The notes beneath the pieces are model-generated. The model had not been told where the DNA came from. It searched no databases and worked only from the letters and a program-made list of their open reading frames with translations. The position numbers were made by a program, and so were the translations under genes. A DNA stretch of 61,728 bases, the filler included, from Deltaproteobacteria bacterium (GTDB taxonomy: Bacteria; JAUYMQ01), in NCBI GenBank assembly GCA_030698575.1. It is 12 parts of 12 records of this genome, joined end to end, with 100 filler letters (N's around TTAATTAATTAA, not from the genome) between each part and the next. Parts side by side here need not be neighbours in the genome. Positions count along the whole stretch, not along the records: positions 55,671 to 58,415 come from JAUYMQ010000154.1; 11 more parts are not named here. The stretch is one strand, 5' to 3'. This document shows positions 1-61,728 of this stretch, in pieces. Every line of letters starts with the position of its first letter. Positions within the stretch are counted from its first letter, which is position 1.

Positions 1-2148
1 ATCGCCGCCCTGCATCTCCGCGTGGACACCTCGGCGGAAGGCATTCTCCTCGACGACGATCCGGATCGCCTGGTGCGCGATTTCGCCCGTGAGAAGTTCG
101 GGACCATCGACGAGATCATCGTGGTGATGATCGAGGCGCCCGACGTCTTCGCGCCGGCGATCCTCGAAGCGGTACGCGAACTCAGCGAAGTCATCCGCAA
201 CCTGCCGGACGTCGCGGAGGTCGTCAGCCTTACCAGCGTCGAGCTGCCAGGGCAGGGGGCGGGATTCGAAGCGTCGCCCATTGCGGGGACGCGCGCGCGC
301 CCCGTCCCTCCCGACGTGTTGCGCGCGCGTGTTCTGGACACCCCCATCCTGATTGACAACCTCGTGTCGAAGGACGGCTCAGTGACGGCGATAAACGTGC
401 TCCTGAGGGAGTACGGAAGCGACGGCGCGGCCCTTGCAGGCGCGGTCGCGGGCGTGCAGGCGGCCGCCGAGGGATGGTCCGGACCCGGCCGGGCCACGGT
501 GGTCGGCATTCCGCTGGCGAAGGTGGCCATCGCTGAACTGCTTCACCGGGATCTGAAGCGTCTCACCCCGGTCACGGTCGTGGTGGTCGCGCTGCTGCTT
601 TTCCTGACCTTCCGCAGCCGCAGGGGCGTGGTCCTTCCACTGGCGGCGATTGGCGCCGGCGAAGTGCTCACGCTGGGGATCTCCTCGCTGATGGGCCGGA
701 CGATCTCGGTGGTGAGCGTGGTGCTGCCGAGCGTGGTGCTGGCGATCGGTTGCACCTATGCGGTGCACATCCTCCCCTCACTCGGCGATGACGCCCGGCG
801 CAGCCGAACGCGCGCGGCCGTCTTCCTCTCCGCATTCACTTCGGCGATAGGCTTCCTGGCGCTTCTGTCGAGCCGCATTCATACGATTCGTGATCACGGA
901 ATCTTCGCGGCCTCCGGCGTGGGTTGCATGCTTCTGGCGGCGGTGTTCCTGCTGCCCGCCCTCGATCGCCTCTTTCCGCCGCGATCCGGCGCCGCGGCGA
1001 TGGACGGAGCTTCGCCGCTCACGGGGGCGCATGCGCTCCGGAATCTGGCGCCCTGGGTGGTCCGGAAGCGCCGGACCATCGTCGTCGTGAGCCTCCTCCT
1101 GATGGGCGCCTCACTGCTGGGCCTCCTGCGCGTGCGCATCGAAACGGATTACCTCGCCTACTTCCACGCGGGGCACCCCGTTCCCCGGGACATCAACCGC
1201 GCGAGCGAGCGGCTCTCGGGGGTCGTTCCGATGATGGTCCTGATCGATTCAGGGCGCGACGGCGGGATCGCCGACCCCGACATGCTTCGCCGGATAGCAA
1301 CGTTTCAGGACGCCGTCGAGGGCATCCCGGGCATCAACAAGACGCTCGCCCTGCCTGACATCCTGACCACCGTGCGCCGTTCCCTGAACGGCGAGAGCGC
1401 GTCCGAGCCCTGGATTCCCGACAGCGCCTTCGAGGTCCTGCAGCTGATCGGGATGATTCGCCTGGGCGGTCACAGCCCCGTCCTCCGCCCCTACGTGGAC
1501 GAAACGCAGCGCGAGGCGAATGTTTACGTGCGCGGGAATCTCGTCTCATCCGGCAAGCTTTCCGAGAGCATCGAACTCATCCATCGCCAGGCCGGTTTCA
1601 TTTTCGGCCCCGAAACATCGGTGACGGTCACGGGGACGATGCAGCTGCTGAACAAGACGAGCGGCGCCATCGCCCGGGGCATCGTGTGGAGCGTGCTCGT
1701 CGCCATCGCCGCGATCTCGCTCCTGCTCTGCGTCTATCTTCGCTCGGTGAAGCTCGGCCTGCTGGCGATGGTCCCCAACCTCGTCCCCGTGGCGGTGCTC
1801 TTCGGCGTCATGGGGACGCTGGGAGTGAGCCTGAGCACCGGCACGAGCATCGCCGCATCGATAGCCCTGGGCCTCATCGTGGACGAGACGATTCATTTCA
1901 TCACCGCCTACCGCGCCCGCACGGATAGCGGCGAGCGGGGCGAGGCCGCACTCCGCTCGGTGTACGAGTCCGTCGGGCCGCCCATCATCTGGGCGTCGGT
2001 GATACTCACGGCGGGCTTCGCGGTGCTCCTGCTCTCGGGCTTCCTCCCGCTCATGTATCTGGGGCTTTTCATGGCGGTGGCGATCCTCGTGAGCCTGTTC
2101 TGCGATCTGATCCTCCTGCCGGCGCTCCTGCTGATGTTCGACGGCTGA
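1..2148 (+). CDS. MMPL/RND-family exporter (5' partial)
   Basis: Frame is open from base 1. Two repeats of a periplasmic loop plus TM bundle; GLIVDETIHF resembles the MMPL GxxVDxxIH motif. Confidence 0.85.
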   Translation: MAALHLRVDTSAEGILLDDDPDRLVRDFAREKFGTIDEIIVVMIEAPDVFAPAILEAVRELSEVIRNLPDVAEVVSLTSVELPGQGAGFEASPIAGTRARPVPPDVLRARVLDTPILIDNLVSKDGSVTAINVLLREYGSDGAALAGAVAGVQAAAEGWSGPGRATVVGIPLAKVAIAELLHRDLKRLTPVTVVVVALLLFLTFRSRRGVVLPLAAIGAGEVLTLGISSLMGRTISVVSVVLPSVVLAIGCTYAVHILPSLGDDARRSRTRAAVFLSAFTSAIGFLALLSSRIHTIRDHGIFAASGVGCMLLAAVFLLPALDRLFPPRSGAAAMDGASPLTGAHALRNLAPWVVRKRRTIVVVSLLLMGASLLGLLRVRIETDYLAYFHAGHPVPRDINRASERLSGVVPMMVLIDSGRDGGIADPDMLRRIATFQDAVEGIPGINKTLALPDILTTVRRSLNGESASEPWIPDSAFEVLQLIGMIRLGGHSPVLRPYVDETQREANVYVRGNLVSSGKLSESIELIHRQAGFIFGPETSVTVTGTMQLLNKTSGAIARGIVWSVLVAIAAISLLLCVYLRSVKLGLLAMVPNLVPVAVLFGVMGTLGVSLSTGTSIAASIALGLIVDETIHFITAYRARTDSGERGEAALRSVYESVGPPIIWASVILTAGFAVLLLSGFLPLMYLGLFMAVAILVSLFCDLILLPALLLMFDG

Positions 2149-2281
2149 GCGGCTCCCGGCCGATGCGGGTTGTCGCGGCGCGCGAGGTCAGGCTAAACTT
2201 CCTTCCCACTGGCGGCACCGGCGCCGCTCCCGGCGGTATCGCGGGAAGCTTCCGGCGTCCGATCGGTTCCGGGGGTCTTGC

Positions 2282-3115
2282 TTGTCCGTGCCTCCATCGC
2301 AGCGATCCGGGAAGGTCGTCGCCGGCCAGGCCGGCGCCGTCGGCTTGCTGCTCGCCGCTGGACGTGGCGAGCGACTCGGCCAGGAGGCGCCCGCGAGCGG
2401 GAAGGCCTTTCTCACCCTTCACGGCCGGCCGCTCCTCCACTGGTCGCTCCGCGCCTTCGAGGAGAGCGAGGCCATCACCGCGGTGGTGGTCGTCGCGCCC
2501 CCGGGCGAGGAGGAACGCGCCAGGAAGGTGGCGGCTGCGGTCGGAGGAAAGGTGCAGGCGATCGTGGCGGGCGGAGCGCATCGCCAGGACTCACTGGGCG
2601 CCGGGCTGGACGCGATCGCCGATCTTTTTGGCGCCGATCTTCCAGGCGAGGATCACCTCGTGGCGGTGCACGACGCGGCGAGGCCGCTCGTCCGACCCAT
2701 CGACGTCACGCGGGTGGTGTACGCCGCCGAGCGGCGGGGGGCGGCCATCCTCGCCGTTCCTGTGAAGGAAACCGTGAAGGTTGTCGGCGCGAATGACCGG
2801 ATCATCGAAACGCTCAATCGCGAGCGCCTCTGGCTCGCGCAAACACCCCAGGTGGCCCGCGCCTCCGTACTGCGCTCGGCGCTCGCGCGCGCGCGGCGGG
2901 AGGGGCGCGTTTCGACCGACGAAGCGGCGTTGCTCGAGGCGCTGGAAATCAGAGTGCTGGTGGTTCTGGGCGACTACGGAAATCTGAAGGTCACCACGCC
3001 GGAGGACGTGATTCTGGCGGACTGCCTTCTGGCGGCCCGGGAGTCGGGCCCCCGGGAGTCAGAAGCCCGGGAGCCCAAAGCCCGGGAGTCCAAAGCCCCG
3101 GAGTCCAAAGAATGA
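2282..3115 (+). CDS. ispD: 2-C-methyl-D-erythritol 4-phosphate cytidylyltransferase
   Basis: LLAAGRGERL, HDAARP, AQTPQ, STDEA and NLKVTTPED motifs; overlaps ispF start. Start codon uncertain. Confidence 0.95.
   Translation: MSVPPSQRSGKVVAGQAGAVGLLLAAGRGERLGQEAPASGKAFLTLHGRPLLHWSLRAFEESEAITAVVVVAPPGEEERARKVAAAVGGKVQAIVAGGAHRQDSLGAGLDAIADLFGADLPGEDHLVAVHDAARPLVRPIDVTRVVYAAERRGAAILAVPVKETVKVVGANDRIIETLNRERLWLAQTPQVARASVLRSALARARREGRVSTDEAALLEALEIRVLVVLGDYGNLKVTTPEDVILADCLLAARESGPRESEAREPKARESKAPESKE
3035..3110 (+). repeat. 15-bp in-frame tandem repeat x5 (GCCCGGGAGTCCAAA-like) encoding the IspD C-terminal tail
   Basis: Units start at 3035, 3050, 3065, 3080 and 3095 and encode ARESG-PRESE-AREPK-ARESK-APESK. 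Confidence 0.85.
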
Positions 3116-3615
3116 CCGCCCGCCCGCTTCCCTTTCGCGTGGGGCAGGGCGTCGACGTGCACGCCCTCGTACCCGGCCGCCCTCTGATCCTGGGCGGCGT
3201 CGAGATCCCCTTCGACCGGGGGCTCGCGGGGCACTCCGACGCCGATGTCCTCAGCCATGCGGTCTGCAACGCCGCGCTCGGAGGTGCGGGTCTTGGTGAT
3301 CTGGGCCGTCACTTCCCGGACTCGGACCCGGCCTGGAAGGGCGCGTCGGGTGCGGCGCTTCTGATGAAGGTTCGCGAGATGCTTTCCGGGCGCGGCCTGC
3401 GGGTCCGCCAGATCGACGCGACGGTGCTGGCGCAAGAGCCGAGGATTGGCCCGTACACGGAGAAGATGTCGGCGAACATCGCGCAGGCGCTGGGCCTCCC
3501 GGCGGATCTGGTGAACGTGAAAAGCGTCACCACGGAGAAACTCGGTTTCCTGGGGCGAGGGGAAGGGATCGAGGCGCAGGCGGTCGTTCTCCTCGCCGGG
3601 GAAGATGCAGGCTAA
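3112..3615 (+). CDS. ispF: 2-C-methyl-D-erythritol 2,4-cyclodiphosphate synthase
   Basis: RVGQGVDVH, GHSDADV, GDLGRHFPD and TTEKLGFLGRGEG motifs. Confidence 0.96.
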   Translation: MTARPLPFRVGQGVDVHALVPGRPLILGGVEIPFDRGLAGHSDADVLSHAVCNAALGGAGLGDLGRHFPDSDPAWKGASGAALLMKVREMLSGRGLRVRQIDATVLAQEPRIGPYTEKMSANIAQALGLPADLVNVKSVTTEKLGFLGRGEGIEAQAVVLLAGEDAG

Positions 3616-3654
3616 GTCAACCGGGCCGGCGCGCAGGCGGACCCAGGAGGCCAG

Positions 3655-5172
3655 GTGGCCCTCAGGATCTACAACTCGCTCACCCGGAGCAAAGACCCCT
3701 TCGAGCCTCTCGAGCCGGGCAAGGTGCGCATGTATGTCTGCGGCGTGACGGTCTACGACCTGAGCCACGTGGGGCACGCGCGCGCCGCGGTCGTCTTCGA
3801 CGTGATTTACCGCTTTATGCGGAGCCTTGGCTACGAGGTGGACTACGTCCGCAACTTCACCGACATCGACGACAAGATCATCAGGAGAGCCGGCGAGGAA
3901 GGGATCGCGACGGAGGCGCTGGCCGAGAAGTACATAGAGGCTTTCCGGGACGATTTCGAGCCACTGGGGCTTCTGTCACCGCGGCTCGAACCGCGGGCCA
4001 CGGAACACCTCGCGCAGATCGTGGCGCTCATCGAGCGGCTGATCGCAGGCGGCCACGCCTATGTGGGCGGAAGGGACGTGTTCTTCTCCGTGAAGCGGTT
4101 CCCCGGCTACGGAAAGCTTTCTCACCGTGAGACCGACGATCTGCTCGCGGGCGCGCGCGTCGAGATCGACGAGAAGAAGGAGTACGCCGGCGACTTTGCG
4201 TTGTGGAAGGGCGCGAAGGAGGGCGAGCCCGCCTGGGACTCGCCCTGGGGGCCGGGGCGGCCCGGCTGGCACATCGAGTGCTCGGCGATGGCCACGGCGC
4301 ACCTCGGTGAGACCATCGACATCCACGGCGGCGGCCTCGATCTCAAGTTTCCCCATCACGAAAACGAGATTGCCCAGAGCGAGGCGGCCAGCGGCAAGCC
4401 ATTCGCGCGCTGGTGGCTCCACAACGGCTTCGTCACGATCGACAAGGAGAAAATGTCGAAGTCGCTCGGCAACTTCTTCACGGTGCGCGAGATCCTCTCG
4501 AAGTTCACCCCCGAGGTACTCCGGTACTTCCTGATCTCGAGCCACTACCGCGGCCCGCTCGATTTCTCCTTCGATCGCCTCACCGAGGCCCGGCAGGCGC
4601 TTGAGCGCGTCTACGGCGCGCTTGCGAAGATCAACGCCCTCTCGCTGCCCGGTCATGCGGCCCCGCCAAATCTCCCCGGGCCGGGGGATCCGCCGCCCCA
4701 CGGTGCTTCAGGGGTTGCGGCCGACGCCTGGAACTCCCTCGCCTCTCTTTCGGATCGCGTGCGGGAGGCCATGGAGGACGACTTCAACACGGCCCAGGCC
4801 GTCGGCCAGGTCTTCGAGACGGTGAGGGCGATCAATATCTTCCTGGCGGAAGTAGATCGCGGCCAGGCGGGCCCGACGCCCTTCACCGATCTGCTCGCGC
4901 GCCTGGCGCGCCTCACCTTCGAGGGGATTGGCGAGATCCTCGGAGTCCTCCGCATGGATCCAGATACGTTCCTGAGGGGAGACGCCGCCCCGGTTGATTC
5001 GCAACGCATCGAGCGGCTGATCGCCGAGCGCGCGGCGGCTCGCAAGGGGAAGGATTTTGCCCGTGCCGATGAGATCCGTGACGGGCTGGCCGATGAGGGG
5101 GTGCTGCTCGAGGACGGCCCGAACGAGACGACCTGGAAGTTCGGCAAGGAGCGCCCCGGCGACGGCGCATGA
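3655..5172 (+). CDS. cysS: cysteine--tRNA ligase
   Basis: CGVTVYD, HVGH (HIGH), GRPGWHIECS and KMSKS; AGGAGG RBS before the GTG start. Confidence 0.98.
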   Translation: MALRIYNSLTRSKDPFEPLEPGKVRMYVCGVTVYDLSHVGHARAAVVFDVIYRFMRSLGYEVDYVRNFTDIDDKIIRRAGEEGIATEALAEKYIEAFRDDFEPLGLLSPRLEPRATEHLAQIVALIERLIAGGHAYVGGRDVFFSVKRFPGYGKLSHRETDDLLAGARVEIDEKKEYAGDFALWKGAKEGEPAWDSPWGPGRPGWHIECSAMATAHLGETIDIHGGGLDLKFPHHENEIAQSEAASGKPFARWWLHNGFVTIDKEKMSKSLGNFFTVREILSKFTPEVLRYFLISSHYRGPLDFSFDRLTEARQALERVYGALAKINALSLPGHAAPPNLPGPGDPPPHGASGVAADAWNSLASLSDRVREAMEDDFNTAQAVGQVFETVRAINIFLAEVDRGQAGPTPFTDLLARLARLTFEGIGEILGVLRMDPDTFLRGDAAPVDSQRIERLIAERAAARKGKDFARADEIRDGLADEGVLLEDGPNETTWKFGKERPGDGA

Positions 5173-5882
5173 CGGCCGCGCTCCGTCGATCCGGGACGGT
5201 GTCGACAAAAGCGGGGCGCGCTTCCGGACTGCTCTGCCTGGCCTTTGCCGCCGCTTTCCTGGCCCCGGGCGCGGCCCTCGCTGACGATCCCCAGCCGCCC
5301 TGCAGCCCACTCCCCATCCTTCTGCTCCACGGTCACTACTACACGAACGCCTCGCTCAGCGTGCTCACCGAGCGTCTCCGGAGCGACGGCTATCCCGGGG
5401 CGCGGGTGGTGACGCTCGACGTGTCGCGCAACACCTGCACCCACGACTGGGCCGAGGCGCTGTCGGCGAAGGTCGATGACGTGCTGCAGGAGAGTGGTTG
5501 CTCCAGGGTGGACATCGTGGCTCACAGCCGCGGTGGGCTCGCGGCGCGCGATTACATCCGCTTTCTGGGAGGTGGCGCGAAGGTGTCCCATCTCGTGACG
5601 CTGGGCACGCCGCACCACGGCGCCGCGATCAACATGGCCTGCCCGGGATGCGGATGCCTCGAGATGCGCCCGGGATCCGACTACCTGCGGCGACTGAACG
5701 CCGGCGATGAGACACCGGGGCCGACCCCCTACACGTCGATCTACAGCAGCCACGACGAGGTCGTGCCCGCCGCATCGGCATGGCTGAGCGGCGCGAGAAA
5801 CATTCGGCTCCGCGGCGTGAAGCATACCGATCTGCTCCGGAGCCGGCACGTCTACCGCGAGATCCGCGCGGGCCTGATGTAG
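5169..5882 (+). CDS. secreted lipase/esterase (alpha/beta hydrolase)
   Basis: Signal-peptide-like N-terminus; LLLHG; AHSRGG nucleophile elbow; LGTPHHG; DEVV and C-terminal His. Confidence 0.85.
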   Translation: MTAALRRSGTVSTKAGRASGLLCLAFAAAFLAPGAALADDPQPPCSPLPILLLHGHYYTNASLSVLTERLRSDGYPGARVVTLDVSRNTCTHDWAEALSAKVDDVLQESGCSRVDIVAHSRGGLAARDYIRFLGGGAKVSHLVTLGTPHHGAAINMACPGCGCLEMRPGSDYLRRLNAGDETPGPTPYTSIYSSHDEVVPAASAWLSGARNIRLRGVKHTDLLRSRHVYREIRAGLM

Positions 5883-5936
5883 CCGGCCCGGCTGGGGTAG
5901 AGTGTCGGCGGAGCTCCCTTCACCCCGGGGTCCAGG

Positions 5937-8035
<2,099 letters not shown>

Positions 8036-8039
<4 letters not shown>

Positions 8040-8542
8040 CGCCGCCGGAGCACGCGCTGACCGGGGCGCTTGCCGGCACGCTTCTGGTCTACGGGTTACC
8101 GGGCGAGCCCGAGCGGCGCCTGTCGCTCGTGGCATGGGTCGCTCTCGGCGCGCTCGCGCCGGACGTCGACGCCCTGTCGCTGCTCTTCAGCCACGCCACC
8201 TACTTCGGATCGGCCTGGTATTCCCACCGGGTCTTCTTCCATTCCCTTGCCGGTTGCGCCGTTCTCGCCGCCGTTCTGGGGGTCGCCCTCCCTGCACTCT
8301 TCGCGTCCCTGCGTACAACGTCGCCGATCCGGCCGCCGGCCCGGCCGGTCCCCTCCGTTGCGAGGGTCCTGGCGCTGTTCGCCGGAGGCCTCGTTCACCT
8401 GGCCGGGGATCTGCCGACGCCCCCCGGCCCCTGGTCGGGGATCCCGCTGCTCTTCCCGCTTCCGGGCCGCTTCGGCGGCTGGAGTCACCTCGGCTGGGTC
8501 AACGCGGTGCTTATCTACCTGCTGGGCGCCGCCGCGCTCGCG
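8036..8542 (+). CDS. membrane metal-dependent hydrolase (YdjM-like), 3' partial
   Basis: N-terminal H, PDVD, HRxxxHS and HLAGD motifs with TM segments. Confidence 0.75.
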
Positions 8543-8642
8543 NNNNNNNNNNNNNNNNNNNNNNNNNNNNNNNNNNNNNNNNNNNNTTAATTAATTAANN
8601 NNNNNNNNNNNNNNNNNNNNNNNNNNNNNNNNNNNNNNNNNN

Positions 8643-8760
8643 CCTGGGTGGAATCGGTGAGGGCCTTGACCCGGAAGCCTTCCTCCGTGAGGAACTGCTT
8701 CAGGTACTCGCACACGTCCTTGTCGTCATCGACGACCAGAATTCTGATCTTCGCAGCCAT
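8643..8760 (-). CDS. response regulator receiver domain, N-terminal fragment
   Basis: Hand translation gives MAAKIRILVVDDDKDVCEYLKQFLTEEGFRVKAL; AGGAG RBS upstream; runs off the contig end. Confidence 0.85.
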
Positions 8761-9023
8761 GATGAAATCGTCTCTCCTCTACACTGCCCGGCCTCGCCGA
8801 AAGGAGGTCCCTGGTCGGGGCAGGTTGAAGGCCGGCCCGCGCGCGCTGGGCGCAGGCGCGATCTGTGGGGGCGTCAACTTCGAATGCAACGGAATGGATG
8901 GAGAAGGCGCGGACCGCCCGTGCCGAAGAGCGGTCGAAGCTTTTCCAAAGCGGGTCCTACTCTAACGATGTTCCAGCAGGGGTGCAATGAGGGATACAGT
9001 ATTTATCGAGGTAAATTCAACTC

Positions 9024-9083
9024 CATGTCTTCTAGCATATCTTCTAGCATGTCTTCTGGCACGTATTCTAGCCTGTATTCATG
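9024..9083. repeat. 12-bp degenerate tandem repeat x5 (CATGTCTTCTAG)
   Basis: catgtcttctag / catatcttctag / catgtcttctgg / cacgtattctag / cctgtattcatg in an AT-richer intergenic region. Confidence 0.8.
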
Positions 9084-9104
9084 GGGTTTCCGTGAGGGGG
9101 CGGC

Positions 9105-10172
9105 TCATTCCAGGTTGACGGCCGGGTCGACAGCCACCCGCCGGCTGGAGGTAAGGATCGTCCGCTCGAGAACGGCTCCCTCGGGCGCCACTGCGCCCTC
9201 CCACAGGATCGTGTGGGCGATCGCGCTGCCCGCGGCGGCGCGGCTGGCGGATCCCAGAAGTGCGTAGGGGCCGACGCGGGCGCCCGCCTCCACTGCTGCG
9301 TTCTCGCCGACGTACAGCGGGGCTTGAAGGACGGCCGCCGGATCGATCCGGGCTCCCGCCGAGATCCATATACCGGGAGAGCGCTCGACGGCGCCGGCGG
9401 AGCGGAGCCAGCCCGGTCCGCCCGCGTAATCGGGCTGCAACCGCCCGTCGAGCAGTGCTTCGGCCGTCGCGAGATAGCGCGCCGGGGTTCCCACGTCGGA
9501 AAAGCTCCTGGCCAGGAAGCATGCCCGGATAGTTTCGCCCGCTGCGAGCAGGCGGGGATAGACATCGGCGTTGATGCAGAAGATGTCCGTCACGGGCATT
9601 AAGTCGAAGATGCGGGGCTCGATCACGTGGATTCCGCAGAAGTGACCCAGGCGCGCCGGTCTTCCGCGCCATCCGGCGCGCCCGGCGATGTCGCGGACGC
9701 GCATATCTTCATCGACGGCCACCAGCCCGTACTCCTTGCCGTCCGCGGGCGCCTCGGCGAGCACCATTGTTGCCGCCGCGCCGCTTCGCTCGTGCTCTTC
9801 AATGGCCGACGGAAGATCGACGTCGGAGATGGTGTCCCCGTTCACGACCACGAAGGGGCCGCCCTCCAGAAAGTCGCGGGCGCGCTTGATCCCGCCACCC
9901 GTGCCGAGAAGCTCCGGCTGCTCCTCGGAAAAGTGAATCGAAAGTCCGAGATCGCCTCCGGCGCCGAAGCGTTCGCGGATCTGTCCGCCCATGTGGTGGA
10001 GGTTCATCATCACCTCGCGGACGCCGGCCTGTCGCAGCATGAGGAGCGGGTAGTGCAGGATGGTGAGAGGTCCCAGGGGGAAGAGCGGCTTCGGGCGCTC
10101 GTCGCTGAGCGGGCGGAGCCGCGTTCCGCGCCCCGCGGCCAGCACCATGGCCCGGCGAATGGCCCGGCTCAA
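9105..10172 (-). CDS. sugar-phosphate nucleotidyltransferase (MurU-like by context) with C-terminal beta-helix-like extension
   Basis: LAAGRGTRLRPL..RPKPL, GTGGG, NGD, DVGTP; overlaps the stop of the amgK-like gene. Confidence 0.85.
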   Translation of the reverse strand: MSRAIRRAMVLAAGRGTRLRPLSDERPKPLFPLGPLTILHYPLLMLRQAGVREVMMNLHHMGGQIRERFGAGGDLGLSIHFSEEQPELLGTGGGIKRARDFLEGGPFVVVNGDTISDVDLPSAIEEHERSGAAATMVLAEAPADGKEYGLVAVDEDMRVRDIAGRAGWRGRPARLGHFCGIHVIEPRIFDLMPVTDIFCINADVYPRLLAAGETIRACFLARSFSDVGTPARYLATAEALLDGRLQPDYAGGPGWLRSAGAVERSPGIWISAGARIDPAAVLQAPLYVGENAAVEAGARVGPYALLGSASRAAAGSAIAHTILWEGAVAPEGAVLERTILTSSRRVAVDPAVNLE

Positions 10173-11236
10173 AGTTCCGCCTCGCGCGAAAGCTCGGCTT
10201 GCAGGATCTCCCGCGCGGCGCCCAGCTCGGGGAGCTTCGCCGCGGCGTCCAGGATGTAGCGCGCATTCGCCGGGTTGTAGCCGAGGTACGCCGGATTCCC
10301 CTTCACACGGTCTATGTAGACGAATCGGCCGTAGTCCTTCAGCTTGCGCTGGAGCGTCATGCGCGCGAACTCCTCCTTGAGGCCGGCCGGCGGCTCAGCC
10401 GCGCCCAGCGCGGCCGCGCGTTCCAGGTAGTCCTCCAGCAGGCAATCGAGAAGCGCAGGGCCGAGTTCGACGTAAGAGTCGCGCAGCAGGGCCACGAGGT
10501 CATAGGTGCGAGGACCCCGGAGCGCGTCCTGGAAGTCGATGAGCCGGATTCGCTCCCCCTGCACGATCAGGTTCTTGCTCTGGTAGTCCCTGTGCGTGAA
10601 GACCTGCGGCGCGGCGGCCAGACGTTGCGCGATCCCCCGAAAGCTTTTCCTCAGGGTCTCGAGGGCGGCGGCGTCTTCCGGGCGCCCGAGCTTGGTCCCG
10701 TAGCCGTACTCGATGTAGTGCTCGAATTCCCAGAGGAGCAGGGTTTCGCTCAAGGCCGCCTTTGAGGCCAGGCAATCCGCGCCGAGTCGCCGCGTTCCCT
10801 CGGTCTGGAGGGTAAGCAGCAGATCGAGCGCGCGGCCATACCAGAGCCGCCGCTCCGCGTCGTCGGCGTCCCGGACGAGATGCTCGAAGAGCCGGTCGCC
10901 CAGATCCTCGAGGTACATCAGCCCGTGCTCCGCGTCGAAGTGGTAGACCTCCGGCACTGCATCCGTGAAGCGGCGCAGGAAACGATGGACGTTCAGGAAG
11001 GGAAGCTCGTCCGTGCCCGATTCGACCTCGACGATCTCGTCCGACTTGATCCCCCGGTCATCCCCCAGGAGCACCATCAGCGCGATGCTGCGCGGCCCGT
11101 TTCCGGCGCCGAGCAGGACGCGGTAGTAGGCCCTGCTCGATGCGTGAGCCGCGAGCGGGCGGATCTCGATCTCGCCGGCGGGGCATCCGAAGCGGGCCGC
11201 CACCGTCTCGCGTACGCGCGGCTCGAACTTTTCCAT
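10169..11236 (-). CDS. amgK: anomeric MurNAc/GlcNAc kinase (APH-family phosphotransferase)
   Basis: ASSRAYYR, LEDLGD, HRDYQSKNL, IDFQDA and LQRKLK motifs; lies between nagZ and the nucleotidyltransferase. Confidence 0.8.
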   Translation of the reverse strand: MEKFEPRVRETVAARFGCPAGEIEIRPLAAHASSRAYYRVLLGAGNGPRSIALMVLLGDDRGIKSDEIVEVESGTDELPFLNVHRFLRRFTDAVPEVYHFDAEHGLMYLEDLGDRLFEHLVRDADDAERRLWYGRALDLLLTLQTEGTRRLGADCLASKAALSETLLLWEFEHYIEYGYGTKLGRPEDAAALETLRKSFRGIAQRLAAAPQVFTHRDYQSKNLIVQGERIRLIDFQDALRGPRTYDLVALLRDSYVELGPALLDCLLEDYLERAAALGAAEPPAGLKEEFARMTLQRKLKDYGRFVYIDRVKGNPAYLGYNPANARYILDAAAKLPELGAAREILQAELSREAEL

Positions 11237-11296
11237 GAGTAATCCCGATCAATGACCCAAAAAGTCCAGCTCTATTGCTCTTCCACTATGCCCGGC

Positions 11297-12418
11297 TCAT
11301 TTGCCCTGCTTCATGATCCTGGCCACAAGGCGGCGATGCGCGGGGCGTCCCACCCATGAGATGGGGGCCCGGCCTGCCGCGCGCGCGACAATGAAGCGCC
11401 GCTTCAGGGCGAGGATCCGCCGGACCGCCTCGTCGATGCGGCGCATCGGGATCTCTCCCTTTTCGGCGCGCGACAGCAAGTGGCGGTATGCGCGGCGCTG
11501 CGCCCGGGCGTCGTGGCAGACGAGAAGGATGTCGGCGCCCGCCATGATGCTGTTGAATGCTGCCTCCTCGATCGTCTGTCCCTGGCGCGCGCCGGCCATC
11601 GAGAGATCGTCGCTCACGATGGCGCCGCGATAACCGAGCCGCCCGCGCAGTATGCCCTGCAGGATGGCGGGCGAGAAGCTTGCGGCGCGCTTTCGATCCC
11701 AGGCGGGATACAGAACGTGCGCCGTCATCAGGCTGGGCATTCCGGCGCGCACGGCTGCCCGAAAGGGGGCGAGTTCAACGGCTGCGAGCGATCGCGCGCT
11801 TCGCTTCACGACCGGTAGCGAGAAGTGCGAATCATCGACCGTATCCCCGTGGCCGGGAAAGTGCTTTCCCGTCGTCAGAATGCCCGCGCGGCGGAGCCCC
11901 CGCTCAACGGCGAGAGCCAGGCGAGCCGCGCTTCCCGCGCGGCGCCCGTAGGCGCGCGGTCCGATCACCGGGTTGCGCGGATTGGTGTCGAGGTCGAGCA
12001 CCGGCGCGAAGTTCCAGTGAATTCCCACGGCCCGCAGCTCTCGCCCCATCGCCAGCCCAACCGCTGTCGCGGCGGCGAGATCACCCGTGCGCTCCACGTA
12101 GCGGGCAACGTCGCCGGCCGCCGGCCATGGGGTGAACGGGGGAACGCGAAGCCGCATGACCGGGCCGCCTTCCTGATCGATCGAGATGAGTGGCGGAACG
12201 GGGGAGTTAACGCGGCTGATCTCCGCGCAGAGCTGGCGAACCTGACGCACTCCTTTCACGTTTCGTGCAAAGAGGGTGACGCCGCCGAGGCCCTGCTCCT
12301 CCAGAAAGCGTCTGAGGGCTCGGGAGACCTTCGTCCCCTCGAATCCCACGACGAAGAGCTGCCCGATCTTGAGGGCAAGGGGCATCTCTGAAACGCGGGG
12401 CAGCGATCGTCCGGGCAT
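11297..12418 (-). CDS. nagZ: beta-N-acetylhexosaminidase (GH3)
   Basis: IDQEGG, KHFPGHG..DSH and SDDLSM motifs. Confidence 0.93.
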   Translation of the reverse strand: MPGRSLPRVSEMPLALKIGQLFVVGFEGTKVSRALRRFLEEQGLGGVTLFARNVKGVRQVRQLCAEISRVNSPVPPLISIDQEGGPVMRLRVPPFTPWPAAGDVARYVERTGDLAAATAVGLAMGRELRAVGIHWNFAPVLDLDTNPRNPVIGPRAYGRRAGSAARLALAVERGLRRAGILTTGKHFPGHGDTVDDSHFSLPVVKRSARSLAAVELAPFRAAVRAGMPSLMTAHVLYPAWDRKRAASFSPAILQGILRGRLGYRGAIVSDDLSMAGARQGQTIEEAAFNSIMAGADILLVCHDARAQRRAYRHLLSRAEKGEIPMRRIDEAVRRILALKRRFIVARAAGRAPISWVGRPAHRRLVARIMKQGK

Positions 12419-12429
12419 GCCTTCTCCTG

Positions 12430-13245
12430 TCAGCCTGCTGATCCGAAGGCGCGCATGCGCGGATCGAGCCGATCCCGCAGGCCGTCTCCGAGGAAATTGA
12501 GGCCCAGGATGGTGATCATGAGGGCAAGCCCGGGAAAGATCGAAAGGTGAGGGGCCATGAAAAGGTAGTCGATTCCCTCGTTCAGCATCCCGCCCCAGCT
12601 TGGCATTCCCTGCGCTCCCAGCCCGAGGAACGAGAGGCTCGCCTCGCCCAGGATGGCCGCGGCAACGCCGAAGGTCGCCTGCACGATGATCGGCGCCCAG
12701 AGGTTGGGAAGGATATGCCGGAGGATGATCCGGCTGTCTCCCGCGCCCAGCGCGCGGGCGGCGCTCACGTACTCCATCTCACGGATCTTCAGGAACTCCC
12801 CCCGGACCAACCGCGCGTAGCCGACCCAGCCGAGGGCCGAGAGGGCGAACACGATGTTGCGCAGGCTCGGCCCCAGGATCGCCGTGAGCGCGATGGCCAG
12901 CAGAATTCCCGGGAAAGCCTGCAGGATGTCGATGGCCCGCATGATGACCTCGTCGGCAATCTTGCCGAAATAGCCTGCCAGGCTCCCCAGAAAGAGCCCC
13001 ACCAGGACCGAGATGGCCACTGTCGAGATTCCCACCAGCATCGAAACCCGCGCGCCGTAGAGGATGCGGCTCAGGATGTCGCGGCCGGAGCGGTCCTGGC
13101 CGAGCGGGTGCTCCGCGCTGGGCCCGCGGAATTTCTCCGCGAGGACCTGACGGTCGGGGTTCGCCGGCGCGAGGGCAGGGGCGGCGACGGCCACGAGCAG
13201 CGTGATCGCCATGATCGCCAGCCCCACGCGCGCAAGCAGGCTCAT
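12430..13245 (-). CDS. peptide/nickel ABC transporter permease (DppC/OppC-like)
   Basis: HPLGQDRSGRDILSR, EAA-like loop, EASLSFLGLG and GDGLRDRLDP. Confidence 0.93.
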   Translation of the reverse strand: MSLLARVGLAIMAITLLVAVAAPALAPANPDRQVLAEKFRGPSAEHPLGQDRSGRDILSRILYGARVSMLVGISTVAISVLVGLFLGSLAGYFGKIADEVIMRAIDILQAFPGILLAIALTAILGPSLRNIVFALSALGWVGYARLVRGEFLKIREMEYVSAARALGAGDSRIILRHILPNLWAPIIVQATFGVAAAILGEASLSFLGLGAQGMPSWGGMLNEGIDYLFMAPHLSIFPGLALMITILGLNFLGDGLRDRLDPRMRAFGSAG

Positions 13246-13290
13246 CGGTCCCCCTCTCCCTTCCCCGACGCCCGCTCCGGGGCAGCCGGA

Positions 13291-14211
13291 CTACTCCATG
13301 CGAATTCTTGGGTCCACCGCCGCGTACAGGAGGTCAATGGCCAGATTGACGAGGACGTAGCTCAAGCTGATCGCCAGCACGCACCCCTGGACCAGGGGGT
13401 AGTCGCGCGCCTCGATACCGTCGACGAGCAGGCGTCCGATGCCCGGCCAGGCGAAGACCTTCTCGGTCACCACGGCGCCGGAGAGCAGCGCCCCGATCTG
13501 CAGCCCCAGCACGGTCAGAACCGGGATCAGCGCGTTTCGAAATCCGTGTTTCAGGATCAGCGTGCGCTCCGTGAGCCCCTTTGCACGGCCCGCGGTGATG
13601 TACTCCTCGCGGATGACTTCGAGCATCGCCGACCGGGTCATCCGCGAAAGGATGGCCGCCAGCGCCGTGCCGAGCGTGATCGCCGGCAGTACCAGACTCG
13701 AAATGCCTGCCCTTCCCGAAACCGGGAACCAGTCGAGATGGATCGCGAAGGCGAGGATCAGCAGAGGTCCGAGCCAGAAGCTCGGCATCGAAACGCCGAC
13801 GAGCGAGAGGAACATCGAGCCGTGGTCGAAAGCAGAGTAGGGGCGGATGGCCGACATGATCCCCGCGGGGATTGCGATGAGGATCGCGATGATCATGGCG
13901 GCCGTCGCCAGCTCCAGGGTGGCCGGAAGGCGCGCGAGGACCATTTCCATCACCGGCTTGTCATATCGCAGCGATCGGCCGAGGTCGCCGTGAACCAGGC
14001 CTCGCAGGAAGCGCACGTACTGCTCCCCGAGCGGGCGGTCGAGGCCCATCTGCGTGCGCAGCTCCGCCACATCGGCCGCCCGGGCCGTGTCGCCGAGCAT
14101 GATGGCCAAGGGGTCGCCGGGGATAAAATGAATGAAGAAGAAGACGAGAGTCGAGACCATGAAGGTCACGAACACGAGGAAGGCGAGGCGCCTCGCGATG
14201 AACGTGCTCAT
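13291..14211 (-). CDS. peptide/nickel ABC transporter permease (DppB/OppB-like)
   Basis: PGDP, GDLGRS, RAKGL, EKVFAWPGIG and DPRIR. Confidence 0.93.
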   Translation of the reverse strand: MSTFIARRLAFLVFVTFMVSTLVFFFIHFIPGDPLAIMLGDTARAADVAELRTQMGLDRPLGEQYVRFLRGLVHGDLGRSLRYDKPVMEMVLARLPATLELATAAMIIAILIAIPAGIMSAIRPYSAFDHGSMFLSLVGVSMPSFWLGPLLILAFAIHLDWFPVSGRAGISSLVLPAITLGTALAAILSRMTRSAMLEVIREEYITAGRAKGLTERTLILKHGFRNALIPVLTVLGLQIGALLSGAVVTEKVFAWPGIGRLLVDGIEARDYPLVQGCVLAISLSYVLVNLAIDLLYAAVDPRIRME

Positions 14212-15761
14212 TGCTCTCCGGACCTGTCGCTCTCCAGCGCCCCCGCCAGGCTCGCGGCCAGCACGCCGCGAAGATCCCCGCCCAGCCAGATGTCATATCC
14301 TTCGACGCGATTCTGCATGGCTGCGACGTCCGTGGCGTACCACAGGGGGACGTAGGGGAGGTCATGCGCGATGATCCGGAGCGCCTCGGCATACAGTGAT
14401 TTGCGCTCCGCCTCCCCCGTGACTTCCCTCGCGCGGGTGACCAGCTCGTCCACCCGCTGGTTCGCGTAGCGGCCGCGGTTGGCGCCGTTCTCGGGAATGC
14501 TCTCCGAGTGGAACGCGTAGTAGAGGATGTCCGGATCGGTCACGCCTACCCAGGTCAATCCGAACATCTGGAAATTGCCCCGCTTCACATCATCGTACAG
14601 CGTTCCGAACTCGAGCGATCGGAGCCGCGCGTCGATCCCGACCTCTCTCATGTACTGCACGATCGACTCGCCAATCTGAACCCGTTCCTTGTTCGTCGAG
14701 GTCTTGTAGGTGATCGCGAATCGCCACCCGTTCTTGTCCGGCAGAAGTCCGGCTTCGTCCAGGAGCGCGCGAGCGCGGGCGGGGTCATAGTCGTAGCTCT
14801 CCACGTCGTCGGCATAAGCCCAGTTCGTCGGGGCGAGCAGCTCCCTGGCCGGCGTAGCGAGGCCCTGCAGCACGTGCTCGATGATCGCCTCCCGGTCGAT
14901 CGCATGCGCGATGGCCGCGCGCACGGCGCGCTTCTTCAGGAGGGGGTCCTCCATGTTGAAGCCCAGATAGGAGAAGTTGATTCCCGGCCGGGTCATCACC
15001 TCGACGCCCGGATCCTCCCGCAGGAATTCCACCGCGTGCGCCGGGATGGCGTTCTGGACCAGATCCACGGAGCCCTTGCGAAGCTCGAGCACGCGGGTCG
15101 TGTCGTTGGGGACGATCTTGAACACGGCGCTTTCGATGCGCGGAGGCCCGCCATGGTAGGAAGCGTTCGCCTTCATGACGACGCGACTGTCGGTTTCCCA
15201 GGCGCTGAAGCGGAACGGCCCGGTGCCGATGGGCGCCTTCGCAAATGACTCGGGGCTCTGGCCCGCGAGATCCGTCGGCACGATGCCCGTGGCCGCCGCG
15301 GTCAGGAATGGCGCGTAAGGGGCATCGAGCCGGATGATCACCGTGTGGGGGTCGGGTGTTTCCACCGCCTCCACCCTTGAAAAGTCGCTCCTCCGCGGAG
15401 ATCGCGTCTTCTCGTCGAGAATGGATGCGATCGTGAAGGCGACATCCGCCGAGGTGAAAGGTTGCCCGTTGTGGAAGCGAACGTCCCGGCGGAGGTGAAA
15501 GACGTAGGTCCGCGGGTCGGGCGTTTCCACACGCTCCGCCAGATCGGGAACGAGCCGCCCGTCGCGATCCTGCGTCATGAGGCCGTTGAAGAGGAGCGCT
15601 GACAGCCGCGAGGAATAAGCATCCGTAGCCAGGCGAGGGTCGAGCGTCGAGGGGTTCGATTCGATGGCAATGACGAGGGTGTTCCCCTCGGGGCGCGGAG
15701 ACCCGCCGCACCCGCTGGCGAGAAACGCCGCGGCGAGAAGGAACGTTACGGAGCGCCGCAT
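14208..15761 (-). CDS. ABC transporter family-5 substrate-binding lipoprotein
   Basis: Lipobox ASGC; LDP; PDLAE; FHNG; PIGTGPF. Confidence 0.92.
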   Translation of the reverse strand: MRRSVTFLLAAAFLASGCGGSPRPEGNTLVIAIESNPSTLDPRLATDAYSSRLSALLFNGLMTQDRDGRLVPDLAERVETPDPRTYVFHLRRDVRFHNGQPFTSADVAFTIASILDEKTRSPRRSDFSRVEAVETPDPHTVIIRLDAPYAPFLTAAATGIVPTDLAGQSPESFAKAPIGTGPFRFSAWETDSRVVMKANASYHGGPPRIESAVFKIVPNDTTRVLELRKGSVDLVQNAIPAHAVEFLREDPGVEVMTRPGINFSYLGFNMEDPLLKKRAVRAAIAHAIDREAIIEHVLQGLATPARELLAPTNWAYADDVESYDYDPARARALLDEAGLLPDKNGWRFAITYKTSTNKERVQIGESIVQYMREVGIDARLRSLEFGTLYDDVKRGNFQMFGLTWVGVTDPDILYYAFHSESIPENGANRGRYANQRVDELVTRAREVTGEAERKSLYAEALRIIAHDLPYVPLWYATDVAAMQNRVEGYDIWLGGDLRGVLAASLAGALESDRSGEQ

Positions 15762-15908
15762 CGACGCGGAGACTATCAGAGAGTTGACGGCTTGTCATGA
15801 AGAAGAGCGGAAAGCGTCTCCGGGGAAGCCAGATCGTCACATTACGGTTGAAGGGTCCGGGGGGTTCTGTTAATGAAATGAGACCGACGAGCGTCCCGGA
15901 GGCGGGCT

Positions 15909-17483
15909 ATAAGAAACCTCAGCCGGTTTTCCGCCGGTATTCTGATCCGCTCCTGTCCGCGCCGGCGGGCGGGAGCCCTCCTGTTCCTTCTGGCGACGCT
16001 CCTGGCGATCCCCCCTCCCGTCGTTTCGGCCGCGGGTGAAAATCCCGCGACGCGATCGGCATCAGACTCCCCCCCGACTGCTGAGCCAGCCGCGGAGATT
16101 GATCACGCGGCAGGGCCGGATCTTGCCCGGGAGCGCCTTGCGCGCGCGATCCGGCAGGCACTCTCCGCGGCGCCCGCCGGCATGGCGGTGGGGGTGGCCG
16201 TGTTGTCGGGTGAGACGGGAGAAATACTCTTTGAGAGCGGGGCCCGGCAGCCGCTCATTCCGGCTTCGAACGCCAAGATCTTCACGATCGCGGCCGCGCT
16301 GGATCGTCTCGGGACGGCGTTCGTTTTTCGCACGGAAGTTCTGGGGACGGGCCCGATCGAGGCCGGGGTGCTCCGGGGCGGGATCACCCTCCGGGGGTCG
16401 GGCGACCCCTCGCTCACGACCGAAGATCTGTGGGCGCTCGCGCTCGATCTTGAGGCTCTCGGCATAAAGCGTATCGAGGGGGATCTTGTTCTGGACGATG
16501 GGGCGCTGGATCGGACGCAGGCCCCGGCGGCGCGCGCCGATCGGTACGGCGACCGCCCTTATGGCGCGATGACATCGGCGCTCACCTCGAATTTCAACAC
16601 GATCGCGGTTGAAGTGGCGCCGGGTCCGAGGAGCGGCGGGCCCGCCCGGGTCGTGACCGTGCCGCCGATCCCCCGGGTGCGCGTCGAGAACCGGACGGTG
16701 ACGGCTTCCCGGGATGGCGGGCGCGAGAGCCTCGCGGTCTCGATCGCGGAGCCCGCGGGTGAGGGGCCGGCCGAGGTCGTGACCGTGCGGGGGAGCATTC
16801 CGGCCGGTTCACCGCCACGGCGCATCTGGCGAAGCGTGGGGCGACCGGCGCTGGTGACGGGGCTCCTGTTCAAGGGGCTTCTGGATCGGGCCGATATCGG
16901 CTTGAGCGGGGAAGTCCGGACCGGCGCCGCGCCCGCCGGCCACCGTGTGCTTGCATCGCACGCGTCGGCACCCCTTTCGGTGCTCCTTCGCGACGTGGGC
17001 AAGCGCTCGAACAATCTCTACGCCGAGCAGATTCTCAAGGCGCTCTCCCAGGCTCAGCCGGGTTCCACTCGCGGGGGGATTGGCGCCGTGGAGGGATGGT
17101 TCGACAAGGTCGGAATACCGCGCAGCAGCGTTCGCGTGGCCGACGGATCAGGACTCTCGACGCAAAATCGCGTGGCGCCCCTGGAGTTGGCGAGAGCGCT
17201 GCGCGCCGGCGCGCGGAGTCCGATTTCAGGCGCTGAGTTCCGGAGCGCTTTTGCAATCGCGGGTGTGGACGGTACACTGGAGAAGCGAATGACCGGGCTC
17301 AGGGGCAGAGTGCGCGGGAAGACGGGCTATCTTACCGGCGTGAGCGCGCTATCGGGGTGGGTGACCACGCCGGCCGGAGACGAAGTCTTCTTCGCGATTC
17401 TCGCCAATAAGATCGGGGCCGATCCGTCTGCCGCGAAATCGCTTCAGGATCGAATCGTCCGGGTTGTTGCCAATGCGAACTAG
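15909..17483 (+). CDS. dacB: D-alanyl-D-alanine carboxypeptidase/endopeptidase (PBP4, peptidase S13)
   Basis: SxxK (ASNAK), SxN (SNN), DGSGLS and KTG. First ATG is at 16182, but the frame is open to 15882 and includes a signal-peptide-like stretch; ATA at 15909 follows GGAGG. Start uncertain. Confidence 0.88.
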   Translation: MRNLSRFSAGILIRSCPRRRAGALLFLLATLLAIPPPVVSAAGENPATRSASDSPPTAEPAAEIDHAAGPDLARERLARAIRQALSAAPAGMAVGVAVLSGETGEILFESGARQPLIPASNAKIFTIAAALDRLGTAFVFRTEVLGTGPIEAGVLRGGITLRGSGDPSLTTEDLWALALDLEALGIKRIEGDLVLDDGALDRTQAPAARADRYGDRPYGAMTSALTSNFNTIAVEVAPGPRSGGPARVVTVPPIPRVRVENRTVTASRDGGRESLAVSIAEPAGEGPAEVVTVRGSIPAGSPPRRIWRSVGRPALVTGLLFKGLLDRADIGLSGEVRTGAAPAGHRVLASHASAPLSVLLRDVGKRSNNLYAEQILKALSQAQPGSTRGGIGAVEGWFDKVGIPRSSVRVADGSGLSTQNRVAPLELARALRAGARSPISGAEFRSAFAIAGVDGTLEKRMTGLRGRVRGKTGYLTGVSALSGWVTTPAGDEVFFAILANKIGADPSAAKSLQDRIVRVVANAN

Positions 17484-19881
17484 GAAACATGACGGGGGGA
17501 TGCTCACGGTACTGCTCGCACTGGTGCTCCTGCTGGGAGCGCCGGCCGCGTGGGCCGAGCGTGGTGGTGTGGCTTCGCCCCGCCTGCCCGGCGACCGTGG
17601 AGGCGGATACGCCGTTCCACCCCTCACGGGCGAGTTCGCCGCCCGGCCGGAGCTTCGCCCTGCAATCGAGTTCTGGAAGGGGGTCTTCGGCCTCTACAGC
17701 ACCGACCAGGCCGTGGTCCACCACGCGCAACAGCTCGACGTCATCTACAGCATCCTCGATTTCAAAGACCTGAGAGGCAACCCCCGTGCCGCGAGCATCC
17801 GGCGGTCGCGAACTGAGGCCGAGGTGGGCCGGGTCCAGGCGATGCTGCGCCGCATGCAGGCCGCGGGCGCGCCGGCCGGCCTTTCCGAGAAGGAGCGCCG
17901 CATTTATGATCAGCTCCGCAAGGCGCCGGGCGGCGTGAGGTCGGCGGCGATCGAAGAGAACATCCACGTTCAGAGCGGCATCAGCGATCGGTTCCAGGAG
18001 GGATTGATAGTCTCGCGGCGCTACCTGCCGGAGATCGAAGCCATCTTCAGGGAAGAGGGGCTCCCGCCGCAGCTCACGCGAATGCCCTTCGTCGAGTCGA
18101 CCTTCAACGTCAAGGCCCATTCCAAGGCGGCGGCCTCCGGGATCTGGCAGTTCATCCCCTCAACCGGGCGGCTCTACCTCCAGATCACGAACGCGGTGGA
18201 TGAGCGCCGCGATCCGATCATGGCCACTCACGCGGCCGCGAAGCTCCTGAAGCACAACTACAGCGTTTCCAGGCGGTGGCCGCTGGCCGTGACCGCTTAC
18301 AACCACGGTCTCGGCGGGGTCATGCGGGCTGTCCGCACCACGGGTTCCTCGGACATCGTCGACATCATCCGGAACTACCAGGGTGCCCGATTCGGGTATG
18401 CCTCCCGAAACTTCTTCGTGGAGCTTCTTGCCGCCCTGGAGGTTGAGCGCGACTACGAGCGATACTTCGGGCGCCTCAGCTTCCCGCCGCCTTTCAGCTA
18501 CGACGAGATCCGGCTCAACCGTTCCCTGCTGGCGCGCCACCTGGTGCAGGGAGGGCTCAGCCAGGATGATCTGACCGAGATGAACCTCGCGCTGAGCGAG
18601 CGGACGCTCAACAATTACTACTCGATACCGGCAGGCATGCCGATCCGCGCGCCGCTCGGCCGTGGCGAAACCATCGTCGCGCGCCTGAACGGCTTGCGCG
18701 AGTCCGAAGTGGCGACCGCTGTCGCCAGGGGGCCCGGAAAGCACCGGGTGCGCTCGGGCGAAACCCTCTCCGGCGTGGCGAGCCGCTACGGGCAGAGCCG
18801 ACACGCCCTGGCCCGCGCGAACGGAATCTCATCGAATGCCAGGTTGAGAGTCGATCAGGTGCTCACCGTGCCCGGGAGTTCGGGCGGCAGTCGGAGCGTC
18901 TCGATCGGTTCGGGAAACCGGGCGATCTTCGTGCGGAGGGTCGACCCCGGGCAGACCTTCCGCGCTGTGGAGCCGGAGGCCGCTCCCCCCACGCGGATGG
19001 CCTCGAGCCGGGGCTCCTTCGATGCGACCGCCATCGCCCTAGATGCTTCTGAGAGGCCCGCTTCTGAGATGCCGGCCTCGGAGGGCTCGGCGCACGCAAT
19101 CGCGCCTCCACCCAGGATCGAGAAGAAGGACGCCGAGACTCCCCCGGCGGTCATACCTCCGGCACCGGCACCGGCCCCGCCCGCGGCCGGGAAGCGACAG
19201 GACTCCGCTGACAAAAAGCTGAACGAACCGGTGTTGGATGAAGCGGCCCCAGCGGTCGCCCGGGAAGCACCACCAGCCCCCCCGGCGGCCGCGCCCGATC
19301 CAGCTCTGCCGGCCAAGCCCATCGCATCGCCCGGCGCTGTTATCGGCAGGACGGCCCCGGCGCAACCCTCGGGCGGAGAGGCCGTGGCCGGGGAGCCGTC
19401 CGCACCCGAAGAGTTGGGCGTGACCCATGTTGTGCGTCGCAACGAGACGCTCTGGATCATCGCAAAGAATTATGGCGTCTCGGTGGCCTCAATCGAGCGC
19501 GCGAACGCAGACAAGCGCCTCTCGCCGCTCATTCCGGGAACCCGGCTCGCCGTCAATGGCGGCTCAGCGGCGCGGGAAGACGCCCCAAGCGAGACCCATG
19601 TGGTGCGACGCAACGAAACGCTCTCACGCATCGCGAAGAAATACGACGTGTCGCTTTCGGATCTCAGGTTGTCGAACGCGGAGAAGCGTCTCTCTCCGCT
19701 GATGCCGGGAACCAGGCTCCGGGTTCCCGGGTCGGGCAAGACGCATGTTGTGCGTCGCAACGAGACGCTCTGGGGGATCGCCCAGCGCTACCGGGTTTCA
19801 TTGAACGATCTGAAGGCGGCCAATTCCGGCAAGAGGCTCTCGCCGCTCAAGCCCGGCACGGAACTGTTCATACCCGGATAG
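17473..19881 (+). CDS. MltD-like lytic transglycosylase with four LysM domains
   Basis: SLT motifs VES, GIWQF and AYNHG; one central and three C-terminal LysM repeats (HVVRRNETL) separated by a Pro/Ala-rich linker. Confidence 0.9.
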   Translation: MRTRKHDGGMLTVLLALVLLLGAPAAWAERGGVASPRLPGDRGGGYAVPPLTGEFAARPELRPAIEFWKGVFGLYSTDQAVVHHAQQLDVIYSILDFKDLRGNPRAASIRRSRTEAEVGRVQAMLRRMQAAGAPAGLSEKERRIYDQLRKAPGGVRSAAIEENIHVQSGISDRFQEGLIVSRRYLPEIEAIFREEGLPPQLTRMPFVESTFNVKAHSKAAASGIWQFIPSTGRLYLQITNAVDERRDPIMATHAAAKLLKHNYSVSRRWPLAVTAYNHGLGGVMRAVRTTGSSDIVDIIRNYQGARFGYASRNFFVELLAALEVERDYERYFGRLSFPPPFSYDEIRLNRSLLARHLVQGGLSQDDLTEMNLALSERTLNNYYSIPAGMPIRAPLGRGETIVARLNGLRESEVATAVARGPGKHRVRSGETLSGVASRYGQSRHALARANGISSNARLRVDQVLTVPGSSGGSRSVSIGSGNRAIFVRRVDPGQTFRAVEPEAAPPTRMASSRGSFDATAIALDASERPASEMPASEGSAHAIAPPPRIEKKDAETPPAVIPPAPAPAPPAAGKRQDSADKKLNEPVLDEAAPAVAREAPPAPPAAAPDPALPAKPIASPGAVIGRTAPAQPSGGEAVAGEPSAPEELGVTHVVRRNETLWIIAKNYGVSVASIERANADKRLSPLIPGTRLAVNGGSAAREDAPSETHVVRRNETLSRIAKKYDVSLSDLRLSNAEKRLSPLMPGTRLRVPGSGKTHVVRRNETLWGIAQRYRVSLNDLKAANSGKRLSPLKPGTELFIPG

Positions 19882-20042
19882 CTCGCCAGAGCGCGTTACN
19901 NNNNNNNNNNNNNNNNNNNNNNNNNNNNNNNNNNNNNNNNNNNTTAATTAATTAANNNNNNNNNNNNNNNNNNNNNNNNNNNNNNNNNNNNNNNNNNNNA
20001 CCGTTTGCAGTAGTTGTGGGCCTATCCTAAAATCACCTCCAG

Positions 20043-20066
20043 CACCGCAGCTTTCAAGCTGCGGTG
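20043..20066. terminator. GC-rich hairpin (possible terminator)
   Basis: CACCGCAGCTT-TC-AAGCTGCGGTG perfect inverted repeat; no clear U-tract. Confidence 0.4.
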
Positions 20067-20156
20067 TACGATATGCAACTTATCTAGTTGACGGCCTTCA
20101 GGCGGGGGTAGAAGATGATTCTCGGCATGACCTCATGTAATTAGTAAGGAGGCGCA

Positions 20157-20321
20157 ATGACCACACAGGAGCTGGAGTTCGACCGTAGCCAACTGGGCGT
20201 TGAGTACGACGCAGGCACCTTCCCGGTGAATGCGGACAGGATCATAACATACTGCCGTGCATTGGCAGAGACCAACCCCATCTACACCGATGAGAAGGCG
20301 GCCCGGGCTGCGGGCCATCCT
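20157..20321 (+). pseudogene. MaoC-like dehydratase N-terminal fragment, truncated at a chimeric junction
   Basis: TAAGGAGG RBS; MTTQELEFDRSQLGVEY...YCRALAETNPIYTDEKAARAAGHP, after which the frame becomes non-protein-like. Confidence 0.7.
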
Positions 20322-21825
20322 CCTCGAGAAGCACGGGACCATCTGCTGGGGGGCGACCATCAAGGACGCCTACCTCGCCACGGTGGAGCTGATCAGCCGG
20401 GCGGAGGAGGCCATCGCGCGTCAGGCGAAGGGGCGGGTCCGCTTCGGCGGCGTCGTCATGGAGGCGCCGGCGGCAGAGGCGCGCCGGCGCGTGGCGCTCG
20501 CCGCCGCACCCCACCTGCGGGGCCTCGTCGGCCGGGAGCGGCGCGCCATCGTGCTCTTCGACGATGCGCCCGACGTGCTCGAGTTCTCCGCTTCGCGAGA
20601 AGCCCAGGCCCTCTGCGGGATCGGGCCGGCGACGCCGGATCACACGATCTATACCAAGCGGCTGCCCTGCTTCGTGCCCGTGGATCGGCCCGCCGATGCC
20701 GAGGCGGTGAAGGCCGCGCTCGGCGTGTCCGTGGAGCGCTTCGTCGCCGAGTACACGGCCTACGTCGACGCCCACGACCGGCAGGGCGCGACGCTCACCG
20801 ACCCGTACCCGCGCGTGATCGTGATCGCAGGGCTCGGCATGTTCACCGCCGGGAAGGACCGCCGCACCGCGGGCATCGCCAGCGACATCTACCACCACAC
20901 CGTCTCCGTGCTGGGGGCGGCATCGTCCTTCGGGCCCTATGTGTCACTGTCGGCCCAGGATGCCTTCGACGTGGAGTACTGGCCGCTCGAGCTGTACAAG
21001 CTTGCCCAGGCGCCGCCGGAGCGGGAGCTGTCTCGCCGGGTCGCGCTTGTCACGGGGGCGGCGGGCGCCATCGGCCGGGCGGTGGCGCTGCGCCTGGCCG
21101 CCGAGGGGGCCCACGTGGTCCTGGCCGACCTCGACGCGGCCGGCGCCCGCAAGGCCGCCGACGATCTCTGCGCCGCTCACGGAGGGGGACGCGCCATCGG
21201 TCTCGGCATGGACGTGGCGAGCGAGGCGTCGGTGCGGGCCGCGTTCGAGGAGACGGTGCTCGCCTATGGCGGGATCGACATTGTCGTCTCCAACGCCGGT
21301 ATCGCCCACTCGGCGCCCGTGGATCGCATGGAGCTCGCCGACTGGGAGCGGGCATTCGCGGTGAACTCCACCGGCCACTTCCTGGTGGCGCGCGAGGGGA
21401 TGCGGCTGTTCAAGGCGCAGGGGCTCGGGGGCGCCTTCGTCTTCGTCGCGACGAAGAACGTGATGTCACCCGGCAAGGACTTCGCCGCCTACTCGGCCTC
21501 CAAGGCGGCCGAGGCCCAGCTCGCCAAGGTACTCGCCCTCGAGGGCGGGCCCCACGGCATCCGCTCGAACATCGTGAACCCGGACGCCGTGTTCCGGGAG
21601 TCGAAGCTCTGGTCGGAAGAGGTCCGTCGCGAGCGGGCTCGCGCGCATTGCATCGCGATGGACGACCTGGAGGACTTCTACCGCAAGCGGAACCTCCTCG
21701 CCCAGCCCGTCCTGCCCGAGGACGTGGCCGAGGCCGTGCTCTTCCTCGCCTCCGACCGCTCGGCGAAGACCACCGGATGCACGCTCACCGTGGATGGCGG
21801 CGTCAAGGACGCCTTCCCGAGGTAG
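20299..21825 (+). CDS. bifunctional rhamnulose-1-phosphate aldolase / short-chain dehydrogenase (5' truncated)
   Basis: LEKHG, ATPDH and EYWPLELYKL aldolase part; TGAAGAIG, NAG and YSASK SDR part; N-terminus missing. Confidence 0.88.
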   Translation, partial: RPGLRAILLEKHGTICWGATIKDAYLATVELISRAEEAIARQAKGRVRFGGVVMEAPAAEARRRVALAAAPHLRGLVGRERRAIVLFDDAPDVLEFSASREAQALCGIGPATPDHTIYTKRLPCFVPVDRPADAEAVKAALGVSVERFVAEYTAYVDAHDRQGATLTDPYPRVIVIAGLGMFTAGKDRRTAGIASDIYHHTVSVLGAASSFGPYVSLSAQDAFDVEYWPLELYKLAQAPPERELSRRVALVTGAAGAIGRAVALRLAAEGAHVVLADLDAAGARKAADDLCAAHGGGRAIGLGMDVASEASVRAAFEETVLAYGGIDIVVSNAGIAHSAPVDRMELADWERAFAVNSTGHFLVAREGMRLFKAQGLGGAFVFVATKNVMSPGKDFAAYSASKAAEAQLAKVLALEGGPHGIRSNIVNPDAVFRESKLWSEEVRRERARAHCIAMDDLEDFYRKRNLLAQPVLPEDVAEAVLFLASDRSAKTTGCTLTVDGGVKDAFPR

Positions 21826-21828
21826 CGC

Positions 21829-22755
21829 GTGCCCCCGATCCAGTTCGGCGCCTCCCTCGCAACCCAGCCGCCCGAGCGGCAGCTCGCGCTGGCTCAGCGT
21901 GTCGATGAGCTCGGCTTCGACTCCCTCTGGACTGGCGACCACATCTCCTTCCACAACCCGCTCTACGAGTCGCTCACGCTGCTGGCGGTCTACGCGGGGA
22001 TCACGAAGCGCGTCAGGCTCGGCACCGCCGTCTATCTGCTGGCCCTGCGGCACCCCACGGTGGTGGCCAAGATCACGTCCACGCTGGACGTGCTCTCCGG
22101 CGGACGGCTCATCTTCGGCGTCGGCGTGGGCGGGGAGAACCCCAAGGAGTTCGAGGCCTCCGGTGTGCCCTACACCGAGCGCGGCGCGCGCGTCACCGAG
22201 GGCATCGAGGTGATCCGGACCCTCTGGCGCGACACCCCGGCCTCCTTCACGGGGCGCTTCACCCGGTTCGAGTCGGTGAGCATCGACCCCAAGCCCGCGC
22301 AACAACCGGGCCCTCCCATCTGGATCGGCGGGCGCTCCGACGCCGCGCTGGCGCGGGCAGGACGCCAGGGTGACGGCTGGATGTCCTATGTGATCCAGGC
22401 GAAGCGCTACGCCGAGAGCCTGGTGAAGATCTGCGCCGCCGCCGACGGGGCGGGCCGCTCGCTGAACGGGTTCGTGCCGGCGCATCTCACGTTCATCACC
22501 ATCGGCAACGACCACGAGGCGGCGCGGGCTCTGTGGGTGGAGCGGCTGAGCCAGCGCTACGCCCAGGACTTCGGCCCGCTCGCCGAGAAGTACGGGATCA
22601 TCGGCACCGTGGCCCAGTGCGCCGAGCAGATGGAGGCCTTCGTCCGGGCGGGCTGCCGGTACTTCGTGATGAATCCCATCTGCCGCCCCGAGGATCAGCG
22701 CGAGCAGCTCGAGGCCATCGCCGCCGAGATCATCCCGCGCTTCCGGAATCACTAG
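21829..22755 (+). CDS. LLM-class (luciferase-like) flavin/F420-dependent oxidoreductase
   Basis: GFDSLWTGDH, LDVLSGGR, PPIWIGG and DGW motifs. Confidence 0.9.
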   Translation: MPPIQFGASLATQPPERQLALAQRVDELGFDSLWTGDHISFHNPLYESLTLLAVYAGITKRVRLGTAVYLLALRHPTVVAKITSTLDVLSGGRLIFGVGVGGENPKEFEASGVPYTERGARVTEGIEVIRTLWRDTPASFTGRFTRFESVSIDPKPAQQPGPPIWIGGRSDAALARAGRQGDGWMSYVIQAKRYAESLVKICAAADGAGRSLNGFVPAHLTFITIGNDHEAARALWVERLSQRYAQDFGPLAEKYGIIGTVAQCAEQMEAFVRAGCRYFVMNPICRPEDQREQLEAIAAEIIPRFRNH

Positions 22756-22758
22756 CCG

Positions 22759-23418
22759 GTGGCCTCGAAGCCCCGCCAGTGCCGGGCCGAGGTCATCGCG
22801 GTCCGTGCGCTCACCCGCGACGTGATCGAGGTGGACCTGCGCATGGTCGAGCCCGAGGCGCTCGACTTCCAGGCCGGCCAGTGGGTGTCCGTCCCCTTCG
22901 GGCCGAAGAACGTGCGCCCCTACAGCCTGGCCTCTTCACCCACGCGAAGGGGAACAATCACCTGGGCAGTCGACGTGGCGCCCGCCGGCCTGGGGTCGGA
23001 GTGGGTGCGCTCGCTCAAGCCGGGCGACCCCGTCCAGTTCAAGGGGCCCACCGGCGGCTTCGTCTTCACCCGCGCGGACCCGCGGCGCGCGCTGTTCGTC
23101 GCGGAGGAGATCGGCATCGTGCCCATCCGCTCCATCCTCACCGACCTTTACGAGACCGGCTACGGGCGGCCCAGCGCGCTCATCTTCTGGGCCCGCGATC
23201 CCTCGTGGCTGGTCTACGACGCGGAGTTCCGCTCGCTGGCGCGGCGCTACCCGTCCTTCTCCTACTTCCCCGCGGTGCGCGAGGCGCCTCCCGCCTGGCG
23301 TGCCGAGAAAGGCGAGGCCCATGAGGCAGTGGACCGGCTCATGCACAGCGTGGACCGCCTGCTCGTGTACGTCTGCGGTGGCGAGGCGACCATCAAGCAG
23401 GTGCGGGAGGTGCTGGTC
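22759..23418 (+). CDS. ferredoxin-NAD(P)+ reductase-like FAD-binding oxidoreductase (3' partial)
   Basis: AGQW, RPYS, GPTG, degenerate NAD-binding loop (AEEIGIVP) and YVCG. Confidence 0.8.
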
Positions 23419-23518
23419 NNNNNNNNNNNNNNNNNNNNNNNNNNNNNNNNNNNNNNNNNNNNTTAATTAATTAANNNNNNNNNNNNNNNNNNNNNNNNNN
23501 NNNNNNNNNNNNNNNNNN

Positions 23519-23601
23519 AACGCCAGCCAGAAATCCGTCTGGATTACAGTCTCCGTCGCCAGGAGCACCGCGCCCACAGCCAGCCAAACCCACCAAGGCA
23601 T
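23519..23601 (-). CDS. NfeD/YbbJ-like membrane protein, N-terminal fragment
   Basis: MPWWVWLAVGAVLLATETVIQTDFWLA; GGAGG RBS upstream. Confidence 0.6.
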
Positions 23602-23781
23602 CGCGATACCCTCCCCGCGGATCGATTTCGACTTCTAGCTCGACCTCCGGGCCAGTTACAGCATCTTATCAGCTATCCGGAGGCGTCGTCTAATTTTCCG
23701 CCAACGGTGTGAGCGACGGGAGGCGCCGCATCACCCATGGGGGCTGCCCGAGGCAGCGGCCGTCCCCACCGGCGGGCCTCG

Positions 23782-24174
23782 TCAGGTTTGCTTGCCGAGC
23801 ACCTCGATGGTTTGCCGGATTCGCTCCTTCTCCTGCTCTGCAAGTGAGGGGCGCCCCAGGATATCCCTGTACTCGTTCAGGCTCTCGCGATGCTTCCCCT
23901 GGCGCGCGTAGTAGGCCGCGCGCTGCTCCGCCACATAGTAACGCCCGTGCCGCGTCTCGTAGTCGATGCCCGCCGCGTACCACATCAACGCTTCCCCGTC
24001 GCTCTCCAGTTTTTCATAAACGACCGCCAGGTTGAAGCACATCATCGCCTTGTCGATGTCGGAGATGTCGGTCGAGAGCAGATCGCGGAGTGCACTGATG
24101 GCCCCCTCATGATCACCCGCGTCGACGAGGCTGGAGGCGTCCTGCGCGCGCTGGACGTATTCGTCGTATTTCAC
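23782..24174 (-). CDS. TPR-like helical hypothetical protein
   Basis: GGAGG RBS; FNLAVVYEKL..AL.WY helical-repeat pattern. Confidence 0.65.
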   Translation of the reverse strand: MKYDEYVQRAQDASSLVDAGDHEGAISALRDLLSTDISDIDKAMMCFNLAVVYEKLESDGEALMWYAAGIDYETRHGRYYVAEQRAAYYARQGKHRESLNEYRDILGRPSLAEQEKERIRQTIEVLGKQT

Positions 24175-24209
24175 AGGCCCTGTTCCTCCATGTCCGCCTT
24201 CACGGGCGG

Positions 24210-24899
24210 CTACCAGATGCCGTGGAACACGCGGTAGGGGGTCTTCTGCATGTAGGCCCGGTACCGCCCGCCCCGCGACTTGATGAGCTGGTGCTCCTCA
24301 AAGGGAATGAAACCGAGGAACGAGGCGGTCACCATGATCGCGAAGAGCAATTGCCCCGCGTTCGGATGGATGATGAGGGAGCTAAAGGTGATGTAGAAAG
24401 CGGCGCGGTACATCGGATGGCGGACGCTCCCGTAGGGCCCCTCGGTCATGAGGGGCGTCTCTGCGCCGACCGTATGCGAGAGCTCTGTTCCCGGCAACCC
24501 CACCAGACTGCCCAGCCCCTCGAAGGTTGCGAACTCAAAGAACGCCACGACCGAGAGCAGCACCCCGCAGAGGCCGATGAACTGGATCCAGGCGGGTGGA
24601 ACGAAACCGAATCCGCCGACCGGCTTGTGAATGATGAACAGCCCCACCCAGGTCACCACCGTGACACCGATGTAGATCCGCCGCTCGCGGGGGTTCCCCC
24701 CGGCGTCCCCGAAGGCGGCCTTCTTGAAGGCAGGCATCGTCATCACGATGTGGATAGAGATAAAAATCGCGTAGAGGATAACATTGAAGATCGCGTTTCC
24801 CGCGGGCGCGTCGGGGGCGAGCCGGAAGCCCGTGATGAATGCGGCGGTGAAGGTCATGAGGCCGAGATGGGAAAACAGCCAGTAGAACTTGTCGAACAT
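24210..24899 (-). CDS. membrane SAM methyltransferase, ICMT/PEMT family (MddA-like)
   Basis: Multiple TMs; GPYGSVRHPMY; EExxL..YxxYxxxTP; N-terminal HxxMxxPxFK..ERRxY pattern. Confidence 0.75.
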   Translation of the reverse strand: MFDKFYWLFSHLGLMTFTAAFITGFRLAPDAPAGNAIFNVILYAIFISIHIVMTMPAFKKAAFGDAGGNPRERRIYIGVTVVTWVGLFIIHKPVGGFGFVPPAWIQFIGLCGVLLSVVAFFEFATFEGLGSLVGLPGTELSHTVGAETPLMTEGPYGSVRHPMYRAAFYITFSSLIIHPNAGQLLFAIMVTASFLGFIPFEEHQLIKSRGGRYRAYMQKTPYRVFHGIW

Positions 24900-24991
24900 G
24901 GGGTGTCCTCCGTGACATCAGGGATCCGGATCTGCGGAAGAAGTCTGACAGGAGTTGCTTCAGGTCACGCAGAACGGGGGCGACTTTCGCA

Positions 24992-26530
24992 TCAATCGAG
25001 AACCTTGTAGAGCCGCCAGGGATCGGGCACGCCTTTCAGCGCCTGTTCGCCGAGGTCCTCGAAGCGCAGGCCCGCGCCCGCCGCAAGATCCTTCACCGTC
25101 GAGCTGACGAGCAGCTCTCCGGGCTTCGCCTGGCCCTGGATGCGCGCCGCGACGTGCACCGCCATGCCGGCCAGCTTGGCGCCATCGACCTCGCATTCGC
25201 CGGTATGCACGCCCGCGCGGATATCGACTCCCAGCTTGCTTGCGGCGGTGCGCGCTGCGCGGGCGGCGGCGATCGCCGAGCCCGGCGAATCAAAACGCAC
25301 AAAGAAGCCGTCGCCGGCGGTGTCGAGCTCCGTCCCGTTGTAGCGCGACACCTCGCGGCGGATCGCGACGCGCTGCTCCTCGAGCAGCGCGCGCCAGCCC
25401 GCATCGCCGAGCCGCTCGGCGTGCGCCGTCGAGTCGACGATGTCGGTGAAGAGCAGCGTCGCCAGCACGCGCTTCGGCTCCGTCTGGCGCCGGCGCGAGC
25501 GCTGCGAGAGGTCGAGCCGCCTGACCGCCCCCGTGGTAATGGCGACGAGTTGCCCGTCGGCGTCATGGATCCGCGTCTCTCCGAGGAACAAACCGGGAGT
25601 GTGTTCCACCGTGCGGTTCTCGGCCACGAGCCGGCGGCCGTCGGCGACGACGGGGCGCAGAAAGCGCGTGTTGGCATCCAGGCCCACGACCGACGTTCCC
25701 GCCTTCTGGATCGTGTGCGCGCAGCCCCAGCCGGCCATATCGCCGAAGCCTGCGATGGCGCCCGACGACAGATGTCGGTCCGTCCAACAGAACCACTCGC
25801 TGGCCGGCATTGTCAGTACAATGCGACCCTCGTCTACTTCCTCGAACAGCAGCCCATAGAGAACGGCGACCGGGTCGCTCAGGGTCCCCGCCCGGACCCC
25901 CGCCGCGAACTCCCGCATGACCTCGAGCCCGTCCCTCTGATCCCAGGCGGTCGAGGCAAGATCGGTCCGGTAGTTTCGAAGATAAGGATCGGGCGTCTGG
26001 TAGACCGGCTCGTCCACCGGCGGCAGCGGGTCGGGCGGCGGCGGGGGCGCGAGCTCGACGCGGCGGATGGCCGCCTGCAGGGTGCCCTGCGCCACGTGCC
26101 TTCCCTCGGGATCCTCGAGCTGCAGCTCGGCGAAGACGAAGCGCCGGCCGCTGTTCAAGATGCGCGCGCGGGCGAGCAGATTCCCCGGCTGCGCGCGAGC
26201 GGGGCGAAAGGGATTGATGGCGAAGAGGAGCGGGTCGGCAACCTGACCCGCCAGCAGGGCCGACGTGCAGGCGCCTTCGAGCGCCCCGACCATCAGCGGG
26301 ATGACCTCGAGCTGGCCGTTGCTGGTTATCGAGGCCTCGGTGGCGGGCATGGTCACCGTGACCGCGCCCGGCACAACGTGCGTGGTCCGCAGGCCGAGCA
26401 GCCGCGAAATGGGGGGCCAGGGGAAGAGCCCCTGGCTCCAGGTGCGCATGCGTTCGATGCCCGAAAGCGCCTGGAACCACGGCGGCGGCGTCCGTCCTCG
26501 GACGGGCTCGTCAGGGATCGTCGGAATCAT
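24992..26530 (-). CDS. fusion of two PaaI-like hotdog domains and a class III adenylate/guanylate cyclase
   Basis: Two hotdog-like repeats (each ending in DxxGxxVA); C-terminal LLFTDIVDST, TAGDG, GVHTGE and AVHVAARI; AGGA RBS before the ATG at 26530. Confidence 0.85.
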   Translation of the reverse strand: MIPTIPDEPVRGRTPPPWFQALSGIERMRTWSQGLFPWPPISRLLGLRTTHVVPGAVTVTMPATEASITSNGQLEVIPLMVGALEGACTSALLAGQVADPLLFAINPFRPARAQPGNLLARARILNSGRRFVFAELQLEDPEGRHVAQGTLQAAIRRVELAPPPPPDPLPPVDEPVYQTPDPYLRNYRTDLASTAWDQRDGLEVMREFAAGVRAGTLSDPVAVLYGLLFEEVDEGRIVLTMPASEWFCWTDRHLSSGAIAGFGDMAGWGCAHTIQKAGTSVVGLDANTRFLRPVVADGRRLVAENRTVEHTPGLFLGETRIHDADGQLVAITTGAVRRLDLSQRSRRRQTEPKRVLATLLFTDIVDSTAHAERLGDAGWRALLEEQRVAIRREVSRYNGTELDTAGDGFFVRFDSPGSAIAAARAARTAASKLGVDIRAGVHTGECEVDGAKLAGMAVHVAARIQGQAKPGELLVSSTVKDLAAGAGLRFEDLGEQALKGVPDPWRLYKVLD

Positions 26531-26645
26531 TGATTGTCCTCTGGGAAGATCCTCTGAAAGAGCACGGCGGCGCATCCGCGTTACGACGTATCGACGCTAC
26601 CTATCACGAATCAGCGTGGGTGAACAGGCGGGCCCGTGACGTCCG

Positions 26646-27000
26646 TCACGCCGAGCCACTCGGGCGCGAGACGACGCCGCGCGGCGTGAGAACACCCAGC
26701 ACGATCGCGACGAGAAAAAGGGCCGCCACATCTCCGGGCAGATGTCCGCGCTCCATCGGATCGACGATCGCCTGCACGGCCATGATGCCGCCGTGGACGA
26801 CGCTGGACCAGACGGTGAACCAGATGAGGCTCAGGTGCGCTTCCGGGTTTCGCGACGCCCGCAAGAGGAAGATGCCGAGCGTTGCGTAGATGCCGACGAT
26901 CATCTGCTCGTACTCCTGCTGGCCGGGCTTCCACGCCCAGCCGGAGGGCCAGAGCATCATGAGCGGGTAGACCAGCAGAAAGGCAATCCCGAAGACAACC
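26646..27000 (-). CDS. small membrane protein, DUF6632-like (5' partial)
   Basis: WPSGWAW..YEQMIVGIYATLGIFLL..SLIWFTVWSSVVHG pattern, family recognised from memory. Confidence 0.7.
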
Positions 27001-27100
27001 NNNNNNNNNNNNNNNNNNNNNNNNNNNNNNNNNNNNNNNNNNNNTTAATTAATTAANNNNNNNNNNNNNNNNNNNNNNNNNNNNNNNNNNNNNNNNNNNN

Positions 27101-27739
27101 CCGCGGGCGCGGGAGGCGCTCGCGGAGGCGGCCTCCGAGTCCTGGCGACCGGCGGCGCGCGCGTCATTCACCCTACTCTGCACCCTCGCGGCGCTCGCCG
27201 TCTTTTCGCTCAAGTCGATGCCGAACTTCTACAGCCGCTACCGCGTTGCCCTGGCTCCCGAGGGCATCCGGATCGAACCGACGCCGAAGGAGTGGCTCGA
27301 GCTTCCCCGGGCCGACATCTATTTCCCGATTCACCTGGAGCAACACCGCCTACAAGTCATCGACTTCCGGGCGCTGACACGGTACCTGCTCGCCTCGACG
27401 CGCCCCGACGAGCCTATCTTCGCATTCCCTGCGCTGGCGATGCTCTACTTCGTGACCGGCCGCGACAATCCCACGCACCAGGACTACTTCTTCGGGAACA
27501 ACGTGACCTACGAGGAGCAGCTCGAGGTGATCCGCACGCTCGATCGGGTCCGGGTCCCGAAGGTCGTCGTCGTCAACTATCCGAACGACTACTTCACGAT
27601 AAAAGGGAAGGATTTCACCCGGCTGATACGCAGCTATCTCGAACGGAACTACTATCTCGAGAAGCGGATCGGGCCCTACGACGTGCTTCAGCGTTACGGG
27701 GCCTCCATGGGTGGACTGCCCCCGGATGATGGATTATGA
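27101..27739 (+). CDS. C-terminal part of a membrane protein (possibly GT-C glycosyltransferase-like), 5' partial
   Basis: TM helix followed by T.PDEPIFAFP..LYF..GR.NP and YLERNY. Confidence 0.55.
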   Translation, partial: PRAREALAEAASESWRPAARASFTLLCTLAALAVFSLKSMPNFYSRYRVALAPEGIRIEPTPKEWLELPRADIYFPIHLEQHRLQVIDFRALTRYLLASTRPDEPIFAFPALAMLYFVTGRDNPTHQDYFFGNNVTYEEQLEVIRTLDRVRVPKVVVVNYPNDYFTIKGKDFTRLIRSYLERNYYLEKRIGPYDVLQRYGASMGGLPPDDGL

Positions 27740-27770
27740 TGCTCATTTTCCCGGGTCCAGGAGCGGCTTC

Positions 27771-29255
27771 GTGAAGCGAAGGAAGGGAGGGCTTCTCGCC
27801 AATCTGGCCCTGGCGATGATGGGACTGCTTCTCGCCTTCGCCGTTCCCGAGGCGATCCTGCGGTGGGCTCAACCGTCCTTCACACAGGATATGTTCGGGA
27901 CGGCCCGTGACCATCTGCCGGGCCTCCAGGCAATGGTGGCCGACACCGAGCAATACACCCGGGAACACGACATCCGACAGCCCCCGTCGTTCATCGCCCC
28001 GAGCGATCTCATCTGGTCCCTCAAGCCCGGCTACGACGAGATCATCACGCGCATACCGTGGGTCGAGGGAGAGACGCGCACCTATCGCGTCCATGTGAAC
28101 GCGCTGGGTTTCCGGGGCGACGAGATCGCCCCCGAGAAAAAGTTCGGCGCGCTCCGCGTCGTCTGCCTGGGCGATTCGATCATTTTCGGCGACAAGCTCG
28201 ACGGGGGCGATACGATTTCCGTCCGCATGGCGGAGATCCTCGCTGCCCGCTCGCCGGGCCGCCCCGTCGAGCTCATCAACGCCGGCGTGCCGGGCTACTC
28301 CTCCCGCCAGGGCCTCGCACTCTGGCGGCAGCGCATCGGCATTCTGAAGCCCGACGTGGTCATCATCGCCTTTGGCTTCAACGATCGATGGCCCTCGAAC
28401 GTCGAGGACAGCGAAAGCTTCGCGCCGGACATTCCCGTCGTCGGCGCGCTCATCGGCGCGCTTCGGAGCACCGAGACCTACCGCGCCCTCCGGGCGCTCA
28501 TCCTCGGCGCCCGCCGCCGGCTCGAGCCGGCGCGGGAGAAGAGCGCAGGCGCGAAGATCACCGGGACGCGGGTTCCCATCGCCGACACGGAGCGGAACAT
28601 CCAGGCGCTCGTCAGGGAAGTCCACGCTGCAGGCGCGATTCCCGTGGTGGTGCACACGGCCCGGGGCGAAGCGGTAGTGGGTGAAGCCCTGGCCCGCGTG
28701 GCCCACGAGGAGGGCGCCGCCTTCGTGGACGCCGCCGGGGCGCTGGAGGAGGCGCGGGTCGCGCGCCAGCGGTCGGTGGCGGCGTCGCTGGGTGTCACCC
28801 AGCCCTGCCCCGATCCGGGCGACGTCCGGTCGGGGGTGGTGTTCCGCGTCCGGCTTCCGCCCGCCATCCCCCGGGAGGGCGATCTCGTGTTGCGGACCGC
28901 CGGCGACGTGGGGCTCAGGAAGATTGCCCTCGCGGACGATGGTCGGGGGTGCGACGAGGCCGCCGGCGATAGCGTCTGGAGCGGGCGGATCGAGGCAGAT
29001 GCGGGAGCGCGGATCCATTACGTTTACGCGCAGCGTCGCCCGGGGGGCTTCGAGGTGGATGAGTTCGCGGGTTTCCCCTGGGTCTGGCGAACGCGGGTGG
29101 CGGGGCCGGTGCCGGGAGAGGCAGGACCCGCCACCGTCGAGACCTACAACCGCTTCGACTTCCTAAGCGAGGAGATCCACCCCGACGCCGAAGGGGCGGC
29201 GCTGATCGCCCGCGCGATCGCGAAAGCGATCCCCCTGGAGGAGCTTGGTCCATGA
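27771..29255 (+). CDS. SGNH/GDSL hydrolase with N-terminal TM anchor and an inserted DDG-motif domain
   Basis: NALGFRG; GDS (block I); NAGVPGY (II); GFND (III); EEIHP (V); AGGAG RBS before the GTG. Confidence 0.82.
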   Translation: MKRRKGGLLANLALAMMGLLLAFAVPEAILRWAQPSFTQDMFGTARDHLPGLQAMVADTEQYTREHDIRQPPSFIAPSDLIWSLKPGYDEIITRIPWVEGETRTYRVHVNALGFRGDEIAPEKKFGALRVVCLGDSIIFGDKLDGGDTISVRMAEILAARSPGRPVELINAGVPGYSSRQGLALWRQRIGILKPDVVIIAFGFNDRWPSNVEDSESFAPDIPVVGALIGALRSTETYRALRALILGARRRLEPAREKSAGAKITGTRVPIADTERNIQALVREVHAAGAIPVVVHTARGEAVVGEALARVAHEEGAAFVDAAGALEEARVARQRSVAASLGVTQPCPDPGDVRSGVVFRVRLPPAIPREGDLVLRTAGDVGLRKIALADDGRGCDEAAGDSVWSGRIEADAGARIHYVYAQRRPGGFEVDEFAGFPWVWRTRVAGPVPGEAGPATVETYNRFDFLSEEIHPDAEGAALIARAIAKAIPLEELGP

Positions 29256-29818
29256 ATGTGAACACGCAGCCGTCCCCGGTCGTACAGGATCGCTCGATCT
29301 TTGCAGGCGTGTTCCTGGTGAGCATGGCCGTCCTGATCCTCCAGATCGCGCTGACGCGAATCTTTTCCTTTTCCCTCTGGTATCACTTCGCCTACGTGAC
29401 GATCAGCGTCGCGCTTCTGGGCTACGGTGCCAGTGGGGCCATTCTCGCCGTGGCGCCCGGCATCGCGGGACGGCAGCCGGCCCGTCGGCTCTCGCTCTAT
29501 GCGCTTCTCTGCGGCCTGTCGATCGCGGTATCGCTCCTCGTCTTCGCGAAGGTGCCCTTTCATCCCTTCCAGGTGCGCATTAATCCGGCCCAGCAAATTC
29601 CCTACCTTCTCATCTATTACGTGGCCGTCACGACGCCGTTCTTCTTCGCGGGGCTCTGCATCTCGCTCGCCCTCAAAACGCTCTCGCACCGGGTGAGCCG
29701 GCTCTACTTCTTCGATCTGCTGGGCGCCGGCGTGGGCTGTTTCCTCGTGGTGTTCATCATCTGGGCGCTCTCGACCCCGGGCGCCGTGATCGCGTCGGCC
29801 GTGATCGTCTCGCTCGCC
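29252..29818 (+). CDS. membrane domain of a spermidine-synthase-like / methyltransferase fusion protein (3' partial)
   Basis: LTRIFS..LWYHFAY..SVALLGYGASG, PFFFAG and LYFFDLLGAGVG. Confidence 0.75.
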
Positions 29819-29918
29819 NNNNNNNNNNNNNNNNNNNNNNNNNNNNNNNNNNNNNNNNNNNNTTAATTAATTAANNNNNNNNNNNNNNNNNNNNNNNNNN
29901 NNNNNNNNNNNNNNNNNN

Positions 29919-30141
29919 AGGCATGGAGATCCTCCCACCGCCGCGTTTCCCGCTTCATCTGCCGATCAAGCCGCCAGCCGATGAGTGCCCCCACGGGGAG
30001 ATTCACGGCCAGCGCCAGCCAGTAGCCCACCCACGAGCCGACGAAGACCCAGGAGACGAGGAGGGCAACCGTGCTGGACCATGCGGCGACAGAGAGCATG
30101 CTGGCGATCACAATGGCCACCTGTTGACGGGAGGCGCTCAT
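29919..30141 (-). CDS. small 2-TM hypothetical protein (3' partial)
   Basis: MSASRQQVAIVIAS...; starts 2 nt after the upstream stop. Confidence 0.5.
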
Positions 30142-30143
30142 TA

Positions 30144-30278
30144 TCAATCCCTATCCAACGCGTCATCGACAAGTTGCTCTAGCCTTTCTGCCGTTGAACG
30201 CAGCAATGCACGGGCCTCAGGGTCAGTCATCTTTTCCGCCAATCCGTATAACGCCTTGGCGCGCTCGCTATCTGTCAT
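30144..30278 (-). CDS. 44-aa hypothetical protein
   Basis: Hand translation MTDSERAKALYGLAEKMTDPEARALLRSTAERLEQLVDDALDRD; fills the gap exactly; GAGG upstream. Confidence 0.5.
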   Translation of the reverse strand: MTDSERAKALYGLAEKMTDPEARALLRSTAERLEQLVDDALDRD

Positions 30279-30293
30279 CGCGCATTGCTTCCT

Positions 30294-30452
30294 CTATTGA
30301 CCGCGCCAAGTGAGGGCTACCCCAAGAACGAAGAATCCTAGGAAAGGAAGACTCGCTACTAAGCTTACCAGCGGGCTGGGATGCACGGCTCGCACCGCTA
30401 GAAGACCAACCCACAAGACCACAGAAATCACGATGGCCATCTCGCTTGTCAT
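30294..30452 (-). CDS. 52-aa 2-TM hypothetical protein
   Basis: MTSEMAIVISVVLWVGLLAV...FLGFFVLGVALTWRGQ; GGAG upstream. Confidence 0.45.
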   Translation of the reverse strand: MTSEMAIVISVVLWVGLLAVRAVHPSPLVSLVASLPFLGFFVLGVALTWRGQ

Positions 30453-30624
30453 TATCGCCATCTCCATCGCCGCGAATCGGCCGATGAGTCCTCCCCCACG
30501 AGCTTCCGCAGGATCGCCCACAACGCCTCCACCGGTACGCCGACGCGGGCGAGAGAGACGAGGGCCTCCGACCACGGCGCCGTAAGGCGATACTGGACGG
30601 GCGCCAAAGGCCGGAGGAGGCGCA

Positions 30625-30879
30625 TCACGGCAGGCGTCGGACGCCGAGATGGTACTCAACATCGTACCCCTCAATCGACACGACCCAACGGTTTCGCGGG
30701 TGCCCATGGTTCCTCATCATCCGAGCCCGCTGGTATGCCCCACGCCACTGCGCCCGAGCCGCGCCGGATTCTCGGGCCGACCAACCGTCAGTCTCAAGCA
30801 GCGAGATAGCCAGTTCCTCAGAACTGCCGAGATCGAACGCGTTGAACCGCTGCCCGCCAGCGTTATGGATCGGCATCAT
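30625..30879 (-). CDS. hypothetical phage protein
   Basis: Overlaps the upstream ORF on the same strand; no recognisable motif. Confidence 0.4.
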   Translation of the reverse strand: MMPIHNAGGQRFNAFDLGSSEELAISLLETDGWSARESGAARAQWRGAYQRARMMRNHGHPRNRWVVSIEGYDVEYHLGVRRLP

Positions 30880-31258
30880 TCAACCCCAGCCGTCCCCGCG
30901 TCCCCGCCCAGCACTCGTCAATCTCCTCCACCGGCATCACGCACGCCGCGAGGCGCCGGAAGCCAGGAGCGTCACCGGCCCGGGCGAGGTCGGTGAGTTC
31001 CTTGGCTATGTTGTCCTCCCACGGCGTGACTGGGGTCACTGAAGGCGGGCCGAGGCTGGCAGCGAGCGCAGCTCGGTCAATGCGGAGCGACTCAATCGTC
31101 GACAGGTTCGTTGCGTCCGGCTCGTCCGACTCGAATACCGGCGGAGGCCATCCAGGCAGGGGACCCAACGCTGCCCCCGCCTGCTCGAATAGCTCGAATA
31201 GCCGTACAGCATTGCATGGCTGCCACGTGTCGGCGCCTGACTCTGGCTCGTGAATCAT
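30863..31258 (-). CDS. hypothetical phage protein
   Basis: ATGA overlap with the terS stop. Confidence 0.55.
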   Translation of the reverse strand: MIHEPESGADTWQPCNAVRLFELFEQAGAALGPLPGWPPPVFESDEPDATNLSTIESLRIDRAALAASLGPPSVTPVTPWEDNIAKELTDLARAGDAPGFRRLAACVMPVEEIDECWAGTRGRLGLNDADP

Positions 31259-31833
31259 CGTACACCTTCGTTCGGCGCCCCAGGGCCGCCCCCGTTGCCC
31301 CCAGGCCCCGCCGGCGGAAGTACCCGGCTCGCAGGCGCCTCAAGCACCGCCACCCGCCGCGTCGGCTCTGGCAGGTAGAAGACCACGCGGGCGTCAATCG
31401 GGCCGCCGTCCTTGCCGGTGTGTTCAACGCGCTCCTTTCGGCCCCAGCGTTCCGGATGCTTCCGCTCAAGATGCCAGGCATTCGCGGTCCATTCGGGGGC
31501 GAGCAGCCGCTCCTCAGTGACCACGGCCCCATCGGCCTTCGTCGTGGTGCGCCGGTAGGACACTTCGCCCCCGGTTCCTGCCTTCGCAATCAGCGCGATG
31601 CGGCGCAGTTCGTCCTCAGCCTCGGCCTTCCTTATTCGGGTTGCGAAGCTCGCATAGGGTTCCATCCGGCGACGCTCTTTCGATCGTCCCTCTCCACGCC
31701 GCACCCATTCCTCAGCCGCCTCTTCACTGATACCCAAGCGACGCGCCGACACGCCCACACACGCCCCTGCCCGGACCCCCTGCTCGCTCGCATCGGCGAT
31801 GTCTGGCGTAAGCTACGTCGGGCGACCGGCCAT
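31255..31833 (-). pseudogene. terminase small subunit-like HTH protein with an in-frame TAG at codon 7
   Basis: TGATG-coupled start; MAGRPT*LTP; HTH; AWHLERKHPERWG..VEHTGKDGGPI tail typical of TerS. Confidence 0.7.
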
Positions 31834-32891
31834 CAGTGCACCTGGAGCGCTGGGGTTGGAATTGAACCGCCCTCTTCCGCCTGGTAATTGCTGCCATGAA
31901 GCGTCTCAGCTACTGTCAGCGCAATAGCCCGCATGAAGAGCGGTGGGACGCTGTTGCCGATGCGCTCCTGAATCTGCTTTCTAACTCCCGGCCATGCCCA
32001 CGCATCCGGAAATGATTGAAGACGTGACAGTTCCCGGAGCATCATCTTCCTCGGCTCAGTGGGATGATATACACCTCCGTTACCTTCTGACTTGACAATG
32101 CTATTGGACGGCTTCCTGATCGTAAGGCGCTTCACGCTCTGGAGCTTCCCGACTGAACCTCCCTGGCCAGCCGCGCGCCAGTAGCCGGCATAGAGCGGCG
32201 TCAATATGAGGCTTCCGTCAGCCCGGTGAAGTGGTGCGCCCGGCAGTGCATCCGCAACAACGTAGCGGTCACGCAACGGATCAGGATGCCGGATGCCGGA
32301 TGCCGGATGCCGGATGCCTATGAAGATCACCCGATCTCTTGACTGCGGCACGCCGAAATGCTTGGCGTTCAGGAGTCGGCATCGAACCTCATACCCGCTC
32401 TCCTTAAGTTCCCGCATGCATTCCGCGAAGATGAGCTTCATCTTGCCCTTGACCATTCCAGGCACGTTCTCCATCACGAATGCGCGAGGCCGGAAGGCCC
32501 GGAGGAGTCGCACATATTCCCGGAAGAGTTGGTTCCTCATGTCCGTGAAGTCCCGCTTACCGGCTGTGCTGAAGCCCTGACATGGCGGACTACCATTGAG
32601 CACGTCAAGCTGCCCCGGCTCTATGTCCGCAAGCCCGATCGCCTCCGCGTCCGTCAGTTTCATGATGTCGCCATGATAGACCGGCACACCAGGAAAGTTG
32701 GCGCGGAACGTCTCAACCGCGTGAGCATCCCACTCGACCGCGAGAATCTCACGATACCCCGCCATGGAGTAGCCCAGGCTTGATCCACCGCACCCCGCGA
32801 AGAGGCTCACGACCGTCAACGCATCTGACGCTCTCGGCGCGAGGTGCTGCGCCCATGCCTCATTCAGCGTCTCAACATAGTTCAGCCTCAC
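31833..32891 (-). CDS. DNA (cytosine-5)-methyltransferase
   Basis: FAGCGG (I), GSPPCQGFS (IV), ENV (VI), QSRDR (VIII), RELSRLQSFP (IX) and IGNSVP (X); GTG start overlaps the ParB-like stop. Confidence 0.95.
   Translation of the reverse strand: MRLNYVETLNEAWAQHLAPRASDALTVVSLFAGCGGSSLGYSMAGYREILAVEWDAHAVETFRANFPGVPVYHGDIMKLTDAEAIGLADIEPGQLDVLNGSPPCQGFSTAGKRDFTDMRNQLFREYVRLLRAFRPRAFVMENVPGMVKGKMKLIFAECMRELKESGYEVRCRLLNAKHFGVPQSRDRVIFIGIRHPASGIRHPDPLRDRYVVADALPGAPLHRADGSLILTPLYAGYWRAAGQGGSVGKLQSVKRLTIRKPSNSIVKSEGNGGVYHPTEPRKMMLRELSRLQSFPDAWAWPGVRKQIQERIGNSVPPLFMRAIALTVAETLHGSNYQAEEGGSIPTPALQVH
31843..31887 (-). other. tRNA 3'-half-like element (T-arm, acceptor strand and CCA)
   Basis: Minus strand TTACCAGGCGGAAGAGGGCGGTTCAATTCCAACCCCAGCGCTCCA; no matching 5' half. 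Confidence 0.55.
32284..32318. repeat. perfect heptanucleotide SSR (GGATGCC)x5 inside the methyltransferase
   Basis: Five exact copies starting at 32284, 32291, 32298, 32305 and 32312. Confidence 0.95.
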
Positions 32892-33461
32892 GCCGGAAAC
32901 ACCTCGCCGCACTTCGGGCATGTTGTCATCTTCACGTTGTCCGCGATGCTCTCATCGAGGTCAACCCCTGCGGCCTTCTCGGCTTCCCGAGTCAATTCAG
33001 AGAGCAGCGCGTCTACATCATCACCGCCAAACCCCGTACCTGTGAGGCAATCCTGCGCCGCCAAGTCGGAGAGCAGCGCGGCCAGCTCCTGCTCGTCCCA
33101 CGCCCCCAGGATCGTCGTCTGATTATCAGCGATCAAGAAGGATTCCGCCTCCACGGGCGACCGGAAGGCGACGCCGGCCACTACAGGGACGAGCCAGCGA
33201 TCCCCCTCGACCTTGATTCGGGCCGGCGGGGGCTGGCCGCTCGCCTTGCGCTGCTGAAGGGCGTCCACGCGACCGTGCCCGGCCACGAGGCGTCCGGTGG
33301 CATCGTCCACGATGATCGGCGAGACGAAGCCGAAGCGGTCGAGGGATGCCTGGATGGCGCCCAAGTCGTGCCCCTTCGGGTTGCGCGGGGCGCGGAGAAG
33401 GGTGGCGAGGTCGCGGTATTCTAGGCGGATACCATCGGCGAGGATCTGGGCAAGCGGAGAG
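32888..33461 (-). CDS. ParB/Srx N-terminal domain protein with C-terminal CPxCG (5' partial)
   Basis: PRNPKGH, SLDRFGF..PI, AGHGR, IADN, WDEQEL and TCPKCG. Confidence 0.85.
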
Positions 33462-33561
33462 NNNNNNNNNNNNNNNNNNNNNNNNNNNNNNNNNNNNNNN
33501 NNNNNTTAATTAATTAANNNNNNNNNNNNNNNNNNNNNNNNNNNNNNNNNNNNNNNNNNNN

Positions 33562-33756
33562 TGCGAGCCGGAGTGTCCCTGGGAGGCGATCTTCGAGGAC
33601 AGCGCGGTCCCGGACGTCTTCAAGGATGACATCGAGCTGAACGTGCGCATGACGGACTCGAAGGATCTTTTCCGTGTTCCCGAGGCTGAGGAGCGGGATC
33701 GCCCGACGCCGGAGCAGATCGCAGAGAACAAGAAGAAGTGGGGGTTCGAGGGTTGA
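33562..33756 (+). CDS. ferredoxin (7Fe/8Fe type), C-terminal part
   Basis: Hand translation CEPECPWEAIFEDSAVP...NKKKWGFEG*. Confidence 0.8.
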   Translation, partial: CEPECPWEAIFEDSAVPDVFKDDIELNVRMTDSKDLFRVPEAEERDRPTPEQIAENKKKWGFEG

Positions 33757-34730
33757 GGGCTGTCCTCATCCGCGAGCCGGGAGGGCCGGATGCGCTCGTT
33801 GTCGCGGAAGTTTCCGACCCCGCGCCCGGCGAAGGAGAGATACTCGTCCGGAACAGGGCCACGGCGCTCAACCGCGCCGACGTCCTGCAGCGAATGGGGT
33901 TCTATCCGCCACCGCCCGGCGCAAGCGAGGTGCCCGGCCTCGAATGCGCCGGCGAGGTCGAGTCGCTTGGAGCGGGGGTATCCGGCTTCACTTCCGGCGA
34001 TCGCGTCTTCGCGCTGCTGGCCGGCGGCGGCTACGCCGAAAAGGTAGTCGTGCCTGCCCCCGTCGTCATGCGCATCCCCGATCGGCTCGACTTCGAGCAT
34101 GCAGCCGCCGTTCCCGAAGTTTTCACCACCGCCTATGACAACCTCGTCAATCACGGCCGGATTCAATCAGGCGAATGGGCGCTCGTGCATGGCGGCGGCA
34201 GCGGCGTAGGCACCGCGAGCATCCAGTTGCTCAAGCGGCGGGGGGCGAAGGTTGCCGTCACTGTGGGCTCGAAAGAAAAGGCCGAACGCTGTCTCGCGCT
34301 GGGGGCCGACGCGGCCATCAATTACAAGGAAGAGGATTTCGCGGAAGCCGCCCGCGCCGCCACGGGCGGGCGGGGTGTGAACGTCATTCTGGACATCATC
34401 GGAGCTGCTTACCTCGAAGGAAATCTGAAGTGCCTGGCCCCCGATGGGCGCCTTGTCATCATAGGCGCCATGGGCGGACTGCAGAGCGAGATCAATCTGG
34501 GGCTGATGCTCGGGAAGCGGCTCTCCATTCAGGCCACAACGCTGCGCGCGCGGCCGGTGGAGTACAAGGCGCGACTCGCGCGCCAGCTCGAGGCCGACGT
34601 TCTGCCGGGCCTCGCCGACGGCTCACTCGTGCCGGTGGTTGATCGGATCTTCGATCTGGACGGGGTCGCCGACGCTCATCGTCTCATGGAATCGAACGCG
34701 CACTTCGGAAAGATCGTTCTCCGCATCTAG
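33753..34730 (+). CDS. NAD(P)H-quinone oxidoreductase, PIG3/zeta-crystallin family
   Basis: NRADVLQRMG.YPPP, GGGYAE, HGGGSGVGT and HFGKIVL; TTG start overlaps the ferredoxin stop. Confidence 0.92.
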   Translation: MRAVLIREPGGPDALVVAEVSDPAPGEGEILVRNRATALNRADVLQRMGFYPPPPGASEVPGLECAGEVESLGAGVSGFTSGDRVFALLAGGGYAEKVVVPAPVVMRIPDRLDFEHAAAVPEVFTTAYDNLVNHGRIQSGEWALVHGGGSGVGTASIQLLKRRGAKVAVTVGSKEKAERCLALGADAAINYKEEDFAEAARAATGGRGVNVILDIIGAAYLEGNLKCLAPDGRLVIIGAMGGLQSEINLGLMLGKRLSIQATTLRARPVEYKARLARQLEADVLPGLADGSLVPVVDRIFDLDGVADAHRLMESNAHFGKIVLRI

Positions 34731-34751
34731 GGGCGCACCACCGCCGGCAGA

Positions 34752-34985
34752 TCAGTTGCCGGTGGTCGCGATATTGTCGGCATCTTCGTAACGCTTTGTA
34801 TCGCTGTTCTTCGCTCTGTCCATGCTGTGCTCGACGCGGTCCTTCAGCGTAGTGTTCTCGCCGGACTTCACCACGCCCATCTTCACAAGCACGCCTCCAA
34901 AGGCTCCTTGCTCACCCTTCGTCGTGAACTCGACGGCGAAGGCGACGAGAACGAGGAACAGAATAAACTTCACCAGAGTCTTCAC
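34752..34985 (-). CDS. small membrane-anchored hypothetical protein
   Basis: GGAGG RBS; N-terminal hydrophobic helix. Confidence 0.6.
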   Translation of the reverse strand: MKTLVKFILFLVLVAFAVEFTTKGEQGAFGGVLVKMGVVKSGENTTLKDRVEHSMDRAKNSDTKRYEDADNIATTGN

Positions 34986-35130
34986 GGCTACCTCCCAAGC
35001 GGGTTTCCCCGCGTGGCCGAACGGGCTTTCCCGCCCAGCCGAACTGCGGGCCGGGGGTCAATCGCATCAATAAGATCGGCCTGATCGGGCGGGGACTTAA
35101 GGGCGGGGCGGGGTAGCCGGGAGCGGAGGC

Positions 35131-35685
35131 CTAACGGCGGCGGGGCCGCGGGAACAAAAGATCGCGCACGAAGGGATAAAGCCCGCCGCCCCGGATGTAG
35201 ACGGGGGAGGCGCGGGGGGCGGGACGCCGGGCGCGGCTTTCCGCTTCGTGAATCATCCGGCGGGAGTCCGGGCGCGGATCGGCGGCGGCGGACCAGTGGA
35301 GGCGTGCGCGCGTGCGCGCCGAAACTTCGACCCCCCCTGCCCAGTACATGAAGCCGAGCCAGAGGGCCTTCGAAGGCCGCAGGGCGAGAAGCGAGAGAAG
35401 GCCGGCGATGAGCGCGACAGAGAATTCAGGTGGGATCGGGCCGTTCATGCCCGTGCCGGTGACGAACATCCAGATGAAAATGGCGAGCGCGCCGAGGAAG
35501 CCGATCGAATGCGCGATCCAGGTCGGCGTGGTCCAGTCGCCCACCCATTGCTCGTACACCAGTCCGCAGCGGGGACAGGCCGGAAGGAACGCGAACCAGC
35601 CGCGGAAGAGACGTCCTTTCCCGCAGCAGGGGCAACGGGTGAGGATCGTGCTTACGAAGAGAATTCTCAGGAATGTCATGGTCAC
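35131..35685 (-). CDS. DUF983-like zinc-ribbon membrane protein
   Basis: RCPCCGKGRLF...CPRCG followed by two TMs and LRPSK. Confidence 0.7.
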   Translation of the reverse strand: MTMTFLRILFVSTILTRCPCCGKGRLFRGWFAFLPACPRCGLVYEQWVGDWTTPTWIAHSIGFLGALAIFIWMFVTGTGMNGPIPPEFSVALIAGLLSLLALRPSKALWLGFMYWAGGVEVSARTRARLHWSAAADPRPDSRRMIHEAESRARRPAPRASPVYIRGGGLYPFVRDLLFPRPRRR

Positions 35686-35788
35686 ACCGCACTCCGGCCC
35701 GTAAGTGTACCGCAGCTCCCAAGATCCCTGCTTGTTGTGATCGACCCGGGTTGCGGCTAGATTGAGGTTTCCTCCCGCCGGAGCCTCG

Positions 35789-37600
35789 ATGCGCCTTCGG
35801 ATCCACAGGCGAATCAAACTATCCGAACAGACTCAGATGCTCCTCCTCGGCATGGGGACGGGTGTCGTGGTGGGTTATGCCGCGGTGCTCTTCATCCTGT
35901 TGATTGAACTGATGCAGGTCGCCTTCTTCGGCGAGTCCGGAAAGCTCTTCGAGGTTCTGCAGTATACTCCCTGGTACCGGATCGTCCTGGTGCCGGCGCT
36001 GGGCGGCCTGGCGGCGGGCATGGCGATACAGTTCCTGGCGCCCGAGGCCCGGGGTCACGGCGTTTCCGAAGTCATGGAGGCCATCGCGCTCGAGGGGGGC
36101 GTCATCCGCGGGCGGGTGGCCCTCGTCAAGACCCTCGCGTCGGCCTTCACGCTCGGTTCTGGCGGAGCCGTGGGGCGCGAGGGGCCGATCGTGCAGATCG
36201 GGGCGGCGATCGCTTCGAAAATCGGCCAGGTCTTCGGCGCGAACTCCCGCCAGCTCACCACACTGGCCGGTTGCGGCGCGGCAGCGGGAATCGCGGCGAT
36301 CTTCAACGCGCCCATCGCAGGGGCGATCTTCTCGCTCGAAGTGATACTCGGCGATTTCGGTTTGGCGACTTTTGCGCCAATTGTGCTTGCATCGGTCATG
36401 GGCACCGTCGTTGCCCAGTCCCAGCTCGGCAACTACCCCTCTTTCGAAGCGCCGGCCTACAAGTTCGAATCGCTGTTCATCGAAGTGCCTCTTTTCATGG
36501 TGCTGGGGATCCTGGCGGGGCTTCTTTCAGTCGCCTTCATCCGGGCGCTGGAGCATTCCGAGGACAGCTTCACGCGGCTCAGGGTCTGGGAGCCGCTGAA
36601 GGCTGCAATTGGCGGGCTGATGGTCGGACTCATCGGTCTTGCCGTGCCGCACGTGATGGGGGGCGGCTATTCGGTCATGACGGCGGCGCTTTTCGATCGC
36701 CTGCCCTGGATGCTGCTCTGCTCCCTCATCGTTCTGAAGCTTGTCGCGACCTCCATCACCGTTGGCTCGGGGGGGTCGGGCGGCACCTTCGCTCCGGCGC
36801 TGTTTCTCGGCGTGGCGCTGGGCGGGGCCTTCGGGCAGCTGGCTCAGATTCTCTTTCCCGCGCACACGGGATCTCCCGGCGCATACGCGCTGGTCGGCAT
36901 GGGAGCGGTTCTGGCGGGAGCGGCCCAGGCGCCTCTCACGGCGCTGCTGCTGGCCTTCGAGGTCACCAACAGCTATCAGACGATCCTCCCGGTGATGATC
37001 GCCTGCTCCATCAGCGCCATCATCACACGGCGGTACGCGCGCGAGTCGATCTATACGATGAAGCTCGCCAGGCGCGGCATCGACATCCGTGCGGGTCGGG
37101 AGGTTCACGTCCTGCGGGCCCTCAAGGTGTCGGGCGTCATGAATCGGCAAGTCACCTGCGTTCAGGAGAGCATGAAGTTCGGAGAGCTTCTGGAGTTCGT
37201 TTCACACACCCGCTATGGTGACTTTCCGGTCCTCAACGCCGACGGCAAACTCTCGGGTGTGATCAGCTTCCAGGACTACAAGGAAGTCGCCCTCGAGCAG
37301 GGGCTGGAGGACGTCATCATCGTGCGGGAACTGATGAACTCCGACGTGGTGACGGTGACGGAGCGGGACGATCTAGACGTGGCGTTGCAGCGCGTCGCCT
37401 CCCGCGACTTCGAGCAGATCCCCGTGGTTGCCGCCGACGATCCCAGGCGTGTCGTGGGCATGCTTTCGCGGCGCGACATCCTGATCGCCTACAACAAGGC
37501 CCTGCTGCAATTGCGGTCGCCAGCGCCTCCCTCCGGCGAGCCTGGCCCCGGCAAGCCTGCCGGCGAGGGCGCCGCAGTTAAGGATCGAACCGATCGATGA
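35789..37600 (+). CDS. ClC chloride/H+ antiporter with a CBS pair
   Basis: GHGVSE, GREGP, FNAP, GGTFAP and SIYT motifs; two CBS domains. Confidence 0.95.
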   Translation: MRLRIHRRIKLSEQTQMLLLGMGTGVVVGYAAVLFILLIELMQVAFFGESGKLFEVLQYTPWYRIVLVPALGGLAAGMAIQFLAPEARGHGVSEVMEAIALEGGVIRGRVALVKTLASAFTLGSGGAVGREGPIVQIGAAIASKIGQVFGANSRQLTTLAGCGAAAGIAAIFNAPIAGAIFSLEVILGDFGLATFAPIVLASVMGTVVAQSQLGNYPSFEAPAYKFESLFIEVPLFMVLGILAGLLSVAFIRALEHSEDSFTRLRVWEPLKAAIGGLMVGLIGLAVPHVMGGGYSVMTAALFDRLPWMLLCSLIVLKLVATSITVGSGGSGGTFAPALFLGVALGGAFGQLAQILFPAHTGSPGAYALVGMGAVLAGAAQAPLTALLLAFEVTNSYQTILPVMIACSISAIITRRYARESIYTMKLARRGIDIRAGREVHVLRALKVSGVMNRQVTCVQESMKFGELLEFVSHTRYGDFPVLNADGKLSGVISFQDYKEVALEQGLEDVIIVRELMNSDVVTVTERDDLDVALQRVASRDFEQIPVVAADDPRRVVGMLSRRDILIAYNKALLQLRSPAPPSGEPGPGKPAGEGAAVKDRTDR

Positions 37601-39882
37601 TGAACCGGATGAGCGGAACTGAGTTCCTCGATCAGCTCAACCCGCCCCAGCGGGAAGCGGTGACGTACGGGGGCGGCCCGCTGCTCATCGTGGCTGGCGC
37701 AGGAAGTGGCAAGACCCGGGTGCTCACCTATCGCATCGCATACCTTGTCCGCCATCTCGGCGTTGATCCCGGGCGCATTCTCGCGACCACTTTCACGAAC
37801 AAGGCGGCAGGGGAGATGAAAAACCGCGCGCGGGCGCTCCTGGGAACCGCGGCCGGCGATCTCTGGGTCGGAACCTTTCACTCCACCTGCACGCGGATCC
37901 TCAGAAAGGATATCCATCACCTCGGTTACTCACCCGGGTTCGTCATCTACGACGAAAAGGACACCGAGAGCCTCGCCAAGGAAGCGCTGCGGCGTTGCGA
38001 TCTCGACGAGAAGATTTACACCCCGAGCGCCATGCGCTGGCAGATCGATCGCGCCAAGAACGACTGCCTCGGTCCCGAGGGGCTTGCCGCCAGCGCTGAC
38101 CGCGCCTTCGGCCCGCAGGTGACCCGCGTCTACGAGGTCTACCAGCAACTCCTCCGTGAGAACAACGCGCTCGATTTCGGCGATTTAATCCGCCTGACCG
38201 TGATGCTCTTCGAGCGTTTCCCGAAAGTCGTCGAGTGGTATCGTGAGAAGTGGGAACACGTGCTGGTCGACGAATACCAGGACACCAACATGGCGCAGTA
38301 CCGGCTTGTGCGCCTTCTCGCCGCAGGGCAACAGAATCTCTGCTGCGTCGGGGATGAGGATCAGAACATCTACTCCTGGCGGGGGGCCACGATCCGCAAC
38401 ATCCTCGACTTCGAGAAAGATTTCCCCGGCGCGCACGTGGTGAAGCTCGAGGAGAATTACCGTTCGACCAACGCCATCCTGCAGGCGGCGGGGGCGGTGG
38501 TGGCCCGAAACCGGAGGCGGCGCGAGAAGTCGCTCTGGACCTCCCGTTCAGGGGGGCATCCGGCAACCCTCTACCAGGCGCCGAACGAGTTCGAGGAGGC
38601 TCGCTACGTCGTGAGGGAGATCGGCAAGCTGCGGCGCGAGGGTTTCCGGGCCGGAGATTTCGCCATCTTTTACCGCACCAACGCCCAGTCGCGCGTGATC
38701 GAGGAGTGCCTGCTCGCGGATAATTACGCCTACACCGTCGTGGGGGGGGTGAAGTTCTACGCCCGCGCCGAGGTCAAGGATCTGCTCGCCTACATGCGGG
38801 TGCTGCACAATCCGCTCGACGCCGTGGGACTGAAACGAATCATAAATTCGCCCCCGCGAGGCATCGGCAAGACCACCATTGCGCGCGCAGAAGATCTGGC
38901 CCGCGAGAGGGGCCTGCACCTCGCCGACGCGCTCCGCGCCCTGGTCGAGGATGAGAGGACCGGTGCAGCGGCCCGGCGGAAGGTGGGGGATTTTCTGGCG
39001 TCACTCCGCGAGCTGCAAAAGGAGGCGGGTACGCTCCTTCCGAGCGCCCTTCTACAGCAGATCATCGCCCGCAGCGGCTACGTCGACAAGCTTCGCCATC
39101 AGGACACGCCCGAGAGCCTGTCCCGCATCGAGAACATCGACGAGCTGGTCACCAGCATCTATGCCTTTGAGGAGAACACGCCCGATGCGACCCTGGGGAT
39201 CTATCTGGATCAGATCTCGCTCGTAGCCGACGTCGACAGCCTGGACGAGACCGCCGACCGCGTCGTGCTCATGACGGTCCATTCCGCCAAGGGCCTCGAG
39301 TTTCCCGTGGTGTTCATGCTGGGGATGGAAGAAACCCTATTCCCCCACAGCCTCTCCCGGGACGATCCGGAAGCGGTCGAGGAGGAGCGGCGGCTATGCT
39401 ACGTCGGCATGACCCGCGCGAAGGACCGTCTCTATCTGAGCCACGCCGTGTCGCGCCGCGTATTCGGAAGCCTTCGGTTCAACGATCCGTCCCGCTTCCT
39501 GGCGGAGATCCCGGAGGAACTCCTCGATTCGCAGGTAGCCGCGGATCGCGGGTGGGCCGCGCCAGAGCGATCGCCCGCGCGCCCGGTGATCCATCGGCCC
39601 GGCGCCTCTTCATCCCGGCCGCTGCGAAGGAAGCCGCAGGACGGCGAGCGCGTGATCGATTACAGTTTTGATCAATCGAGCGACTACGGCGATGAGCCGG
39701 GCGACGGGAATGCCGGCGTGCCGGCGCTGGAGGCGGGCGACCGGGTTTCGCATCCCAATCTCGGGCGCGGCACCGTTGAGCGGCTCGAAGGCGAAGGACG
39801 GCGAACCCGCGTGGTGGTTCGATTCGAGCGCGGCGGAACCCGGACCTTGATGCTGGCGTACTCGGAGCTTGAGATCGTATAG
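37597..39882 (+). CDS. pcrA: ATP-dependent DNA helicase UvrD/PcrA
   Basis: AGAGSGKT, DEYQD, GDEDQ, NYRS, HSAKGLEF, EERRL.YV..TRA and C-terminal Tudor-like domain. Confidence 0.95.
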   Translation: MMNRMSGTEFLDQLNPPQREAVTYGGGPLLIVAGAGSGKTRVLTYRIAYLVRHLGVDPGRILATTFTNKAAGEMKNRARALLGTAAGDLWVGTFHSTCTRILRKDIHHLGYSPGFVIYDEKDTESLAKEALRRCDLDEKIYTPSAMRWQIDRAKNDCLGPEGLAASADRAFGPQVTRVYEVYQQLLRENNALDFGDLIRLTVMLFERFPKVVEWYREKWEHVLVDEYQDTNMAQYRLVRLLAAGQQNLCCVGDEDQNIYSWRGATIRNILDFEKDFPGAHVVKLEENYRSTNAILQAAGAVVARNRRRREKSLWTSRSGGHPATLYQAPNEFEEARYVVREIGKLRREGFRAGDFAIFYRTNAQSRVIEECLLADNYAYTVVGGVKFYARAEVKDLLAYMRVLHNPLDAVGLKRIINSPPRGIGKTTIARAEDLARERGLHLADALRALVEDERTGAAARRKVGDFLASLRELQKEAGTLLPSALLQQIIARSGYVDKLRHQDTPESLSRIENIDELVTSIYAFEENTPDATLGIYLDQISLVADVDSLDETADRVVLMTVHSAKGLEFPVVFMLGMEETLFPHSLSRDDPEAVEEERRLCYVGMTRAKDRLYLSHAVSRRVFGSLRFNDPSRFLAEIPEELLDSQVAADRGWAAPERSPARPVIHRPGASSSRPLRRKPQDGERVIDYSFDQSSDYGDEPGDGNAGVPALEAGDRVSHPNLGRGTVERLEGEGRRTRVVVRFERGGTRTLMLAYSELEIV

Positions 39883-40002
39883 TGCCTACCCCCGCCGGCC
39901 CCNNNNNNNNNNNNNNNNNNNNNNNNNNNNNNNNNNNNNNNNNNNNTTAATTAATTAANNNNNNNNNNNNNNNNNNNNNNNNNNNNNNNNNNNNNNNNNN
40001 NN

Positions 40003-40440
40003 TTCTCCGACGCAGGCCGGCGTCGCAAGGAACAACCAGCCAGGAATCCCATCGCAGTCGTTCGCTAGCTTGACCTCCGGGTGGTAGTGGGAATCGAGAA
40101 GTGCAAAAAAGATCAAATTCGGCTCGACTCGAAGTTCGTCGTCAAAACCCACCTCCTTGAACAACCCCGTCCGCCGGAGGGCGAGCAACAGCAGATCGGC
40201 TCTCGTTCGAAGCCTTATTCGAGGATCAGTCCATCCACGGGTGGGCGCATCGGGATACCAGACTGCGGCGATCAACCTCGGGAAGGAGTTTTCCGACAGC
40301 AAACGTTCTTCGCTCGGCTTCAACGGATCAGGGGCTCGATAGGCACGACAGCCAGAGAACTGCACAGCGACCGTTCCAAGTCCGAGAAAGCAGAAGATAG
40401 ACAGCAGGGTGGTCCACGGCCCACTAACAGATCGCACCAT
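40003..40440 (-). CDS. hypothetical lipoprotein (3' partial)
   Basis: Hydrophobic N-terminus with FSGC lipobox-like site; lower GC than neighbours. Confidence 0.45.
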
Positions 40441-40469
40441 TTGTCTACACCACACGGGACAGTTGACAC

Positions 40470-41498
40470 TCAAGGGAACAGGGGGAGCTGCGTCAGGCCG
40501 GCGGTCTCGTCGAGACCGAGCATGAGGTTCATGTTCTGGACGGCGACGCCGGAGGCCCCCTTCACGAGGTTGTCGATCGCCGTGACGATCACGCACCTGC
40601 CCGTGCGCGGGTCGTCCTTGTAGCCGATGAAGCAGAGGTTCGAACCGAGCACGTGCCCGGTCGCGGGCACGATCCCGTCGGGAAGAACGCGCACGAAGGG
40701 CTCGCCCTTGTAGGCCGCCTCGTAGGCCTCGGCGAGGCGCGCGCCCTTCCGCGGGCGAACGTAGATGGTCGAGAGGATGCCCCGGTCCATCGGGATGAGA
40801 TGGGGCGTGAAGCTGATGACAATGGGGTTGCCCGCCGCAGCGCTCAGCGCCTGCTCGATCTCGGGCATGTGCCGGTGCTCACCCACCTTGTAGGCCTTCA
40901 CGCTGCCGCTCACCTCCGAGAAGAGATTGTCCACCACGGCGCCGCGCCCGGCTCCCGAAACGCCGGACTTGGCGTCGACGATGATCTCATTCGGCTCGAT
41001 GAGGTCCTCCCGCAGAAGCGGAGCAAGCGCGAGGATCGCGCCCATGGGATAGCAGCCGGGATTCGCCACGAGGGCGGCCCTGCCGATCGCCTCGCGGTGC
41101 AGTTCCGGGACGCCGTAGACCGCCTTGCCGAGCAGATCGGGCCGGCTGTGGGGCCCGTAGGTGGCCTCGAAGAGGGCGCGGTCACGCAGGCGGAAGTCGG
41201 CGGAGAGGTCCACCACGCGTTTCCCGGCGTCGTGGATGGCGCCCACCGCCTCCATCGAGGTGCCGTGCGGGAGGGCGGTAAAAACGAGATCGGCCGTCTT
41301 CGCCAGGGCGGCCGGGTCGAGGGCTCGGCAGACGAGCCCTGTGGCCCCCGTGAGGCCCGGGAAGACGTCGGTGATCGGCCGGCCGTCGTGCTTCTCGCTG
41401 GTCACGGCGGTGACCTCGACGCCGGGATGCCTGAGGAGGATACGCAGCAGCTCGATGCCCGTGTAGCCGCTTGCACCCGCGATCGCGACGCGCGCCAT
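40470..41498 (-). CDS. argC: N-acetyl-gamma-glutamyl-phosphate reductase
   Basis: GASGYTG, DLSADFR, ANPGCY, SGVSGAG and DNLVKGA; GGAGG RBS. Confidence 0.97.
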
Positions 41499-41563
41499 CA
41501 AGTCCTCCAGGCTGGGACGTGCTTCGGGGGCGGAGTGTATCACGAACGCCCGCCGCACCAATG

Positions 41564-41590
41564 AAAAAGGGCCTCGCGCTGCGAGGCCCT
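41564..41590 (-). terminator. intrinsic terminator after rpsI
   Basis: 10-bp stem AGGGCCTCGC/GCGAGGCCCT ending in a T-run on the minus strand. Confidence 0.8.
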
Positions 41591-41611
41591 CGAAGTGAAA
41601 GGTCCGGACAA

Positions 41612-42013
41612 TCAGCGCTTGCTGAACTGGTAACGGGCGCGGGCGCCGCGCTGTCCGTACTTCTTGCGTTCCTTGATCCGGCTGTCGCGCGTCACGAAGC
41701 CTGCCCGCTTGAGCGGGATGCGGAAACCCGGGTCGATGATCATCAGGGCTCGGGTGATGCCGTGCTTGATGGCGTCGGCCGCGCCGCTCATGCCGCCACC
41801 GCGCACCTTCACGTCGATGTCGTACTTGCCGAGTGTGTTGGTGATCTCGAGGGGCTGCTTGATGATCATCTTGGCCGTCTCGCGCCCGCCGAAGTAATCT
41901 TCGAGAGGCTTGGTGTTCACGATGAACTTGCCGTCACCGACCTTCAGCGTGACTCGCGCAACGGCGGTCTTTCGCTTGCCGGTGGTGCGGTACACGGACA
42001 TTGCTTCGGCCAT
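41612..42013 (-). CDS. rpsI: 30S ribosomal protein S9
   Basis: [11 protein letters not shown] and [16 protein letters not shown]. Confidence 0.98.
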
Positions 42014-42019
42014 GCGTTC

Positions 42020-42448
42020 CTAGACCTCTCTCGGCTGGGGCTGCTGCGCCTCGTGGGGATGCTCCGCACCGGCGTAGATTTTGAGCTTCTTGATCTGCGC
42101 CCGGCCGAGCTTCGTTTTCGGCATCATTCCCCAGACCGCCTCGTGAATGATGATGGTCGGGTCTTTCTCGCGCTGCTTCTCCGCGGTGATCCGCTTGAGC
42201 CCGCCGGGATAGCGCGTGTGGTGCGAGTACATCTTGTCGGTCCACTTCTTCCCCGTGAGGCGCACCTTCTCGGCGTTGACCACGACGACGAAGTCCCCGG
42301 TGTCCGTGTGCGGGGTATAGGTGGGCTTGGTCTTGCCGCGCAGAATATCGGCGATCTGCGTGGCTATGCGCCCGAGGACCTTCCCCTCCACATTGATCGT
42401 GTGCCAGTTCTGGGGCACTTCGCCCGGCTTGGCGGAGAAGGTCTTCAT
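42020..42448 (-). CDS. rplM: 50S ribosomal protein L13
   Basis: [22 protein letters not shown] and HPHEAQQP. Confidence 0.98.
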
Positions 42449-42569
42449 GGCCCGATGGTATCCTGCCGCTTGAAGGGTTTTCTGGAGACCCGCGGAAGCA
42501 AAACGATTTTCACGGGCCGGGGCGCCCACCGTGAGGCAGCGGGCTGCCGCGGGGATGAGCGAGTCGGGC

Positions 42570-42598
42570 AAAATACCCGCCAAATACAGGTATGTCAA
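42570..42598 (-). promoter_or_regulatory. sigma70-type promoter of rplM-rpsI
   Basis: Minus strand TTGACA-N17-TATTTT. Confidence 0.7.
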
Positions 42599-42599
42599 G

Positions 42600-42673
42600 A
42601 GAGGGACAGTCCCCCTTTCCGCCTCTGCTGGCGAGAGGCTGCCGGGACGGGCGGAAAGGGGGACTGTCCCTCT
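42600..42673. repeat. 24-bp perfect inverted repeat (REP-like, GGGACAGTCCC core)
   Basis: AGAGGGACAGTCCCCCTTTCCGCC (42600-42623) and its exact reverse complement (42650-42673). Confidence 0.85.
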
Positions 42674-43373
42674 AGTAGTCGACCCGGATGAGCGTCAGCC
42701 CCCGGGCAGGGGCCGTGCGGCCGGCCCGGGTGCGATCGCGGCCCTCGAGCACCCGGGGCACCTCCGCGGGGTCCATCCGGCCCAGCCCCACCTCGACCAT
42801 CGTCCCAACAATGTTGCGCACCATGTAGCGGAGAAAGGCCGTGGCCTCGAGATCGAAGGCGACGAGCCCCCATCCCGGGCCGCCCTCCACCACGCACTCC
42901 GCGGCGACCGGCGCCGCATCGGAGGTCTCCCAGCGGCTGATTTCGAGTAGCCGGAGGTTTCTGACGGCGCTCCGGGCCTCGCACCCCGAAGCGCGGAAGG
43001 CGCTGAAATCGTGCTCACCGAGGAGCGTTTTCGCCGCCTGCCGCATTGCCTGCTGGTCGAGCGGCTCACGCTGGTGCCAGGCCCGGTGCCGCAGGAGCGG
43101 CGAGCGCGCCGGATGGCACCAGAGAAGGTAGCGGTAGTGCTTGCCCCGCGCGTCGCGGCGCGGGTCGAACTCCGGTGGCGCGTCCTCGGCGGCCAGCACG
43201 GCGATATCCTCTGGAAGCAGCGCGTTGAGCGCCTTGCGGATCCGCTCGGGCGGAAGGGATGCGTCAGTGGAGAAGCAGACCACCTGCCCGCGCGCGTGCA
43301 CGCCGGCGTCGGTCCGGCCAGCGGCGGCGGCGCGGGCGGGATGGCGAAGGATGACGGCGAGCTTCTCCTCGAG
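42672..43373 (-). CDS. truA: tRNA pseudouridine(38-40) synthase (5' partial)
   Basis: [28 protein letters not shown] and TAPARGL. Confidence 0.95.
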
Positions 43374-43473
43374 NNNNNNNNNNNNNNNNNNNNNNNNNNN
43401 NNNNNNNNNNNNNNNNNTTAATTAATTAANNNNNNNNNNNNNNNNNNNNNNNNNNNNNNNNNNNNNNNNNNNN

Positions 43474-43830
43474 GATTCGCAGGTAGCCGCGGATCGCGGG
43501 TGGGCCGCGCCAGAGCGATCGCCCGCGCGCCCGGTGATCCATCGGCCCGGCGCCTCTTCATCCCGGCCGCTGCGAAGGAAGCCGCAGGACGGGGAGCGCG
43601 TGATTGATTACAGCTACGATCAATCGAGCGACTACGGCGATGAGCAGGGCGCGGAGAATCCCGGAGTGCCGGCGCTGGAGCCAGGCGCCCAGGTTTCGCA
43701 TCCCAATCTCGGTCTCGGCACGGTCGAGCGGCTCGAAGGAGAAGGGCGGCGGACCCGCGTGGTGGTTCGATTCCAGCGGGGCGGAACCCGGACCTTGATG
43801 CTGGCGTACTCGGAGCTCGAGATCGTATAG
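43474..43830 (+). CDS. pcrA: 3' end of a second, diverged pcrA/uvrD allele
   Basis: Colinear with 39526-39882; about 25 substitutions counted by eye. Confidence 0.9.
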   Translation, partial: DSQVAADRGWAAPERSPARPVIHRPGASSSRPLRRKPQDGERVIDYSYDQSSDYGDEQGAENPGVPALEPGAQVSHPNLGLGTVERLEGEGRRTRVVVRFQRGGTRTLMLAYSELEIV

Positions 43831-43914
43831 TGCCTACCCCCGCCGGCCCCACCGTCGGGCGCCGGCGCCGGCCCGGAAACCACATCACGTTCCAGATAAT
43901 CAGGGGAGTCGACA

Positions 43915-44217
43915 GTGAGCGACGCCAAGAAGCCCAGCACCGCGGAAGAGGAATACTTCGCTCGCGAGGAGCTGAAGCGCAGGGAGCAGACGAATATCAA
44001 GAAGGGCCACGAGGAGCGCGAAAAACTGAAGGCGCTTCACTGGATGCGCTGTCCGAAGTGCGGAAGCGAGCTTCACGAGGTGGCCTTCCGCGATGTTTCC
44101 ATCGACCGGTGCGAAGATTGCGGAGGAGTTTTCCTCGACCGGGGGGAGCTTGAGCAGCTTTCCGGATCGGAGGACAACGTCATCGGGGCGATTCTCCAGT
44201 ACTTCAAGAAGGACTAG
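43915..44217 (+). CDS. zf-TFIIB zinc-ribbon protein
   Basis: EEEYF, MRCPKCG, IDRCEDCGGVFLDRGEL. Confidence 0.85.
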   Translation: MSDAKKPSTAEEEYFAREELKRREQTNIKKGHEEREKLKALHWMRCPKCGSELHEVAFRDVSIDRCEDCGGVFLDRGELEQLSGSEDNVIGAILQYFKKD

Positions 44218-44256
44218 GCGCGCTCTGGAATCAACATCCCCAGACCCGAGAGGCCC

Positions 44257-44544
44257 ATGTCGAAGATCACCCGCGAGGAAGTCCTGCACGTGGCCAATCT
44301 GGCGCGACTCGCTCTGAGCGAGGACGAGGTAGATCGCTACGCGCGGCAGCTCGACGACATTCTGACTTACGCGGACAAGCTGAACGAGCTTGACACTGCG
44401 GGCGCGGAGCCCATGGCCCACGTTATCCCTCTCGAAACCGCCTTCCGGGAAGACCGCACGACGCCCTCGCTCGAAGTCGACGAGAGCCTCTCTAACGCGC
44501 CGGATCGGAGCGGGAACTTCTTCAAGGTCCCGAAAATCATCTGA
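44257..44544 (+). CDS. gatC: Asp/Glu-tRNA amidotransferase subunit C
   Basis: [14 protein letters not shown] and FKVPKII. Confidence 0.96.
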
Positions 44545-44576
44545 GCCGCCGAGTGATCGTGACGACCCATGCCGAC

Positions 44577-46040
44577 ATGTCTCTTCACAGCCTGACCATC
44601 CACGAGGCCCGCGACGGAATCGTCCGTGGTGAGTTCACCGCCACGGCGCTTCTGGAAGCCGTTCTCGGCCGCATTGAAGCGCTGGACGGGAAGGTGAAGG
44701 CCTATCTCAGCGTGACCGCCGACGCCGCGCGCGCACAGGCGGCGCGGGTGGACGAGGCGCGCGGGCGCGGCGAGCCGCTGGGACCGCTCGCCGGCGTTCC
44801 GATCGCCCTGAAGGACATCTTTTGCACGAAGGGCGTCCGCACGACCTGCGGGTCACGGATCCTCGAGAACTTCGTTCCCCCTTATAACGCCACCGTGGTC
44901 GAGCGCCTCGCGGAAGCTGGTGCGGTGCTGGTGGGGAAGACGAACATGGACGAGTTCGCGATGGGCTCGTCCTGCGAGAACTCCGCCTTCGGGCCCACGC
45001 GAAACCCCTGGGATCTCGAACGGGTACCCGGGGGCTCATCGGGGGGGAGCGCCGCCGCCGTGGCTGCCGGGGAGTGCCTCGGCGCCCTCGGCACCGATAC
45101 CGGCGGAAGCGTGCGTCAGCCCGCCGCCAACTGCGGTGTTGTGGGCATGAAACCGACCTACGGGCGGGTTTCGCGCTACGGGGTCGTGGCCTTCGCGTCC
45201 AGCCTCGACCAGGTAGGGCCGCTCACGAAAGACGTGACGGATTGCGCGATACTGCTTCGGGCCATTGCGGGGCACGATCCGCGCGATTCAACCTCGATCC
45301 CGGAGGCGGTTCCCGACTACGAGGCGTCGCTGCGGGAAGGGCTTTCCGATCTCACGATCGGCCTTCCCCGGGAATACTTCGGCGAGGGGACCGATCCGGA
45401 AGTGCTTGCGGCGGTGCGCGGCGCGGCCGAAAGCCTCCAGTCGATGGGCGCCAAGACGCGCGAGGTGAGCCTCGCGACGACCCCTTACGCGGTCGCGGCC
45501 TACTATCTCATCGCCCCGGCCGAGGCCTCCTCGAACCTCGCGCGCTACGACGGCGTGAAGTACGGCTATCGCACCGCGGAAGCCGTCGATCTGCTCGACA
45601 TGTACGTGAGGACGCGCTCGGAGGGATTTGGCGCGGAGGTGAAGCGGCGGATCATGCTCGGAACCTACGCGCTCTCTTCGGGTTATTACGACGCGTACTA
45701 CCGCAAGGCCACGAGCGTCCGCTCGCTCATCCGCCGCGAGTTCGAGGAGAGCTTCCGCGAATGCGACGTGCTCCTCACCCCGGTTGCGCCCACCGCGGCT
45801 TTCCGCATCGGAGAAAAGATCGACGATCCGCTCACCATGTACATGTCGGACGTCTTCACGATCCCGGTGAACCTCGCAGGAATTCCGGGGCTCTCGCTCC
45901 CCTGCGGCTTCACCCGCGAGGGCCTGCCCATCGGGCTCCAGATCCTCGCGCGGCCACTCGCGGAGGGGACGATCCTGCGCGTGGCGCACGCCTACGAACA
46001 GGCCCACGAATGGCACCGCCGCCGGCCCGAGCCGGCCTGA
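44577..46040 (+). CDS. gatA: Asp/Glu-tRNA amidotransferase subunit A
   Basis: [36 protein letters not shown] and EVKRRI. Confidence 0.97.
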
Positions 46041-46064
46041 GCCGGAAAATGGGGAGGAGAAGCA

Positions 46065-47215
46065 TTGCGCGTCACGTTCGTCACCGGGGGGACCGGACTC
46101 GTCGGGGGTGAGATGATCCCGCGCCTGCTGAACAACGACGGCGACGGGGTCGTCAAGGTGCTGGTCCGGGCACGCAGCGACGCAGAGGCCGCCCACCGGC
46201 TCGACGAGACGCTGAGCTTTCTTTTCAAGGAGGCCGATCTGCACCTTGCCCGCCGCCGCGTGAGCGCGCTGCGCGGCGACGTGACCCTCCCCCGGCTCGG
46301 CCTCGATCCCTCCACATTCGAAGCGCTGGGAAAGGAAGTGACCCACATCGTTCACTCGGCGGCCACCACCCGCTTCGACCAGCCTCTCGATGAGGCCTCG
46401 GCGGTCAACGTTCAGGGGACCCGGGAAGTTCTGGCGCTGGCCCTTCTGGCGTCCCGCTCCCGGCTCGAACGCTACCTGCACGTCAGCACCGCCTACGTTA
46501 GCGGCAATCGAAACGGCCGGATACTCGAAGACGACTTGTGGGCGGATCAGCGCTTCGTGAACTCCTACGAGTCGACGAAATGCCGCGCCGAGATCGACGT
46601 GCGGGCGCGCATGGGCGAAATCCCCGCAACCGTGGTGCGTCCCTGCGCCATCATCGGCGATTCCGGAACGGGAAGGACTCGCACCTTCAACGTCATCTAC
46701 TACCCGCTGAAGCTCCTGTCGCGCGGGCTCCTCCGGGTGCTTCCCGGATCACCCGCAACGCCCATCGATCTCGTGCCGGTCGATTATGTGGCCGATGCCA
46801 TGAACCACCTGCTCCTTCAGCGGGCGGCGGCCGGCCGGACATTCCACCTGACGGCCGGGGAGCAGGTCGAATCGATCGGAAACATCGCGCGGCTGGCGGT
46901 CCGATTCCTGAACGAGTCACGGAGCGCGGAAGCGCCCGCGGTCAGAGCCGTCCGCTTCGTTCCCCACGCGATGTTCCACCTCCTCCTGAAACCTCTCCTG
47001 AAGGCGGCCTACGGCGCGCGGGGGCGGGAGGTGATCGCGAAGCTGGAGGTCTATCTTCCCTACCTGACGACGCGGAAACACTTCGACACGTCGAACGCCC
47101 GCGAAGCGCTTCGCGGCACGGGGATCGCGCCGCCGCCCCTCGATCGCTACTTCGGCCGCGTGGTCCGCTACTGCCGCGAGACGGACTGGGGACGCCGCCC
47201 GCCCGGCGGGGCGGC

Positions 47216-47219
<4 letters not shown>
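46065..47219 (+). CDS. extended SDR, fatty acyl-CoA/thioester reductase-like
   Basis: [30 protein letters not shown] and YESTK (YxxxK). Confidence 0.85.
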
Positions 47220-47613
<394 letters not shown>

Positions 47614-47713
47614 NNNNNNNNNNNNNNNNNNNNNNNNNNNNNNNNNNNNNNNNNNNNTTAATTAATTAANNNNNNNNNNNNNNNNNNNNNNNNNNNNNNN
47701 NNNNNNNNNNNNN

Positions 47714-48106
47714 CACGAGGCCCAGCCGTGGCTGCAGGAAGCCGCGGAAGAACATCTCCTCTCCGAACCCGGAGAGAAGCGCGAGGGCCCAGACCTCCCG
47801 GCCTGAGAGCCGTCCCAGGAGCGCAGCGAAGGCGTCGGCCAGCGCCCGCCCCCAGCGCGTATACTGCGTCGTGAGCGCCGAGAGACCCACCACGCCCAGC
47901 CCCGCGAGGGCGCCGGTGACGAAACCGCCCACCGTATCCGCAACCGAGAAGCCCTCCGGATAAAAGAGGCCCGGCCCCTCGCTCGCCGCCTGCCACCAGA
48001 GCGGCACGGCCATGAGAAGCCCGTAGAAGGCCACGGCGGTCCGCATGAAGCGGCGGCGCGGCGCGGCCGTAGCAGGTTGCGCAGACTTATCGTGGCTCTC
48101 CGGCAT
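47714..48106 (-). CDS. CPBP/CAAX intramembrane protease (3' partial)
   Basis: TM helices and EExxxR motif (GEEMFFRG). Confidence 0.8.
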
Positions 48107-48171
48107 ATCATTCTCCGAACAAGGCGCGCGCCCCTGTTTCACAAGGCGGGGCGAAGGCTACAATCTAGCCC

Positions 48172-49041
48172 ATGAAGGCGGCAATGAGGCGAAATCGCGC
48201 GGTGAACTGGACGCTCCTGCACGCGCGGCTCGAAGGCCTCGCGCGCACTTACGACGCGCGCTACCTCGGCTCCGACCCCCTGCACCGCGTGCTGGCCTTT
48301 CGTTCCCGCGCCAACCGTGAGATCGGCGGATTCTTCGCCGCCGCGCTCGCCTACGGCAACGCGAAGGCCATCCTCGCGAGCCTCGACGATCTGTTCTCCC
48401 GCATGGACGGACACCCCGCCGCCTTCGTTCGCGCGTTCGAACCCCGGCGCGACGGCGCGAGACTGGCAAGCTTCCGGCACCGCTGGACCGTGGGAAAGGA
48501 TGTGGCCGATCTCGCGGAGATCCTGCAGGCGGCGCTCCGCGATCACGGCACGCTCGGTGCGCTCTTCACTCGCTGCCGGAGTGACGGCGAGCCCACGGTG
48601 CGCGAAGCGCTCGGGCGATTCGTCGGCGCGCTTCTGGCCTATGCGCCGGAGCTTCCGCCGGGAGCCGGGGTGAGATACCTGCTCTCCTCGCCCGCGGACG
48701 GCAGCGCCTGCAAGCGGATGAACCTCTATCTCCGGTGGATGGTGCGGAGGGACGACGGGATCGATTGCGGCCTGTGGCGGGACGTGCCGCCCTCCGCGCT
48801 CGTCATTCCGCTCGACACGCATGTGGCGCGCATCTCGGGATTTCTCGGCCTCACGCGCCGCAAGACGCCCGACTGGAAGATGGCCGTCGAGATCACCGAC
48901 GCGCTGCGCCGCCTTCACCCCGCCGACCCCGTGAAGTACGACTTCGCGATCTCGCGCCTGGGTATTCTCGATCACTGCCCCTCACGGCGTCACCTCCGCC
49001 GGTGCGCCGGTTGCCCGCTCCTCGAGATCTGCACCGCCTGA
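48172..49041 (+). CDS. TIGR02757 / DUF2400 family protein
   Basis: DP, AYG, SACKRMNLYLRWMVR, PLDTH, DPVKYDFA and C-terminal Cys cluster. Confidence 0.9.
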   Translation: MKAAMRRNRAVNWTLLHARLEGLARTYDARYLGSDPLHRVLAFRSRANREIGGFFAAALAYGNAKAILASLDDLFSRMDGHPAAFVRAFEPRRDGARLASFRHRWTVGKDVADLAEILQAALRDHGTLGALFTRCRSDGEPTVREALGRFVGALLAYAPELPPGAGVRYLLSSPADGSACKRMNLYLRWMVRRDDGIDCGLWRDVPPSALVIPLDTHVARISGFLGLTRRKTPDWKMAVEITDALRRLHPADPVKYDFAISRLGILDHCPSRRHLRRCAGCPLLEICTA

Positions 49042-49055
49042 ACGAACTTGGGGGG

Positions 49056-49189
49056 GATTGCTTCGTCGCTTCGCTCCTCGCAATGACATGCGATGGGACG
49101 CTCCTCGCAATGACATGCGATGGGACGCTCCTCGCAATGACATACGGCGGGAGGCGCCCGCAATGACATACGGCGGGAGGCGCCCGCAA
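49056..49189. repeat. REP-like element (GATTGCTTCGTCGCTTCGCTCCTCGCAATGAC) expanded into 27/26-bp tandem units
   Basis: GCAATGACAT at 49080, 49107, 49134 and 49160, with GCAA at 49186; intervening sequences are duplicated in pairs. Confidence 0.8.
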
Positions 49190-49224
49190 ACGAAACCCCC
49201 GTGAGCGGCGATGCCCACAGGGGT
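49188..49224 (-). terminator. intrinsic terminator after enoyl-CoA hydratase
   Basis: Minus strand CCCCTGTGGGC-ATCGCC-GCTCACGGGGG (two G-U pairs) followed by TTTCGTTT. Confidence 0.6.
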
Positions 49225-49256
49225 CAGGTGTTTCGTCTTGTGCTGGGGGATCGCGG

Positions 49257-50057
49257 TCAGCGCCCCTCGAACTTCGGCGGGCGCTTCTCCTTGAAGGCCC
49301 GAGGGCCCTCCCGCGCATCCTTGGACATGAACACAGGCATGGCCAGCTCGAGCTCGTGGGCCAGGGCCTCCTTCACGGGCAGCCCCTGGTTCTCGACCAC
49401 CGCCTGCTTGATCGCTTTCACGGCCAGCGGGCCGTTCGCGGCGATCTTCTTCGCAATCTCCTCGGCCTTGGCCATGAGCTGGTCTCCCGGCACGACGTAG
49501 CTCACGAAGCCCATGTCGAGCGCCGCCTTCGCGTCCCACCGATCGCCGGTCAGCAGATACTCCATGGCCCGGCTGTAGGGGATCTGACGCGGCAGCCGCA
49601 CCGATGAGCCGCCCATCGGGAAGATCGCCCACTTCGCTTCCGTGAGCGCGAAGGTGGCCTTCTCGGAAGCAACGCGGATGTCGGTGGCCTGAACCAGTTC
49701 GCATCCCCCGGCAAGGGCGTAGCCGTTCACCGCCGAGATGACCGGCTTCCAGAGCTCGAAATCTCTGAGGAGCGCCTTCTGCGAAAGCGTCGGATCTGCC
49801 TGGAGCGCCTTGTCGGCCTCGGTTTCAGGCTGGCGCGCGCCGGTGATGAGGGGGATGAGTTTTCCGAGATCGGCGCCGGAGCAGAACGCGTCGCCGGTGC
49901 CGGTCACGATGGCCACGCGCATGTCGTCGTCGTCCCGGAAATCCACCCAGGCGTTCGCGAGCGCCACCACCGTTTCGGGATCGAGCGCGTTCTTCGCCTC
50001 CGGTCGGTTCAGCCGGACGTAGGCGATGTGATCCTTCTTTTCGTAAACGACGGTCAT
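49257..50057 (-). CDS. enoyl-CoA hydratase/crotonase family protein
   Basis: LNRPEAKNA, AFCSGADL, AGGCEL, TEAKW and EG.RAFKEKRPP. Confidence 0.93.
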   Translation of the reverse strand: MTVVYEKKDHIAYVRLNRPEAKNALDPETVVALANAWVDFRDDDDMRVAIVTGTGDAFCSGADLGKLIPLITGARQPETEADKALQADPTLSQKALLRDFELWKPVISAVNGYALAGGCELVQATDIRVASEKATFALTEAKWAIFPMGGSSVRLPRQIPYSRAMEYLLTGDRWDAKAALDMGFVSYVVPGDQLMAKAEEIAKKIAANGPLAVKAIKQAVVENQGLPVKEALAHELELAMPVFMSKDAREGPRAFKEKRPPKFEGR

Positions 50058-50177
50058 GGCAAACCTCTTTTTCACGATGGGGAGTTACCCGGCGGCCCCG
50101 CCGGCGCCCACCCGAGTGCGGGCCGGGCGATTATAGCCGAAGCCTCGCGCGGCGCGCCAACGCCCGGATGAATTTGA

Positions 50178-50206
50178 TTCACTCCGACGTCGACCTGGGG
50201 TATAAT
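50178..50206 (+). promoter_or_regulatory. sigma70-type promoter of plsB
   Basis: TTCACT-N17-TATAAT. Confidence 0.6.
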
Positions 50207-50290
50207 GAGCCGATTCCCCGACGGACCGCCGTAGCGTCGGCCGACCGGAAACCATCCACGCGCCGCGCCCACCGGAACCGGACGAAAGTC

Positions 50291-52972
50291 ATGTCATCGA
50301 GTAACCGCCAGCCGGACGATGAAATCTTGAAAGAAACGCCGAAGCCTCCTCCCGAGGACGGCCCGCCCGCTGATCCATGGACGGCCATGCTCACACGGTT
50401 CAACCGCCTGGCCTGGTGGTTCGGCAAGAAGGTCTCGAGCCACATCGAGCTGGATACCGACGAGGTCGAACTCATCCGGCAGCGCGCGCGTGAGGGGACC
50501 ATCGTTTACGTGATGCGCTACCCCTCTCTCATCGACACGCTGCTGGTGAACATGCTGCTGCTGCGAGAGGGACTTCCGCTGTCGCAGATTTCGAACGGCA
50601 AGGCTACAGGCTCGCTCCGCCCGATACGCGAGCAGCTTACCGTGTTCCTGGGGCGATTCATCCCCTTCCTACGGAAAACGCGGCTCGGAAGCGACCCTCA
50701 GTCGCACTGGCAGCGGTTCGTGGCGCTGGCCGAAGCGGGCAAACCGCCGCTGCTCTACCTGCGCGGCGCCAAGCTCGGAATCTACATGCGGCGCTCCCAC
50801 GCAGTCGAGGCGCAGGAGAGCGAGAAGGACTACATGGCCGAGCTGGTGCGGATGCAGTGGAGCGGCAAGCAGCGGATATTCTTCGTGCCGCTGGCTGTCT
50901 TCTGGCGCGCAAGGCCGCGCCAGCAATCGAGCCGCGCCGCCCTCTCGTCAATTTTCTACGGCCTGAAGGAGCGCCCGGCCGACCCGAAGAAGTTCGTGAC
51001 CTTCCTGCTGAACTACAGCAACCTGCTCGTGAGGATCGGCAAGCCGGTCGATCTGAAGGCCTTCATCGAGGAGCGGGGCCGCGAGGGCCAGGGCGCCATC
51101 GTGAAGCGCGTGCGCCGGATGCTGCAGATCTTCCTCTACCGTGAAGAAAAAGTCGTGCACGGCCCGATCATCAAACCGCGCCGCGCCATCCGCGAGATCG
51201 TGGTCGATGATCCCGACACCCGCGCCATGATCGATCGCGTGGCGGACGCGACCGGTGAGGACGTCGCCAAGGTGCGCAGGCGCGCTGCCGCATATTTCAT
51301 CGAAATCGCGGCGAACTTCCACGGCACCTACATCGCCTTCCTGGACTTCATCTTCAACTGGGTGTTCCGGCGCACCTTCAGCGGCCTGGAGGTCACGGGG
51401 CTGGAGCAGGTGACCGAGTTCGGCAAGCGGAACCCGCTCGTGCTGCTGCCCTGCCATCGCAGCCATTTTGACTACATGATCGTATCGAGCCTCTTCTACC
51501 ATTCGCATCTGTCGCCGCCGCACATCGCCGCGGGGATCAACCTCTCCTTCTGGCCACTGGGGCCGCTGTTCCGGGGAGCGGGCGCCTACTTCCTGCGGCG
51601 GAGCTTCGGAGACAACGCGCTCTACAAGACGGTGTTCCACAAGTACATCACCTTCCTCATCAAGGATGGGTACACGCAGGAAATCTTCATCGAAGGGGGC
51701 CGATCGCGCACGGGAAAGCTTCTCAATCCGAAGCTCGGGATGCTCTCGATCCTCGTCGAGGCCTATCTGGAGGGCATCCGGCGGGACCTTTATTTCGTCC
51801 CCGTCGGGATCACGTACGAGCGGCTGGCCGAGGAAAAAGTCTACGTTCGCGAGCTGCAGGGAGAGAGGAAGGAGAGCGAGAGCATCAGGTCGATAGTGCA
51901 GGCGAGGTCGGTGCTGAAGCGCCGCTACGGAAAGGTCCACCTGAATTTCGGAGAGCCTATTTCCCTCCGGGAAGCCGTCGGGGACCGCCTCGAGCCTTTC
52001 CGCGCCGCCTACAAGGCCAACACGGGCGAGGAGGAGCGGCACGCCTTCATCGAAGTTCTGGCCTATCGCGTGCTCCGCGCCATCAACATGAACGTGACCG
52101 CCACGGTCTCGTCCCTGGCGGCCACGGCCCTCCTGGCGTATGCCAAGAACGCCATCCGGCGGGACGAGTTCTTCGAGACGGTTCACACACTGCGATCGCT
52201 GCTGCGAGTGCGCCACGCGCCCATGAGCGAACCCCTGGCCCAGGAGGATCTGGATTTCGAAAGCATGGTCCAGTTCCTGATCTCATCCGACCTGGTCGGG
52301 GAGCTGAAAGATGCGCGGGAAGTCGTCTACACGTTCGACGACAAGAAGAGGTGCGCGCTCGACTTCTACAAGAACAACATCATCCATTTCCTCGTGGTGC
52401 CGTCGATCCTCAGCCAGGCGCTTCAGCGCGGCATCACGCGGACGGAGTTGTGGAAGGATCTGTTCTGGTGGGTGCGCCTTTTCCGGTACGAGTTCTTCCT
52501 GCCCGATGACAGGATCGTGGAGAACCGGGCCGAGATCTACCTGGGCCACTTCATCTCGGAGAAGCTCGTCGGGGAGAACGCCGAGGGCATCACGCCGACG
52601 CCGGAGGGGCGAGAACAGCTGGCGTTGTACGCCGGAATCCTCGCGAACTTCCGGGAGGGTTACTTCGCCGTGATCGAGGCCGTCTCGAACCAGCGACAGT
52701 GGCCCGTGCCCGAGAAGCGGCTTCTCTCGGAGATCGGCCTCACCTTCAACAAGTTCTTTATGCTCAAGGAGGTCCACCGGCCCGAGTCGAAGAATCCGGT
52801 CGTGTTCAAAAACGCGCTTCTGTTCCTCATCTCGAACGGGCAACTGACGGTCCACCAGTCGAGCGTGGGAAAGGGCAAGTCCACCACGCTGTATGAGCAG
52901 GGGCCCCGCTTCCAGGATCTGGCGGAGATCCAGCGCATACTCTCCCGTGGCCTGAGAAATAATGATTCGTAA
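50291..52972 (+). CDS. plsB: glycerol-3-phosphate 1-O-acyltransferase
   Basis: HRSHFD (HxxxxD), AAGINL, GAYFLRR, FIEGGRSRTG and YKNN. Confidence 0.88.
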   Translation: MSSSNRQPDDEILKETPKPPPEDGPPADPWTAMLTRFNRLAWWFGKKVSSHIELDTDEVELIRQRAREGTIVYVMRYPSLIDTLLVNMLLLREGLPLSQISNGKATGSLRPIREQLTVFLGRFIPFLRKTRLGSDPQSHWQRFVALAEAGKPPLLYLRGAKLGIYMRRSHAVEAQESEKDYMAELVRMQWSGKQRIFFVPLAVFWRARPRQQSSRAALSSIFYGLKERPADPKKFVTFLLNYSNLLVRIGKPVDLKAFIEERGREGQGAIVKRVRRMLQIFLYREEKVVHGPIIKPRRAIREIVVDDPDTRAMIDRVADATGEDVAKVRRRAAAYFIEIAANFHGTYIAFLDFIFNWVFRRTFSGLEVTGLEQVTEFGKRNPLVLLPCHRSHFDYMIVSSLFYHSHLSPPHIAAGINLSFWPLGPLFRGAGAYFLRRSFGDNALYKTVFHKYITFLIKDGYTQEIFIEGGRSRTGKLLNPKLGMLSILVEAYLEGIRRDLYFVPVGITYERLAEEKVYVRELQGERKESESIRSIVQARSVLKRRYGKVHLNFGEPISLREAVGDRLEPFRAAYKANTGEEERHAFIEVLAYRVLRAINMNVTATVSSLAATALLAYAKNAIRRDEFFETVHTLRSLLRVRHAPMSEPLAQEDLDFESMVQFLISSDLVGELKDAREVVYTFDDKKRCALDFYKNNIIHFLVVPSILSQALQRGITRTELWKDLFWWVRLFRYEFFLPDDRIVENRAEIYLGHFISEKLVGENAEGITPTPEGREQLALYAGILANFREGYFAVIEAVSNQRQWPVPEKRLLSEIGLTFNKFFMLKEVHRPESKNPVVFKNALLFLISNGQLTVHQSSVGKGKSTTLYEQGPRFQDLAEIQRILSRGLRNNDS

Positions 52973-53453
52973 GGCCACCCAGGCCGACGTGCCCGTCATT
53001 CACCGCCTCGTGGAGCATTACGCCCGCAAGGAGCGAATGCTGCACCGATCCCTTGAAGACATCGCCGAGCACATACGCTGCTTCAGCATGGCGGAGGACG
53101 GCGGGCGCGCCGTGGCCTGCTCGGCGCTGCACGTCTACGCCCCGGATCTGGCGGAGATCAAATCGCTTGCCGTGGACGAAGCCTTCACCCGGCGGGGACT
53201 GGGCGCCGGGCTTGTGCACTACCAGCTCGAGGAGGCCGCGGCCCTGGGCATCGGGCGTGTCTTCGCGCTTACCTACGAGGCGCCCTTTTTCGAGAAGCAA
53301 GGTTTTCATCTTTCCGACAAGCAGGGAATGCCCGAGAAGATCTGGCGCGACTGCATGTACTGCCAGAAGTACGACGACTGCGACGAGGTGTGCGTCGCCA
53401 TCGACATCGACACGCGCCGCCCCGCATCCGTCCTCCCCGTCGTCGACGGCTAG
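52962..53453 (+). CDS. GNAT acetyltransferase, short ArgA (N-acetylglutamate synthase)-like
   Basis: ML.RS, LAEIKSLAV, VFALTY, PEKIWRDC..C....CDE. Confidence 0.85.
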   Translation: MIRKATQADVPVIHRLVEHYARKERMLHRSLEDIAEHIRCFSMAEDGGRAVACSALHVYAPDLAEIKSLAVDEAFTRRGLGAGLVHYQLEEAAALGIGRVFALTYEAPFFEKQGFHLSDKQGMPEKIWRDCMYCQKYDDCDEVCVAIDIDTRRPASVLPVVDG

Positions 53454-53665
53454 ACAGATCCAGCCTCCGGCGGTTCAGCCCGGCTTCCTTCAGCTCCTTC
53501 GCGCGAGATCAGGTCGAAAACTTTTGTCCCGGAATCGGGATTCGCCCGGCCGGCGGGCAGAATCAGCGCAGTCCGCAACTCTAAAAATTCTTTCCGGCGC
53601 AGGCGGCCTGTGCTAGCCTGAACGTGCGTTGAGAGTGTCGGCCCGTCGCAGCCGGGCCGCCTCGT

Positions 53666-53713
53666 GTGTCGCGCAGGGTGTCGCGCAAGATATCGCGCAG
53701 GATACTGACAAGG
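53666..53713. repeat. 12-bp degenerate tandem repeat x4
   Basis: gtgtcgcgcagg / gtgtcgcgcaag / atatcgcgcagg / atactgacaagg. Confidence 0.75.
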
Positions 53714-53788
53714 GGTGAGAGGTCCCGTGCAGACCATAACGGTCGGCGGGGCCTTTGTGTTTTTCGGGATCGGGGGGAGGAGGAGAAC

Positions 53789-54535
53789 ATGGAAAGCATT
53801 CGCATCCCCTTGCACCGGCGCGGGACCGTCCTCGCGCTGATGGGCGCTGCCCTGGCCTTCGCACTCTTGCTCGCCATCGCCCCGGCGGCGCGGGCAGCGG
53901 CGATCCCCTCGGACGGGGCCTCGCGCCAGATGTCGGAAACGGTCCAGCCGGGCGACTCCTGGTCGGTTCTTCGCGGCCGGATGTTCCCCACCGAAGCGCT
54001 CATGTCCGCGAACCCCGGGCTTACGCGCAAAGGGCTCAATCCGGGCGACGTGGTGCGCGCGCCTTTCGTGCCCGTATCCCGCGTCGACGCGGCGCTGAAG
54101 CGCCTGTCGGAGACGGAATCAAAGCTGCGCGAGGCCACCGGGGCAAACGCGGCTCTCGAGCAGCGCGTGGCCGCGACGGCGGACCTGGAGAAAGCGCTGG
54201 CCGACGAGCGCTCGAGCTCAGCGGCGCTGAAGTTCACGACCTTCGCGCTCACAACCGCGGCGCTCGTGCTCGGCGGCGCGCTGGCCGGCGCGCTCCTGTT
54301 CCTGCGGCTCGCCCGGCGCGAGGCCCATCTGGCCGAGAGGGGGCTCAAGAGGACTGAGGTGCGTTACGGTGAACTGCGCAAGGAGCTGCGGGGCGTCGAG
54401 ATCGATCTGCAACGCCGCATGGTGAACCTCCTCCACCTGCACGACGTGCGCGTCGTCAGCGAGGAGGAAGTCGACGACGCCTTGGCGCCGCTCGTGAAAC
54501 TGGCAACACTGCTCAAGAAGAAGCACGCGGGCTGA
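53789..54535 (+). CDS. LysM-like / coiled-coil / TM protein
   Basis: GGAGGAG RBS; signal peptide; TVQPGDSW..LMSANP..LNPGDVVRAP; coiled coil; TM. Confidence 0.7.
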   Translation: MESIRIPLHRRGTVLALMGAALAFALLLAIAPAARAAAIPSDGASRQMSETVQPGDSWSVLRGRMFPTEALMSANPGLTRKGLNPGDVVRAPFVPVSRVDAALKRLSETESKLREATGANAALEQRVAATADLEKALADERSSSAALKFTTFALTTAALVLGGALAGALLFLRLARREAHLAERGLKRTEVRYGELRKELRGVEIDLQRRMVNLLHLHDVRVVSEEEVDDALAPLVKLATLLKKKHAG

Positions 54536-54599
54536 ACCAGGCTGCACCGGGCGGGCGCTACTTGCTTCCGGCGTGAGCCAGGGCGTACCCTGTGGCGCC

Positions 54600-55570
54600 A
54601 TGGCCGCTGAAGCTCCCGCCGCGGAGAAACGTTTTCACGAGCAGCTCCACGTGCAGATCCTCGCCGCGATGGTGGCGGGCGCCACCGTCGGCCTGATCTT
54701 CGGCGAGGCCGCCCTGCCCTGGGTCGGGTGGATGGGGACGCTCTTCGTCCGCCTCCTCCGGATGATCATCGTTCCGCTCATCTTCGCCAGTGTGGTGAGC
54801 GGCGTGGCGTCGGTGGGCGGCGGGCGGAGCCTCGGCCGCCTCGGCCTCAAGACCGTCGGCTACTACGTTCTCTCCAGCCTCCTCGCCATCCTCGTCGGGC
54901 TGCTCCTGGTGAATCTTCTCGAGCCAGGCGTGGGCGCCAGCATCGGCAGCGCAGTCCGGGCAGAGATGCCCGAGATCGAGACCCCGAAGAGCCTCCTGGA
55001 GATCTTCCTCCGGCTCGTTCCGTTGAATCCCATCGAGGCGATGGCGACCGGCGACATGCTGGGGATCATCTTCTTCGCCATCATGGTCGGCGCGGCGCTC
55101 ACCCGCATCGGCGACTACCATCGCGAGCGGCTCACCGAGATCGTCAACGCCGCCTTCGATCTCATCATGACCATGACGGGCTGGATCATCCGGCTGGCGC
55201 CGATCGGCGTGTTCGGGCTCATGGCCCAGGCGGTCGCGGGATCGGGGTTCGACACCTTCCGGGCCCTGGGCCTTTACATGGTCACCATCGCGGTGGGGCT
55301 GACGATCCACCTGGTCGTGACGCTGCCGCTCCTGCTCTGGCTCCTCGCGCGAATCAAACCCTGGGTCCACTTCCGCAACATGACCGACGCGATGGTCACG
55401 GCCTTCTCGACGAGCAGCTCGGCGGCCACCCTCCCGGTGACGCTGCGCACCGTCGAGAAGGAGGTGGGGGTAAGCAATCGCATTTCCAGCTTCGTCATCC
55501 CCATGGGCGCGACCATCAACATGGACGGCACGGCGCTCTACGAGTGCGTCGGTGTGATCTTCATCTCGCA
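54600..55570 (+). CDS. dicarboxylate/amino acid:cation symporter (GltP-like), 3' partial
   Basis: LRMIIVPLIF, AFSTSSSAATLP and GATINMDGT. Confidence 0.95.
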
Positions 55571-55670
55571 NNNNNNNNNNNNNNNNNNNNNNNNNNNNNN
55601 NNNNNNNNNNNNNNTTAATTAATTAANNNNNNNNNNNNNNNNNNNNNNNNNNNNNNNNNNNNNNNNNNNN

Positions 55671-55790
55671 GCGGAAGAAGCTGACGGCATCCAACGGGGC
55701 GGTGATCGGCGGGCTATAGGCTGGGCGGCCCTCGCGGACCAGCTTGACGTGGTAGAAGGCGTGCTTGTCCGGGTTGCACACGGCAGCCAT
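55671..55790 (-). CDS. RadC-like (JAB) protein, N-terminal fragment
   Basis: YHVKLVRE...ITAPLDAVSFFR matches the start of mobile-element RadC proteins; GAAAGG RBS; catalytic part is off the contig. Confidence 0.6.
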
Positions 55791-55895
55791 CCTTTCTGCA
55801 GGGGTTGTGAAGGAGCGGGGTGCTCCTTCCACCGTAGCAGGGACGGATGGCGGGTGGGAACGTCCGGGTAGGTAACTTCGCCCTGGGGCCCCGGG

Positions 55896-55933
55896 GTTGT
55901 CTTTGCACGACAACGTTGTTATATTTCGACAAC
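55896..55933. promoter_or_regulatory. two abutting palindromic operator-like sites GTTGTY-N7-GACAAC
   Basis: GTTGTC-TTTGCAC-GACAAC (55896-55914) and GTTGTT-ATATTTC-GACAAC (55915-55933). Confidence 0.7.
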
Positions 55934-56028
55934 AAGCCCGGGAAACCGGGACTTCTTAGCGAAAGGAGGCTATAGTCGACCCCGGATTCACACAGCGTAG
56001 AACCCCAACTGCGCAGGAGAGAGGACAC

Positions 56029-56400
56029 ATGGCCGGCACATCGTTTGGAGAGTTCATCAAGGAGCTCCGCCGACGACAGGGATACTCGCTCCGAGCCTTC
56101 TGTGAACTACATGAGCTTGACCCCGGTAACCAGAGCAAGATGGAACGAGGACTGCGACCGCCACCTCTGGGAGAGCGGCAGCGCGAGGAACTCGCGCGCT
56201 GGCTGGGCCTAAAGCCGGGTGACGATGACTGGCAGGTCTTCTTTGACCTTGCCGACATCGCAAGCGGCCGGATCCCATCCGAGATCCTCGAAGACGAGGC
56301 CCTCGTGGGTAAGTTGCCGCTAGTCTTCCGTAGTCTGCGTGGTGAGAAGCTGAACAAGGACCAGCTGCTGGAAGTCGCAGAGCTGCTCCGGAGGAGTTGA
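56029..56400 (+). CDS. XRE-family HTH transcriptional regulator
   Basis: FGEFIKELR..G.SLRAF....DPGNQSKMERG..PP; AGGA RBS. Confidence 0.9.
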   Translation: MAGTSFGEFIKELRRRQGYSLRAFCELHELDPGNQSKMERGLRPPPLGERQREELARWLGLKPGDDDWQVFFDLADIASGRIPSEILEDEALVGKLPLVFRSLRGEKLNKDQLLEVAELLRRS

Positions 56401-56407
56401 ACCCAGC

Positions 56408-57028
56408 ATGTTCCAGATCAGGTTCCGCCCGAGCGATGCAATCGAGGAAGCCGCAGACGACGCGCGCCGGCGGTACGGAGCGACAGACATTCCGGTGGAC
56501 GTCGATGCGGTCCTGGACGTGAAGCTCGGGATGAACCTGGTCCCGGTCCCTGGCCTTCAACAACGCATCAATGGCGACGCGTTCACGTCGCGCGATTGGA
56601 GCGAGGTCTACTACGACCAGAACCAGTCGGCAACACGACTCCGCTTCTCGCTCGCCCACGAACTCGGCCACTTCGAGCTGCACCGGGCAGAGATCGATGC
56701 CCTGCCGGCAACGACCACGATCGAGGAGTGGGCGCAGTTATACGAGGACCTGCCGGAGGATGCCCTGGGCCGGGCGGAAGTGCAGGCAAATATGTTCGCC
56801 GCGGCACTCCTCATGCCCCGCGATGAACTCACGGCGCGCTTCACGCAGGCGCTCGCAGGAGCCGAGGATCTTCGTCGCGTCGCAGTCCAGCAGGGACTGA
56901 CACGCAATGACTACCTCGAATACGTGGTCCAGTACGTGGCCACTGGCCTGGCAAAACAATTCGATGTCTCTGTGGAGGCAATGGGCTGGCGGATCAGGAA
57001 CCTGAGCCTCGCGAGTATGGTGCCGTGA
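56408..57028 (+). CDS. ImmA/IrrE-family (COG2856) zinc metallopeptidase
   Basis: IPVD, RLRFSLAHELGH (HExxH), EVQANMFAAALLMP and LA..F.VS. Confidence 0.92.
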   Translation: MFQIRFRPSDAIEEAADDARRRYGATDIPVDVDAVLDVKLGMNLVPVPGLQQRINGDAFTSRDWSEVYYDQNQSATRLRFSLAHELGHFELHRAEIDALPATTTIEEWAQLYEDLPEDALGRAEVQANMFAAALLMPRDELTARFTQALAGAEDLRRVAVQQGLTRNDYLEYVVQYVATGLAKQFDVSVEAMGWRIRNLSLASMVP

Positions 57029-57072
57029 GGCGGGACACGGTCGCCGGACGGCTGAGAAAAGGATATGGAAAG

Positions 57073-57975
57073 ATGGCGCGCTACTCAGTATCACAGCTTC
57101 GCAGCAAACTGCAACAGGCCCAGCAGAAGCAGCGACAGGCGGTCAACCGCTACAATCAGGCAGCTCGTCGCTACAACCAGGGGCTGAGACAACTTAAGAC
57201 CGAGGTGGATCGGTACAACCGCCAAGTGGATGCCCACAACGCACGGGTTCGCGCGAACCGTCAGCGTCTGCGCCGCGAGCTGGCCCGCCTGAGCCGCCAG
57301 CCGACAACCACGACGGTGACAACGACGTTCACCGTTTACCGCACCTCCGTGCGGACCCTGAACGAGTCATACCAGCATCTGGATCGCCGCGCGGAGAGCC
57401 AACAGTTGCACCCATACTACAACCGGGTACTTGACCTTTCGGAACGAGAGACGGCGAATAGCGTGGCGGTTACGAATCGCCTCCTCGGTGTTGAGGAAGA
57501 CGCGGAGGAACAGGGCGACACGCTCGAGGACGCGGAGCTGCTCGACCGGCTACAGCGCGTATCGCCGGATCTGGATAAGCGCTGGAGGGGTGCTGTCTAT
57601 GCTCTGAACGAGAGCAACCCGGACGCCGCCCGTCATTTCTGCGCGAGTGCGCGCGAGATCTACACGCAGATCCTCGAGCTCAAGGCGCCGGACGCCGAAG
57701 TTGCCCGGGTGCTCCCGAATTGCGACAGAACGAGCCAGGGCAAGCCCACACGACGGGCGAAGATCCGCTTCTTCCTTCACCGCAACGGCATGACGGAAGA
57801 GACCTTGGAGGAATTCGTCGAGCACGACATGGAGAACATCCTCAACCTCTTCCAAGTCCTGAACGACGGCACCCACGGGTCAGCCGGCACTTATGGACTG
57901 TCCCAGCTCGCGGCCATCCGGAAGCGGGTTGAGGATGGCATCACATTTCTCACTGAGATCGCCGCCGCCGCATAG
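57073..57975 (+). CDS. coiled-coil protein with putative nuclease domain (resembles predicted pPIWI-associating nuclease; HEPN-like)
   Basis: Q/N/R-rich N-terminal helix; C-terminal NPDAARH..S.RE, L..AP, PTRR and N.GTHG. Alternative GTG start at 57025 overlaps the peptidase stop. Confidence 0.6.
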   Translation: MARYSVSQLRSKLQQAQQKQRQAVNRYNQAARRYNQGLRQLKTEVDRYNRQVDAHNARVRANRQRLRRELARLSRQPTTTTVTTTFTVYRTSVRTLNESYQHLDRRAESQQLHPYYNRVLDLSERETANSVAVTNRLLGVEEDAEEQGDTLEDAELLDRLQRVSPDLDKRWRGAVYALNESNPDAARHFCASAREIYTQILELKAPDAEVARVLPNCDRTSQGKPTRRAKIRFFLHRNGMTEETLEEFVEHDMENILNLFQVLNDGTHGSAGTYGLSQLAAIRKRVEDGITFLTEIAAAA

Positions 57976-57983
57976 GCAGGCAA

Positions 57984-58415
57984 ATGCTAACACCCAGAAT
58001 CGACAGGGGAGAGATCGGGCAGTGTAACATCTGCCAGTCCCAGCGTTGTGATCTCTCCTGGGAGCACGTTCCGCCGCAGGGGTCGGTCTTCCTCTCTCGG
58101 GTGGACATCCGACTCTTATTCCAAAGAGCAGTCGGGAAGGAAGGCGACGTCTGCATTTCTCAGAACGGCGTTAAGTTCCGGACGGTTTGCAGAGGTTGTA
58201 ATTCCAGCATCGGACGGTATGATCGTGCGCTGATCGAATTCACGCAGGATGTACGGCGATTTGTCGAGACGGATCTGGCCGTACCCCCAGTGGTCAAGAT
58301 CACCACCCGCCCGACAGCCCTGGCAAGAGCTGTTATTGGACATTTGCTCGCCGCGAAGATCACGGCTGACGAGTCAGTGTTCGACGATAAGCTCCGTCGC
58401 TGTGTCTTGGACGCA
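57984..58415 (+). CDS. HNH-type zinc-binding endonuclease-like protein (3' partial)
   Basis: CxxC...EHVPP...CxxCN pattern. Confidence 0.7.
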
Positions 58416-58515
58416 NNNNNNNNNNNNNNNNNNNNNNNNNNNNNNNNNNNNNNNNNNNNTTAATTAATTAANNNNNNNNNNNNNNNNNNNNNNNNNNNNN
58501 NNNNNNNNNNNNNNN

Positions 58516-58709
58516 TTCTCAACCTGTCCGCGGAATACAAACCGACGCCGACCCTGTCCCTGCAAGTCGCGATCAACCTGTGGGACGACATGGAAGAGGA
58601 ACGCACGGTCTTTGCAAGCCGCAGCGCGGCCCGGCCGATCTCTTTTGTTGAAACCCGCTATACCGACCCACGAAACTTTGTAACGCTGCAGCTTCGCAAG
58701 ACGTTCTAG
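58516..58709 (+). CDS. TonB-dependent receptor, C-terminal fragment
   Basis: Hand translation EYKPTP.LSL...PRNFVTLQLRKTF*, with the terminal Phe of beta-barrel OMPs. Confidence 0.7.
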
Positions 58710-58888
58710 AGCACTTTGCGACATGATTGAATCTCCGGAAGTCCCAAGCGACGTGGGCTCTGATCCGACATTTATGCAGGAGAGGGAGGCTGGCATGGAT
58801 GAGCAAAGCGCTGTCATTGGACCTGCGGGATCTTGTGATCGCTGCGATTGAGGGCGGGATGTCGTGCCGTCAGGCGGCGGCACGGTTC
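58707..58888 (+). mobile_element. IS630-family remnant (left end and truncated transposase N-terminus)
   Basis: TAGAGCAC end; ORF from 58799 MSKALSLDLRDLVIAAIEGGMSCRQAAARF, then the similarity stops. Confidence 0.75.
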
Positions 58889-58938
58889 TTCTTCCTTCAA
58901 GTCACAGCGCATGGGGCGGGACAAGACAGGTGCTGCGC

Positions 58939-59009
58939 CTTACAGACAGATTTGTAGCTTCTGTCTGTAAGTGGTACATACAGACAGAACCTGAATATGT
59001 GTCTGTATG
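58939..59009. promoter_or_regulatory. two inverted repeats TACAGACA-N13-TGTCTGTA, the second overlapping the start codon
   Basis: Cores at 58941-58969 and 58979-59007. Confidence 0.75.
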
Positions 59010-59990
59010 GCCGACCTCCTCACGCCTTCGGTGCTGACCCTCTACGCTGAGCTTCTGCAGCAGCTCGAAACCGCGCCCGAGGCCGGTTCCGTGTATCGAA
59101 GAACTACGGAGCACGGCGAATACATCTACGCCAAGGTGCCCGTTGGAGCGGCGCGGATCGACAGGTTCATCGGAAAGGCCGGCGCCCCCCAGGCGGAGGC
59201 CAAGGCCTTGTCCTTGCAGCAGGGCGTCGCGCTTGCCAGCGAGCGACGCAGCCTCATCGCGATGTTGCGCAAAGCGCGACTGGCGACGCCCGACCGGTCG
59301 ATGGGGGCGATCCTGGACGCGCTAAGTCAGGCGGGCCTGTTTCAGGCAGGGGCGGTTCTGGTGGGCACGGCCGCTTTCCTGATCAGCGAGCCCCTCGTCG
59401 GCCAGCGACTGCCTTCGCCGACGCTCATGACCGGTGACGTGGATGTCGCGGCCGCAAGCCTGGCGCTGGCGTCCACCCCTCCCGAACGGTTTGAGGAAAT
59501 CCTCCATCGCGCGGACCCCACCTTCATCGGTATCCCGCAGCTCGATCCCCAGGCGCCCCCGTCGCGGTACCGAAGTGCTTCCGGCTACCTCGTCGACGTG
59601 CTGACGCCAGTGCGAACCCGGAACGACGTAAATCCGCTGGCGCTTCTCGGCCTGGCCGCGGGCGCGGCTCCCCTGCCGCATCTCGCCTGGCTGATCCAGG
59701 ACGCGGTGCCGGCGGCCGCGCTGTGGGGCTCAGGCGTCCTTGTCCGGATACCTCAGCCTGCACGGTTCGCCGTCCACAAACTGATCCTGGCGCAGCGGCG
59801 GGATCCCGCCAATCGCATCAAACGAACCAAGGATCTGGCGCAGGCAAAGGCGCTGATCGATGCGCTCTTGCATCATGATCGCTACGCCTTGGAAGACGCA
59901 TTGGCCGATGCTCGCGCGCAAGGTCGCAAGGGGTGGGCCGAGCCGATCTCGAGATCCCTGGCCGAGGCCGATATTCGTCTGGATGAATGA
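59007..59990 (+). CDS. GSU2403-family nucleotidyltransferase-fold protein
   Basis: LVGTAAF, TGDVD (DxD), VDVLTP, P.P.RFAVHKL and KD..QA. Confidence 0.8.
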   Translation: MADLLTPSVLTLYAELLQQLETAPEAGSVYRRTTEHGEYIYAKVPVGAARIDRFIGKAGAPQAEAKALSLQQGVALASERRSLIAMLRKARLATPDRSMGAILDALSQAGLFQAGAVLVGTAAFLISEPLVGQRLPSPTLMTGDVDVAAASLALASTPPERFEEILHRADPTFIGIPQLDPQAPPSRYRSASGYLVDVLTPVRTRNDVNPLALLGLAAGAAPLPHLAWLIQDAVPAAALWGSGVLVRIPQPARFAVHKLILAQRRDPANRIKRTKDLAQAKALIDALLHHDRYALEDALADARAQGRKGWAEPISRSLAEADIRLDE

Positions 59991-60055
59991 CGACAGGTCT
60001 CGGTACGGCAAGCCTTTCCTGCCGCCGATCCGAGACTTCCGCCTGGCTCTAGCCG

Positions 60056-60679
60056 TTAGATCCGGTCCGACTTTGGGGGAACTGCCAGTCTGGGCAACAC
60101 CACCCACTCCGCGATGATCAGGTTGATCGTCCACGAGGCCCAGGCGACGATCGTGTAGAACTCCGACGGTGCAAACCCAACCCAGCCGAGCAATGGCATT
60201 CCCACGCGCAACGTCACGGCTGCGAAGGTGAGCGCGAAGGAGCGTATCATCCAGGCTTGGTGTTGAGCCCACCGCTTTGTGTACGCGCTCACCAGCGCCA
60301 TCGTCGTTGAGAAGGCCCAGATAACCGCAAGCATGTTGAAGGCGAAGGCGTTGGCGCCAACGCCCAGAGGGGTTCGAGCCAGCACCAGAGCGCCCCCTAC
60401 GCCAGCGGCGACACTGACGATGTAGCCGTATCCGATCGTCCTGTGCACGAGCGGGAAATTCCGTCGAAGAACTCCCAGGAACTGAAGCGGCCCGAGCATC
60501 AGAGCGATCAGTCCGCCTCCGGCGTGGAGGCGCAGCGCTATCTCCTCGCTTGGCGGGTTTGGGTGCAGGGGCAGCTCGCCGACGGGCGCCCACAAATAGG
60601 GCAGGGCCTGTGAGGCGAAATAGGCCGAGGCGAGTGCGAATATGGCCCATCCGAACCAAACAAACAGATTGCGTCTCAT
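60056..60679 (-). CDS. DUF2306 membrane protein
   Basis: LH..GG..AL.LGPLQF, HR.IG..Y, H..WMIRSFALTFAAVTLR; GGAGG RBS. Confidence 0.85.
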   Translation of the reverse strand: MRRNLFVWFGWAIFALASAYFASQALPYLWAPVGELPLHPNPPSEEIALRLHAGGGLIALMLGPLQFLGVLRRNFPLVHRTIGYGYIVSVAAGVGGALVLARTPLGVGANAFAFNMLAVIWAFSTTMALVSAYTKRWAQHQAWMIRSFALTFAAVTLRVGMPLLGWVGFAPSEFYTIVAWASWTINLIIAEWVVLPRLAVPPKSDRI

Positions 60680-61148
60680 GGCATCCTCCGTGCGCAGAAG
60701 TCGCCCGCAGGCGGCGTTATCGGGTGGCGTTGTTGATGTCCGCTCACACGGGAACAGAGCTTCTGCGCCAAGGGAGCAGCGAGCGGTCAGGCGCCTGGGC
60801 CGGCGGTGTTGGACAGCGTGTGCATTGCAGAACCCTGGCTGCCATGCCTCGCCCCGTCGCCTCACAACCGGATGTGAGCCGTCTCCTGGCAAAGCCTCGC
60901 CGCCCGCGGTTCCTTTCCGGGCGTCCCTCACCGCCATCCTTTCAGGATGAGGCAAACCGCCATGCGCCAGATCAGTACCACCGGACCTGCGATGCCTTCG
61001 GCCAGGGACCTGAGTAGGGGCCGATAGTTGCGCAGAAGACCCATGAAGCCTGGCCCCATAGTCCAGGCTTGGCATCGTTTCGGCCTGGGCTTTCGGGCCG
61101 GCCGCCAAGACACTGACGTCTGCAACAAGGCCGCTCGGCTCGTTCAAC

Positions 61149-61728
61149 CTAGCTTGTCCGCGCCGCAGCGAGCTCCAGTTCCAGGCCCATCACATTGAGG
61201 AATGGAAGAAGACGTCGGGGCAGATCGTAGGTGTTGAGCTCGGGGAACCGAGCGGCCAGCCGGTCCACCATTTCTCTACGTGCGGCCTGGGTGAACTGGC
61301 CGTCTGCCCCGAAGTCACCCCGGGCGACATATTCCTTTCCGAGATCGAGAAGGAACTGGACCTGGGTCGCGTTCTCACTGAGGACAGCGGAAAGGGGCCC
61401 CGGATCATAGTGCCCTGAGTAGACAGCCCTCACATCGGGGAACGCAGTACCCAGCGCTTCCAACTGCGTCAGGAAGGCGGACGGCCGCCCCTCTCCGACA
61501 TAAACCCAAGCCCCACGCACTGTGGCGTCGCCGCTAAAGAGCGCAGATGTCTCCCGGCTGAAAACAACTGTGTTGTTGCTGGCCTCGAGAGGGCCGAGGT
61601 CCTGAAGGGTGAAATGCATGCCCGCGAGCTCGATTTCGGTCCCCGAGGGCACGATCCGATCGGGCGCGGGCAGGTCATGGTCGAAATCGTCGCCAAAGCC
61701 CTGGACGCCCCCTTCGGCGACCGAACGG
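61149..61728 (-). CDS. metallo-beta-lactamase-fold hydrolase (5' partial)
   Basis: LFSGD and VYSGH motifs; frame open to the window end. Confidence 0.7.
   Translation of the reverse strand, partial: RSVAEGGVQGFGDDFDHDLPAPDRIVPSGTEIELAGMHFTLQDLGPLEASNNTVVFSRETSALFSGDATVRGAWVYVGEGRPSAFLTQLEALGTAFPDVRAVYSGHYDPGPLSAVLSENATQVQFLLDLGKEYVARGDFGADGQFTQAARREMVDRLAARFPELNTYDLPRRLLPFLNVMGLELELAAARTS

Follow-up and report, generated by a model that had tools for sequence, protein, structure and literature searches.

A candidate autoregulated XRE-M78 peptidase cassette preceding two cargo genes of defence-associated families on a deltaproteobacterial contig

RESULTS

Gene content and assembly context

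An XRE-family helix-turn-helix (HTH) protein, an ImmA/IrrE-type M78 peptidase, a protein with a PF18165 domain (gene 3), and an HNH-like protein (gene 4) are encoded in this order on a short contig of a deltaproteobacterial assembly. We put at about even the chance that this contig is a fragment of a genomic island in which an autoregulated switch of the ImmR/ImmA type heads an operon with two unrelated cargo genes; the island itself would be variable and probably mobile. The best reading of the locus is that of an ImmR/ImmA- or Rosmer-like derepression cassette driving idiosyncratic cargo. It gives the impression of known kinds of parts put together once, rather than of a new conserved four-gene system, the adjacency of the four genes being seen once only.

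The locus forms its own contig (G000:C226, 2,745 bp, positions 55671 to 58415), truncated at both ends. Positions are those of the window, the whole 61,728-nt stretch of DNA analysed, in which contigs are chained via N44-TTAATTAATTAA-N44 spacers. The source assembly is metagenomic and highly fragmented (653 contigs, 4.13 Mb, 91.6% complete, 4.6% contaminated). The four genes share the plus strand, with intergenic gaps of 7, 44, and 8 nt: the XRE gene (56029 to 56400, 123 amino acids), the peptidase gene (56408 to 57028, 206 amino acids), gene 3 (57073 to 57975, 300 amino acids), and the first 144 codons of gene 4 (57984 to 58415), which belongs to a family of about 270 amino acids and is cut by the contig end. 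Divergent from them, on the minus strand, is a 40-codon 5' fragment of a RadC-like JAB gene (55671 to 55790), likewise cut by the contig end. The gene calls of the initial annotation were borne out, in that all four open reading frames were recovered as co-directional and closely spaced, and the motifs that it quoted are all present in the translations (NPDAARHFCASARE, PTRR, and NDGTHG in gene 3; CNIC...EHVPP...CRGCN in gene 4). By sequence, each gene is a confident member of its family except gene 4, whose HNH call rests on conserved residues. The start of gene 3 at ATG 57073 agrees with the N terminus of its homologues, MAR(R/K)YS; GTG 57025 is also open.

In sequencing run X1, one Logan contig covers positions 57179 to 58415 without difference, so that genes 3 and 4 are joined there, and other contigs cover the joint between the XRE and peptidase genes; positions 56775 to 56866 have no contig cover. 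The X1 support for the joint of genes 3 and 4 is not independent, because X1 may be the sample behind the window assembly. Contigs of X1 and of a second run, X2, branch from the window contig at 55888 and 55884, respectively, and in X1 the contig depth on the RadC-like side is about tenfold that of the rest of the contig. The link of the operon to the RadC-like side may exist only in a minority variant. Among RNA runs, none was listed as containing the locus.

The RadC-like fragment is 78 to 83% identical to the N termini of three PF04002 proteins of 146 to 149 amino acids, in agreement with the RadC-like neighbour that had been proposed; the 40 codons alone gave no Pfam match. Short RadC-like JAB genes were found in 188 plasmid records and at 95 of the 101 candidate stretches in viral contigs. 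An ImmA-like stretch was present in 1 of 80 viral RadC-like loci, about 3 kb away and on the other strand, so a RadC-like gene beside an XRE/M78 switch is not a conserved layout.

XRE protein and M78 peptidase

The XRE protein comprises an HTH domain at residues 6 to 64, matching Pfam HTH_31 (E = 2.7e-6; 28 bits, cut-off 27), and a tail of about 55 amino acids. At E ≤ 0.1, the only solved relative found was a designed repeat protein. The peptidase matches Pfam Peptidase_M78 (E = 2.4e-17) with the HExxH motif HELGH; no other Pfam domain was listed, and the peptidase domain is followed by a short helical tail. The pairing of an XRE protein with an ImmA/IrrE peptidase, as initially annotated, is therefore upheld by the family scores. 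Eight relatives of the peptidase have 198 to 208 amino acids, and H84, E85, H88, and E124 are invariant in all nine family members. None of these nine sequences has a cysteine between H88 and E124, and hence there is no cysteine switch. In viral contigs, just two short N-terminal matches to the peptidase were found, and a plasmid search gave no match at 1e-8; the peptidase also matches the phage families phrog_2439 and phrog_87.

A predicted complex of the XRE protein and the peptidase scored 0.54, against 0.18 for the best of three controls, with contacts agreeing to at least 95% between runs and a partner pLDDT of at least 83. Of 78 solved complexes, 51 reached the mark applied, as did 2 of 108 mismatched pairs, and the range up to 0.60, in which this score falls, holds just 5 of the 78 solved complexes together with all 4 passing mismatches (of 180). 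The prediction lends weak support to the pairing.

Among known systems, the pair resembles ImmR/ImmA of ICEBs1 and kindred immunity switches of phages and other elements; in ICEBs1, immA follows immR in an operon. Here, too, an HTH repressor gene is followed by one for a short, peptidase-only M78 protease, and a divergent gene shares the control region; unlike in ICEBs1, the peptidase gene is followed not by an integrase gene but by two defence-island genes. In the available part of the literature on this system, ImmA cleaves ImmR, which leads to expression of the genes of the element (PMC10440598).

The initial annotation had also drawn an analogy with CapH/CapP. The likeness is that of an adjacent HTH and M78 pair near defence-type genes, with HExxH and the third-ligand glutamate present. 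CapP (7T5T) is the best solved relative of the peptidase (E = 7.7e-8; query residues 60 to 146 against 74 to 153 of the 291-residue chain, an alignment that spans HExxH and the third-ligand glutamate), and capP is its best PADLOC model (E = 5.6e-23, profile positions 5 to 136 of 242). The XRE protein, in contrast, barely matches capH (E = 0.034). The peptidase is shorter than CapP (206 versus 288 to 291 amino acids) and lacks both the GAF domain and the cysteine switch. The switch loop is present in many but not all CapP proteins. No GAF domain was found in the peptidase, the CapP alignment ending at residue 153 of the 291-residue chain while 60 residues of the query remained. According to the available text of bioRxiv 10.64898/2026.05.16.725639, the GAF domain of CapP and IrrE forms half of a single-stranded-DNA groove, together with the peptidase domain. 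In all cases described in the accessible part of bioRxiv 10.1101/2022.04.27.489752, capH/capP lie upstream of and on the opposite strand to the operon that they regulate, which may be CBASS, DISARM, or another immune operon. The window pair is instead co-directional with its cargo, and only the RadC-like fragment lies on the opposite strand. The analogy with CapH/CapP thus fails on two features, the GAF domain and the orientation.

Control region upstream of the XRE gene

New relative to the initial annotation is a palindrome pair that overlaps the promoter-like site in front of the XRE gene. Two exact 19-bp palindromes, GTTGT-N9-ACAAC, abut each other at 55896 to 55914 and 55915 to 55933. The sole further match in the window, at 57405 to 57423, has one mismatch. 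With up to one mismatch allowed, 0.41 matches are expected in the window, and 3 were reached in none of 100 shuffles. In the 4.13-Mb assembly, the motif occurs at 3 places, two of which are the abutting pair, and a control pattern likewise occurs at 3. The third place (on contig C63) was dismissed, its region being ordinary.

A sigma-70-like promoter on the plus strand, TTGTCT-17-TATATT (55897 to 55925), agrees with the consensus at 9 of 12 positions and has a TG ahead of the -10 element; the XRE start follows 104 nt downstream. The consensus scan of the contig returned 2 sites against 0.5 expected. Together, the palindromes cover the -35 and -10 elements of this candidate promoter, an arrangement that fits an autorepressed operon. 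A scan for promoter- and terminator-like sites between the gene starts found none except sites inside gene 4. The inducible control that had been claimed is consistent with an operator-like palindrome pair over a promoter, both of which are pattern matches.

Gene 3 and the PF18165 family

The product of gene 3 has a long conserved N-terminal helix and a helical bundle, followed by the Pfam domain pP_pnuc_1 (PF18165) at residues 161 to 293 (E = 7e-43; 145.9 bits, cut-off 26.3). The family is large, with 1,616 relatives at E ≤ 0.001, and the best 119 relatives listed share 58 to 69% identity, the named sources coming from several phyla. An AlphaFold2 model is all-alpha (pLDDT 77) and gave nothing at E ≤ 0.001 in a Foldseek search of the PDB; a profile search of PDB sequences returned 2 chance coiled-coil matches and no solved relative. 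The C-terminal domain may weakly resemble the HEPN fold in the model. Atlas structure comparisons with HEPN_Apea clusters gave TM scores of 0.47 and 0.39, and VIA alignments of residues ~150 to 300 with 1jog, 1wwp, 1wvt, 6y2r, and 4qik, chains that we take to be HEPN proteins, gave Z scores of 6.5 to 7.0, in the noise range for helical models. The conserved NDGTH of gene 3 is without the arginine of the HEPN Rx4-6H motif.

Gene 3 shares PF18165 with the nuclease associated with long-B prokaryotic Argonautes (pAgo), that is, bAgaN of BPAN (PADLOC Aga_Nuclease), which combines pP_pnuc_1 and pP_pnuc_2. Unlike bAgaN, it stops where the second domain (PF18166) would start: it matches profile positions 17 to 144 of 267 and ends at profile position 144 to 148. 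In an Atlas cluster of 277-amino-acid proteins, all members have PF18165 and 98% have PF18166. A search for PF18166, run without a positive control, gave matches in none of 401 genomes, the window's own included. A further difference from bAgaN is that no Piwi domain (PF02171) was found in the 91.6%-complete assembly, by a search whose controls matched in 2 of 14 cases, nor was Piwi found near six other PF18165 genes. In the available part of PMC13535254, the DNase of EcbAgaN is a C-terminal PD-(D/E)XK domain, and a helical N-terminal domain, non-toxic alone, docks on pAgo. This N-terminal domain would correspond to PF18165, which in bAgaN would then serve as a non-catalytic switch. The label "putative nuclease" initially given to gene 3 is not supported: it is just Pfam's predicted name, no solved relative was found, and the second half of the pAgo-associated nuclease is absent. 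A literature search on PF18165 and on the pPIWI-associating nuclease found no paper, and the accessible text of a 2013 Biol Direct article (PMC3702460) does not describe this domain.

A Pfam scan of the immediate (+1/-1) neighbours of gene 3 (113 distinct proteins, 81 loci) revealed DNA methylases, Mrr, XhoI, Eco57I, AAA_13, and HEPN RiboL-PSP, as well as FRG, caspase, PIN_12, SLATT_5, HerA, DUF499, resolvases, and integrases. On plasmids, gene 3 relatives were found after an Eco57I/PaeR7I restriction-modification pair, next to VapC, and close to RES, ABC-3C, and patatin genes. Repressors of cleavable types stand beside gene 3 in three loci, namely, LexA-like S24 proteins (L029 and L030) and an HTH-M78 fusion (L023); in a further locus, L099, an HTH_3-M78 fusion lies three genes from the PF18165 gene.

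Gene 4

Gene 4 belongs to a family of which 558 cluster representatives were found at E ≤ 0.001. Among the best 150 of these, most are about 250 to 300 amino acids long; the closest relative listed, P0122, has 263 amino acids and is 58% identical. Over 80 members, the N-terminal zinc-finger pattern CxxC...(D/E)H...CxxCN is invariant or nearly so: C14, C17, H27, P30, C68, C71, D80, and H120 are invariant, and D26 and N72 are shared by at least 90%, the window copy having EH. The pattern is like that of the HNH (beta-beta-alpha-Me) endonucleases McrA, Hpy99I, and Gme HNH. Unlike in these enzymes, the final metal-binding His/Asn position was not pinpointed, and the C-terminal ~170 amino acids, which lie mostly beyond the contig end in the window copy, match nothing solved. 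The window fragment scores below the HNH_5 cut-off (E = 0.069; 13.5 bits, cut-off 27.5), and HNH_5 was listed in 9 of 11 relatives and over the cut-off in 1 of the 11.

The AlphaFold2 model of P0122 has a pLDDT of 95.7. It gave nothing in Foldseek against the PDB at E ≤ 0.001, and the best VIA-align Z score was 3.6; alignments with 4h9d, 3fc3, 6ghc, 8yb6, and 9nvu had Z scores of 2.6 to 2.7 at 17 to 33% identity. A profile search of PDB sequences gave 0 matches. Relatives of gene 4 are solitary on all four plasmids inspected; one lies within a type I restriction-modification operon, and others neighbour AAA_21 and MNT modules or are close to an MmeI-like enzyme.

Recurrence of the four-gene order

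A recurring four-gene system was not supported, the proposal failing the refuting condition set out beforehand. Relatives of the XRE protein, the peptidase, or gene 4 were found at none of 82 non-self gene 3 loci (tblastn, 1e-3), of which 66 had at least 600 bp of downstream and 71 at least 600 bp of upstream sequence. Of 400 genomes sampled, 7 contain gene 3 and 7 contain gene 4, with no genome containing both. At other loci, their relatives stand alone in hot spots of restriction-modification or toxin-antitoxin genes or in plasmid hot spots. The suggested defence or mobile nature of both cargo genes is supported, their relatives standing among restriction-modification, toxin-antitoxin, TIR, AAA_13, resolvase, and plasmid genes. 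A regulator of the XRE/M78 kind is absent beside most relatives of either gene, and therefore the cargo has no need of XRE/M78 control.

DISCUSSION

Proposed mechanism

In the reading that we prefer, the XRE protein would bind the two abutting palindromes and, because these cover the -35 and -10 elements of its own promoter, is proposed to keep the operon low; it may keep the divergent RadC-like side low too. When stress or an invader is signalled, the M78 peptidase would cleave the XRE protein, the presumed repressor and protease substrate, and the operon, whose four genes are presumably co-transcribed, would be derepressed. The cargo would then consist of a helical PF18165 protein and a putative zinc-finger HNH-type nuclease with a novel C-terminal domain, each presumably acting alone as a nucleic-acid-directed defence or exclusion effector. 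That modules of an HTH protein and an ImmA-type protease control or neutralise varied defence cargo is described in the available parts of two reports (bioRxiv 10.1101/2022.04.27.489752; PMC10440598).

Alternative explanations

The XRE protein and the peptidase could instead serve an integrative element or prophage as its immunity switch, as ImmR/ImmA does ICEBs1, and derepress the divergent operon that starts with the RadC-like gene, with genes 3 and 4 as passengers. We consider this rather unlikely. Such passengers would be co-transcribed with the repressor in quiescence, as exclusion genes ride with phage repressors, and would not be induced effectors. The short, GAF-less, peptidase-only form of the protease, the position of its gene after that of the repressor, and the palindromes in the shared intergenic region all agree with such a switch. 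So do the frequency of short RadC-like JAB genes on plasmid and viral DNA, the matches of the peptidase to two phage families and of the gene 4 family to a third (phrog_21495), and the GC content, which is lower at the locus (0.55 to 0.62) than on neighbouring contigs (0.62 to 0.69). Against it, the contig carries no integrase, excisionase, replication, or structural gene, although at 2.7 kb it is too short to tell, and ImmA-like stretches are rare at viral RadC-like loci. In addition, cleavage of the XRE protein should raise genes 3 and 4 too, since the promoter that the palindromes overlap is the plus-strand one of the XRE operon itself.

Among named defence systems based on an HTH and an ImmA protease, the closest is Rosmer (RmrTA), which the initial annotation did not mention. 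In it, as far as the accessible text of PMC10440598 goes, an antitoxin with both parts is paired with many unrelated toxins, gene order varies, and nuclease-type partners are noted. The locus could accordingly be a Rosmer-like toxin-antitoxin system with a split RmrA, in which the antitoxin consists of the XRE protein and the peptidase acting together, the toxin RmrT is gene 3, gene 4, or both, and control is exerted at the protein level as well as on transcription; this we regard as unlikely. The peptidase matches 14 RmrA profiles over their peptidase part only (best E = 1.6e-14; e.g., positions 138 to 298 of 380) and the NCBIfam "spr1629 family repressor/antitoxin" (E = 1.7e-8), the latter at 34 bits, far under the cut-off of 335. 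The pairing of an ImmA-type protease and an HTH with highly variable effectors is a likeness, and HTH-M78 fusions do occur beside or near PF18165 genes (L023 and L099). Described RmrA proteins, however, are single fused proteins, whereas the HTH and the protease are separate genes here, and there are two candidate effectors instead of one. PADLOC models for RmrT gave no match to gene 3 or to the gene 4 family. Relatives of genes 3 and 4 mostly stand without an antitoxin-like neighbour, and so the two genes are unlikely to be constitutively toxic; the operator pair, too, points to transcriptional control.

We think it quite improbable that the four genes are merely juxtaposed without functional linkage, through a hot spot of single-gene modules or an assembly join, with genes 3 and 4 under their own signals. 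The non-recurrence of the gene order, the autonomy of both cargo families elsewhere, the branching of X1 and X2 contigs at 55884 to 55888 with its depth change, and the fragmentation and contamination of the assembly would suit such a juxtaposition. The short gaps between the genes, on the other hand, leave little space for separate promoters, none of which was found there, and the Logan contigs of X1, which is maybe the window's own sample, join genes 3 and 4 and cover the XRE-peptidase joint. By analogy with bAgaN, genes 3 and 4 might form a two-part effector without an Argonaute, in which a non-catalytic PF18165 protein gates the HNH nuclease in trans and the XRE/M78 pair is the trigger, a scheme to which we assign very little probability.

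Implications

The locus itself is no evidence for a new multi-gene system, and its interest lies in its parts. If the Argonaute-less two-part effector were true, PF18165 would be a portable nuclease-gating module and not a nuclease. The gene 3 family is large, unusually conserved, and resident in defence islands, and the name given to it in Pfam may be misleading; in the gene 4 family, an HNH finger is combined with a domain that was modelled with confidence and has no solved counterpart. Either family could provide a cheap single-gene candidate for phage-defence screens. Cassettes of an HTH protein and an ImmA-type protease are coming to be recognised as general switches of bacterial immune genes, and this locus presents a short, GAF-less, co-directional form of such a cassette, heading two uncharacterised families.

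Organization and control region of the locus

The locus occupies an entire contig, C226 (2,745 bp; window positions 55671 to 58415), of an assembly of 653 contigs and 4.13 Mb that is 91.6% complete and 4.6% contaminated. Four open reading frames follow one another on the plus strand with intergenic gaps of 7, 44, and 8 nt: an XRE protein (56029 to 56400; 123 amino acids [aa]), an M78 peptidase (56408 to 57028; 206 aa), a PF18165 protein (gene 3; 57073 to 57975; 300 aa), whose ATG at 57073 matches the N termini of its relatives, and an HNH-like protein (gene 4; 57984 to 58415; 144 aa, truncated at the contig end). Divergent from this run, on the minus strand, lie the first 40 codons of a RadC-like gene (55790 to 55671). 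Because this fragment is 78 to 83% identical to the N termini of three PF04002 proteins of 146 to 149 aa, the RadC-like neighbor named in the initial annotation is borne out by proxy. The gene-by-gene reading given there also stands: the locus is real, and all of the quoted motifs are present in the translations. The window as a whole consists of 12 contig pieces with 11 spacer pairs (N44-TTAATTAATTAA-N44), across which neighborhood has no meaning for gene order.

Three DNA sequencing runs from two studies, none on record as RNA, match parts of the locus. One run contig piece covers 57179 to 58415 and thus joins genes 3 and 4, and the joint between the XRE and peptidase genes is also spanned by run contigs. 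Summed over run X1 contigs, depth is roughly tenfold higher at the RadC-like end (44 over 55671 to 55762) than over the four genes (about 4 to 5), and the contigs of X1 and X2 agree with the window up to 55888 and 55884, respectively, and then diverge; the RadC-like side therefore seems to occur in several genomic contexts within that community. The point of divergence (55884 to 55888) lies immediately before the putative operator pair described below, a position that fits a variable cargo region beside a commoner backbone, which would explain the contig break.

A consensus scan placed a sigma-70-like site with a TG extension (TTGTCT-17-TATATT) at 55897 to 55925 on the plus strand. Pattern search found two exact, abutting copies of the 19-bp palindrome GTTGT-N9-ACAAC, at 55896 to 55914 and 55915 to 55933, which together cover both promoter hexamers. 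The only other match in the 61.7-kb window, at 57405 to 57423 inside gene 3, carries one mismatch and may be due to chance. The expected number of matches in the window is 0.41, and 0 of 100 shuffles reached 3; in the whole assembly, the motif occurs at three places, two of which are these, and a reversed control pattern also occurs at three. The third site lies in an ordinary region and was set aside. The pair looks like the operator pair of an autoregulated repressor.

The XRE protein and M78 peptidase

The XRE protein matches HTH_31 in Pfam (E value, 2.7e-6) and, barely, capH in PADLOC (E value, 0.034). The peptidase matches Peptidase_M78 (E value, 2.4e-17) and, in PADLOC, both capP (5.6e-23; profile positions 5 to 136 of 242) and 14 RmrA profiles (best, 1.6e-14). 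Its sole solved relative is CapP 7T5T (E value, 7.7e-8), with query residues 60 to 146 aligned to residues 74 to 153 of the 291-residue chain, a stretch that spans HExxH and the E-Q-A-(N/D) third-ligand block. Eight relatives of the peptidase are 35 to 79% identical to it and all 198 to 208 aa long; H84, E85, H88, and E124 are invariant throughout, and no cysteine is present in the intervening loop of any of the nine aligned proteins. CapP is described as comprising a peptidase at residues 1 to 141, an HTH at 142 to 182, and a GAF domain at 182 to 288; single-stranded DNA binds between the first and last of these, and many members possess a cysteine switch (bioRxiv 10.64898/2026.05.16.725639). 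Judged by its sequence, the peptidase would have room for a short helical tail and none for a GAF domain, the architecture of a peptidase-only ImmA.

Complex prediction for the XRE protein with the peptidase gave a score of 0.54, compared with 0.18 for the best of three controls, at least 95% contact agreement between runs, and a partner pLDDT of at least 83. Of 78 solved complexes, 51 reached the mark used, as did 2 of 108 mismatched pairs; at scores of 0.60 or lower, only 5 of the 78 solved complexes reached it, plus all 4 passing mismatches (of 180). The prediction thus lends weak support to an association of the two proteins.

The PF18165 protein

Residues 161 to 293 of gene 3 match pP_pnuc_1 (PF18165; E value, 7e-43), and PADLOC reports Aga_Nuclease (1.2e-11; profile positions 17 to 144 of 267). 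The family has 1,616 members at an E value of ≤0.001 among 7,248 candidates. Among the best 120 listed, all but the window's own protein are 283 to 319 aa long and 58 to 69% identical, all contain PF18165, and their named sources include Planctomycetota, Cyanobacteria, and Marinimicrobia. An alignment of 35 sequences has a mean column identity of 76%, with NPDAARHF, S-x-RE, TRR, and N-x-x-THG invariant in the C-terminal domain. The N-terminal helix (residues 6 to 75; 57088 to 57300) has near-invariant R/N/Y positions across phyla and three copies of the motif (R/K)YNQ, a conservation that speaks more for a specific ligand, which might be nucleic acid, than for coiled-coil packing.

The AF2 model is all-alpha (pLDDT, 77), and no solved relative was found by sequence profile search against the PDB or by Foldseek. 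VIA-align rows over the C-terminal domain comprise 1jog, 1wwp, 1wvt, 6y2r, and 4qik, which we take to be HEPN folds, at Z scores of 6.5 to 7.0, the noise range for helical models; Atlas rows include HEPN_Apea clusters at TM scores of 0.47 and 0.39. From these rows the modeled domain is possibly HEPN-like; the canonical Rx4-6H of HEPN is not present in it.

In an Atlas cluster of 277-aa proteins, PF18165 occurs in 100% and PF18166 in 98% of members, and each of the eight PF18165 genes detected in 401 genomes aligns with no more than approximately positions 7 to 159 of the 267-position Aga_Nuclease profile. The pAgo-associated nuclease is therefore a two-domain protein of which gene 3 has the first domain only. 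In the Escherichia coli example, the DNase is reported to be the C-terminal PD-(D/E)XK domain; the N-terminal domain, which is helical, docks onto Argonaute and has a regulatory effect on the nuclease, and by itself it shows no toxicity (PMC13535254; PMC10620215). We infer that this N-terminal domain equals PF18165. No Piwi domain was found in this assembly by a search whose controls rang in 2 of 14, and the surroundings of six other PF18165 genes examined contain none either. For gene 3, which lacks the second domain of the pAgo-associated enzyme and has no solved relative in these searches, "nuclease" (putative in the initial annotation) is therefore a predicted label.

The HNH-like protein

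The gene 4 fragment matches HNH_5 below the cutoff (E value, 0.069; 13.5 bits against 27.5), and no PADLOC model matches it or its family. The family comprises 558 cluster representatives at an E value of ≤0.001 (244 at 1e-10), and the best 150 of the 558 are mostly about 250 to 300 aa long; the closest among the matches listed, P0122, has 263 aa and is 58% identical. Across 80 aligned sequences, C14, C17, H27, P30, G61, C68, C71, D80, and H120 are invariant and D26 and N72 nearly so, residues that make up the CxxC...(D/E)H...CxxCN signature of zinc-finger HNH proteins. Among 11 relatives, 9 have HNH_5 matches, only 1 of them above the cutoff, and 4 have Endonuclease_7 matches, all below it; a twelfth protein scanned, P0199 (1,593 aa), is a repeat protein with no relation to the family. 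P0122 gave an excellent AF2 model (pLDDT, 95.7; pTM, 0.93), which has no Foldseek match in the PDB at an E value of ≤0.001; its best VIA Z score is 3.6, and HNH enzymes appear only at Z scores of 2.6 to 2.7 and 17 to 33% identity. A profile search of PDB sequences likewise gave no matches. The family matches a phage family of unassigned function, phrog_21495 (5e-15).

Genomic context and recurrence

A Pfam scan of 113 distinct immediate neighbors of gene 3 relatives revealed restriction-modification (R-M) proteins (DNA methylases and Mrr, XhoI, and Eco57I-type enzymes), AAA_13, HerA, HEPN RiboL-PSP, FRG, caspase, PIN_12, SLATT_5, and DUF499 proteins, and resolvases, integrases, and transposases; many others have no family. 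Cleavable-repressor types adjoin gene 3 relatives in L029 and L030 (both LexA-like) and in L023 (an HTH-M78 fusion), three loci in all, and L019 has a plain HTH_3 protein in that position. A large AAA_13 ATPase directly adjoins gene 3 relatives in three independent contexts (L027, L038/L039, and plasmid NZ_CP010698.1 [L111]), with an R-M pair on the other side in two of the three. In the sampled genomes, PF18165 genes are surrounded by MvaI/BcnI, a type I specificity subunit, or DUF2290 plus UvrD. In L099 (3645 to 10307; G181:C84), a 266-aa PF18165 gene lies within a type I R-M island that also carries two MNT/HEPN pairs and a 380-aa HTH_3-M78 fusion on the same strand. In L100 (5963 to 8383; G258:C73), TIR_2 (293 aa), no-family (205 aa), and PF18165 (281 aa) proteins are encoded codirectionally with short gaps, and this trio may be a different PF18165-containing operon.

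Relatives of gene 4 occur within a type I R-M operon, with AAA_21 and MNT modules, or by an MmeI-like enzyme. In L125 (2473 to 10702; G187:C1), a 307-aa relative and a no-family 453-aa protein lie between hsdR and hsdS-hsdM on one strand; anticodon nucleases and other add-on defense genes occupy such positions. Plasmid matches H9 to H30 to P0122 are partial (72% cover, 28.9% identity); the plasmids are those of Escherichia, Klebsiella, Shigella, and Enterobacter, and the annotations read "hypothetical protein" or "chaperonin." Of the 64 plasmid records matched, 46 are typed conjugative. On plasmids too, genes of both cargo families stand singly among neighbors of these kinds.

Recurrence of the four-gene order, the check proposed in the initial annotation, was not found. 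We compared 82 nonself gene 3 loci (80 metagenomic, the best of 297 confirmed, plus one genome contig and one genome-set locus), representing 71 distinct gene 3 segments, with at least 600 bp upstream in 71 loci and downstream in 66. None contained a relative of the window's XRE protein, peptidase, gene 4, or RadC fragment (tblastn, 1e-3). Among 400 other genomes sampled, PF18165 occurs in 7 and the gene 4 family in 7, with no overlap. The locus is not a conserved four-gene system.

Relation to known systems

An inducible operon has about an even chance of being the right reading. In ImmR/ImmA, a short protease is cotranscribed after the repressor, divergent from the regulated genes; of the HTH/ImmA-IrrE parallels drawn in the initial annotation, this one fits in part, in the short protease after the repressor and the divergent gene. 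An immunity switch of a mobile element, with genes 3 and 4 as passengers, is an unlikely alternative that would share that layout. The parallel with CapH/CapP, the closest known system by sequence, also holds in part and fails on three points: the peptidase lacks the GAF domain and cysteine switch, and its orientation with the cargo differs from that of capH/capP, which lie on the strand opposite the cargo in "all" cases described (bioRxiv 10.1101/2022.04.27.489752).

Rosmer, a system the initial annotation did not name, has an antitoxin, RmrA, that combines an HTH with an ImmA protease, and toxin partners that are diverse and arranged in varying order (PMC10440598). The locus resembles it in having an HTH and an ImmA-type protease and differs in that these are separate genes; no known RmrT was matched at the locus by PADLOC, and a Rosmer-like toxin-antitoxin system is likewise unlikely. 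An unlinked pile-up of genes is improbable. The boldest reading, in which PF18165 would gate the adjacent putative HNH nuclease, is highly improbable.

Within the inducible-operon reading, the most fitting description of the locus is a derepression cassette of a known kind, here as a short, codirectional variant placed ahead of two independent defense-island genes.
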